Part shown: in pieces, positions 1 through 38,593 of the stretch
Position numbering within the stretch: the first letter of the stretch is position 1
Layout: every line of letters begins with the position of its first letter
Source: a virus
Lineage: Duplodnaviria; Heunggongvirae; Uroviricota; Caudoviricetes
DNA length: 38,593 bases
IMG/VR virus record: IMGVR_UViG_2917865565_000005
Location: 1-38,593 of that record
Direction: 5' to 3' (one strand)
Notes under the pieces: model-generated
Seen by the model: only the letters and a program-made list of their open reading frames with translations
Database searches by the model: none
Told to the model about the DNA's origin: nothing
Translations under genes and position numbers: made by a program

Positions 1-1032
1 TCAAACAGTTGCTGTTGATGTTGGTAGTGTTGCCAGCGGATTAAACCGTAATGCAGTTTCCAGGTGATCCGGTGCCAGATGTGCGTAACGCATGGTCATT
101 TTTATGTCGTGATGTCCGAGGATTTTTTGCAAAGCAAGGATATTTCCACCCGACATCATGAAATGCGCCGCAAACGTATGGCGCAGAACGTGTGTCAGTT
201 GACCGCGAGGGAGCACGATAGACGTTTTTTCCATCACGGATAAAAATTGAAAATAGCAGTCTGTGAAGAAATTGAACCCATCAAGCGCCATGATCTCTTC
301 GTAAAGCTCTTTACTGATAGGGATGCTTCTGTTTTTCTTCCCCTTCGTTCTTACAAAGGTAATTCGGTATTTGGTCACCTGTGAGCGGGTAAGATTTACG
401 GCTTCTCGCCAGCGTGCGCCTGTGCTTAAGCATATTTTGACTACCAGAGCCAGAATTGGGTCCTGACGTTTGCAATCAGCCAGCAGTTCAACAATCTGCT
501 CATGGGTAAGCCATGCCATCTCTTTTTCTGCGATGGTGAATTTTCGCATGTTCTCCAGTGGGTTTGGATACGACCATTCGCCCAGGCGGGATAGTTCGCT
601 AAAAATACTACTTAGATAGCTTTGCTCCAGGTTAATGGTGACCGGGCTGGCTCCTTTCTTCCATTTCTCGCTGAAGTAGATCTCACCTGTCAGTCGTTTA
701 TCTCGATAATGGGCAAACATTTTAGATGTGAGATCGGTTGCAAGGGGATTGCCCAGAGCGTCAACCATCAGCAGCAATTTGTCATAGACATGCTGCCCAG
801 CAGTCAGTGATTTACCATGTAGCTTGAACCATAGCTCAACCACGTCTTTCAGTGTTCGACGATCTACTGATTCACCCAGCCAGGGCTTTGCTTCGGTTTC
901 TTCCATCGTGTGACGCTCAAAAGCCAGAGCTTCGCCTTTGGTGGCGAATTGTTTACGCACACGACGTCCACTACGTCCGGCGGGGTAACATTCGCAAAGC
1001 CATTTTCCTGTGGTGAGTTTTCGTACTGCCAT
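1..1032 (-). CDS. int: Phage tyrosine integrase (P2/186 family)
   Basis: 343-aa ORF; C-terminal tyrosine-recombinase catalytic region 'HVLRHTFAAHFMMSGGNILALQKILGHHDIKMTMRYAHL'; N-terminus resembles P2 Int as I recall it; stop codon is window bases 1-3, so attL lies just left of the window. Confidence 0.9.
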   Translation of the reverse strand: MAVRKLTTGKWLCECYPAGRSGRRVRKQFATKGEALAFERHTMEETEAKPWLGESVDRRTLKDVVELWFKLHGKSLTAGQHVYDKLLLMVDALGNPLATDLTSKMFAHYRDKRLTGEIYFSEKWKKGASPVTINLEQSYLSSIFSELSRLGEWSYPNPLENMRKFTIAEKEMAWLTHEQIVELLADCKRQDPILALVVKICLSTGARWREAVNLTRSQVTKYRITFVRTKGKKNRSIPISKELYEEIMALDGFNFFTDCYFQFLSVMEKTSIVLPRGQLTHVLRHTFAAHFMMSGGNILALQKILGHHDIKMTMRYAHLAPDHLETALRFNPLATLPTSTATV

Positions 1033-1057
1033 AAAAAAGCCCTCATGTCAGAGGGCT
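1033..1057 (-). terminator. Hairpin plus T-tract immediately 5' of the int start codon (minus-strand sense)
   Basis: 7-bp stem AGCCCTC/GAGGGCT (1038-1044 and 1051-1057), 6-nt loop; on the minus strand it is followed by T6 (complement of 1033-1038) abutting the int ATG (1030-1032). The stem also contains the only SD-like purine run for int. Confidence 0.35.
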
Positions 1058-1105
1058 AAATTTAACTGTATGTTTGACCAGTGATCAATGTATGTAAATA
1101 TTAAA

Positions 1106-2878
1106 TCATACGTCAGGGGTAATCCAGTCGACTAAAGCCTCAATACTTTCGAAATCTGCACAGATATCTGAAAGAGGTTGTGTATCTGCTTTTGTTTTGA
1201 AATCAGCCCATACTGATTCATTTTTTTCTGTAAGACCCAAATGGTTTTCTATCGAACCGTTTAGCCAAATCCAAATATTTGCATTTCTCAGTTTTGCGGC
1301 TAATGATGACAAAAATTCTCTGGCGCCGGGCTTTTGAGACATAAGAGCAAATGCTTCAGCTGCGGTAGTGTTACTACCCTTTGTAGGCAAACCGGATCCA
1401 TCGAGAGTGCATTCTCCATTAGCATGCATACTTCTCAAGATTTCTTTTAGTCGTAAAATATCCTCGTCATTATGTTCTAAGAAGTTGTTCCTTATTGCAC
1501 CGCGGAACGCAAAATCTAAATCAACAATTGCTTTTGTAGGTATATCCATTGAATTTAGAATTTGCATCGTTTTAGATATACTTTCAACGGACCCTGTTTC
1601 AATTAGTGCTATTTGCATCTGACCTAATGTTTTATTTTTAACTTTGTTAAAAAATAAATGGGAGCAGAGTAGTCTCTGTTTTACCTTCTGTTAGTATTAC
1701 ATTGTTAGCAAATAAAACTTTTGACGACTGTGTTAATGAAAATAAATGGGTTGCTTGTGCTGGTCGTTGTTCGATTACTTTATTGACTGCTTCTTTTAAT
1801 GTTAATCTGCAATGAGTGCCACGCTGACTGTTTTTTCTGATTAATACAGTGTCTTTTGCTAAGTCAGAGGTAATCATTTGAGATGAATGGGTAGAGAAAA
1901 TTATTTGATATCCATGATGAGATAGTGTTTTTAGAGATTCTCTAATTTGTTCGATAGCAAATGGGTGAAGATATAACTCAGGTTCATCTATTAACAGTAG
2001 AGTAGTTGTTTTAATATCATCACCGTTGGTTATATCAGCTAAATGTCTTATTAGAGCCATCTGAATCGAACGCTGTGTGCCATGACCATAAGAAGAACAG
2101 TCACGAGCAATTCCGGGAAATGAATCTTCATATACTTTTACAGTTCCTGATTTAAATATATCCTTGAAGTCAGGGAGTTCGAAGTGTAGTTTTAAACTTA
2201 TCCCTGGGAAGAAATCAGCAACTTTACTACTTATTGAATTATCAATATCATTGAGGTCCGATATTCGTTTATTACCGGTTGCAGTCATTCTTCTGTTAAC
2301 GGCATTTAAATGGCTTAGTATCCTTTGAGTGTGCTTCTCTTCTATTTTGCAACTCAATTCTGCCAGCAACTTACCTATTGTAGTACCTGTTTTTGATTTT
2401 GAAGAATCATCCGCTGCATTTTCCATTGCACCTATACGTATTGGATCTGGAAATAAAGCTTTTATCGCATTCTCAATACCCGTTGGTGATGTCCTGAATT
2501 CGTTATTTTCTGGGTTTTTAATTAATAACCTGACGTCTTTTGCACTTTGAGCACCAACAATCTGTTGACGCTTAAATATCAATACCCCATCAATAATGTA
2601 GGGTGAAATTCTAGTTCTGTTTTCTTCTGTTAAAGCTGACAAAATATCTTCAGTAATACCCTTAACTGTACCTATAACTTCTATAGGGTTATCTGGATTA
2701 GTATAATCATCAGAGGACAAAAGTTTTTTTCTTAAAAAGCCATTCAATAGCATTTAAAATCGTTGACTTACCTGCATTGTTGTAACCTATTAAAGGCGTG
2801 AATGAAGAAAAAATTGATATCAATATCTTTGCAAGATCTAAAGTTTTTTATAGAAATCTTTGAAAGATGATGATTCAT
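1106..2878 (-). pseudogene. old: OLD-family ATPase-TOPRIM nuclease (P2 Old-like); reading frame broken at three homopolymer runs in this sequence, probably intact in reality
   Basis: Minus-strand reading from ATG 2878 (SD GGAGGAG 6 nt upstream): 'MNHHLSKISIKNFRSC', Walker A 'LIGYNNAGKSTILNAIEW', Walker B-like 'LLLIDEPELYLHP', TOPRIM 'VILTEGKTE' then 'AIVDLD' about 45 aa later. These lie in successive frames joined at A6 2808-2813, T7 2724-2730 (or A5 2734-2738) and A6 1649-1654; removing one base at each gives about 589 codons. ORF-track pieces are 1647..2753 and 1106..1618. Confidence 0.7.
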
Positions 2879-2921
2879 TTTAGACTCCTCCAGTAAATAT
2901 TTAAAAGTAATGCCTGCAATG

Positions 2922-3860
2922 TTATTGTATTGTTAAGATGATGCTGGCTATAATTTGAATATCCTCAATGGAACACTCAAAATCCTTACTCCCACCAGAA
3001 ACAAGAATTTTGTTCTTAGGTAAACGAGTTAACTCTTTTAAAGATAACTCATTGTCAATTCCTACTAACCATTTTCCATCTCTAATTAGGTGAAATTCTT
3101 TATCACATATGACATGTTTTTCTCCATTGCTTACAAACATCAAACTGCTGGTTTCTTGCTTCGGAAGTAGACACCGATCCATGGATAAAAAACCTGACTC
3201 GACAAGCTCGCCATTGACCAAATTGAACTTATTTAAAATCACAGTGTTTTCTTTTTGTGAACCATTTGGCGTTTCGATTCCTGTAACTAGCCAGGTGAGG
3301 TCCGCTTTGGTTTCTAATGCGCATTTAATCACCCAATCCGCAGGGAAAGAATCTCGCATGTATCGTGTGGCTAATGTGCTTTTTGAAATACCAAGGTGAT
3401 CGGCTAAGGCTTGGCGGGTTTTAAACCCGTAAGCATTAACAATCCTCTCTATCGCGGCTTTTCCTCCGTTAGTAAGCTCAATGTGATTCTCAATGTGGCG
3501 CTTTAAGGATGATTGATGAGCGTTGCTGTTAAACCCCTCATGTGGGACTGTTTCATCATGTTGTTCCACATAAGGGGGGAAACTTTCTTCTGCATTGTTA
3601 GAACCAAAGGCCAGCCATTCTAGGGATGCGCCAGTTTCCATTGAACATATAACAACCCAATCAGCAGGGAAGGTATCGCGTGCATATCTATTAGCCATTG
3701 TACTTTGTGAAATACCAAGATGCTTACAGAAGGCTTGGCGTGATTTGAAACCATAGGCCTTGAGTATCCTCTCAATGACTTTTTGCCCTCCACGATTCTG
3801 CATGACCATAGCTTTCAGACTATCTTCGATATGGCGAAATGTGATTTTTTGAGTTGACAT
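2922..3860 (-). CDS. cI: CI-type immunity repressor (186 CI-like) with tandemly duplicated N-terminal HTH domain
   Basis: 312 aa; two copies of a 186-CI-like N-terminal domain ('ERILKAYGFKSRQAFCKHLGISQSTMANRYARDTFPADWVVICSMETGASLEWL' and 'ERIVNAYGFKTRQALADHLGISKSTLATRYMRDSFPADWVIKCALETKADLTWL') followed by a C-terminal domain; divergent from the apl-cII operon. Confidence 0.7.
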   Translation of the reverse strand: MSTQKITFRHIEDSLKAMVMQNRGGQKVIERILKAYGFKSRQAFCKHLGISQSTMANRYARDTFPADWVVICSMETGASLEWLAFGSNNAEESFPPYVEQHDETVPHEGFNSNAHQSSLKRHIENHIELTNGGKAAIERIVNAYGFKTRQALADHLGISKSTLATRYMRDSFPADWVIKCALETKADLTWLVTGIETPNGSQKENTVILNKFNLVNGELVESGFLSMDRCLLPKQETSSLMFVSNGEKHVICDKEFHLIRDGKWLVGIDNELSLKELTRLPKNKILVSGGSKDFECSIEDIQIIASIILTIQ

Positions 3861-3947
3861 ATTCTTTATGTGAACCTATTCTCCGTTTTGTGATGTTTTG
3901 TCACGATTAATACCGGCTCACCACAAGCCAATAGGAGATGTTGCATC
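3861..3947. promoter_or_regulatory. cI / apl intergenic switch region (expected lytic and lysogenic promoters and operators)
   Basis: 87-bp gap between divergent cI and apl starts; direct repeat TTTTGTGA / TTTTGTCA at about 3878-3900; position by analogy to the 186/P2 switch. Promoters not mapped. Confidence 0.4.
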
Positions 3948-4169
3948 ATGACCCCTAACATTTCAATAACTCTGAATACGCCACACGTCACAATTGAGCG
4001 TTATAGCGAACTTACTGGTCTTTCTATCGACACCATCAACGATATGCTGGCTGATGGTCGCATCCCTCGCCATCGCCTTCGGAAAGACAAGAAAAGAGAA
4101 AAGGTAATGATCAACCTTGCTGCTCTTACCGTTGATGCACTTACTGATTGCAATGTTGTATTCAACTAG
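3948..4169 (+). CDS. apl: Apl/Cox-like small HTH excisionase / transcriptional regulator
   Basis: 73-aa ORF, first gene of the rightward early operon, directly upstream of cII; HTH-like '[24 protein letters not shown]'; SD AGGAG 3933-3937. Confidence 0.5.
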
Positions 4170-4201
4170 TTCCATTTTGGGGTGCATCAGGAGTGTCGAC
4201 T

Positions 4202-4711
4202 ATGTTTGATTACCAAGTTTCCAAACATCCACATTTTGATGAAGCCTGTCGTGCATTTGCATTGCGCCACAACCTTGTGCAACTGGCAGAACGTGCAGGT
4301 ATGAATGTGCAGATTCTGCGGAACAAGCTGAATCCAGCTCAACCTCATTTATTAACCGCACCAGAAATCTGGTTGCTTACCGATCTGACTGAAGATTCAA
4401 CGCTGGTAGATGGCTTTCTGGCACAGATTCACTGCCTGCCATGTGTACCGATTAATGAGGTGGCAAAAGAGAAACTGCCGCATTACGTCATGAGTGCAAC
4501 TGCAGAGATAGGGCGTGTCGCGGCAGGTGCGGTTTCTGGCGATGTAAAAACCAGTGCAGGCCGTCGTGATGCGATCAGCAGCATTAACTCTGTTACACGA
4601 CTGATGGCGCTGGCTGCTGTTTCATTGCAGGCCCGTTTACAGGCTAATCCTGCGATGGCGAGTGCAGTTGATACCGTGACTGGCCTCGGTGCTTCATTCG
4701 GTTTGCTGTGA
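4202..4711 (+). CDS. cII: CII lysogeny-establishment activator (186 CII-like)
   Basis: From ATG 4202: '[24 protein letters not shown]...[25 protein letters not shown]...', closely matching 186 CII as I recall it; ORF track starts it at an upstream ATG (4148). Confidence 0.8.
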
Positions 4712-4718
4712 GGTGCTT

Positions 4719-5015
4719 ATGCTGACGAAAGAACCATCATTTGCATCGCTGCTGGTAAAACAAAGCCCGGCAATGCACTACGGTCACGGCTGGATCATGG
4801 GTGAGGATGGCAAACGCTGGCATCCATATCATTCACAAGATGAATTGCTGTCTGAATTGACCACGAGGAAACGGAGAAAGTCCAAATGTATTCGGCAGAA
4901 AGTGAAGTGGTTTATCAGTTTCGTTACAGAGGGGAGAGTTATTCAGTACCTGAAGATGATTTGCTCTGTTGCTATCCGTCGTTGTCGGGCGATGGTAGCT
5001 ACTTTTTCACGCTAA
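4719..5015 (+). CDS. Hypothetical early protein (Fil-like position); 3' end uncertain
   Basis: ORF with SD GAGGTG before ATG 4719; C-terminal about 40 aa overlap the next gene out of frame and look non-protein-like, so the true stop may be earlier. Confidence 0.3.
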   Translation: MLTKEPSFASLLVKQSPAMHYGHGWIMGEDGKRWHPYHSQDELLSELTTRKRRKSKCIRQKVKWFISFVTEGRVIQYLKMICSVAIRRCRAMVATFSR

Positions 5016-5110
5016 AGGATGGAACCTTTATACGTGGTGAAAGAGTACAAGAAGTGATGCGTATAAAGACATCACCTCTTGAACGTTATCGGCGAAATAT
5101 TTATCGGTAA
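4886..5110 (+). CDS. Hypothetical early protein
   Basis: 74-aa ORF with GGAG 9 nt upstream of the ATG. Confidence 0.4.
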   Translation: MYSAESEVVYQFRYRGESYSVPEDDLLCCYPSLSGDGSYFFTLKDGTFIRGERVQEVMRIKTSPLERYRRNIYR

Positions 5111-5349
5111 CGATCTATCAGTGTCTGTATCAGATGAGTGAATTCTTGCTGTTTAACCGAACCTAAAGGAAGTTTGTTTAATTCTTCGCGGAGGAGCTCA
5201 AAAAATGCTGATTGATTTGCTGAGTCAGTTCGAAATAAGGAGTGGATCAGACCTGAAACAAGAATTCGTTGAACAGCAACCTCATCGCGAAGACTGGAGA
5301 TCTCGTTTTCAAGTTGCTCTATACGCTCTCTTTCAACCGGGTTCAACAT
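5101..5349 (-). CDS. Hypothetical charged coiled-coil-like protein encoded antisense to the early operon
   Basis: 82-aa ORF 'MLNPVERERIEQLENEISSLRDEVAVQRI...'; SD AAGGA 8 nt upstream of the ATG (5347-5349); converges on the preceding plus-strand gene. Confidence 0.45.
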   Translation of the reverse strand: MLNPVERERIEQLENEISSLRDEVAVQRILVSGLIHSLFRTDSANQSAFFELLREELNKLPLGSVKQQEFTHLIQTLIDRYR

Positions 5350-5431
5350 TGATGATTCCTTCTAGCTATCAATACGTTGGTAATAGATCATATCAAAAAT
5401 TTTTTTAGTAGATGTGTTGTGGGATGCATAA

Positions 5432-5773
5432 ATGGCTATTGAAGGCGCTGCGGCGACTGTTCCATTAAGACCCGGTGAACGCCTGAATGGACTTAATCAT
5501 ATTGCGGAGTTAAGGGCGAAAGTTTTTGGTTTGAATATTGAGTCAGAGCTTGAGCGGTTTATTAAAGATATGCGTGATCCACGGGATATCAATAATGAAC
5601 AAAATAAACGGGCACTGGCTGCCATATTCTTTATGGCAAAAATTCCAGCTGAACGTCATAGCATCAACATTAATGAGCTGACCACTGACGAAAAGCGGGA
5701 GTTGATTAAAGCAATGAATCATTTTCGTGCAGTGGTGAGCTTATTTCCCAGACGGCTAACCATGCCGAATTAA
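5432..5773 (+). CDS. Hypothetical phage early protein
   Basis: 113-aa ORF in early operon; no recognisable motif. Confidence 0.5.
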   Translation: MAIEGAAATVPLRPGERLNGLNHIAELRAKVFGLNIESELERFIKDMRDPRDINNEQNKRALAAIFFMAKIPAERHSININELTTDEKRELIKAMNHFRAVVSLFPRRLTMPN

Positions 5774-5834
5774 CCAACTAATGAAATTCATGGCGTAAAC
5801 CCGCCGGGCATCCCTTTATCTAAATTCAGGAGAA

Positions 5835-6074
5835 TTGATTATGCGTAATATTGAAACCCTCACGACTAAAACCGGACCGGATGATGCAGGTCTTAATCTT
5901 TTACTGACAGAGGCCCGTCTTGAAGAACGTCGGGCAAGGGCTGAGGCAATGGCTGCCCGCCTTGATAGCCTGGCGTGTCATATCACATCCCGCCAGCTAA
6001 ACCACGTCGAAGCAGCAGAACTGCTGCGTGTGACCGCTGAAGCAATCCAGAACGAAGCGCAGGAGATCCACTAA
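5835..6074 (+). CDS. Hypothetical phage early protein
   Basis: 79-aa ORF; SD AGGAGA upstream; stop overlaps the next ATG (TAATG). Confidence 0.5.
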   Translation: MIMRNIETLTTKTGPDDAGLNLLLTEARLEERRARAEAMAARLDSLACHITSRQLNHVEAAELLRVTAEAIQNEAQEIH

Positions 6075-6301
6075 TGGCTGATGCAATGGATCTCGTACAG
6101 CAGCGCGTTGAAGAAGAACGCCAGCGCCATATCCGAGCTGCCCGTGCCAAAACACCGGGCGTGTCACGCGTACTTTGCATTGAATGTGAAGCGCCAATTC
6201 CGCCAGCACGCCGCCGCGCCATTCCTGGAGTGCAGCTTTGCATTACCTGTCAGGAAATCGCAGAGCTGAAAGGCAAACATTACAACGGAGGTGCTGTATG
6301 A
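6074..6301 (+). CDS. TraR/DksA-family C4 zinc-finger protein
   Basis: 75 aa with 'CIECEAPIP...(17 aa)...CITCQ' CxxC...CxxC spacing typical of TraR/DksA fingers. Confidence 0.7.
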   Translation: MADAMDLVQQRVEEERQRHIRAARAKTPGVSRVLCIECEAPIPPARRRAIPGVQLCITCQEIAELKGKHYNGGAV

Positions 6302-7155
6302 GCACCATCCTGAAATGGGCGGGAAATAAAACCGCCATTATGTCCGAACTGAAAAAACACCTTCCTGCTGGCCCGCGACTGGTTGAACCTTTCGCGGGTT
6401 CCTGTGCTGTGATGATGGAGACGGATTATCCCAGCTATCTGGTTGCGGATATTAATCCTGATTTAATCAACCTCTATAAAAAGGTTGCCGCTGATTGTGA
6501 ATCATTTATATCTCGCGCCAGAGTTTTATTTAAGGAAGCAAACAGGGAGGTGGCTTATTACAACATAAGGCAGGAGTTTAATTACTCAACTGAAATTACT
6601 GATTTCATGAAAGCGGTATATTTCCTGTATCTCAATCGTCACGGTTACCGTGGTTTATGTCGCTATAACAAGAGCGGGCATTTCAACATTCCCTACGGTA
6701 ATTATAAAAATCCGTATTTCCCTGAAAAAGAAATTCGCGAATTTGCAGAAAAAGCCCAGCGGGCAACGTTTATCTGCGCCAGCTTTGATGAAACGCTGGC
6801 GATGTTGAAGGCGGGGGATGTGGTGTATTGCGATCCGCCTTATGACGGTACGTTTTCCGGCTATCACACTGATGGTTTCACTGAAGATGACCAGTATCAC
6901 CTGGCATCCGTTCTTGAACATCGATCATCAGAAGGTCATCCGGTCATTGTTTCTAACAGTGACACATCCCTGATCCGTTCGCTGTATCGCAATTTCACTC
7001 ACCACTACATCAAGGCAAAACGCAGCATCGGCGTGTCAGCTGGCGAGAGTAAATCTGCAACAGAAATCATTGCTGTTTCCGGGCCGCGCTGCTGGATGGG
7101 ATTTGATCCTTCGCGTGGCGTGGATAGTTCTGCTGTGTACGAGGTGCGTGTATGA
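6298..7155 (+). CDS. dam: DNA N6-adenine methyltransferase (Dam family, no cognate endonuclease seen)
   Basis: 'ILKWAGNK', 'EPFAGSCAV', catalytic 'DPPY'; start ATG 6298 with SD GGAGG; ATGA overlaps with both neighbours. Confidence 0.8.
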
Positions 7156-9566
7156 GTCATGCCGATATGAGCAACTCTAGCGGCTTTAACGAGGCTGCCG
7201 CAGCATTTTCATGGAACGGCCCGAAAAAGGCCATTAACCCTTATCTGGAACCGGCGGAAGTTGCGCCGGAGTCTGCACTTTCAAACATGATCACTCTGTA
7301 CGCTGCCGATAACGAGCAGGAACAGCAGCGCCGCGAGGCACTGAGTGATCAGGTCTGGGAACGTTATTTCTTTAATGAATCCCGTGATCCTGTCCAGCGC
7401 GAAATGGAGCAGGATAAGCTCATTAGCCGGGCAAAGCTGGCGCATGAGCAGCAGCGTTTTGACCCGGACATGGTCATTCTGGCGGACGTCAGCGCCCAGC
7501 CTACCCACATCAGCAAGCCGCTGATGCAACGTATCGAATACTTCAGCAGCCTGGGCAGGCCAAAGGCTTATTCCCGCTATTTGCGTGAGACGATTAAGCC
7601 ATGTCTGGAGCGACTGGAGTATGTACGCGACAGTCAGCTATCCGCTTCTTTCCGTTTTATGGCAAGCCATCAAGGGCTTGAGGGCCTGCTGATCCTGCCT
7701 GAAATGAGTCAGGATCAGGTAAAACGCCTGTCCACCCTGGTAGCAGCGCATATGAGCATGTGTCTTGAGGCCGCTTGTGGTGATTTGTATGCCACCGATG
7801 ACGTTAAGCCAGAAGAAATCCGCAAGACATGGGAAAAGGTGGCAGCGGAAACCCTGCGTCTGGATGTTATCCCGCCTGCGTTTGAGAAACTTCGTCGGAA
7901 AAGAAACCGCCGCAAACCCGTGCCCTATGAACTCATTCCGGGTTCGCTGGCGCGTATGCTTTGCGCCGACTGGTGGTATCGGAAATTATGGAAGATGCGT
8001 AGCGAATGGCGGGAAGAGCAGTTGCGTGCTGTTTGCCTGGTCAGCAAAAAAGCATCTCCCTATGTCAGCTATGAAGCAGTGACGCATAAACGTGAGCAGC
8101 GCCGTAAGTCGCTGGAGTTTTTCCGTTCTCATGAACTGGTGAACGAAGACGGCGACACGCTGGATATGGAAGACGTGGTAAACGCCAGCAGCAGCAACCC
8201 TGCGCATCGCCGCAATGAGATGATGGCCTGTGTTAAAGGTCTGGAGCTTATCGCGGAAATGCGCGGTGACTGCGCCGTTTTCTACACCATCACCTGTCCG
8301 TCACGTTTCCATTCCACGCTCAACAACGGCAGACCCAACCCGACCTGGACAAATGCGACGGTAAGACAAAGCAGCGATTATCTGGTCGGCATGTTTGCTG
8401 CATTTCGTAAGGCGATGCACAAAGCCGGGTTGCGCTGGTATGGCGTGCGGGTGGCTGAGCCGCACCATGACGGTACTGTGCACTGGCATCTCATGTGTTT
8501 CATGCGCAAAAAAGACCGCCGCGCCATTACTGCTTTGTTGCGTAAGTTTGCCATCCGTGAAGACCGCGAGGAACTGGGCAATAACACGGGTCCACGCTTT
8601 AAGTCTGAGCTGATAAACCCGCGCAAAGGAACGCCGACAAGCTACATCGCGAAATACATCAGTAAGAACATTGACGGACGTGGTCTGGCTGGCGAGATCA
8701 GCAAGGAAACGGGTAAGTCCCTGCGTGATAACGCCGAATACGTTAATGCCTGGGCGTCTCTGCATCGTGTTCAGCAGTTCCGCTTCTTTGGTATTCCGGG
8801 GCGTCAGGCGTACCGTGAACTTCGCTTGCTGGCTGGTCAGGCGGCAAGGCAACAGGGTGACAAAAAAGCAGGTGCGCCGGTACTGGATGACCCGCGCCTT
8901 GATGCCATCCTGGCTGCCGCTGATGCTGGCTGTTTTGCCACCTACATCATGAAGCAGGGCGGCGTACTGGTTCCCCGCAAATATCACCTTATCAGAACAG
9001 CTTATGAAATTAACGAAGAGCCGACCGCTTATGGCGATCACGGTATTCGTATTTATGGCATCTGGTCACCCATTGTACAGGGCAAGATCTGCACTCATGC
9101 AATGAAATGGAAAATGGTTCGTAAGGCCGTTGACGTTCAGGAGGCGGCAGCCGACCAGGGCGCTTGCGCCCCTTGGACTCGTGGCAATAACTGTCCCCTT
9201 GCTGAAAATTTGAACCAACAGGAGAAAGATAAATCAGCTGATGGGGACACCAGAACGGACATTACCCGCATGGATGACAAGGAGTTGCACGATTACCTGC
9301 ACAGTATGAGCAAAAAAGAGCGCCGGGAACTGGCTGCAAGGTTACGCTTGGTGAAACCGAAACGGCGTAAAGACTACAAACAGCGAATTACAGATCATCA
9401 GCGACAGCAGCTCGTTTATGAGCTGAAGTCCAGAGGATTTGATGGCAGCGAGAAAGAGGTCGATTTACTCCTTCGCGGCGGCAGTATTCCGTCAGGAGCA
9501 GGCCTGCGTATCTTCTATCGGAACCAGCGTCTGCAGGAGGATGATAAATGGCGGAACCTGTATTAA
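7152..9566 (+). CDS. A: Replication initiation (rolling-circle) endonuclease gpA
   Basis: 804-aa ORF at the P2 gene A position after the small early genes; P2 A-like length; '[10 protein letters not shown]' region. Confidence 0.85.
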
Positions 9567-9636
9567 TTACGCTGGTTAACAATTCGTGCTCTTAATAATA
9601 CCAGGCATATCAGGCTGATGAGCGTAAAAAAAACGT

Positions 9637-9679
9637 TTTACATCAGTAAGATTATTATATACTGTAAATATAAACAGTG
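9637..9679 (+). promoter_or_regulatory. SOS-type promoter with LexA box
   Basis: TACTGTAAATATAAACAGTG (9660-9679) fits CTGT-N8-ACAG with an AT-rich spacer; overlaps a sigma70-like promoter (-35 TTTACA 9637-9642, -10 TATACT 9658-9663); directly upstream of ATG 9721. Confidence 0.6.
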
Positions 9680-9720
9680 TTTATGTGTACAGTATTGCTT
9701 GTGGTGTCATAGGAGGAAAA

Positions 9721-9910
9721 ATGCAGGACTATTTTTTGGAGTCTTTGAAGCTCCAGCGCATTGATTTTTTTTCTTAAGCTTGTAGCGGCTAGTGAGTGTA
9801 GTGATGAAGAGAAGGGACTGGCCCTGCAGTGGGTTTCTGAACTGACAGATGAACTCATGGCAAAAATCAGAACCCACGAATACAACCGCTCAATGGATGT
9901 CATCAGTTGA
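9721..9910 (+). CDS. N-terminal portion of a Tum-like SOS-inducible antirepressor (frame broken at a T8 run)
   Basis: ATG 9721 with SD GGAGG 9712-9716; as given it stops after 18 codons (9721..9777); removing one T from T8 (9765-9772) extends it to TGA 9908-9910. Confidence 0.4.
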
Positions 9911-9920
9911 GGTGACTTTT

Positions 9921-10154
9921 ATGCGCATTGAAATAATGATCGATAAAGAGCAGAAGATTAGCCAGTCTACCTTGGACGCCCTTGAATCCGAGCTTTACCG
10001 CAATCTGCGCCCCCTGTATCCCAAAACGGTAATTCGTATCCGTAAAGGTAGCTCTAACGGTGTGGAACTGACCGGACTGCAACTGGATGAAGAAAGAAAA
10101 CAAGTGATGAAAATTATGCAGAAGGTGTGGGAAGACGACAGCTGGCTGCATTAA
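9921..10154 (+). CDS. DinI-like domain protein (probably the C-terminal domain of the Tum-like antirepressor)
   Basis: From ATG 9921: 'MRIEIMIDKEQKISQSTLDALESELYRNLRPLYPKTVIRIRKG...KIMQKVWEDDSWLH', same length and pattern as E. coli DinI (MRIEVTI...WESADDWF) as recalled. Confidence 0.8.
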   Translation: MRIEIMIDKEQKISQSTLDALESELYRNLRPLYPKTVIRIRKGSSNGVELTGLQLDEERKQVMKIMQKVWEDDSWLH

Positions 10155-10162
10155 GAAACGTT

Positions 10163-10192
10163 GCCCCCAGGAGGATTCATTCTGATGGGGGC
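10163..10192. terminator. GC-rich hairpin between convergent genes
   Basis: Stem GCCCCCA (10163-10169) / TGGGGGC (10186-10192), 16-nt loop; lies between the stops of the DinI-like gene (10154) and the ASCH gene (10345). Long loop, weak T-tracts. Confidence 0.3.
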
Positions 10193-10344
10193 TAGTTTGG
10201 GCAACGAGTGAAACGAGGCGTAAGGTGGGTGGGCATTTTGATAAGTGCTCGTTCGCTTTGTGCCAGAGGCGGGCATTAATACAAATTTCACGTGATAAAA
10301 CGGTACTCAGTTATTCTAATCTGACATGCATAAACGTTGTTGGA

Positions 10345-10755
10345 TTACAAAACATCAACAACTTCAAACTCTTCCATAATCAGCTCCATATCGTCAGAAA
10401 AGTAACCTTCACATGTAAAAAATCGTTGATGCTCTCTCTGCCAATATTCAAGACTCAAATCGCCTTCACCTTCCTTGCGAGCGAACTCGGCAGTAACATC
10501 ACAAAAACGCACCAGTCGCATCGACACCAGCCGGGTCACGCATACCGGTACATCCTGGCCGTTAAGGATGATGTTATAGCTCCCAATCCTTGGGGCAAAC
10601 TCTTCCTTCTGGTAAGAGGCATAAGAGCCGCAGGAGGCCGTTTTAATCCCTTTTTTGATAAGTGCTGCAAGCTCGTTAGCCAGTTCAGGGCTGTCGCCCA
10701 CTTGCCAGGCATTCGCGTCCGGATATTTCATCTTTAATTCATCAACCGTAACCAT
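10345..10755 (-). CDS. ASCH/PUA-like domain protein
   Basis: 136 aa; 'LIKKGIKTASCGS' resembles the ASCH GxKT motif (compare YqfB 'ILAGRKTITIRD'); call by pattern recognition only. Confidence 0.5.
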   Translation of the reverse strand: MVTVDELKMKYPDANAWQVGDSPELANELAALIKKGIKTASCGSYASYQKEEFAPRIGSYNIILNGQDVPVCVTRLVSMRLVRFCDVTAEFARKEGEGDLSLEYWQREHQRFFTCEGYFSDDMELIMEEFEVVDVL

Positions 10756-11064
10756 TACAAGTCCTTTCTGATTGTAAAATAGATAAATAGCTGAGCATTA
10801 ATTGTTCAAATATTAACAGTGATGCTCTCTTGTTAGTATCATAGTCCGTTTCTCGTTCACAGCGGACTTTCATCTTTGTAAACCCGTATGATTCGCTTTT
10901 CAGCGGTCATTCAGATACGGATTTACGCTTCCCTTGGCTGTGCATGACTATGCTGCATGAAATCGCATGATCGATTGAGGATCGTTTTTGCAGAGACCTG
11001 CTAGAACTGGCGGGCTTTTACTCATGTCATGCAGGTGCATGAAAACCACTGCATAAAGCGGGCA

Positions 11065-11083
11065 GGCGTGGCGGGGATACGAG
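11065..11083. other. cos: cos cohesive-end site (P2/186-like)
   Basis: GGCGTGGCGGGGATACGAG followed by CGCGCGCTGAC; first 13 nt match the 186 cos 19-mer and the flank matches the P2 left end (GCGCGCTGAC), both recalled from memory. Confidence 0.5.
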
Positions 11084-11163
11084 CGCGCGCTGACATCGTT
11101 AAGTATTGACATATCAGATGTTTAAATAGGAAAATTACCAAAATCCAGAAAAAAGAAAAGAAT

Positions 11164-12313
11164 ATGAAGAAGTTAACTGCGAGACAAAGAGAGATTGACG
11201 TAAAACGCTCGATAAAGTTACGACAAGGGCGTGCTAAAGTTAGAAAAAAAGGTAAATCATTTCACTATAATGTTGAATGGCGTAAGGCTAACTATTGGAT
11301 TGAAGAACAATCAAAAAATGGATTAGATGTACAATTTGTAAGTAAAAAAAAGAAAGGGTTAATTCTAACTTTACCTTCTGAAATGAATTTTTCTACACAC
11401 TACGATGTTACTGTTCAGCATATTAATGCGATTCGAATGTTATCAGAGAGAAAAGGATTGCCTAATGCAGGTTATCAATTAGCATCTGTTAATTTTTTGT
11501 AATTTGAAGAAAATATCGACATCTGCAGCTCTTGTGTTAACTGCAGAGTTATCTAAATGGGATGATGCGATTAGGCAGAGGTTGACTCCAAAAATAGACG
11601 GTTGGGATAAAAATGTTCTACGTAATTTCTATGAATTGGGGTTCTTTGATTTATTCAAAAAAAGCAGGGATATAAAATTAAATTTTAATGATGAGTATTC
11701 AAAAATAAAAGGTAAGCGATTTGTAAAATATCTTAAAGGAAAGTGTGGGGAAATTAAGAAAACAAAAGTATTAAAAGAGGAGATTATTAAATTAGTTGGT
11801 GAGTCTATTGAAAAATGGACTTTCTTACATGGGGGCCTAAGTGAGGCTATTACCAATGTTTCTCATCATGCATATCCTTCTGATTGCGGATATAAAGAAT
11901 ATGATAAGAACTGGTATCTAACAGGATCTTATCATTTAGAAAGTAAGGAATTGAAGATAGTTTTTTATGATCAGGGTGTTGGTATCCCTAAAACTTTACC
12001 TGCATCAAAAGTTTGGGAAAAGGCATTAAATGTATTAGCATCAATTCCTGTATTGGAGCGATATCGTGATGAAGCACTCTTGAAAGCTGCGGTAGAGTTG
12101 GATAGGACAAGTACAGAAGAGGGAGATCGTGGTAAAGGCCTACAGGATCTACTTGAGTTTATTAAACAAAGAGAAAATGGTTATTTATCAATCATGAGCC
12201 TTAAGGGACTTTATAAACACTCAATGAATCAAGGTAATACAAAAATAAAAACTAAGAGTTTTGCATCCCCAATCTATGGTACACTAATAACTTGGAGTGT
12301 ATCTCTTGATTGA
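11164..12313 (+). CDS. GHKL (histidine-kinase-like ATPase fold) protein with basic N-terminal region; ORFs 11164..11502 and 11504..12313 are probably one gene
   Basis: Downstream ORF has N-box 'LSEAITNVSHHAY', G1 'VFYDQGVGIP', G2 'GDRGKGLQDL', G3 'YGTLITW'; it has no ATG or SD (starts at TTG one base after the upstream stop). Removing one T from T6 (11493-11498) fuses the two in frame. Confidence 0.6.
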
Positions 12314-12327
12314 GATGGAGGTTTAAT

Positions 12328-12735
12328 ATGAAAAATCTAGAAATTAATATAGGGAAAGAGTTTTCTTCTACTCCTTCAGGACGTTTCTATTCTGATATGA
12401 CAGATAGCAGCGGCGAACAGTTTAGAGAGGAGCTTTTATGGCCTCGCTTACAATTGCTTAAAGAAAAGCAAAAGATCGACATTATTTTGGATGATGACGT
12501 TGAAGGTTATGGTTCTTCTTTCCTCGTTGAAGGTTTTGCCGGTATAGTAAAATATGGATATATGGATAAACAACAACTATTAAGTAAACTTGAGTTAATT
12601 CAGAGAGATCCTGATTTTGCTTTGTTTAAGAGAAAAATAATACAATATATTAACGAGGCAGTGTTTGATTCAAAGGTTTATGAAAGTACCAAACCTATTT
12701 ATTTGTCTAAGTTGTTGACGCAAAAAAACACGTAA
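12328..12735 (+). CDS. Small STAS-like (anti-sigma-antagonist-like) protein
   Basis: 135 aa from ATG 12328 (SD GGAGG 12317-12321); 'KIDIILDDDVEGYGSSFLVEGFAGIVK' resembles the STAS phospho-serine loop region; stop overlaps the SD of the next gene. Confidence 0.5.
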   Translation: MKNLEINIGKEFSSTPSGRFYSDMTDSSGEQFREELLWPRLQLLKEKQKIDIILDDDVEGYGSSFLVEGFAGIVKYGYMDKQQLLSKLELIQRDPDFALFKRKIIQYINEAVFDSKVYESTKPIYLSKLLTQKNT

Positions 12736-12747
12736 GGAGTAAAGCAA

Positions 12748-13392
12748 ATGGAGCCCAATTATAATTATCATTATATGATGAGTAATAATGAGCTTTATTT
12801 TAGGGCGGGTTATGATGCTCAGCAATATGGGTTTGTTTTTTCTCATTCGGCTGTTGATGATGTCGACTTGGTACATATTATCAATGGTGGTTTTTCATCT
12901 GTTGCAGAAGCTATTAGTAACTCAGGAAACACCACACTTTCTGATGGGATTATACTTGCATTAGCAGGTGCGTTGAGTGCTTTTTTCTTTAATTTGATTC
13001 AAAAAGGAATTGACGCTAAGGCAAAACGTCTCACCAAATCTGGTGAAGCAATGTTATCCTTGATAAATGAATTGGAGGATATTGCAGTACGTTATTGGGT
13101 CAGAGGGCACGATTCATCTTGTGCTGATAATGAAAGCAATATTTGTGATGAGATTAATATCAAAGCCATGTTAATGACCTTGGATAAAAATATTAGGTTT
13201 ATGGTTGATAATTTACCGTTAAAAAACAAGTCTTTAAATAAAAATAAGCTGGAGAAATTTTCTTCTGATATTTATGATTTGGCATCTGGTGAAGATTTCG
13301 AAGCAGAGGTTAGGCCTCCCAATAAAACAAAGGCCTTTGCTATATCGAAAAAATGTAGTGAAGCAAAAGCCATCATTCTTGGTTTGATTTAA
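12748..13392 (+). CDS. Hypothetical protein with one hydrophobic (possible transmembrane) segment
   Basis: 214 aa; SD AAGGAG 12734-12739; hydrophobic stretch 'IILALAGALSAFFFNLI'; stop codon overlaps the portal gene stop on the other strand. Confidence 0.55.
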   Translation: MEPNYNYHYMMSNNELYFRAGYDAQQYGFVFSHSAVDDVDLVHIINGGFSSVAEAISNSGNTTLSDGIILALAGALSAFFFNLIQKGIDAKAKRLTKSGEAMLSLINELEDIAVRYWVRGHDSSCADNESNICDEINIKAMLMTLDKNIRFMVDNLPLKNKSLNKNKLEKFSSDIYDLASGEDFEAEVRPPNKTKAFAISKKCSEAKAIILGLI

Positions 13393-14417
13393 AAACGGTA
13401 ATCCTCAAAGTTAATTACTGTTATGTTTAACCAAATATTTAGCTCTGTTATTCTTTTCTGAAGAATTTCTAATTCATTTTTTACGAATACTTTGGCAGCT
13501 TTCTCCACATCCCCAAACCCCCCAACATTATTAGGCATTATCCCCATCATTTGCGGCGGCACTCGGTGTGCTGCCATCATGTCATCGCGGCTGACATTTT
13601 TGATATTCAGAAATTCATCCTTCGCCGCGACTTCTGACAGAGGAATGATCTGAAGCCCGTCCTTTTTGCCGTTAGGCGAGTACATAAACAGATTGCGGAA
13701 GTTGCCAGGGCCTTTGGCGCTTTTCATCGCATTGCGGAGGTTGTTCACATCCTCCTGGTTTTGCGCGGCATCGGTCATGTACATGATAAAGCCCGCATGG
13801 CTGCCGTTAATGTAATACTTGCGACGGAACAGCGTGGCGGACTCGTTGAGCAGGGCTGACGGAATGGCAGAAAGATAACCGGGCAGGCCGTAGATCTCCT
13901 GATTAATATCCGGTTCCATCAGGTGAAAAATGCTGCCTTTCGTGAACTGATACGGTTGCGTGGTCATGCCGTATTGCACAAACCAGTAGGTATCCAGATC
14001 TAATCCGCGTCGGGTGTATTTTGCCAGCGCAGGCTCAAGGGCGATAACTTCACCGAATCGGTTCGTGCGTTTCTCCAGGTAGGCGTTACCAAATACCAGA
14101 TAGTCCTGCACAAAACGTGAAAAAGCCTGTTGGCTGAGCAGCGGGTGAGGGATGTAGGTGCTGGTCAAAATGTTGCATTTCACCGCAATCGGTGAGCTGT
14201 GATGCACGGCGGCGCGGAAGGTTCGCGCCAGTCCGTCGAAACTTACAGGCGGCTCATACCAGCGATCCATCTGTACGCATTCCACATAGTCCAGCAGTTC
14301 ACGGCGGTCCAGAACAGGAACGGGATCGCCAAAGCTGAATGCTTCGGCTGAAGTTTGGCTTTTATGCTTGAGCTGATTCGTCGCCGCAGCGCGGTTCTTC
14401 TTACTCTTTCCCATCAA
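13389..14417 (-). CDS. Q: Capsid portal protein gpQ
   Basis: 342 aa, P2 Q-like length, paired with the terminase gene as in P2 (Q-P leftward). Confidence 0.9.
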   Translation of the reverse strand: MMGKSKKNRAAATNQLKHKSQTSAEAFSFGDPVPVLDRRELLDYVECVQMDRWYEPPVSFDGLARTFRAAVHHSSPIAVKCNILTSTYIPHPLLSQQAFSRFVQDYLVFGNAYLEKRTNRFGEVIALEPALAKYTRRGLDLDTYWFVQYGMTTQPYQFTKGSIFHLMEPDINQEIYGLPGYLSAIPSALLNESATLFRRKYYINGSHAGFIMYMTDAAQNQEDVNNLRNAMKSAKGPGNFRNLFMYSPNGKKDGLQIIPLSEVAAKDEFLNIKNVSRDDMMAAHRVPPQMMGIMPNNVGGFGDVEKAAKVFVKNELEILQKRITELNIWLNITVINFEDYRF

Positions 14418-16180
14418 AAAATCTCCACAATATTACTGGTATTGGCGGACTCGCCCTGCAGTGGTTCGTTAAACAGTGCGTGCATTGTTGCCCAGGCCAG
14501 ATCGGCGTGGCTGGCTTCTTCGCTGCGGTTGGCTTCATAGGTCGGGCGGTTGCCGCTGGCGGTAGTGGCGCGACGGATTGCCATAAATGATTGCGCAATG
14601 TCGGTGTGTCCGGCGTCAAATTCCAGGCGGCGGTGACTGATAATGTCGTAGGCCTTGAGTACCAGGGCGTTTTTAACGTTGGGGTTGTAGACAAACTCCC
14701 GGACGGCAGGAAAGAACGCTTTCACGTTCTCGTAAACCCCGTGACCGACGCCGGTTGAGTCGATACCGATATAGGTCACGTTGTACTGTTCAGTCAGTTT
14801 TTTGATGGCGTCAGCCTGGGCGCGGAAGTCCATCCCGCGCCACTGGTGACGCTCAAGAATGCGGAACTTACCGCCCGGCACCGCTGGCGGAGCCACCACC
14901 ACGCATCCGGCACTGTCGCCGTTTTGCGTACCTTTCGCCGGGTCATATCCGATCCACACTTCGCGCCAGCCAAACGGACGCAGGGCCAGTGCATGAAAGT
15001 CGGTCCAGACTTCCCAACTGTCCACCATGCACGCCTGCAGCTCGCTGAGCGGGAACACGGACGCGAGATCGTCCACAAACTCGCACATCAGCAGGTTCTG
15101 GTATTCGTCCGGGCTGTACTCCATGCGCAGCTGGTCGAGGTCGAATAGGTTACAGCCGCCGCGCACCGCATCTTCCACGGTGACTATCTGGCGGTATTGC
15201 CCGTCTGCACACAGCAGGCCGGGAGCCAGATTGCTGTGGGACAGGTCGATGTCCACCTTATCGGCTTTGTTGCGCCCACGGTTGAACAGCGCACCGGACC
15301 AGAACGGATAAGCACTGTGGGTCAGGCTGGATGGTGTGGAAAAATAGGTCTGTCGCCATTTCTTGTGAATAGCCATACCGGAAGCCACTTTGCGCAGCTC
15401 CTGGAATTTCGGTATCCAGAAATATTCATCCAGATACAGGTTGCCGTGGTAACTCTGGGCCGTGCGGGCATTGGTGCCGAGGAAGTAAAGCGTGGCCCCG
15501 TTGGGAAGCACCATCGGATCGCCTTTCAGCTCCACCTCCACTTCTTTGGCGAAGTCGATGATGTACTGTTTAAAGACGTGGGCCTGTGCCTTACTGGCGG
15601 AAAGGAAAATCTGGTTACGTCCGGTAAGCAGGGCGTCAATCAGGGCTTCACGGGCAAAGTAAAAGGTCGCGCCGATCTGGCGTGACTTCAGCAGGTTGCG
15701 GATGCGGTTGGTTTTTCCGGCTTCCCACCAGTGGCGCTGGTAGTTGAACATGGAGGAATGGAAAATTTCTTCCAGCTTCTCAATCTGTTCATCGGTGAAA
15801 ACGTTCTTTTCCGGCTGACGGCGTGGGCCTTTGTTGCGGTTGGCGACGTTAGGGTTTAAGTCGGCTTCGTTGCCGCCATTGTTAAACTTGCCGATCCGCG
15901 CGTGGCGTTCCGACTGGCGCGCCAGCAGGTCAATCTCTTTGAAATCTTTCCCTTCTTTGTGCTCCTTCATAATGAGCTGGCAGTAGCGTGCGGCGGTGGT
16001 GAGCTGCATCTGATCCAGCGGCCCATAGTCACCCCACTTGTCGCGTTTTTTCCAGCTGTGAACGGTTGCAACTTTCTCGCCCAGCATTTCAGCAATGCGG
16101 GCTACGCGGTATCCCTGAAAGTACAGCAGCATGGCCTGCCGACGGGGATCGAGATCTGCGGGTGTCAGTGTGGTGTTCAT
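14414..16180 (-). CDS. P: Terminase large (ATPase) subunit gpP
   Basis: 588-aa ORF; P2 P-like length and position; overlaps Q by 4 nt. Confidence 0.9.
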   Translation of the reverse strand: MNTTLTPADLDPRRQAMLLYFQGYRVARIAEMLGEKVATVHSWKKRDKWGDYGPLDQMQLTTAARYCQLIMKEHKEGKDFKEIDLLARQSERHARIGKFNNGGNEADLNPNVANRNKGPRRQPEKNVFTDEQIEKLEEIFHSSMFNYQRHWWEAGKTNRIRNLLKSRQIGATFYFAREALIDALLTGRNQIFLSASKAQAHVFKQYIIDFAKEVEVELKGDPMVLPNGATLYFLGTNARTAQSYHGNLYLDEYFWIPKFQELRKVASGMAIHKKWRQTYFSTPSSLTHSAYPFWSGALFNRGRNKADKVDIDLSHSNLAPGLLCADGQYRQIVTVEDAVRGGCNLFDLDQLRMEYSPDEYQNLLMCEFVDDLASVFPLSELQACMVDSWEVWTDFHALALRPFGWREVWIGYDPAKGTQNGDSAGCVVVAPPAVPGGKFRILERHQWRGMDFRAQADAIKKLTEQYNVTYIGIDSTGVGHGVYENVKAFFPAVREFVYNPNVKNALVLKAYDIISHRRLEFDAGHTDIAQSFMAIRRATTASGNRPTYEANRSEEASHADLAWATMHALFNEPLQGESANTSNIVEIF

Positions 16181-16226
16181 GGCACAAACCTACAGCCTTG
16201 AATGAAGGCTTTCCCCGCCTGCGGTT

Positions 16227-16244
16227 TGTGTGGTTGTCGGTACA
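16227..16244. promoter_or_regulatory. TGT-N12-ACA dyad (P2-type late-promoter activator site) upstream of gene O
   Basis: TGTgtggttgtcggtACA, centred about 87 bp upstream of the O ATG (16323), in the divergent P/O intergenic region. Confidence 0.5.
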
Positions 16245-16322
16245 AATACCGCGCATTGTTTCACTGCCCCCATCACCGCAACCATAAGGCTCCAGTAAGT
16301 TTTTTCTAACGGAGCACGGCTC

Positions 16323-17156
16323 ATGACAGTGAAAGCAAAGCGTTTTCGCATCGGGGTGGAAGGTGCCACCACCGACGGACGCGAAATCCAGCGTGAATGG
16401 CTGGAACAGATGGCAGCCAGCTACAACCCGGCGGTGTATACCGCGCTGATTAACCTTGAGCACATCAAGTCTTATCTGCCGGACAGCACCTTTAACCGCT
16501 ACGGCAAGGTGACGGCGCTGTTTGCTGAAGAAATCACGGAAGGTCCGCTGGCAGGCAAGATGGCGCTGTATGCCGACGTTGAGCCAACGGAATCTCTGGT
16601 GGAGCTGGTGAAAAAAGGCCAGAAATTATTCACCTCTATGGAAGTCAGCCCGAAGTTTGCTGATACGGGCAAAGCCTATCTGGTCGGCTTGGCTGCTACT
16701 GATGATCCCGCCAGTCTGGGTACGGAAATGCTGACATTCAGCGCCAGTGCAGCCCATAACCCGCTGGCAAACCGCAAGCAGAATCCCGCCAATCTTTTTA
16801 CCGCTGCAGAGGAAACGGTGATCGAACTGGAAGAAATCCAGGAGGACAAGCCGTCTCTGTTTGCCCGCGTCACGGCGCTGTTCACCAAAAAAGAGCAGTC
16901 CGATGATGCCAGGTTCTCTGATGTGCATAAGGCCGTGGAACTGGTCGCCACTGAGCAGCAAAACCTGAGCACGCGCACCGAAAAGTCCCTGTCTGAGCAG
17001 GAAGAACGCCTGTCTGAGATGGAGACTGCTCTGCAGGCACAACAAGCCGCCTTTAACGAACTGGTGGATAAGCTGAGTCATGAAGACAGCCGCCAGGACT
17101 ATCGCCAGCGTGCAACAGGCGGTAACGCCCCCGCTGACACTCTGACCAATTGCTGA
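16323..17156 (+). CDS. O: Capsid scaffolding protein gpO
   Basis: 277 aa; first gene of the rightward head operon; acidic coiled-coil C-terminal half. Confidence 0.85.
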   Translation: MTVKAKRFRIGVEGATTDGREIQREWLEQMAASYNPAVYTALINLEHIKSYLPDSTFNRYGKVTALFAEEITEGPLAGKMALYADVEPTESLVELVKKGQKLFTSMEVSPKFADTGKAYLVGLAATDDPASLGTEMLTFSASAAHNPLANRKQNPANLFTAAEETVIELEEIQEDKPSLFARVTALFTKKEQSDDARFSDVHKAVELVATEQQNLSTRTEKSLSEQEERLSEMETALQAQQAAFNELVDKLSHEDSRQDYRQRATGGNAPADTLTNC

Positions 17157-17172
17157 TGGAGCACAAAACCTG

Positions 17173-18228
17173 ATGAAGAAGAATACCCGCTTTGCTTTTA
17201 ACGCTTACCTGCAGCAGCTGGCGCGTCTGAACGGTGTGGCAGTTGAAGAACTGTCCAGCAAGTTCACTGTAGAGCCGTCTGTGCAGCAGACGCTGGAAGA
17301 CCAGATCCAGCAATCCGCCGCATTCCTGACGCTGATTAACGTCACGCCAGTGACTGAGCAGTCTGGTCAGTTGCTGGGGCTGGGTGTTGGCAGCACCATT
17401 GCCGGAACCACTGATACCACCGCAAAAGAGCGTGAGCCTGTCGATCCGACGCTGATGGTCGATGTGGAATATAAATGCGAGCAGACCAACTTTGACACGG
17501 TGCTGACCTACGCGAAGCTGGACCTGTGGGCGAAGTTTCAGGATTTCCAGGTGCGTATCCGTGACGCCATCGTGAAACGTCAGGCACTGGACCGCATCAT
17601 GATCGGCTTTAACGGCGTGAAGCGTGCGAAAACCTCCAACCGCAGCGAAAACCCGCTGCTGCAGGATGTGAATAAAGGCTGGCTACAGAAAATCCGTGAG
17701 GATGCACCGGATCACGTCATGGGCAGCACCACCACGGGCGGTGAAACCACACCGGGCGCGGTGAAAGTCGGTAAAGGTGGCGAATATGCCAACCTGGACG
17801 CCGTGGTGATGGATGCCGTTAATGAGCTTATCGACGTGGTCTACCAGGACGATGACGATCTGGTGGTGATTTGCGGTCGTGAACTGTTGTCTGATAAGTA
17901 TTTCCCGCTGGTCAACAAAGAGCAGGAAAACAGTGAAAAACTGGCTGCCGATATGATCATCAGCCAGAAACGCATGGGTGGCCTGCAGGCCGTGCGTGCG
18001 CCGTTCTTCCCGCCGAATGCGCTGCTGATCACTCGTCTGGATAACCTGTCCATCTACTGGCAGGAAGACACCCGCCGCCGTTCAGTTATCGACAACCCGA
18101 AACGTGACCGGATTGAAAACTTTGAATCCGTTAACGAAGCCTATGTGGTTGAGGACTACCGCTGCGCAGCACTGGTGGAAAACATCCAGATTGGCGACTT
18201 CAGCGTCGCCGCAGAAGCCGGAGCATAA
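17173..18228 (+). CDS. N: Major capsid protein gpN
   Basis: 351 aa, P2 N-like length and position after O. Confidence 0.9.
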   Translation: MKKNTRFAFNAYLQQLARLNGVAVEELSSKFTVEPSVQQTLEDQIQQSAAFLTLINVTPVTEQSGQLLGLGVGSTIAGTTDTTAKEREPVDPTLMVDVEYKCEQTNFDTVLTYAKLDLWAKFQDFQVRIRDAIVKRQALDRIMIGFNGVKRAKTSNRSENPLLQDVNKGWLQKIREDAPDHVMGSTTTGGETTPGAVKVGKGGEYANLDAVVMDAVNELIDVVYQDDDDLVVICGRELLSDKYFPLVNKEQENSEKLAADMIISQKRMGGLQAVRAPFFPPNALLITRLDNLSIYWQEDTRRRSVIDNPKRDRIENFESVNEAYVVEDYRCAALVENIQIGDFSVAAEAGA

Positions 18229-18231
18229 ACC

Positions 18232-18882
18232 ATGAGCCTGAGTCCCGCACGGCAGCATCGCCTGCGCGTTCAGGCTGAACAGGCCGCCCGCGAGGGTGGC
18301 AGTGTTCGCCACGCGTCGGGCTATGACCTGATGCTGCTGCAACTGGCGGAAGACCGCCGCCGTCTCAAGGGCGTTCAGTCCACGGTCAAAAAAGCGGAAA
18401 TCAAGGTGGAGCTGCTGCCGAAGTACGCCGCCTGGGCAGAGGGCGTCCTGGCTGCCGGAGGCACTCAACAGGATGACGTGCTGATGTACGTGATGCTGTG
18501 GCGCATTGATGCCGGAGATTATGCCGGGGCGCTGGAGATCGGGCGTCATGCCCTGCGTCATAGCTGGGTGATGCCACTGGGTAACCGCAATGTGCAGACC
18601 GTGCTGGCAGAGGAAATGGCAGACGCGGCGCAGAGCGCAATGCTTGCCGCCACCGGCTTTGATGCCGATCTGTTGCTGCAGACGCTGGAGCTGACAGACG
18701 GTCTGGATATGCCGGACCAGTCACGGGCGCGTCTGCATAAAGCGATTGGCGCTGTCCTGAGTGAAAGCAATCCGGCTTCCGCCCTTAACCATCTCAACCA
18801 TGCGTTGCAGCTCGATCACCGCTGTGGCGTGAAAAAAGACAAACAGCAGCTGGAGCGCAGACTGCGCAATGACAGCCGCTGA
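18232..18882 (+). CDS. M: Terminase small (endonuclease) subunit gpM
   Basis: 216-aa ORF after N as in P2. Confidence 0.8.
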   Translation: MSLSPARQHRLRVQAEQAAREGGSVRHASGYDLMLLQLAEDRRRLKGVQSTVKKAEIKVELLPKYAAWAEGVLAAGGTQQDDVLMYVMLWRIDAGDYAGALEIGRHALRHSWVMPLGNRNVQTVLAEEMADAAQSAMLAATGFDADLLLQTLELTDGLDMPDQSRARLHKAIGAVLSESNPASALNHLNHALQLDHRCGVKKDKQQLERRLRNDSR

Positions 18883-18977
18883 CAGAACGTGCCCCCGCGC
18901 ACGGGCGGCACGGGGTGGCGAAAGGCACAGCCACATCAAAACTCCGTCCACCGCCCTCTATTTCAGGAGAAAGCAGC

Positions 18978-19442
18978 ATGAAGTTTGTTGCGCCAGAACA
19001 GGCACCGGAACAGGCGGAAATCATCAGAAATACGCCGTTCTGGCCTGATGTGGACCTGTCGGAGTTCCGCAGTGTGATGCGCACTGACGGCACGGTGACG
19101 CAGCCGCGTTTAAAGCAGGTTGCGCTGTCGGCAATTTCGGAGGTCAACGCAGAGCTGTATGAGTTTCGCAGACGCCAGCAGATGCTGGGGTATGCCTCGC
19201 TGGCAGAGGTTCCGGCGGAACAGCTGGACGGCAAAAGTGAGCGTATTCAGCACTATTTCAACGCGGTTTACTGCTGGGCACGCGCCATGCTCAACGAACG
19301 ATACCAGGACTATGACGCCACGGCATCCGGTGTGAAGCGGGGCGAGGAACTGGCAGAAGCCAGCGGTGATTTGTGGCGTGACGCCCGCTGGGCCATCAGC
19401 CGGGTGCAGGATGCGCCGCACTGCACAGTGGAGCTTATCTGA
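18978..19442 (+). CDS. L: Head completion / stabilisation protein gpL
   Basis: ATG 18978 with SD AGGAGA (18965-18970); 'MKFVAPEQ...'; ORF track begins at an upstream in-frame ATG. Confidence 0.8.
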   Translation: MKFVAPEQAPEQAEIIRNTPFWPDVDLSEFRSVMRTDGTVTQPRLKQVALSAISEVNAELYEFRRRQQMLGYASLAEVPAEQLDGKSERIQHYFNAVYCWARAMLNERYQDYDATASGVKRGEELAEASGDLWRDARWAISRVQDAPHCTVELI

Positions 19443-19645
19443 TGAAAGTGCGTGCGCATCAGTATGACACGGTGGACGCGCTTTGCTGGCGTCATTACGG
19501 GCGCACGCAGGGTGTCACGGAGCAGGTACTGAAGGCAAATCCGGGGCTTGCCGAATACGGCCCCTTTTTACCTCACGGGCTGCAGGTGGAGCTCCCGGAC
19601 ATTCCGACCACCACCACCGTGCAGACCGTCCAGTTATGGGACTGA
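19442..19645 (+). CDS. X: Tail protein gpX
   Basis: 67 aa, same size and position as P2 X. Confidence 0.75.
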   Translation: MKVRAHQYDTVDALCWRHYGRTQGVTEQVLKANPGLAEYGPFLPHGLQVELPDIPTTTTVQTVQLWD

Positions 19646-19648
19646 ATT

Positions 19649-19864
19649 ATGACGCTTGAGCGAATCAGCGCCTTTATCACGTATTGCATCGCCGTCGTGC
19701 TGGCCTGGCTGGGCGATTTATCCATCAAGGATGCCTCAACGCTGGGCGGCCTGATGATCGGTGTGCTGATGCTGGCTATCAACTGGTACTACAAACACAA
19801 AGCCTACCAGCTTCTGCGCGACGGGCAGATCTCGCGGGAGGACTATGAATCCATCAATCGTTAA
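19649..19864 (+). CDS. Holin (two-TMD, pinholin-like)
   Basis: 71 aa with two hydrophobic helices ('ISAFITYCIAVVLAWLG', 'LGGLMIGVLMLAINWYY') and a charged C-terminus; immediately upstream of the endolysin. Confidence 0.6.
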   Translation: MTLERISAFITYCIAVVLAWLGDLSIKDASTLGGLMIGVLMLAINWYYKHKAYQLLRDGQISREDYESINR

Positions 19865-20360
19865 ACGCTGCCTTGTCGGGGCCGTGCTGGCTATTGCTGC
19901 CACGCTGCCGGGTTTTCAGCAGCTTCACACCTCCGTGGAGGGGCTGAAACTGATTGCCGATTACGAAGGCTGTCGTCTGCAGCCGTATCAGTGCAGCGCG
20001 GGTGTCTGGACCGACGGCATTGGTAATACGTCGGGCGTCATTCCCGGCAAAACTATTACGGAACGACAGGCAGCAGAAGGGCTGATCTCCAACGTGCTAC
20101 GTGTGGAGCGGGCGCTGGAAAGGTGTGTGAAGCAACAGCCGCCGCAGAAGGTGTATGACGCTACGGTGTCGTTTGCCTTCAACGTGGGGACGGGCAATGC
20201 CTGTAGTTCCACGCTGGTGAAATTGCTCAATCAGCGGCGCTGGGCGGATGCGTGCCGACAGTTGCCGCGCTGGGTTTATGTGAAAGGTGTTTTTAATCAG
20301 GGGCTGGATAACCGCCGTGCGCGGGAGATGGCCTGGTGCCTTAAAGGAGCTGGACTATGA
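19845..20360 (+). CDS. SAR-type endolysin (phage-21-like lysozyme)
   Basis: N-terminal weakly hydrophobic Gly/Ala-rich SAR segment 'CLVGAVLAIAATLPGF'; lysozyme motifs 'EGLKLIADYEG...GVWTDGIGNT' and 'FAFNVGTGNACSSTLVKLLNQ'. Confidence 0.85.
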   Translation: MNPSIVKRCLVGAVLAIAATLPGFQQLHTSVEGLKLIADYEGCRLQPYQCSAGVWTDGIGNTSGVIPGKTITERQAAEGLISNVLRVERALERCVKQQPPQKVYDATVSFAFNVGTGNACSSTLVKLLNQRRWADACRQLPRWVYVKGVFNQGLDNRRAREMAWCLKGAGL

Positions 20361-20785
20361 CACGTGCGCTGGCGGTAGTGGCGGCGCTGGCACTCGTTGC
20401 GCTGGTCTGGCAGTCGTGGCGGCTTAACAGCGCCAGCCACACCATCGAAACGCAGCGCGCGGCGCTGAAAAGTAAAGCGCACGAACTAACGAAGAAAAAT
20501 AGCCAGCTGATCAGTCTGTCCATTCTGGCTGAAACCAACAACCGGGAGCAGGCGCGGCTCTACGCCGAAGCAGAACAGACCAGTGCACTGCTGAGACAAC
20601 GACAACACCGGATCGAGGAACTGAAACGTGAGAACGAGGGTTTACGCCGCTGGGCTGATACTCCTTTGCCTGCTGACATTATCCGGCTGCGGGAACGTCC
20701 GACACTCACCGGAGGTGCAGCTTACCGTCAGTGGTTGTCCGCGAGTGACGCCGTGTCGGCTGGAGCAGGCAGCGCCGCGCACTAA
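20357..20785 (+). CDS. Rz-like inner-membrane spanin (LysB-like)
   Basis: 142 aa; N-terminal TM helix then coiled-coil-like periplasmic domain; follows the endolysin. Confidence 0.7.
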   Translation: MTRALAVVAALALVALVWQSWRLNSASHTIETQRAALKSKAHELTKKNSQLISLSILAETNNREQARLYAEAEQTSALLRQRQHRIEELKRENEGLRRWADTPLPADIIRLRERPTLTGGAAYRQWLSASDAVSAGAGSAAH

Positions 20786-20918
20786 CGGTGATCTGAACGC
20801 ATTGCTGGATGAAACGGAGGCCGCCTGGGCGGTCTGTGCAGACAAAGTGGACATGATTATTGCGTGTCAGGAGCGAAACATTGAACAAACCACAATCCCT
20901 GCGCCATGCCCTCAATAA
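20628..20918 (+). CDS. Rz1-like outer-membrane lipoprotein spanin (LysC-like), overlapping the i-spanin gene in another frame
   Basis: Signal peptide with lipobox 'LLTLSGC'; Pro/Cys-rich mature part; starts inside the i-spanin gene and extends past it. Confidence 0.6.
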   Translation: MRTRVYAAGLILLCLLTLSGCGNVRHSPEVQLTVSGCPRVTPCRLEQAAPRTNGDLNALLDETEAAWAVCADKVDMIIACQERNIEQTTIPAPCPQ

Positions 20919-21312
20919 AGCGGTGCCTTATGTCTGTAATAACCCGGACAAACTGCATCTGTTTGTGGATAACGGTTCGCTGGTTGCCACGGGGGCCAGC
21001 TCCATGTCATGGGAGTACCGTTACACCCTGAACGTGGTGATTGAGGATTTCAGCGGCGACCAGAATCTGCTGATGGCCCCGGTTTTGCTGTGGCTGCGGG
21101 ATAACCAGCCTGATGCCATCAATAATCCGGCGTTACGGGAAAAGGTATTCACCTTTGAGGTGGATATTCTGCGCAATGATGTCTGTGATATCAGCCTGAA
21201 CCTGCAACTGACGGAGCGTGTGCTGGTCAGCACTGACGGCAGTGTGTCGAGTGTTGAAGCGGTAGCGGAACCCGATGAACCTGAAGAAATGTGGACGGTG
21301 AAACGTGGCTGA
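20860..21312 (+). CDS. R: Tail completion protein gpR
   Basis: 150 aa; 'LNKPQSLRHALNKAV...LHLFVDNGS...' resembles P2 R as recalled; exact start uncertain. Confidence 0.8.
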   Translation: MRVRSETLNKPQSLRHALNKAVPYVCNNPDKLHLFVDNGSLVATGASSMSWEYRYTLNVVIEDFSGDQNLLMAPVLLWLRDNQPDAINNPALREKVFTFEVDILRNDVCDISLNLQLTERVLVSTDGSVSSVEAVAEPDEPEEMWTVKRG

Positions 21313-21751
21313 ATTGCAGAAGGTGGACGACTGGCTGAGTGCCTTGCTGGCGAATCTGGAGCCAGCCGCAAGAAGCCTCATGATGCGCCAGCTGGCGCAG
21401 GAACTGCGCCGGACACAGCAGCAGAATATCAGGATGCAGCGCAATCCTGATGGCAGCAGTTATGAACCGCGCAGGGTAACAGCACGCAGCAAGAAGGGGC
21501 GCATCAAACGTCAGATGTTTACAAAGCTGCGCACCACAAAATACCTGAAAACTGCCGCCAGCGCCGATTCTGCCAGCGTACAGTTTGAAGGTAAGGTGCA
21601 GCGCATTGCCCGCGTTCATCACTACGGCCTGCGCGATCGCGTCAGTCGTAAGGGACCGGAGGTCCGTTACGCAGAGCGTCGTTTGTTAGGTATTAATGAT
21701 GACGTAGAATCCTTAACCCACGATGTATTATTGCGCTGGCTATCTAATTGA
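21305..21751 (+). CDS. S: Tail completion / virion morphogenesis protein gpS
   Basis: 148 aa, P2 S-like size and position. Confidence 0.8.
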   Translation: MAELQKVDDWLSALLANLEPAARSLMMRQLAQELRRTQQQNIRMQRNPDGSSYEPRRVTARSKKGRIKRQMFTKLRTTKYLKTAASADSASVQFEGKVQRIARVHHYGLRDRVSRKGPEVRYAERRLLGINDDVESLTHDVLLRWLSN

Positions 21752-22636
21752 TTGTTTACCAATCGATGGAGTTAAGTTTTTAGGCCTGAGGGCGAGAAAT
21801 GGTTCATAGTCTATCCATGAGTCCCAGTTAATTAATCCATCATCGAATCCTATATATTTCATTAATACTAAAGGTAAAAGTAAATTTAGATTTGAATAAT
21901 AATCACTTAATTTAATGATACTGCTTGGATCATCTTTCTTAATGTATCCAATATAATTTCCATTGTGGAATAGAGAGTTTCGAAGCGTGCAATAGTGAAT
22001 CACGTTTCTTTGTGGTACAGGGTTGCCTTCTTTAGATACATTAAAACCATAATCTTTTAAAACCTTTGTAATTATTTGTGGTGTATAACTAGATGTCGAC
22101 TCGTTATCGATATATCTGCACAGGGATTCTAATGCTGAGAAATTAAGGAAGTATTTAACATCTACATAGTCCATTCTTTCCCTAAAAGAAAATATAGACT
22201 TATAGAACGCAGTTCTAAAAGGGTTTTGATGAGAATTAATATTTCTATGAAGTTTATCCATCGCAAGCTCAATGAACGCTGAGCGACTCTTTTCAGAGAA
22301 GCAATCTTCAACAATTATTCCTAGTGATGACTTTCTTTTTGACTTCAATTTTAGTGGGAAATTATTATCTAACTTTTCAGGTGTTTCATGTTTCTCTAGG
22401 AAGTTTGATATGATTACATTTTTTTGTGTTCAATGAAACTTAAAACAGCTGAAAGATCATAAATTATTTGAGTGACGGTGTTTTCAGAAGCATGTGCGGG
22501 AGAGAAAAATCCACTTAATACATATTCGCTTCCATCGCATTTATTCTCTTTTAGTTCCTTAAAGGATTTGTAACGAGGTATCAGTGTCCCTCCTTTAAAA
22601 GTAAATTCTTTCGTGAAGCAATATCCATAGATACCG
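21740..22636 (-). pseudogene. AT-rich accessory gene inserted between S and V; hypothetical protein with HEPN-like R-x4-H motif; two ORFs separated at a T7 run
   Basis: Upstream piece from ATG 22636 (SD AAGGAG); downstream piece (21740..22348) has only a TTG start and no SD, but its frame is open back to the upstream stop; adding one base at T7 22419-22425 joins them (about 299 aa). 'CTLRNSLFHNGNY' contains R-N-x3-H. Confidence 0.4.
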
Positions 22637-22674
22637 ATTTGTGTCATCTGTAACTCCTTTGCGCGGATAAACAT

Positions 22675-22692
22675 TGTGTAGTAAGTCATACA
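22675..22692. promoter_or_regulatory. TGT-N12-ACA dyad upstream of gene V (candidate late-promoter activator site)
   Basis: TGTgtagtaagtcatACA; only about 57 bp from the V ATG (22741), closer than at O and FI, so weaker. Confidence 0.35.
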
Positions 22693-22740
22693 TTTCTGAC
22701 TCAATGTCCCACAATATATGTTTGTGCAAATATCGTCGAC

Positions 22741-23319
22741 ATGAATGCACAACTAACCGAAATCATGCGCCTTATCACCAATCTGATCCGCACAGGTGTA
22801 GTCACCGAAGTGGACCGGGAAAACTGGCTGTGTCGGGTGAAAACGGGCGACCTCGAAACCAACTGGATTAACTGGCTGACACTGCGCGCGGGCAAATCGC
22901 GCACCTGGTGGAAACCGTCTGTGGGCGAGCAGGTTGTGCTGTTCAGCCTGGGTGGCAATCTGGAAACCGCGTTTGCCCTGCCTGCTGTCTACTCAAATCA
23001 GTTTCCACCACCTTCAGACTCTGAGGACGGCAACGTGGTTGAGTACCCGGACGGTGGCTGGTTTGAATACGAACCCGCGACCGGGCGCTGGTATGTCAGG
23101 GGCATCAAATCTATGGTCATTGAGGCCGTCGACAACATCACCCTGAAAACCAGTGAGTTTGTGCTGGAGGCTGACCGCACGCGTATTAACAGCGAAGTGG
23201 TGATCAATGGTGGTGTTACCCAGAGTGGCGGTGCAATGAGTTCTAACGGGATCGTGGTTAATGCGCATCAGCATACTGGCGTCCTGAAAGGCGGCGATAC
23301 CACCGGAGGCCCGGTATGA
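22741..23319 (+). CDS. V: Baseplate assembly / spike protein gpV
   Basis: 192 aa; N-terminus and 'WWKPSVGEQVVLFSLGG' align to P2 V as recalled. Confidence 0.85.
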   Translation: MNAQLTEIMRLITNLIRTGVVTEVDRENWLCRVKTGDLETNWINWLTLRAGKSRTWWKPSVGEQVVLFSLGGNLETAFALPAVYSNQFPPPSDSEDGNVVEYPDGGWFEYEPATGRWYVRGIKSMVIEAVDNITLKTSEFVLEADRTRINSEVVINGGVTQSGGAMSSNGIVVNAHQHTGVLKGGDTTGGPV

Positions 23320-23675
23320 CGCTTTATAGCGGGATGAACAATACCAGCGGTAAAGCTATTACTGATATTGACCATCTGCGCCAGTCGGTGCGGGACATTC
23401 TGCTGACACCGCAGGGTAGCCGCATTGCCCGTCGTGAATATGGTTCCCTGCTGTCGGCACTGATAGACCAGCCACAAAATCCGGCGTTACGCCTGCAGGT
23501 CATGTCGGCAGTGTATGTCGCGCTGAGTCGCTGGGAGCCACGGCTGACGCTGGATTCCATCACCATCAACAGCAATTTTGACGGTTCAATGGTGGTGGAG
23601 CTGACCGGGCGGCGGAATAACGGTGTGCCTGTTTCCCTTTCCGTATCAACAGGAGCAGAGAATGGCAGTGATTGA
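23316..23675 (+). CDS. W: Baseplate protein gpW
   Basis: 119 aa, P2 W-like size and position. Confidence 0.85.
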   Translation: MTLYSGMNNTSGKAITDIDHLRQSVRDILLTPQGSRIARREYGSLLSALIDQPQNPALRLQVMSAVYVALSRWEPRLTLDSITINSNFDGSMVVELTGRRNNGVPVSLSVSTGAENGSD

Positions 23676-24570
23676 CCTTTCGCAGTTACCTGCGCCGCAG
23701 ATTGTGGATGTGCCGGACTTTGAGACGCTGCTTGCCGAACGCAAGGCAGAATTTGTGGCGCTTCATCCGAAAGATGAGCAGGAAGCAGTGATGCGTACGC
23801 TGGAACTGGAATCTGAACCCGTCACTAAATTGCTGCAGGAGAACGCTTACCGTGAGTTGCTTCTGCGCCAGCGCATTAACGAAGCCGCGCAGGCTGTGAT
23901 GGTGGCTTACGCGATGGGCGGCGATCTTGACCAGCTCGCTGCTAACTACAACGTGAAACGCCTGACGGTGACACCTGCTGATGATGACGCTGTACCGCCC
24001 GTTGCGGCTGTGATGGAAAGTGATGAAGCGTTACGCCTGCGTGTGCCTGCAGCCTTTGAAGGGCTTTCTGTTGCTGGGCCAACTGCCGCTTATGAGTTTC
24101 ATGCACAAAGCGCCGACGGTCGGGTGGCGGATGCCAGTGCAACCAGTCCGGCACCTGCAGAGGTGGTGCTGACAGTTCTTAGCCGCGAAGGCGACGGAAC
24201 AGCAGAAAAAGACTTGCTGGATGTGGTGGAGAACGCCCTGAACAGTGAGAACGTCCGCCCGGTGGCTGATCGTCTGACGGTTCGCAGCGCAGAAATCATC
24301 CCGTACCGAGTGGAAGCCACCATTTTTCTTTATCCGGGACCGGAAGCAGAGCCGGTAATGGCAGCGGCAAAAGCCAGCCTGCAGAAGTACATCGCCAGTC
24401 AGACGCGGCTTGGTCGGGATATTCGCCGTAGCGCCATCTTTGCCGCCCTGCATGTTGAGGGAGTGCAGCGTGTGGAACTGGCTTCGCCGCTGGCGGATGT
24501 GGTCCTGAACAAAACACAGGCGGCATCATGTACGCAGTGGAGCGTAACCAACGGAGGAACGGATGAATAG
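23662..24570 (+). CDS. J: Baseplate protein gpJ
   Basis: From ATG 23662 (SD AGGAG): 'MAVIDLSQLPAPQIVDVPDFETLLAERKA...' aligns along its length to P2 J as recalled. Confidence 0.85.
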   Translation: MAVIDLSQLPAPQIVDVPDFETLLAERKAEFVALHPKDEQEAVMRTLELESEPVTKLLQENAYRELLLRQRINEAAQAVMVAYAMGGDLDQLAANYNVKRLTVTPADDDAVPPVAAVMESDEALRLRVPAAFEGLSVAGPTAAYEFHAQSADGRVADASATSPAPAEVVLTVLSREGDGTAEKDLLDVVENALNSENVRPVADRLTVRSAEIIPYRVEATIFLYPGPEAEPVMAAAKASLQKYIASQTRLGRDIRRSAIFAALHVEGVQRVELASPLADVVLNKTQAASCTQWSVTNGGTDE

Positions 24571-25168
24571 TTTGCTGCCGCCGGGTTCAACACCACTGGA
24601 GCGCCGACTGGCGCAAACCTGCAGCGGGATTTCTGATCTGCAGGTGCCACTGCGTGACCTGTGGGATCCGGCTACCTGTCCGGTCAGTTTCCTGCCTTAT
24701 CTCGCCTGGGCGTTCTCTGTGGATCGCTGGGACGAGGACTGGACGGAAAGCGTCAAACGCCAGGTGGTGAAGGATGCTTTTTATATTCATCAGCACAAAG
24801 GAACCACCAGTGCCGTGCGGCGGGTGGTGGAGCCGTTCGGCTTTCTGATCCGCATTATTGAGTGGTGGCAGACCGGAGAAACACCAGGCACGTTTCGCCT
24901 GGATATCGGCGTGCAGGACCAGGGCATCACCGAAGATACCTATCTGGAACTTGAGCGACTGATAAGCGATGCCAAACCATGTAGCCGTCACATGATCGGC
25001 ATGTCCATCAATCTGCAGACCAGCGGCCTGCATTGGGTGGGAGCCGCCAGCTATCTTGGCGAAGAAATCACGATCTATCCGTATATCAACGAAACAATTA
25101 TTTCCGGCGGCACCGCGCATGAAGGCGGGGCGGTCCACGTTATTGACACAGTGAGAGTGAATCCATGA
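24563..25168 (+). CDS. I: Baseplate / tail protein gpI
   Basis: 201 aa following J as in P2. Confidence 0.85.
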   Translation: MNSLLPPGSTPLERRLAQTCSGISDLQVPLRDLWDPATCPVSFLPYLAWAFSVDRWDEDWTESVKRQVVKDAFYIHQHKGTTSAVRRVVEPFGFLIRIIEWWQTGETPGTFRLDIGVQDQGITEDTYLELERLISDAKPCSRHMIGMSINLQTSGLHWVGAASYLGEEITIYPYINETIISGGTAHEGGAVHVIDTVRVNP

Positions 25169-26790
25169 GCACAAAATTTTATACCCTGCTGACGGAGATT
25201 GGTGCGGCGAAACTTGCCAGCGCCACTGCACTTGGTGTGCCGCTTAAAATTACTCATATGGCGGTGGGGGATGGTGGTGGAGCATTGCCGACGCCGGACG
25301 CAAAGCAGACGGCACTGGTAAATGAGAAACGCCGGGCTGCGCTGAATATGCTCTATATCGACCCGCAGAACAGCAGCCAGATTATTGCTGAACAGGTGAT
25401 CCCCGAAAACGAGGGCGGTTGGTGGATCCGTGAAGTGGGCCTGTTTGATGAATCCGGGGCATTGATTGCCGTGGGCAACTGCCCGGAAAGCTATAAGCCG
25501 CAACTGGCTGAAGGCAGCGGGCGTACCCAGACCGTGCGCATGGTGCTGATTACCAGCAGTACGGACAATATCATCCTGAAAATCGACCCTGCTGTAGTGC
25601 TGGCAACCCGCAAGTATGTGGATGACAAGGCACTGGAGCTGAAGGTGTACGTGGATGACCTGATGGCAAAACATCTTGCCGCACAGGACCCGCATTCACA
25701 GTATGCACCCAAAGAAAGTCCAACGTTTACCGGAACCCCCAAAGCGCCAACGCCAGCGGCGGGGAATAATACCACGCAGGTTGCGACCACCGCATTTGTT
25801 CAGGCGGCACTGACGGCTCTTATTAATGGTGCGCCAGCCACGCTGGACACGCTGAAAGAAATAGCCGCAGCCATAAACAATGATCCGAAATTCAGCACCA
25901 CTATTAACAATGCGCTGGCACTGAAAGCACCACTGTCGAGTCCGGCACTCAGCGGAACGCCGACAGCCCCCACGGCGGCGCAATCGGTCAACAATACACA
26001 GATTGCCACCACGGCATTTGTGAAATCGGCGATTGCGGCAATGGTGGGTTCTGCACCTGCGGCACTGGATACACTGAACGAACTGGCGGCGGCGCTGGGG
26101 AATGACCCGAACTTTGCCACGACAATAACTAACGCCCTTGCGGGGAAGCAGCCAAAGGATGCTACTTTAACGGCGTTGGCAGGGCTTTCTACATCAAAAG
26201 ATAAACTCCCTTATTTTACAGGGGAAGATCAGGCTGCCTTAACTGCACTGACAAGTGTTGGGCGTGCCATTCTTAGCAAGCCCAGCGCACAGGGCGTTCT
26301 TGATTATCTTGGTTTAGGGGATGGCTCTGCATTACCTGTTGGTGTCCCTGTTCCGTGGCCTTCTGCCATTCCACCGACAGGCTGGCTGAAATGCAACGGA
26401 GCGGCTTTTTCGGCAGAAGAATATCCCAAACTGGCAAAGGTTTATCCGACAAATAAATTGCCTGATTTACGTGGTGAGTTTATTCGCGGCTGGGATGATG
26501 GGCGTGGTATTGATGCTGGACGTGCTTTATTAAGCCTTCAGGCTGGAATGCTGGAAAAACACCGCCATATGGTTGTAGCCAACGATGGGTATGATTCAAA
26601 AGAGGAATGGGAACTGGCGGCAATCTTCAGAAAAGCATATACGCAAGGCCGGGGGCTTGATGCTGCCGATGCCGGAGGGACTCTGATTCCATCACCAACG
26701 CTACATACACGAGGGAGTATTGGTAACACAGGTGGGAGCGAAACCCGTCCACGAAATATTGCATTTAACTATATCGTGAGAGCTGCATAA
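25165..26790 (+). CDS. H: Tail fibre protein gpH
   Basis: 541 aa; conserved P2-H-like N-terminus; two tandem internal repeats containing 'NNTQ(I/V)ATTAFV'; C-terminal tail-collar-like region 'LRGEFIRGWDDGRGID...ETRPRNIAFNYIVR'. Confidence 0.85.
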   Translation: MSTKFYTLLTEIGAAKLASATALGVPLKITHMAVGDGGGALPTPDAKQTALVNEKRRAALNMLYIDPQNSSQIIAEQVIPENEGGWWIREVGLFDESGALIAVGNCPESYKPQLAEGSGRTQTVRMVLITSSTDNIILKIDPAVVLATRKYVDDKALELKVYVDDLMAKHLAAQDPHSQYAPKESPTFTGTPKAPTPAAGNNTTQVATTAFVQAALTALINGAPATLDTLKEIAAAINNDPKFSTTINNALALKAPLSSPALSGTPTAPTAAQSVNNTQIATTAFVKSAIAAMVGSAPAALDTLNELAAALGNDPNFATTITNALAGKQPKDATLTALAGLSTSKDKLPYFTGEDQAALTALTSVGRAILSKPSAQGVLDYLGLGDGSALPVGVPVPWPSAIPPTGWLKCNGAAFSAEEYPKLAKVYPTNKLPDLRGEFIRGWDDGRGIDAGRALLSLQAGMLEKHRHMVVANDGYDSKEEWELAAIFRKAYTQGRGLDAADAGGTLIPSPTLHTRGSIGNTGGSETRPRNIAFNYIVRAA

Positions 26791-27390
26791 TGGATAAAGC
26801 CGTATTAAATAGCGAACTTATTGCCACGAAGGCGGGGAATATTACCGTCTATAACTATGATGGTGAAACACGGGAATATATTTCTGAATCAACTGAATAT
26901 CTTGCTGTTGGCGTCGGTATTCCCGCACATTCGTGTTTAGATGCTCCTGGTTCATATAAGTCAGGTTATGTGTCCTGTCGAACTCTGGATTTGAGATCAT
27001 GGGAATATGTCCCTGACCACCGTGGTGAAACGGTCTATAACACATTGAACGGTAAACCGATAGAAATAAAAACCATTGGTGAATACCCGGAAAATGTGAC
27101 CACTCTTGCACCATCCACACCATATGATGTTTGGAATGGGAATGAATGGGTTGTGGACCTACAGGCGAAAAAAAAACGCATTAGAGAAAGTTTTTATAAC
27201 AGAAAGAGATATGGCGATTAATGAAGCTCTGAATTACATATCTCCTTTACAGAGTGAATTATTATTAGGGAGTATTTCGGAGCGAAATAAAGAAATTTTG
27301 CAGGTATGGTTAAACTATATTAATGAGTTAAAGGAAGCGGTATTTGTTTCTGATAAAGCTTCCTTATTGCCTGCTAAGCCAGAATGTTAG
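26790..27390 (+). pseudogene. G: Tail fibre assembly protein gpG; frame broken at an A9 run, probably intact in reality
   Basis: ORF 26790..27221 ends abnormally ('...QAKKKRIRESFYNRKRYGD*'); the conserved C-terminal part ('AINEALNYISPLQ...KEILQVWLNYINELKEA') is in ORF 27106..27390; one A fewer in A9 (27168-27176) joins them (about 200 aa). Confidence 0.75.
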
Positions 27391-27410
27391 TATTGCCTAA
27401 AGCTAGCCAT

Positions 27411-28401
27411 TTATTGGCTGGCTTTTGAGAGCAATATACTTTGTATGTGTGAAAATAATCGGTCCATGATTCTGGAAGAAATTGTACTGCTTAATAAGTA
27501 ACATATAGCAAAGCTGATTATTACTGTACCTACCAATATGAACGGCCATGACAACATCTTATTTAGGTAAGTGGAAATGTATAATATAAATAGACCATGT
27601 AACAGATATATACTAAGACTATTTTTTCCAAACCGCTCTAAAATTACACAGGTGGGTTTTAGCTGCATAAGAGCTAATACAAAAGCCGGAACCGCTGCGT
27701 AGTTGACTACTTTGTATAACATAAGTACAACTATAGATTTATCAAAATAAGAGAATGGAAAAGCGCCGTAGAGAAATATGGTAGGTGCAAGTATCGATAA
27801 AATCACTAATGCAATAACTGCTGAGAATAAAATGAGGTATATCGTATTTTTGTCGTGCCTTATACGTAATAAATTATTCCGATAAAATAACGCTCCTATA
27901 ATGAAGTAGGGTAGAAAATTAATTGTCCTCATAATGGATAGAGTCTGCGAACTGAAATCAATGAATTGAAATGCGAAGCTTATAAGTAAAGAAAGACAAA
28001 GAGGGTAACGGAAGGTGAATAGAACAGAAGCAATTATTTGCCAGAAAAAAAAGGCTTAAAAGATACCACATTATCCAATAAGGCGCGCCAATCTTAAGAT
28101 AACCAGAAATACTTCCTGTCAGCAAGAAGTTGATAAATTCATAAATAAAATTAAAAACAATGAATGGAACAAGAATATGTTTGCTTAATTTGTATATGTC
28201 AAGATTGCTACATCCCTTGCTAAGAAAACCAGAAATTAATACAAAGGCGGGCATGTGAAATGTGTAAATGAAATCATATATGTATTTCACTTGTTCATGT
28301 TCTACGCCACCGCCAAGTATGTGCGCCATAACCACCAGGAAAATTAACGCGCCTTTGAGCGTATCGATAGTGTTATCACGATTATCGATCTGTTGTGCCA
28401 C
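27411..28401 (-). pseudogene. Acyltransferase family 3 (O-antigen O-acetyltransferase-like) membrane protein; frame broken at an A8 run
   Basis: N-terminal motif 'NRDNTIDTLKGALIFLVVMAHIL' and 'FHMPAFVLISGFL'; multiple TM helices; two ORFs (27958..28407 and 27411..27932) join if A8 (28045-28052) is A7; GTG start 28401 with SD AAGGA (TTG 28407 in the ORF track). Confidence 0.7.
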
Positions 28402-28495
28402 GGACAATCCTTAAGTGTATATAGTTAGTTTTCTGTTGAAGACAGTATCCAGGGTAACGGATTCAATTAAAAGTATTAAATGAGAATCTGATAAT

Positions 28496-28513
28496 TGTGC
28501 TGGCCGTCGTACA
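28496..28513. promoter_or_regulatory. TGT-N12-ACA dyad (late-promoter activator site) upstream of FI
   Basis: TGTgctggccgtcgtACA, centred about 83 bp upstream of the FI ATG (28588). Confidence 0.5.
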
Positions 28514-28587
28514 AACGACCTCGCGTGACCTAAGGCAACTTTATTTTCATAGTAGGCATTATCCCTGTAAACCGGAGAGACTGCCTT

Positions 28588-29760
28588 ATGGCTCAGGATT
28601 ACCACCACGGGGTGCGCGTTGTTGAAGTCAACGAAGGCACCCGATCTATTACCACGGTGAGCACCGCCATCGTGGGCATGGTCTGCACGGGCGATGATGC
28701 CGATGCAAAAATGTTTCCTCTTAATAAACCCGTGCTGATCACTGATGTGCTGACTGCCAGCGGTAAAGCGGGTGAGTCCGGCACACTGGCCCGCTCGCTG
28801 GATGCCATCGCTGACCAGGCAAAACCCGTGACCGTTGTTGTGCGTGTGCCGCAGGGTGAAACGGAAGAAGAAACCACGACCAATATCATCGGCGCAGTGA
28901 CTGCTGAAGGTAAAAAAACAGGCATGAAAGCCCTGTTATCTGCCCAGACACAGCTCGGCGTTAAACCGCGCATTCTCGGCGTGCCAGGTCACGATAACAA
29001 AGCCGTTGCTACTGAGTTGCTGAGTGTGGCGCAAAGCCTGCGTGGGTTTGCCTACCTGTCAGCGTATGGCTGCAAGACGGTACAGGAGGCGATCACTTAC
29101 CGTGAAAATTTCAGCCAGCGCGAAGGAATGCTGATCTGGCCTGACTTTACTGGCTGGGACACGGTGCTGAATGCCGAAGCAACGGCATATGCCACCGCCC
29201 GTGCGCTTGGTCTGCGTGCCAAAATTGATGAGCAGACCGGGTGGCACAAAAGCCTGTCCAACGTGGGCGTGAACGGTGTCACCGGAATTTCTGCAGATGT
29301 GTTCTGGGATCTGCAGGACCCGGCAACCGATGCAGGTCTGCTGAACCAGAACGACGTCACCACGCTTGTGCGTAAAGACGGTTTCCGCTTCTGGGGTTCT
29401 CGCTGCCTGAGTGATGACCCGCTCTTTGCCTTCGAAAACTACACCCGCACGGCGCAGGTGCTGACGGACACAATGGCAGAAGCGCACATGTGGGCAGTGG
29501 ACAAACCGCTGAACCCGTCGCTGGCGCGCGACATTATCGAGGGCATCCGCGCCAAAATGCGCAGCCTGGTCAGTCAGGGGTATCTCATTGGTGGTGATTG
29601 CTGGCTGGACGAGTCGGTGAACGACAAAGACACGCTGAAAGCCGGAAAACTCACAATCGACTACGACTACACGCCAGTGCCGCCACTTGAAAACCTGATG
29701 TTGCGTCAGCGCATCACCGATCAGTACCTGGTGAATTTCGCCAGCCAGGTTAGCGCGTAA
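28588..29760 (+). CDS. FI: Contractile tail sheath protein gpFI
   Basis: 390 aa, P2 FI-like length and position. Confidence 0.9.
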
Positions 29761-29769
29761 GGGGACAAC

Positions 29770-30285
29770 ATGGCTTTACCACGCAAATTAAAACACCTGA
29801 ACCTGTTTAACGATGGGAACAACTGGCAGGGGATCGTTGAGTCGCTGACGCTGCCGAAATTCACCCGCAAATATGAGAAGTATCGCGGCGGCGGAATGCC
29901 GGGTGCAGTGGATGTGGATCTGGGGCTTGATGACAGTGCGCTGGACACAGAATTTTCCATTGGTGGTACTGAACTGCTGCTGTTTAAACAGATGGGCAAA
30001 GCCACGGTGGATGGCATCCAGTTGCGCTTTACCGGCTCTATCCAGCGTGATGATACCGGGGAAGTACAGTCCGTGGAGCTTGTGGTGCGTGGACGTCACA
30101 AAGAAGTGGACTCCGGCGAGTGGAAGACGGGCGAAAGCAACACCACCAAAGTGACCAGTACCAACAGCTACGCGAAGCTGACTATCAATGGTGAGGTGCT
30201 CTATGAAGTGGACCTTATCAACATGGTGGAAATTGTGGACGGTGTGGACCTGATGGAAGCGCACCGCAACGCCCTTGGCCTCTGA
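29770..30285 (+). CDS. FII: Tail tube protein gpFII
   Basis: 171 aa, directly after the sheath gene. Confidence 0.9.
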   Translation: MALPRKLKHLNLFNDGNNWQGIVESLTLPKFTRKYEKYRGGGMPGAVDVDLGLDDSALDTEFSIGGTELLLFKQMGKATVDGIQLRFTGSIQRDDTGEVQSVELVVRGRHKEVDSGEWKTGESNTTKVTSTNSYAKLTINGEVLYEVDLINMVEIVDGVDLMEAHRNALGL

Positions 30286-30339
30286 TGTATCTGAACGGCG
30301 CGGAATGCCGCGCCAGAACCCAATTTACAGGACAGCAAA

Positions 30340-30642
30340 ATGAGCGATAAGCAGACTGAAAAGACCATTCAACTGGACACCCCCATCATGCGCGGTAAAA
30401 CAGAAATTACCGAAATTGTGCTGCGTAAACCGCAGTCCGGTGCGCTGCGCGGTACACGCCTGCAGGCCATTATGGATATGGATGTGAACGCGATGATGAC
30501 CGTGATCCCCCGCATTTCCAGTCCGGCACTGACTGCACAGGAAATTGCAGAGATGGACCCAGCAGACCTCACTGCCATGTCGGTTGAGGTTGTCACTTTT
30601 TTGTTGAAGAAGTCGGTGCTTGCCGGTTTACCGACAGCCTGA
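30340..30642 (+). CDS. E: Tail assembly chaperone gpE
   Basis: 100-aa ORF before the tape-measure gene; contains slippery TTTTTTG at 30598-30604. Confidence 0.8.
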   Translation: MSDKQTEKTIQLDTPIMRGKTEITEIVLRKPQSGALRGTRLQAIMDMDVNAMMTVIPRISSPALTAQEIAEMDPADLTAMSVEVVTFLLKKSVLAGLPTA

Positions 30643-30776
30643 CGGTTGACGATCTGGTGGCAGATATCGCCACCATTTTTCACTGGCCGCCATCCGTTAC
30701 TGACGTTATGCCGCTGACCGAAGTGCTGGAATGGCGGTATAAAGCGATTCAGAGAAGCGGGGCCAACGATGAGTGA
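30340..30776 (+). CDS. E+E': gpE+E' extended tail chaperone made by programmed -1 ribosomal frameshift
   Basis: After a -1 slip at T TTT TTG the frame reads '...VEEVGACRFTDSLTVDDLVADIATIFHWPPSVTDVMPLTEVLEWRYKAIQRSGANDE*', ending at 30774-30776 just inside the T start. Confidence 0.65.
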
Positions 30777-33700
30777 TAATAACCTGCGCCTGCAGGTCAT
30801 TCTTAATGCGGTTGACAAACTCACCCGCCCATTCCGTGCTGCACAGGCCAGTTCGAAAGAGCTGGCTGGCGCAATCAGAAACTCCCGTGACGCATTAAAG
30901 CAACTCAATCAGGCGGGTAACAGCCTGGAAAAATTTCGCAAGCTGCAGGCCGATAACAAAAAGTTAGGCGACAGGCTGAACTATGCCAGACAGAAGGCAA
31001 ATTTGCTTAGTTCTGAGCTGGAAGCGATGGAACAACCATCACAACGGCACCTTGTGGCTTTAGGTCGGCAAACGCTGGCAGTCCAACGCCTGGAAGAACA
31101 ACAAAAATATTTGCAGAAGCAAACGGCGCTTGTGCGTGCAGAACTGTACCGGGCGGGAATTTCTGCGAAAGACGATGCGGGAGCAACCGCCCGTTTAGCC
31201 CGTGAAACATCACGTTATAACCAGGAACTTTCGAAACAGGAGGCGCGGCTGAAGCGATTGGGGGAAGCTCAGCGCAGGATGAATGCAGCGCGTGCCAGTT
31301 ATGCCCGTTCGCTGGAGGTGCGTGATCGTATTGCAGGTGCCGGAGCCACCACCACGGCTGCAGGACTAGCAATGGGCGCACCAGTGATGGCGGCAGTAAA
31401 AAGCTATACCAGCATGGAAGATGCCATGAAAGGTGTGGCAAAGCAGGTCAATGGTCTGCGTGACGATAATGGCAACCGCACTGCACGTTTTTATGAAATG
31501 CAGGATGCCATCAAGGCTGCCAGCGAACAGTTGCCGATGGAAAACGGTGCGGTGGACTTCGCTGCACTGGTTGAAGGTGGTGCGCGCATGAACGTCGCAA
31601 ACCCTGACGACAGCTGGGAAGACCAGAAACGTGACCTGCTGGCCTTCGCCAGTACGGCAGCAAAGGCGGCAACAGCCTTTGAGCTGCCAGCGGATGAACT
31701 GTCAGAAAGTCTGGGGAAAATCGCCCAGCTCTACAAAATACCTACCCGCAATATTGAACAGCTCGGCGATGCGCTGAACTATCTGGATGATAACGCCATG
31801 TCGAAAGGGGCGGACATCATTGATGTGATGCAACGTCTGGGCGGTGTGGCTGACCGTCTGGATTATCGTAAAGCGGCGGCACTGGGTTCCACCTTTCTGA
31901 CACTGGGCGCTGCGCCGGAGGTTGCAGCCAGTGCAGCAAACGCGATGGTGCGTGAATTGTCCATTGCCACCATGCAAAGCAAGAGTTTCTTTGAAGGGAT
32001 GAATCTGCTGAAACTCAATCCTGAAGTGATTGAAAAGCAGATGACGAAGGATGCGATGGGAACTATCCAGCGTGTGCTGGAGAAGGTGAACGCACTGCCG
32101 CAGGACAAGCGTCTGTCTGCCATGACCATGTTGTTTGGTAAAGAGTTTGGTGATGACGCGGCGAAACTGGCAAACAACCTTCCGGAACTGCAGCGCCAGC
32201 TAAAACTGACAGCGGGCAATGATGCGCTCGGTTCCATGCAGAAAGAATCCGACATCAACAAAGACTCACTTTCTGCTCAGTGGTTGCTGGTCAAAACCGG
32301 AGCGCAGAACACCTTCAGCAGCCTGGGCGAAACGCTGCGCCAGCCGCTGATGGATATTCTGTACACGGTGAAAAGCATCACGGGGGCGTTGCGCCGCTGG
32401 GTGGAAGCTAACCCGGAACTGACAGGCACACTGATGAAAGTAGCGGCTGTTGTGGCTGCGGTTACCGTAGGCCTCGGCACCTTAGCGGTGGCGCTGGCTG
32501 CAGTGCTGGGGCCGCTGGCAGTGATCCGTCTGGGATTCTCTGTGCTGGGTATCAAAACGTTACCTTCCGTTACGGCAGCAGTAACTCGAACCAGCAACGC
32601 GTTGTCCTGCCTGGCTGGCGCACCACTGGCACTGCTGCGACGCGGGCTTGCTTCATCGAGGAGCAGTGCGGGTTTGCTTACTGCGCCGCTGTTGTCTTTG
32701 CGCCGCACGGCATCACTGACGGGGAATGCCCTGAAAACTGTGGCAGCTGCGCCGGTTGCACTTTTGCGGTCTGGATTATCCGGTTTACGTGCTGTTACTG
32801 TGATGTTTATGAATCCTCTGGCGGTACTGCGCGGTGGACTGGCTGCCGCAGGCGCGGTGCTTCGTGTGCTTGCATCCGGTCCGCTGGCGATGCTGCGCGT
32901 TGCCCTGTATGCCATATCTGGTCTGTTAGGTGCTCTGCTCAGTCCGATAGGTCTTGTGGTTACTGCTCTGGCGGGTGTGGCGCTGGTTGTCTGGAAATAC
33001 TGGCAACCCATCACCGCATTTCTCGGTGGCGTGGTGGAAGGATTCAAAGCGGCGGCAGGTCCCGTCAGTGCCGCATTCGAACCGCTTAAGCCCGTGTTCC
33101 AGTGGGTTGGCGACAAAGTACAGGCGCTGTGGGGCTGGTTTACTGATCTGCTGACGCCCGTTAAGTCGACCTCTGCCGAACTGCAGAGTGCAGCGGCAAT
33201 GGGGCGGCGATTCGGGGAGGCACTGGCGGAAGGGCTGAATATGGTCATGCATCCGCTGGACTCCCTGAAATCCGGCGTTTCCTGGTTGTTGGATAAACTC
33301 GGCATTGTCAGTAAAGAGGCCGCAAAGGCAAAACTGCCGGAAAGCGTGACGCGTCAGCAACCTGCGACGGTGAATGCAGACGGTAAAGTGATGATGACAT
33401 CGGGTGGTTTTCCGTCATGGGGATATGGCTTTGCGGGGATGTATGACAGCGGCGGGTATATCCCGCGTGGGCAGTTTGGCATCGTCGGTGAAAATGGGCC
33501 GGAAATTGTTAACGGCCCGGCAAACGTGACCAGCCGGAGAAATACCGCTGCACTGGCTGCGGTTGTTGCCGGAATGATGGGCGTTGCTGCCGCGCCAGCA
33601 GAGCTTCCACCGTTGCATCCTTTGGCACTTCCCGCGAAAGGCGGTGAAGCGATGGTGAGTCGCGCAGCTACTGTGCCGCCCATTCAACGGATTGAGGCAC

Positions 33701-33846
33701 CGACGCAGATCATCATCCAGACGCAGCCAGGACAAAGTGCGCAGGATATTGCGCGGGAGGTGGCACGCCAGCTTGATGAACGTGAACGCAGGCTGAAGGC
33801 AAAGGCCAGGAGTAACTACAGCGATCAGGGGGGATACGACGCATGA
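30769..33846 (+). CDS. T: Tail tape measure protein gpT
   Basis: 1025 aa; coiled-coil N-terminus, Ala/Gly-rich hydrophobic middle. Confidence 0.9.
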   Translation: MSDNNLRLQVILNAVDKLTRPFRAAQASSKELAGAIRNSRDALKQLNQAGNSLEKFRKLQADNKKLGDRLNYARQKANLLSSELEAMEQPSQRHLVALGRQTLAVQRLEEQQKYLQKQTALVRAELYRAGISAKDDAGATARLARETSRYNQELSKQEARLKRLGEAQRRMNAARASYARSLEVRDRIAGAGATTTAAGLAMGAPVMAAVKSYTSMEDAMKGVAKQVNGLRDDNGNRTARFYEMQDAIKAASEQLPMENGAVDFAALVEGGARMNVANPDDSWEDQKRDLLAFASTAAKAATAFELPADELSESLGKIAQLYKIPTRNIEQLGDALNYLDDNAMSKGADIIDVMQRLGGVADRLDYRKAAALGSTFLTLGAAPEVAASAANAMVRELSIATMQSKSFFEGMNLLKLNPEVIEKQMTKDAMGTIQRVLEKVNALPQDKRLSAMTMLFGKEFGDDAAKLANNLPELQRQLKLTAGNDALGSMQKESDINKDSLSAQWLLVKTGAQNTFSSLGETLRQPLMDILYTVKSITGALRRWVEANPELTGTLMKVAAVVAAVTVGLGTLAVALAAVLGPLAVIRLGFSVLGIKTLPSVTAAVTRTSNALSCLAGAPLALLRRGLASSRSSAGLLTAPLLSLRRTASLTGNALKTVAAAPVALLRSGLSGLRAVTVMFMNPLAVLRGGLAAAGAVLRVLASGPLAMLRVALYAISGLLGALLSPIGLVVTALAGVALVVWKYWQPITAFLGGVVEGFKAAAGPVSAAFEPLKPVFQWVGDKVQALWGWFTDLLTPVKSTSAELQSAAAMGRRFGEALAEGLNMVMHPLDSLKSGVSWLLDKLGIVSKEAAKAKLPESVTRQQPATVNADGKVMMTSGGFPSWGYGFAGMYDSGGYIPRGQFGIVGENGPEIVNGPANVTSRRNTAALAAVVAGMMGVAAAPAELPPLHPLALPAKGGEAMVSRAATVPPIQRIEAPTQIIIQTQPGQSAQDIAREVARQLDERERRLKAKARSNYSDQGGYDA

Positions 33847-34328
33847 TGATGGTGCTGGGATTGTACGTGTTTATGCTGCGCACCGTGCCGTATCAGGAGC
33901 TGCAGTATCAGCGCAGCTGGCGACATGCGGCTAACAGCCGGGTTAACCGACGCCCGTCAACGCAGTTTCTGGGACCGGATAACGACATGCTGACGCTTTC
34001 TGGCGTTCTTATGCCGGAGATAACAGGCGGCAGGCTGTCGTTGCTGGCACTGGAGCAGATGGCAGAACAGGGGAAAGCATGGCCTCTGATTGAAGGCAGC
34101 GGCACGATTTACGGCATGTATGTGATTGAGGGACTGAATCAGACTAAAACGGAGTTTTTCCGCGACGGTATGCCGCGCCGGGTTGAGTTCACCCTGTCGC
34201 TCAAACGGGTGGATGAATCCCTGTCCGATATGTTCGGTGATCTCAGTTCGCAGTTGAATAATCTGCAGGACACGGCAACATCTGCATTAAGCGATATCAG
34301 TAAAACGGTGGGAGGGCTGCTGTCGTGA
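33843..34328 (+). CDS. U: Tail protein gpU
   Basis: 161 aa after T, P2 U-like. Confidence 0.85.
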   Translation: MMMVLGLYVFMLRTVPYQELQYQRSWRHAANSRVNRRPSTQFLGPDNDMLTLSGVLMPEITGGRLSLLALEQMAEQGKAWPLIEGSGTIYGMYVIEGLNQTKTEFFRDGMPRRVEFTLSLKRVDESLSDMFGDLSSQLNNLQDTATSALSDISKTVGGLLS

Positions 34329-35425
34329 ATTTCAGCTCTGAACTGCTTAACAAAGGTAACAAAACTCCCGCATTCAGCATCAGTATTGAGGGCAGGGATA
34401 TCACCACTGTGCTGGATAACCGCCTGATGAGTCTGACGCTGACGGACAATCGGGGCTTTGAAGCGGACCAGCTTGATCTGGAACTGGATGATGCCGACGG
34501 AAAAATCGTGCTGCCGCGCCGTGGTGCGGTCATTACGCTGGCGCTGGGCTGGAAGGGGCAGCCGCTTTTCCCAAAAGGGGCATTCACGGTGGATGAGATT
34601 GAACACACTGGCGCACCGGACCGCCTGACCATCCGGGCGCGAAGTGCTGATTTTCGGGAAACGCTGAATACCCGCCGTGAAAAATCGTGGCACAAGACCA
34701 CGGTCGGGGAAGTGGTGAAGGAAATAGCTGCGCGTCACAAACTGAAGATGGCACTGGGTAAAGACCTGTCGGATAAAACCGTGGATCATATAGACCAGAC
34801 TAATGAGAGTGACGGCAGTTTTCTGATGCGGCTGGCGCGCCAGTACGGTGCTATTGCGTCGGTGAAAAATAGCAATCTGTTATTCATCCGGCAGGGACAG
34901 GGTAAAAGTGCCAGCGGTAAACCACTGCCGGTGATCACTATCACACGCAAGGACGGCGACAGTCACCGCTTTACCCTGGCAGATCGCGGAGCCTATACGG
35001 GCGTAATTGCCAGCTGGTTGCATACCCGCGAACCCACCAAGAAAGAAAGCACTACAGTGAAGCGTAAGCGCAGGACTAAGAAGCAGAAGAAAGAGCCAGA
35101 AGCGAAGCAGGGCGATTACCTTGTGGGGACGGATGAAAATGTGCTGGTACTTAATCGCACTTATGCCACCCGGAGCAACGCCGAACGGGCCGCGAAAATG
35201 CAGTGGGAACGACTGCAACGCGGTGTTGCGTCATTCTCGCTACAACTGGCGGAAGGTCGGGCAGATCTCTACACGGAAATGCCTGTGAAAGTCAGTGGCT
35301 TTAAACAGCCGATAGATGATGCGGAATGGACCATTACCACCCTGACGCATACAGTCAGCCCGGATAACGGTTTTACGACCAGTCTGGAGCTTGAAGTGAA
35401 GATTGATGATTTCGAAATGGAATGA
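34325..35425 (+). CDS. D: Tail / late control protein gpD
   Basis: 366 aa; 'LSLTLTDNRGFEADQLDLELDD' and 'VKVSGFK' match P2 D as recalled. Confidence 0.85.
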   Translation: MNFSSELLNKGNKTPAFSISIEGRDITTVLDNRLMSLTLTDNRGFEADQLDLELDDADGKIVLPRRGAVITLALGWKGQPLFPKGAFTVDEIEHTGAPDRLTIRARSADFRETLNTRREKSWHKTTVGEVVKEIAARHKLKMALGKDLSDKTVDHIDQTNESDGSFLMRLARQYGAIASVKNSNLLFIRQGQGKSASGKPLPVITITRKDGDSHRFTLADRGAYTGVIASWLHTREPTKKESTTVKRKRRTKKQKKEPEAKQGDYLVGTDENVLVLNRTYATRSNAERAAKMQWERLQRGVASFSLQLAEGRADLYTEMPVKVSGFKQPIDDAEWTITTLTHTVSPDNGFTTSLELEVKIDDFEME

Positions 35426-35515
35426 TTCTTCGCAATGGAGAACTTTTAGGTTTTCAAAATGGAATAATGCGGTATCGTTATTGTGAATTTAGCAAAAATG
35501 GGGAGAACTCGAAAA

Positions 35516-35734
35516 ATGATGATTTGCCCACTGTGTGGAAGTGCCGCCCATACTCGCAGCAGTTTTCAGGTATCTTCATTGACCAAAGAGCGTTACAACC
35601 AGTGCCAGAACATTAACTGCAGCCATACTTTTGTTACCCATGAAACTTTTGTTCGTTCGATTGCAATGCCAAAAGAGTCAAATCCGGTTCAGCCGCATCC
35701 AATGAAATCAGGACAGGTGGCGCTCTCTCTTTGA
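35516..35734 (+). CDS. ogr: Ogr/Delta-type zinc-finger late transcription activator
   Basis: 'MMICPLCGSAAHTRSS...ERYNQCQNINCSHTF' gives the Cys4 finger CPLC...CQNxNC as in P2 Ogr; ORF track begins at an upstream GTG (35483). Confidence 0.8.
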   Translation: MMICPLCGSAAHTRSSFQVSSLTKERYNQCQNINCSHTFVTHETFVRSIAMPKESNPVQPHPMKSGQVALSL

Positions 35735-35814
35735 CGCTGCCGCCAATTTGTCGCCATCATTAAAAAACAGTGCTTCTAACATCATGATTTTAAAGAGCAT
35801 AAATTTTAGGCAAC

Positions 35815-35857
35815 AAAAAACCCATCAACCTTGAACCAAAATGGCGGGGTTGATGGG
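35815..35857 (-). terminator. Hairpin plus T-tract (minus-strand sense), about 115 nt downstream of the ybjL stop
   Basis: Perfect 10-bp inverted repeat CCCATCAACC (35821-30) / GGTTGATGGG (35848-57), followed on the minus strand by T6 (complement of 35815-20); large 17-nt loop. Confidence 0.4.
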
Positions 35858-35970
35858 CTCCACAAAATGGGGACATCAAAGAAAAGCAGTGGCACTAATT
35901 AAGACTGATGCCCCAAAGAAAAGTTCGCCGATTGTACAAAAAAAATTTCATTTTCAGGGCAACTTCAGTT

Positions 35971-37658
35971 TTATCCGAGTCCTGGCCATACCATGACAAT
36001 GATTGTCCCGGCCAGCGTTAGCAGTACGTTAGCTATTGCATAAGTGCCCGCATAACCTAAGGCTGGGATGTTACTGCGTGCGGTGTCGCTGATGATCTCC
36101 ATTGCCGGAGCACAAGTACGCGCGCCCATCATCGCGCCGAACAGGAGTGCGCGGTTCATACGCAGTACATAAGCGCCGAACAGGAAGCAGATAACCACCG
36201 GCACCAGACTGACAATCAATCCGGCAATTAACATCTGACCACCGATCGCGCCCAGGCCGTTATTAATGCCGCTACCGGCGCTTAAACCAACGCCTGCCAT
36301 AAACACCATCAAGCCGAACTCTTTCACCATGCTTAACGCCCCCTGCGGAATGTAACCGAAGGTCGGGTGGTTAGCGCGCATAAAGCCCAACATAATGCCG
36401 GCGAATAACAAGCCAGCAGCGTTACCCATGCCAAAGCTAAATGTACTGAACTGGAAGGTAATCATCCCGATCATCAGGCCAATAACAAAGAACGCGCAGA
36501 ATGCCAGCAGGTCTGTGACCTGGCTGTGAATCGAGATAAAGCCGATGCGGTCAGCAATGGTTTTCACGCGACGGGCATCGCCGCTCACCTGTAAAACATC
36601 ACCTTTATTAAGCACAACGTTGTCATCAATTGGCATCTCAATCTGGCTGCGGATGACGCGGTTAAGGAAGCAACCGTGATCGGTCAACTTTAGTTGTGCC
36701 AGACGTTTACCTACCGCGTTATGGTTTTTGACGACGACCTCTTCAGTGACGATACGCATGTCGAGAAGGTCACGATCAAAAACTTCTTTACCGTTACGGA
36801 AGCTGGGATCGAGGCGGGCGTGGGCGTCTGGATATCCCACTAACGCTATCTCATCGCCCATTTGCAGTACGGCGTCGCCATCTGGATTTGCCAGAATCCC
36901 GTTACGACGAATACGTTCAATGTAGCAACCGGTTTGACGATAAATACCCAATTCACGCAGATTTTTGCCGTCGGTCCAGGCCACCAGCTCCGGGCCGACA
37001 CGGTAGGCGCGGATCACCGGCAAATAAACTTTGCGGCTGGCATCGGTGTCCAGGCCACGTTCGCGAGCGATTTGTTGGGCGCTGGTCTGTAAATCCTGAT
37101 GTTGCAACTTCGGTAAATAACGTGCACCGACAATTAAACTCACCAGGCCAATTAAATAAGTTAACGCATACCCAAGGCTTAGATTATCCAGTGCTGTGGA
37201 GAGCTGTCCGCTTTCCATACCGGAATGGCGTAATGTGTCGCCAGCACCGACCAGAACCGGTGTCGATGTCATGGAGCCAGCCAACATACCGGCCGTCAGA
37301 CCGATATCCCAGCCAAACAGCTTACCCAACCCTAAGGCGATCGCCAGCGCACTGCTAACCATCACCAGAGCTAACATTAGGTAATTTTTCCCATCGCGGA
37401 AAAAAATGGAAAAAAAAGTTGGGTCCGGCTTCGACCCCGACGCAGAAAATAAACAACATAAAGCCAAGATTAAGCGCGTCGGTGTTAATGCTGAAATGTT
37501 GTTGCCCTAATAGTAACGATACGACTAAAAACGCCAATGGAATTACCCAGTTGGATTGAACCAAGTCGTAATTTTCCTAGACATAGTCCAAGCGCAAGGA
37601 CTACAAATAATAACAGAATGTAATTCCCATTTAACAATTCGGCGACGTTTATATTCAC
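35971..37658 (-). pseudogene. ybjL: Putative transport protein YbjL (host); reading frame broken twice at homopolymers in this sequence
   Basis: Three frame segments encode one contiguous YbjL-like protein; joints at A8 37410-37417 (gives '...[14 protein letters not shown]' versus the other frame '...[14 protein letters not shown]') and A5 37527-37531; span is 562 codons plus 2 extra bases; start GTG 37656-37658. Confidence 0.85.
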
Positions 37659-37925
37659 GGAGACTAACTTCTTGTTTACGAGTAAGCTGTTGAAAGAAAT
37701 GGTAATTTAAGATAATGTTTTTACCTGAAATCAGGGCGCGAATTCATTCAGCGCACTTAAGCAATAGTAAAGAAACAATATATTTTACTAGTGTAATCAC
37801 ATTAAGTACCAACGGCTATAAAAATTGCGTTGGCCTATATTAGCATGGAATGCGAAGCGGCTTTATCTTACTGAACGCCATAGTGGCGAAAATGTGTTCG
37901 ATAGAGGCAGTGTCAGGAGGAGCGA

Positions 37926-38304
37926 GTGAAACATAAACAACGTTGGGCGGGGGCAATCTGCTGTTTTGTCCTCTTCATTGTAGTGTGCCTGTTCCTGGCG
38001 ACGCAAATGAAAGGCGCTTTTCGGGCTGCCGGGCATCCTGAAATCGGCTTGCTGTTTTTCATTCTTCCTGGGGCGGTTGCCAGCTTTTTTTTCGCAGCGT
38101 AGAGAAGTCCTTAAACCGCTGTTTGGCGCAATGCTGGCGGCACCGTGTTCTATGTTAATTATGCGTCTGTTTTTTTCACCAACACGCTCATTCTGGCAAG
38201 AGCTGGCATGGTTATTGAGCGCCGTCTTCTGGTGTGCGTTGGGGGCGTTGTGTTTCTTGTTTATTAGTAGTTTGTTCAAGTCACAGCACAGAAAAAATCA
38301 ATAA
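37926..38304 (+). pseudogene. ybjM: Inner membrane protein YbjM (host); frame broken at a T8 run
   Basis: GTG 37926 reads 'VKHKQRWAGAICCFVLFIVVCLFLATQMKGAFRAAGHPEIGLLFFILPGAVASFFFAA*'; remainder is in the +1 frame (ORF 38077..38304 '...SQRREVLKPLFGAMLAAPCSMLIMR...'); joint at T8 38085-38092. Confidence 0.8.
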
Positions 38305-38335
38305 AGCCCTCAAACAGAGAGGGCTTATCCGGCAA

Positions 38336-38593
38336 TCAGGCTTCAAGATTCTCTTTCACCCAGGCAGCAAAATCGGTATAGCCGCCGATGTGTTGCTGAT
38401 CGACAAAAATCTGCGGTACGGTTTCTACTGGTTTACCCGCTTTCTGTTGTAAATCTTCTTTGCTAATCCCTTCTGCACGAATATCAACATACTGATATTC
38501 AAAGTCATCGCGTTCATTACTCAGTTTGTCTGCCAACTCTTTAGCACGCACGCAGTAAGGGCAACCCGGACGACCAAAAATAACGGTTTGCAT
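38336..38593 (-). CDS. grxA: Glutaredoxin 1 (host)
   Basis: 85 aa with active site 'CPYC' ('MQTVIFGRPGCPYCVRAKELA...'); start codon is the last three bases of the window. Confidence 0.9.
   Translation of the reverse strand: MQTVIFGRPGCPYCVRAKELADKLSNERDDFEYQYVDIRAEGISKEDLQQKAGKPVETVPQIFVDQQHIGGYTDFAAWVKENLEA

What the first reader, a model, noticed from the sequence alone, without database searches (positions are those of the whole stretch)
25700..26790. Tail fibre H has a tandem internal repeat and a tail-collar-type C-terminus
Two consecutive segments of about 65 aa share the motif 'GTP.AP(T)...NNTQ(I/V)ATTAFV...A(P)A.LDTL.E(I/L)AAA...DP.F(S/A)TTI.NALA', and the C-terminal region has the collar-like motifs 'LRGEFIRGWDDGRGID' and 'ETRPRNIAFNYIVR'. 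The distal part after the repeats is the likely receptor-binding region.
Basis: seen in the sequence. Interest (0 to 1): 0.2.

Follow-up and report, generated by a model that had tools for sequence, protein, structure and literature searches.

The report
Ordinary mosaic P2-type tail fibre
This is the tail-fibre gene of a P2-like prophage of Escherichia, built from a duplicated 74-residue shaft module and a T4-like "collar" tip that most likely binds the host; the same protein is already catalogued in hundreds of E. coli genomes, so it is ordinary.

Summary
Gene H (25165-26790, 541 aa) contains two adjacent copies of a 74-aa module (aa 185-256 and 259-330). They align without gaps at 61% identity, z = 26 against shuffles. 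The duplication is old: DNA identity is 62%, and 33% at third codon positions.

The C-terminus has a full Pfam Collar hit (aa 393-440, E 2.7e-14). It is homologous to the T4 gp37 tip, including the final strand NIAFNYIVR. A Foldseek search with a partial AlphaFold model ranks gp37 first and T4 gp12 next.

It is a hypervariable insert of about 65 aa (aa 460-525), framed by a conserved collar and a conserved closing strand, with an HxH motif at its base. The receptor cannot be inferred.

The exact protein is RefSeq WP_135406280.1 from Escherichia sp. E2562. Copies at 95-99% identity occur in hundreds of E. coli contigs, and one-copy and three-copy variants of the module exist.

The downstream chaperone gene tfa looks frameshifted. 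An independent assembly of the same prophage has it intact, so this is probably an assembly indel. Nothing here is novel, and interest is low.

The parts
25165..26790 (+). Gene H, tail fibre, 541 aa (stop codon 26788-26790)
   Evidence: ORF. PHROG 327 'tail protein', E 4.9e-207. Exact protein is WP_135406280.1. Gene order V-W-J-I-H-tfa-...-FI-FII.
25165..25614 (+). N-terminal baseplate-attachment domain, aa 1-150 (Pfam Phage_tail_fib, PF12571)
   Evidence: E 1e-64, model positions 1-150/150. 95/159 identical to P2 gpH aa 1-159.
25717..25938 (+). Shaft module, copy 1 (aa 185-258; aligned core aa 185-256)
   Evidence: 61% identical to copy 2, z = 26. 41/72 identical to the single module of P2 gpH.
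25939..26160 (+). Shaft module, copy 2 (aa 259-332; aligned core aa 259-330)
   Evidence: 60/74 identical to P2 gpH aa 256-329. Its second half matches PDB 9d93 'tail collar fibers gp4', E 1.7e-11.
26161..26322 (+). Conserved hinge module, aa 333-386 (KDATLTALAGL...YLGLGDG), ending at the junction where different fibre bodies are joined to this tip
   Evidence: 32/52 identical to P2 gpH aa 330-381. Replaced by a 22-aa version in the 509-aa variants. The 249-272-aa proteins join the same tip at LGLGEGSALPVG.
26323..26541 (+). Collar domain, aa 387-459 (Pfam Collar hit is aa 393-440, nt 26341-26484)
   Evidence: Pfam E 2.7e-14. T4 gp37 2xgf, E 5.4e-17. pLDDT 87-94 in the model. Most residues match the query in 70-99% of 128 cluster representatives.
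26542..26739 (+). Hypervariable tip insert, aa 460-525: the likely receptor-binding surface. It contains the HxH motif H466-R-H468 (nt 26560-26568) on the outgoing strand.
   Evidence: Mostly 0-20% conservation and variable length across 128 representatives; HxH kept in 55%. HRH aligns with HSH of the gp37 needle. Highest within-family entropy. pLDDT below 55, so no reliable shape.
26740..26787 (+). Closing segment, aa 526-541 (ETRPRNIAFNYIVRAA), which returns to the collar
   Evidence: Aligns with the last 24 residues of T4 gp37. RPRNIAFN.IVRAA is invariant in A1. Residues from aa 528 on match the query in 70-99% of representatives. Forms a beta-strand with pLDDT 73-81.
26790..27390 (+). tfa (P2 gene G analogue), the tail-fibre assembly chaperone. 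In this assembly it is split by one extra A in the run at 27168-27176.
   Evidence: Caudo_TAP halves in two frames. Removing one A gives 199 aa with one Caudo_TAP hit, E 3.4e-18. Intact at 199 aa in L005 and L007.

Best explanation
Gene H encodes the trimeric side tail fibre of a P2-like (Peduoviridae) prophage of Escherichia sp. E2562. It is a chain of exchangeable modules.

- Aa 1-150: the P2-type N-terminal domain, which plugs into the baseplate.
- Aa 185-332: two diverged tandem copies of a 74-aa shaft module. P2 gpH carries one copy.
- Aa 333-386: a conserved hinge module.
- Aa 387-541: a T4 gp37/gp12-type collar with its tip.

In the tip, each chain leaves the collar on a strand carrying an HxH motif, forms a hypervariable distal insert of about 65 aa, and returns so that its last strand (RPRNIAFNYIVR) completes the collar.

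By analogy with gp37 and gp12, the three HxH motifs of the trimer would hold one metal ion at the base of the tip. The insert would contact the cell-surface receptor, which is not identified here. Folding and trimerisation would start at this end with the help of the adjacent Tfa chaperone, whose N-terminal half travels with the tip.

The conserved collar, the closing strand and the 'YLGLG' junction act as homologous-recombination handles by which tips are swapped between phages. Unequal crossing-over between the two shaft modules changes fibre length.

Shown here: the domain and repeat architecture, the homologies, the conservation pattern and the existence of copy-number variants. Inferred: trimer formation, metal binding, receptor contact by the insert, and dependence on the chaperone.
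For: Identity and context.

Repeat. P2 gpH has one module, the same hinge and a different C-terminus.

Copy-number change: P0049 (610 aa) has three modules, and the middle one is a hybrid of the copy-2 N-part and the copy-1 C-part. That is the expected product of unequal crossing-over.

Collar and tip:
- Pfam Collar, E 2.7e-14.
- gp37 2xgf, E 5.4e-17. Aa 387-473 align, including HRH against HSH, and aa 518-541 align to gp37's last residues.
- gp37 residues 814-860 correspond to the gp12 collar (PMC3004832).
- AF2 model with collar pLDDT 87-94. Foldseek top hits are 2xgf (E 5.9e-7), then gp12 entries 5iv5_AI and 1ocy.

Hypervariable insert between conserved frames: 128 representatives of a family with 13,852 cluster representatives. 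Within the close family, entropy is 0.29 bits in the tip against 0.13 in the collar and 0.07 in the closing strand.

Tip as a mobile cassette:
- The same tip at 87-99% identity sits on unrelated 172-272-aa fibre proteins.
- A 72%-identical tip lies next to Hin-type invertase genes in a P1-like phage.
- Megablast collinearity with other P2-like phages ends at nt 962, 1248 or 1350 of the query, which starts at the first base of H.

Chaperone: Caudo_TAP gene immediately downstream. Its first ~240 nt are identical to the tfa that accompanies the same tip in E. coli AF3, and the rest is diverged. This fits the published model in which the Tfa N-domain binds the fibre and the C-domain trimerises (North et al. 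2019, as summarised in PMC9608196).

Distal part sets host range in P2: PMC9942202 and PMC9594776.
Against: No experimental or high-confidence structural information exists for the insert (pLDDT below 55). The whole-protein model failed (pLDDT 31).

TM-scores to gp37 and gp12 are low (0.35-0.39), because only the collar is modelled well.

The HxH motif is absent from 45% of representatives, so a metal site is not a universal feature of the family.

The excess variability of the tip within the close family is only about two-fold.

The fold of the 74-aa module is unknown. It has no Pfam or NCBIfam model.

In this assembly tfa is frameshifted. If that is real, the fibre might not fold.
Confidence: 0.8

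Rival explanations
1. The internal 'repeat' is a compositional artefact of an Ala/Thr/Pro-rich fibre sequence, or a recent duplication or assembly artefact, rather than two real structural modules.
For: The region is rich in A, T, P and N. No DNA tandem repeat is detected.
Against: The score is 26 SD above composition-preserving shuffles, with a 72-column ungapped alignment. The copies differ at 38% of nucleotides and 67% of third codon positions. Both copies are conserved in hundreds of independent genomes and phages. Each copy has its own relationship to the P2 module: 81% for copy 2 and 57% for copy 1.
Confidence: 0.01
2. The C-terminal domain is mainly a folding and trimerisation device, like the intramolecular chaperone domains of T5 pb1 or the endosialidases. 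The true adhesin would be another protein, for example Tfa staying bound at the tip, as gp38 does in T2/S16-type fibres and as reported for Mu Tfa.
For: Fibre folding generally starts at the C-terminus (PMC3004832). Mu and Ur-lambda Tfa proteins remain in the virion, and Mu Tfa is said to contribute to receptor recognition (PMC9608196). The Tfa N-terminal half is co-inherited with this tip.
Against: There is no Peptidase_S74 or other intramolecular-chaperone hit. The homologous gp37 and gp12 domains are themselves receptor-binding (titles of 2xgf and 1ocy). The hypervariability lies in H's own insert.
Confidence: 0.12
3. The fibre is non-functional in this prophage, because its chaperone gene tfa is truly frameshifted. 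H would then be a decaying remnant.
For: In the window, tfa is split at an A9 run. The window is identical to the deposited assembly GCA_004745205.1.
Against: An independent short-read assembly (SRR8835204) of a prophage with no substitutions over 9.6 kb has A8 and an intact 199-aa tfa. A third assembly (SRR6148323) also has A8. Over the 9.6 kb compared, all three internal differences from SRR8835204 are indels that break genes, which is the pattern expected of assembly errors. H itself and the other essential P2 genes are intact.
Confidence: 0.07

Closest known systems
E. coli prophage tail fibres annotated 'phage tail-collar fiber domain-containing protein' (e.g. WP_001522719.1 in E. coli AF3; clusters P0008 and P0009)
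   Same: Same length (541 aa) and 95-99% identity, with the same two modules, hinge, collar and tip. AF3 is 528/541 identical. The exact sequence is WP_135406280.1.
   Different: Essentially nothing in H. The downstream tfa C-terminal half and the acyltransferase gene differ.
Bacteriophage P2 gpH (NP_046775.1, 669 aa)
   Same: Same gene position. N-terminal domain 60% identical. The same 74-aa module (81% to copy 2) and the same hinge module. Needs the downstream chaperone G. The distal part sets host range.
   Different: P2 has one copy of the module, not two, and has a different upstream repeat (SSATNSTSETLAATPKAVK, twice). Its C-terminal ~290 aa are unrelated and have no collar.
T4 long tail fibre tip, gp37 residues 785-1026 (PDB 2XGF)
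   Same: Collar domain. The first HxH strand leaving the collar. The C-terminal strand NIAFNYIVR that returns to the collar. Best Foldseek match of the model.
   Different: gp37 inserts about 130 residues between the outgoing and returning strands: a long needle with several HxH metal sites and a head (from my recollection of Bartual et al. 2010). Here the insert is about 45-65 residues with one HxH. No sequence similarity exists in the insert, so gp37's receptor cannot be transferred.
T4 short tail fibre gp12 receptor-binding domain (PDB 1OCY, 5IV5)
   Same: Founding member of the Pfam Collar domain. A collar followed by a metal-binding HxH (from my recollection of Thomassen et al. 2003). Weak sequence hit, E 3.8e-4. 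Foldseek hits with E 4e-4 to 1e-3.
   Different: Only about 21% identity. The head is different.
Side tail fibres of lambdoid phages (HK97 and HK106 Stf) and tip cassettes of P1-like invertible segments
   Same: C-terminal 160 aa are 56% identical (HK97, HK106) and 72% identical (Punavirus vB_EcoM-673R5, next to Hin genes), with the same collar and closing-strand frame.
   Different: The fibre bodies differ. The identity sits mostly in the frame rather than the insert. No receptor could be transferred from any of these fibres (none was looked up here).

Membership tests
P2-type tail fibre (Pfam PF12571 Phage_tail_fib N-terminal domain; Peduoviridae gene H) | Full-length match to the N-terminal domain model above the gathering score | tested here: met
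   E 1e-64, 217.5 bits against a cut-off of 23, model positions 1-150/150. 95/159 identical to P2 gpH.
P2-type tail fibre (Peduoviridae gene H) | Position in the conserved tail gene order V-W-J-I-H-G ... FI-FII | tested here: met
   Pfam Tail_P2_I immediately upstream and Caudo_TAP downstream. Called genes of L005 and L006, including Phage_base_V, GPW_gp25, Baseplate_J and Phage_sheath_1. P2 map.
Phage Tail Collar domain (Pfam PF07484) | Match above the gathering score covering the model | tested here: met
   E 2.7e-14, 53.3 bits against a cut-off of 24, aa 393-440, model positions 1-57/57.
T4 gp37/gp12-type collar-plus-tip fold | Sequence homology to the solved collar domains | tested here: met
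   2xgf E 5.4e-17 (aa 387-473). 1ocy E 3.8e-4.
T4 gp37/gp12-type collar-plus-tip fold | The chain returns, so that the extreme C-terminal strand completes the collar | tested here: inconclusive
   Aa 518-541 align to the last 24 residues of gp37, with NIAFNYIVR identical, but that stretch alone has i-Evalue 5.4. The strand is predicted with pLDDT 73-81. Its packing in a trimer was not modelled.
T4 gp37/gp12-type collar-plus-tip fold | Predicted 3-D similarity | tested here: inconclusive
   Foldseek ranks 2xgf first (E 5.9e-7, probability 1.00) and gp12 next, but TM-scores are 0.35-0.39, because only the collar is confidently modelled.
T4 gp37/gp12-type collar-plus-tip fold | HxH motif binding a metal ion on the trimer axis | not testable with these tools
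   The motif H466-R-H468 is present and aligns with gp37's HSH. In A1, H468 is invariant and H466 nearly so. The motif is kept in 55% of representatives. Metal binding itself needs experiment.
Tfa-dependent tail fibres | Cognate Caudo_TAP chaperone gene immediately downstream | tested here: met
   26790-27390. One Caudo_TAP hit, E 3.4e-18, after removing one A. Intact in L005 and L007. Functional dependence was not tested.
Fibres with a C-terminal intramolecular chaperone (Peptidase_S74 type) | Peptidase_S74 / intramolecular chaperone domain at the C-terminus | tested here: not met
   Only PF12571 and PF07484 are found at E <= 0.01.

The most novel reading that the evidence does not exclude
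The collar-framed insert with a single HxH would be a minimal version of the gp37 needle / gp12 head: a compact, recombination-ready receptor-binding cassette of about 65 aa. The 74-aa shaft modules would be a length-tuning device. Their copy number (1, 2 or 3 seen here) would be changed by unequal crossing-over to match the thickness of the host's O-antigen or capsule layer. Neither idea is excluded by the data, and neither is tested.
Probability: 0.15. Interest if true: 0.3.

Novelty: already known. Interest (0 to 1): 0.08.

Why it matters
It matters little for discovery. The protein, its Pfam domains and its mosaic nature are already catalogued. Modular exchange of tail-fibre tips between P2, Mu, P1, lambda and T-even phages has been textbook knowledge since the early 1990s (my recollection: Haggard-Ljungquist et al. 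1992; Sandmeier 1994).

The practical value is modest. The analysis maps clean module boundaries: the end of copy 2, the YLGLG junction, the end of the collar, and the closing strand together with the Tfa N-domain. These could guide chimeric P2 or pyocin fibre design. It also flags that the apparent frameshifts in this assembly should not be read as biology.

Tried and rejected
- Tandem Repeats Finder and seed-based DNA repeat search found nothing at the 222-nt period. The copies are too diverged at the DNA level, so the repeat shows only at the protein level.
- The AlphaFold2 model of the whole H, with a shallow 34-sequence alignment, was useless (mean pLDDT 30.7). It was not used for any fold search.
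- The PDB hit 9cuy_c (phiTE short tail fibre, E 6e-16) is not structural evidence. Only residues 3-92 of that chain were built from density, and the matched part (154-303) is an AlphaFold prediction.
- The source paper of 9d93 ('tail collar fibers gp4'), the only solved chain matching the shaft module, could not be found. The fold of the module therefore stays unknown.
- NCBIfam has no model for H or for the module.
- Comparing the C-terminal 166 aa with phages of known receptor gave nothing useful. The best phage hits are 55-72% identical, with the identity concentrated in the frame. T4 gp37 shares only the frame. No receptor assignment is possible.
- An exact 32-mer from the acyltransferase gene found nothing in 185,579 species-representative genomes.
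- The truncated tfa and acyltransferase products are not on record as called genes.
- I first recalled the Tfa domain roles the wrong way round. PMC9608196 corrects this: the N-domain binds the fibre and the C-domain trimerises.
- The antisense ORFs overlapping H (25075-25695, 25800-26120 and others) were taken to be by-products of the GC-rich coding strand and were not pursued.

Full report
**What is there**

The window is a complete P2-like prophage. Around the finding the genes are:
- V (22741-23319)
- W (23316-23675)
- J (to 24570)
- I (24563-25168; Pfam Tail_P2_I, E 5e-55)
- H (25165-26790, 541 aa)
- a tail-fibre-assembly gene (26790-27390)
- an acyltransferase gene on the minus strand (27411-28407)
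- sheath FI (28588-29760) and tube FII (29770-30285)

H matches PHROG 327 'tail protein' at E 4.9e-207.

The exact H sequence is RefSeq WP_135406280.1, 'phage tail-collar fiber domain-containing protein', from Escherichia sp. E2562. Over the 9,626 nt compared, the window is identical to NCBI assembly GCA_004745205.1, contig PDIJ01000005.1.

**The observation: internal repeat**

A self dot-plot of H has one dominant off-diagonal at an offset of 74 residues. Residues 185-256 align with residues 259-330 over 72 columns without a gap, at 61% identity. The score is 228, against 39.6 +/- 7.3 for 2000 composition-preserving shuffles (z = 26).

The two copies are directly adjacent, at nt 25717-25932 and 25939-26154.

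The copies are only 62% identical in DNA, and 33% at third codon positions. This explains why Tandem Repeats Finder finds nothing and the DNA repeat finder reports no pair at the 222-nt spacing. The duplication is old and is not an assembly artefact. No third copy is detectable elsewhere in H.

**The observation: collar**

Pfam Collar (PF07484) matches aa 393-440 over the whole model, with E 2.7e-14 and 53 bits against a cut-off of 24.

Against solved structures the best hit is the T4 long-tail-fibre tip gp37 (2XGF, E 5.4e-17). Residues 387-473 align with the gp37 collar and the first strand leaving it. Residues 518-541 align with the very last residues of gp37, with NIAFNYIVR identical. T4 gp12, the founding collar structure, is a weak hit (E 3.8e-4). 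The correspondence between gp37 814-860 and the gp12 collar is in the literature (PMC3004832).

An AlphaFold2 model of aa 380-541, built with 84 diverse sequences, has pLDDT 87-94 in the collar and 73-81 in the last strand, but below 55 in between. Foldseek against the PDB ranks 2XGF first (E 5.9e-7) and then the gp12 entries 5IV5_AI and 1OCY. TM-scores are low (0.35-0.39), because only the collar is well modelled.

A second PDB hit, phiTE's short tail fibre (9CUY), is not structural evidence. The matched part of that chain was not built from density.

**Anatomy of the C-terminal domain**

The domain family is very large: 13,852 cluster representatives at E <= 1e-3. I aligned 128 representatives that cover the whole domain. 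The pattern is clear:
- Collar (aa 389-459): most residues are identical to the query in 70-99% of sequences.
- Closing strand (from aa 528): most residues are identical to the query in 70-99% of sequences.
- Aa 460-525: mostly 0-20% conserved and variable in length.

H466 and H468 (HRH) are each kept in 55% of representatives. They align with an HSH of the gp37 needle.

Among 86 distinct tips of the close family, mean column entropy is 0.29 bits in aa 457-525, against 0.13 in the collar and 0.07 in the closing strand.

So the domain is a conserved frame holding a hypervariable insert. By analogy with gp37 and gp12, the insert is the distal, receptor-contacting part. The three HxH motifs of a trimer would bind one metal ion; that gp12 and gp37 bind metal this way is from my recollection of Thomassen et al. 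2003 and Bartual et al. 2010. These last points are inference.

**Mosaicism**

Canonical P2 gpH shares several parts with this protein:
- the N-terminal domain (95/159 identical)
- a single copy of the 74-aa module (aa 256-329; 81% identical to copy 2, 57% to copy 1)
- the hinge module KDATLTALAGL...YLGL (32/52 identical)

Its C-terminal ~290 residues are unrelated and have no collar.

In the phage collection, megablast collinearity with Klebsiella and E. coli P2-like phages runs from the first base of H only to nt 962 (the end of copy 2), 1248 or 1350 (within the collar). The C-terminal 166 aa have at best 72% identity, and mostly 55-60% or less.

The same tip (87-99% identity, starting exactly at LGLGEGSALPVG) is fused to several unrelated N-terminal parts in 172-272-aa E. 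coli 'tail fiber' proteins. The 72% hit lies next to Hin-type invertase genes in a P1-like Punavirus. These are tip cassettes of the invertible-segment kind.

Variants of H itself exist:
- a 509-aa form with a short hinge and the same tip
- a 610-aa form (P0049) with a different insert and three modules

In P0049 the middle module is a hybrid of the copy-2 N-part and the copy-1 C-part. That is exactly what unequal crossing-over between the two copies would produce.

**Chaperone**

The gene after H has the two halves of Pfam Caudo_TAP in two reading frames. Removing one A from the A9 run at 27168-27176 gives a 199-aa protein with a single Caudo_TAP match, E 3.4e-18.

A short-read assembly of an otherwise identical prophage (SRR8835204, no substitutions in 9.6 kb) has A8 and an intact 199-aa gene. 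SRR6148323 also has A8. The frameshift is therefore most likely an indel error of the deposited assembly.

The first ~240 nt of tfa are identical to the tfa that follows the same tip in E. coli AF3. After that the two diverge and GC content drops. This fits the published modular model, in which the Tfa N-domain binds the fibre and the C-domain trimerises (North et al. 2019, as summarised in PMC9608196). Tip plus Tfa N-domain behave as one inherited cassette.

**How it most likely works**

H trimerises from its C-terminus with the help of Tfa. The N-terminal domain docks on the baseplate. The two 74-aa modules and the hinge form the shaft; their fold is unknown and no Pfam or NCBIfam model covers them. 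The insert at the tip binds an unidentified E. coli surface receptor.

In P2, replacing the part of H distal to residue 370 (inside the hinge module), together with the cognate chaperone, retargets particles (PMC9942202; PMC9594776).

**Comparison and novelty**

The 7.1-kb tail region around H has megablast matches in 2,219 of 5,426 complete E. coli genomes. Among the close homologues listed, single clusters stand for 521 and 255 contigs. H in E. coli AF3 is 528/541 identical.

Architecture, annotation and evolutionary behaviour are all known, so I rate this 'already known' and of low interest.

The receptor could not be inferred from any fibre of known specificity. Similarity to T4 gp37 is limited to the conserved frame.

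Noticed in passing
window 27168-27176 (tfa, 26790-27390): The tail-fibre assembly gene is split by one extra A in an A9 run. Removing it restores a 199-aa Caudo_TAP protein. Two independent short-read assemblies of the same prophage (L005, L007) have A8 and an intact gene, so this is probably an assembly indel rather than biology.
   Followed up: yes
window 27411-28407 (- strand), homopolymer at 28045-28052: An Acyl_transf_3 gene (GC ~35%) sits between tfa and FI, the slot where P2 carries fun(Z). It is broken by one extra base in an 8-nt run; repaired, it gives 331 aa (Pfam 3-324/326), and it is intact at 329 aa in L005. The region 27030-28600 has no match in 5,426 complete E. coli genomes or 50,697 phage records, and the closest phage proteins are <=32% identical. 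It is possibly a surface-polysaccharide-modifying conversion gene next to the fibre genes.
   Followed up: partly
window 21740-22752 (- strand), indel at 22424-22425: A low-GC gene without a Pfam or PADLOC match, lying between S and V, is split into 202-aa and 112-aa ORFs by an extra 'TG'. It is a single 301-aa gene in L005 and L007.
   Followed up: partly
window 1106-2753 (- strand): A homologue of the P2 Old defence nuclease is split into two ORFs: PADLOC Old positions 46-403 (E 1e-146) and 415-578 (E 2e-50). This is probably another indel in an AT-rich gene of this assembly. It was not compared with other assemblies.
   Followed up: no
window 11164-13392 (+ strand): Four consecutive low-GC (~34-35%) ORFs of 112, 269, 141 and 214 aa lie just before the portal gene. 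None has a Pfam or PADLOC match apart from a weak, sub-threshold DUF4325/STAS-like hit. From memory, P2-like phages carry variable anti-phage systems at such positions, so this could be an uncharacterised cargo or defence cluster.
   Followed up: no
proteins P0121-P0240; locus L002 6001-6487: The same collar tip (87-99% identity) is the C-terminus of hundreds of short (172-272 aa) E. coli 'tail fiber' proteins with unrelated N-termini; some are mis-named 'integrase'. A 72%-identical tip lies beside Hin invertase genes in a P1-like phage, which has 6 matching places. These are tips acting as invertible or exchangeable cassettes.
   Followed up: partly
protein P0049 (610 aa) and P0001 (768 aa): P0049 has three 74-aa modules, the middle one a copy-2/copy-1 hybrid, which is the signature of unequal crossing-over. 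P0001 (Salmonella Typhi, named 'Gifsy-2 prophage tail fiber protein') contains a large internal duplication running from inside module 1 into the tip. This could be a real rearrangement or an assembly artefact.
   Followed up: partly
window 26790-27390 versus L001 4551-5153: tfa is itself mosaic. The first ~240 nt are 100% identical to the tfa of E. coli AF3, which has the same tip. After that the sequence diverges and GC content falls. The recombination joint lies at about 27030, roughly between the fibre-binding N-domain and the trimerising C-domain.
   Followed up: partly

Follow-up and report, generated by a model that had tools for sequence, protein, structure and literature searches.

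Escherichia strain E2562 carries, within a P2-like prophage of the phi-b0847 type, a cargo ('moron') gene for a 329-aa AT3-only membrane acyltransferase. We put at roughly three in four the probability of the overall reading in which this gene is intact, the frameshift interrupting it is a miscall, and the most likely acceptor of its product is the receptor glycan of the phage's own fibre. The gene lies between the tail-fibre assembly gene G and the sheath gene FI, belongs to the PF01757 family over its full length, and is physically linked to the fibre tip and its chaperone.

A P2-like prophage with an acyltransferase gene between G and FI

The window analysed here is a stretch of 38,593 nucleotides (IMG/VR record IMGVR_UViG_2917865565_000005) belonging to the Ion Torrent assembly of E2562. 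This strain, of Escherichia cryptic clade II, comes from Hong Kong intertidal sediment and was sequenced on that platform (PMC6639607). The prophage spans from an integrase gene (1-1032) to ogr. From 35799, a point that closely follows rcdA and precedes ybjL, the sequence matches the E. coli chromosome again, which places the insertion site between these two genes. In the host flank, ybjL-ybjM-grxA, identity to E. coli is 91%. P2-like prophages of Klebsiella pneumoniae match the late region at 95-96% identity. The backbone is collinear with phi-b0847 of CFT073 and mostly 92-96% identical to it (85-87% in two short early-region segments), and both prophages sit at rcdA/ybjL.

The acyltransferase gene occupies 27411-28401 on the minus strand. 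It appears as two consecutive minus-strand ORFs in different frames, 27958-28407 (149 aa from a TTG, 147 aa from the GTG at 28401) and 27411-27932 (173 aa), flanked by the plus-strand genes for tail-fibre assembly (26790-27390) and tail sheath (28588-29760). The frame switches at a run of eight A's at 28045-28052 (T8 on the coding strand). Deleting one A yields a single 329-aa frame that starts at GTG 28401, reads ...WYLLSLFFWQIIAS... and is preceded by a Shine-Dalgarno AAGGA at 28408-28412, 6 nt upstream of the start codon. The GC content of the gene is 0.32-0.34 (34% overall) vs ~0.55 in its flanks. A reading of this DNA made from sequence alone (the sequence-only reading) had described an AT-rich minus-strand gene between G and FI that could be read through only if the A8 run were corrected; the ORFs and GC profile agree with that description and with the coordinates it gave, and A7 does join both ORFs into 329 aa. 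The fibre chaperone gene, whose intact form encodes a 199-aa Caudo_TAP protein, is convergent with the acyltransferase gene and ends 20 bp from its stop codon.

A TGT-N12-ACA dyad at 28496-28513, upstream of FI, corresponds to the Ogr/Delta-type activator site of P2 late promoters. This element is kept in CFT073, in Klebsiella phage Kp4849-2 and in the relative L091, and it forms the right-hand limit of the exchangeable segment described below. Because the late promoter element of FI is conserved from 28496, the acyltransferase-specific upstream DNA amounts to ~28402-28495 (minus strand, including the AAGGA); cassette-free backbones are homologous again from ~28563-28587. The acyltransferase's own promoter should lie within 28402-28495, and we assume expression in the lysogen. 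A promoter and terminator scan did no better than on shuffled sequence, in which promoter-like matches were just as common, and it yielded no convincing promoter.

Cargo is also found elsewhere in the prophage. A slot between tail genes S and V holds a 301-aa gene (21740-22752, minus strand; phrog_4373, of unknown function) that had no match in Pfam or PADLOC and that two erroneously inserted bases (22425-22426) divide in the window; the prophage on contig L001, otherwise 96% identical, has an FRG-domain gene there instead. Between the integrase and CI repressor genes, at 1106 to ~2900 on the minus strand, lies a defence gene of the P2 Old type (E 1e-146 and 1e-50 to PADLOC Old), present in at least three pieces broken at homopolymer runs such as the T7 at 2724-2730; CFT073 phi-b0847 has an unrelated gene at the position of old. 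Another slot, flanked by replication gene A and portal gene Q (9567-13392), contains several ORFs, including phrog_3364 and phrog_5816 of unknown function, and its content differs from that of CFT073 phi-b0847. Several of these A/Q ORFs had no Pfam or PADLOC match.

Assembly comparison points to a homopolymer miscall

Comparison of assemblies indicates that the extra A at 28045-28052 is an Ion Torrent homopolymer miscall (A8 for a true A7) and that the gene is intact in the organism. This platform is prone to errors in homopolymer length. The 147-aa fragment is identical to NCBI TGC20159.1 (locus tag CQJ28_04385) of Escherichia sp. E2562, and a second NCBI assembly of E2562 encodes an intact 329-aa protein (TLI83795.1 / WP_138158492.1, FEK43_07715) that is residue-for-residue identical to the joined sequence. 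A 99%-identical intact 329-aa protein (P0001) is encoded at the equivalent position on three contigs (L001, L002 and L003), each with A7. L087, a Logan assembly of run SRR8835204, differs from window positions 15163-36793 (21.6 kb) by 0 substitutions and 4 indels. Each of the four lengthens a homopolymer run of the window (22425-6, 27168, 28045 and 35938), three of them by a single added A. Three of the four break genes, namely those for the 301-aa cargo protein, the fibre chaperone and the acyltransferase, and all three genes are intact in L087.

If the prophage were decaying, +1 slippage in the A-run could have inactivated the acyltransferase for good. A genuine pseudogene of this kind would fit the A8 in the window, the annotation by NCBI of only the 147-aa fragment from this assembly, and the breaks in other prophage genes (chaperone, old and the 301-aa gene). 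We rejected this explanation as very improbable, given the A7 and the intact gene in both L087, which is an independent read assembly, and the second E2562 assembly. The restriction of the L087 differences to added homopolymer bases, the breaks at homopolymers in the conserved host genes ybjL and ybjM, and the sequencing platform also speak against it. Slightly less probable still is that slipped-strand mispairing in the A7/A8 tract serves as a phase-variation switch for surface acylation, of the kind found in H. influenzae oafA. Phase variation is described for some AT3 surface-modification genes (review PMC9558356), and the tract does differ in length between two assemblies of one strain. 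Against such a switch, the run encodes conserved residues (L-F-F-W), three of four homologues lack it or have it interrupted, its length is A7 in all four relatives checked at 97-100% identity (L001-L003 and L087), and +1 or -1 homopolymer errors also occur in unrelated genes and intergenic DNA of the same assembly. Seven A's are, moreover, short for frequent slippage. We therefore discarded the phase-variable class, since the repeat is not kept as a tract, its length is constant in close relatives, and Ion Torrent error explains the difference, and we retain the miscall as the cause of the break.

The same kind of error is found in other genes of the window. The host genes in 35971-38300 are frameshifted at homopolymers relative to E. 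coli, with indels at 37410 and 37527 in ybjL and at 37888 and 38085 in ybjM; in L087, ybjL is intact and called at 561 aa. The fibre chaperone gene is split by an A9 run at 27168-27176 into ORFs of 143 aa and 94 aa. Its relatives and L087 have A8 at this run and the intact Caudo_TAP protein, so the Ion Torrent artefact is again the cause. Because homopolymer indels break ybjL and ybjM as well, this assembly over-reports pseudogenes and its pseudogene calls are not trustworthy.

The product is an AT3-only protein with a predicted ten-helix fold

The sequence-only reading had assigned the gene to the acyltransferase-3 family, and the joined protein bears this out, matching Pfam PF01757 (Acyl_transf_3) at 75.3 bits (E 6e-21) over model positions 3-324 of 326. 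Each fragment alone also exceeds the curated cut-off of 31 bits (41.1 and 39.4 bits), and these matches together exclude a chance ORF. The protein consists of the PF01757 domain alone. An SGNH domain and an 11th helix are absent from its 329 aa, and the model ends at helix 10 and a short helix.

Characterised bacterial AT3 acetyltransferases have in common the motifs R/K-X10-H in TMH1, FFXISG in TMH2, and RXXR (Pearson et al. 2020, PMC7448272). [quoted passage not shown] In the E2562 protein, K16 and H27 are ten residues apart as in R/K-X10-H, and H27 is invariant among 8 aligned sequences and kept by at least 90% of the 66 sequences in a larger alignment. The FFXISG-type motif reads F53-V-L-I-S-G58, with G58 invariant and F53 at least 90% conserved among the 66 sequences. 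The RXXR position reads K71-L-S-K74, with a subfamily consensus of KxxK, and thus keeps the basic character but not the arginines. An N-terminal family motif named by the sequence-only reading is present as D13..K16-G-A...V23-V24..H27, one residue off the spacing it had given (an immaterial difference), and its FHMP is found at residues 48-51.

A confident AlphaFold2 model built from the 66-sequence alignment (pLDDT 92.5, pTM 0.91) has 10 TM helices and a short C-terminal helix, in keeping with the earlier proposal of a multi-pass membrane protein. Fourteen Lys/Arg residues fall on the predicted cytoplasmic side vs 4 on the periplasmic side, which fits the N-in/C-in topology of AT3-only enzymes. 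In a Foldseek search with the model, the only solved fold neighbour was human HGSNAT, in cryo-EM complexes with acetyl-CoA or CoA (probability 0.92-1.00, TM ~0.5), and a PDB sequence search with the protein found no match. This fold match is expected because AT3 and HGSNAT share a recently described superfamily, 'TmAT' (PMC12423673). The model accordingly predicts a ten-helix, N-in fold with a central cavity, shared with HGSNAT.

Family searches gave a partial 'O-acetyltransferase' match in PHROGs, only far sub-threshold matches to MdoC and NolL in NCBIfam, and no match in PADLOC. With no specific similarity to enzymes of known acceptor (Oac and WecH, nor any through NCBIfam or PADLOC), the acceptor is unassignable by homology.

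Similarities to known acyltransferases

The closest non-identical relatives are a 59%-identical protein from Enterobacter and then proteins at 39-48%. DNA searches for near and distant matches to the gene found none in 5,426 complete E. coli genomes or in INPHARED phages, and by this measure it is rare in both sets. In tblastn searches against phages, only relatives below 32% identity were recovered, in phages of Gram-positive bacteria and Acinetobacter. Among the matches listed from GTDB species representatives, identity was at most 39% over the best segment (27-33% full-length), mostly in Bacillaceae.

The sequence-only reading had called the protein 'O-antigen acetylase-like', which holds at the family level and does not extend to specific similarity with Sf6 Oac or WecH. 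Like Oac of Shigella phage Sf6, the E2562 protein is AT3-only, ~330 aa long, phage-borne, encoded convergently with a receptor-binding protein gene, and endowed with the TMH1 His and FxxISG motifs. It differs from Oac, an O-antigen rhamnose 2-O-acetyltransferase, in that similarity is undetectable past the first ~55 residues (hhalign probability 0.4%, 53 N-terminal columns), in having KLSK where RXXR is essential in Oac and OafA, and in its setting, Sf6 being a P22-like podovirus and the E2562 element a P2-like prophage. With WecH (YiaH, the E. coli ECA GlcNAc 6-O-acetyltransferase) it shares the AT3-only architecture, PF01757 and a length of ~330 aa, but alignment is confined to the N-terminal motifs (hhalign probability 21%, 65 columns), and WecH is encoded by a chromosomal housekeeping gene rather than phage cargo. 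JGI labels relatives of the E2562 enzyme 'fucose 4-O-acetylase-like'. Salmonella OafA and OafB have the AT3 fold and the R/K-X10-H catalytic motif in common with it, and OafB is likewise prophage-borne; unlike the AT3-SGNH proteins OafA, OafB and OatA, it has neither the 11th helix nor the periplasmic SGNH domain.

By position, the nearest published counterpart is neaT of CFT073. In phi-b0847, 'moron position 2' lies between G and FI and is occupied by one gene only, neaT, a PF01757 member that runs antiparallel and is exceptionally rich in AT (Wiles et al. 2013, PLoS Pathog, PMC3573123). The E2562 gene corresponds to this type of moron, being a single antiparallel AT-rich PF01757 gene between fibre assembly and sheath genes in a prophage at rcdA/ybjL, and the sequence-only reading had placed it correctly, at the P2 cargo position between G and FI. 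Both proteins are AT3-only and ~330-340 aa long, both genes are strikingly AT-rich (29.8% GC for neaT, 34% for the window gene), and homologues of both are mostly in Firmicutes (for neaT, Firmicutes and Bacteroidetes; PMC3573123). The two are nevertheless not orthologous. BLASTP aligned only a 98-aa stretch (E 0.019), and hhalign profile alignment gave 18% identity over 260 columns (E 6e-5, probability 65%). The adjoining fibre tip and chaperone also differ (the chaperone has 158 aa in CFT073 and 199 aa in the window), the block being exchanged as a whole. neaT contributes to virulence in zebrafish and mouse bacteraemia models and alters aggregation and phagocyte association; no acceptor was identified, and LPS is unmentioned in the main text (PMC3573123).

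The acyltransferase gene is linked to the fibre tip and its chaperone

In blastn comparison with CFT073 phi-b0847, 26153-28563 is the only long block of the late region that is non-homologous. It covers the C-terminal tip of the fibre, the chaperone gene and the acyltransferase gene, and the Klebsiella relatives Kp4849-2 and Kp4865-2 diverge over a matching block (26126-28587). The backbones of these two relatives are 95-96% identical to the window, and their G/FI slot (Kp4849-2, L004 24980-27131; Kp4865-2, L005 36550-38237) holds a Hin/Cin-family DNA invertase. In Kp4849-2 the invertase accompanies inverted alternative fibre-tip and chaperone segments, another way to vary host range at the G/FI locus; in Kp4865-2 it adjoins an ORF that may be an IS remnant.

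Homologues of the acyltransferase at 39-48% identity are the immediate downstream neighbours of a Caudo_TAP gene, and converge with it, in every relative with readable context (L089, L090, L091-L093, L094 and L100-L103). All except L094 are P2-like prophages, with the usual arrangement or an inverted FI-U module; they include L089 from Enterobacter pseudoroggenkampii. L094 is a myovirus that is not P2-like and has a different baseplate (Phage_Wedge1, Sheath_initiator). Its homology with L089 and L091 is confined to a block of 2.16 kb, at ~80% nucleotide identity, made up of fibre tip, chaperone and AT3 gene; these three thus move together between unrelated tail backbones. The AT3 genes of these loci have 32-34% GC, as against 48-54% in the surrounding loci.

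The chaperones that adjoin AT3 genes show no special kinship to the window chaperone, at 51-54% identity vs 53% for a phage that lacks AT3. We accordingly dropped the idea that chaperone and AT3 diverged together. The gene order points to physical linkage of AT3 with fibre tip and chaperone, and we claim linkage only, not co-evolution.

An AT3-only gene of 31% identity is also present in Escherichia albertii (L095 and L096), directly after a P22-type tailspike gene at the prophage end, an arrangement that mirrors Sf6 oac, which is convergent with its tailspike gene. Downstream of the E. albertii gene are type III effector-like genes (OspG kinase, NleG and PipA).

Proposed mechanism and acceptor

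In the scheme put forward for the AT3 family, acyl-CoA enters a cytoplasm-facing cavity and extends through a pore, and the acyl group passes near the TMH1 His to a sugar at the outer face; AT3-only enzymes are thought to achieve transfer without an SGNH partner (PMC7448272; Newman/Tindall 2023, PMC9833829; 2022 review PMC9558356). The residues that this scheme requires are present in the E2562 protein. On this model, acyl-CoA, most probably acetyl-CoA, would enter the cytoplasm-facing cavity of the 10 TM helices and be held by K16 and the basic cytoplasmic-face residues K71 and K74. The acyl group would come to lie close to H27, where helix 1 ends on the periplasmic side, and would pass directly, with no SGNH domain involved, to a hydroxyl group of an envelope glycan on that side.

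Because the acyltransferase travels with the fibre tip and chaperone, the acceptor is most likely the surface glycan that the linked fibre recognises. This would be LPS O-antigen or core or, less likely, ECA or capsule. A lysogen with a surface altered in this way would keep the same phage and similar ones from adsorbing and may change in antigenicity and host interactions, as reported for neaT. We consider it somewhat better than an even chance that the acceptor is the fibre's own receptor glycan in the LPS O-antigen or core, with receptor masking or antigenic change as the result. The O-antigen acetylation and serotype conversion proposed by the sequence-only reading would apply to the E2562 enzyme by analogy.

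The enzyme might instead be intact and act on an acceptor other than LPS, such as peptidoglycan, enterobacterial common antigen, osmoregulated periplasmic glucans or an exopolysaccharide, to the benefit mainly of the host (through envelope properties, aggregation or immune evasion, as proposed for neaT) rather than through phage exclusion. AT3-only enzymes are known to act on all these acceptors (PMC9558356), the weak sub-threshold NCBIfam matches are to MdoC (OPG succinylation) and NolL, and the nearest non-enterobacterial relatives among the matches listed, at 27-33%, are in LPS-free Bacillaceae, Listeria and Staphylococcaceae; the neaT phenotypes of aggregation and phagocyte association would also suit such an acceptor. 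Against this, all enterobacterial cases examined show the gene tightly linked to a receptor-binding module (a tailspike, or a fibre tip with its chaperone), which is the pattern of receptor-modifying conversion genes such as Sf6 oac beside its tailspike gene, and lysozyme sensitivity is unchanged in neaT mutants (PMC3573123). On balance we regard an acceptor other than LPS as the less probable option, and prefer modification of the fibre's receptor glycan. Effects on host fitness like those of neaT would fit either reading.

More tentatively, the fibre tip, chaperone and AT3 gene might form a self-contained cassette that combines host range with receptor masking. Unrelated AT3 subfamilies, such as those of neaT and the E2562 gene, would then be swapped together with the matching tip, even across different myovirus backbones, and each AT3 would modify the receptor glycan of its own tip. 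Were this so, a single recombination event would change both the host range of the phage and what its lysogen excludes.

Discussion

Parts of this picture were already known. The second E2562 assembly annotates the gene as an 'acyltransferase family protein', and the kind of element, an AT3 moron between G and FI in phi-b0847-type prophages, has been known since 2013 (PMC3573123). What we add is in no case large: the break is an artefact, the neaT slot can hold a second, non-orthologous AT3, and tip, chaperone and AT3 are exchanged as a block. Phage specialists will find nothing surprising in these findings.

An apparent prophage pseudogene is here an artefact of the sequencing platform, and at least five genes are falsely broken in the 38.6-kb window: those for the acyltransferase, the fibre chaperone, Old and the 301-aa cargo protein, and ybjL. 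The occupant of the neaT slot matters because neaT affects the bloodstream fitness of uropathogenic E. coli (PMC3573123). If the E2562 enzyme does acylate the phage's own receptor, a surface antigen of the host and its susceptibility to phage would both be altered, and receptor acylation would offer a simple handle for finding the acceptor of neaT-like enzymes.
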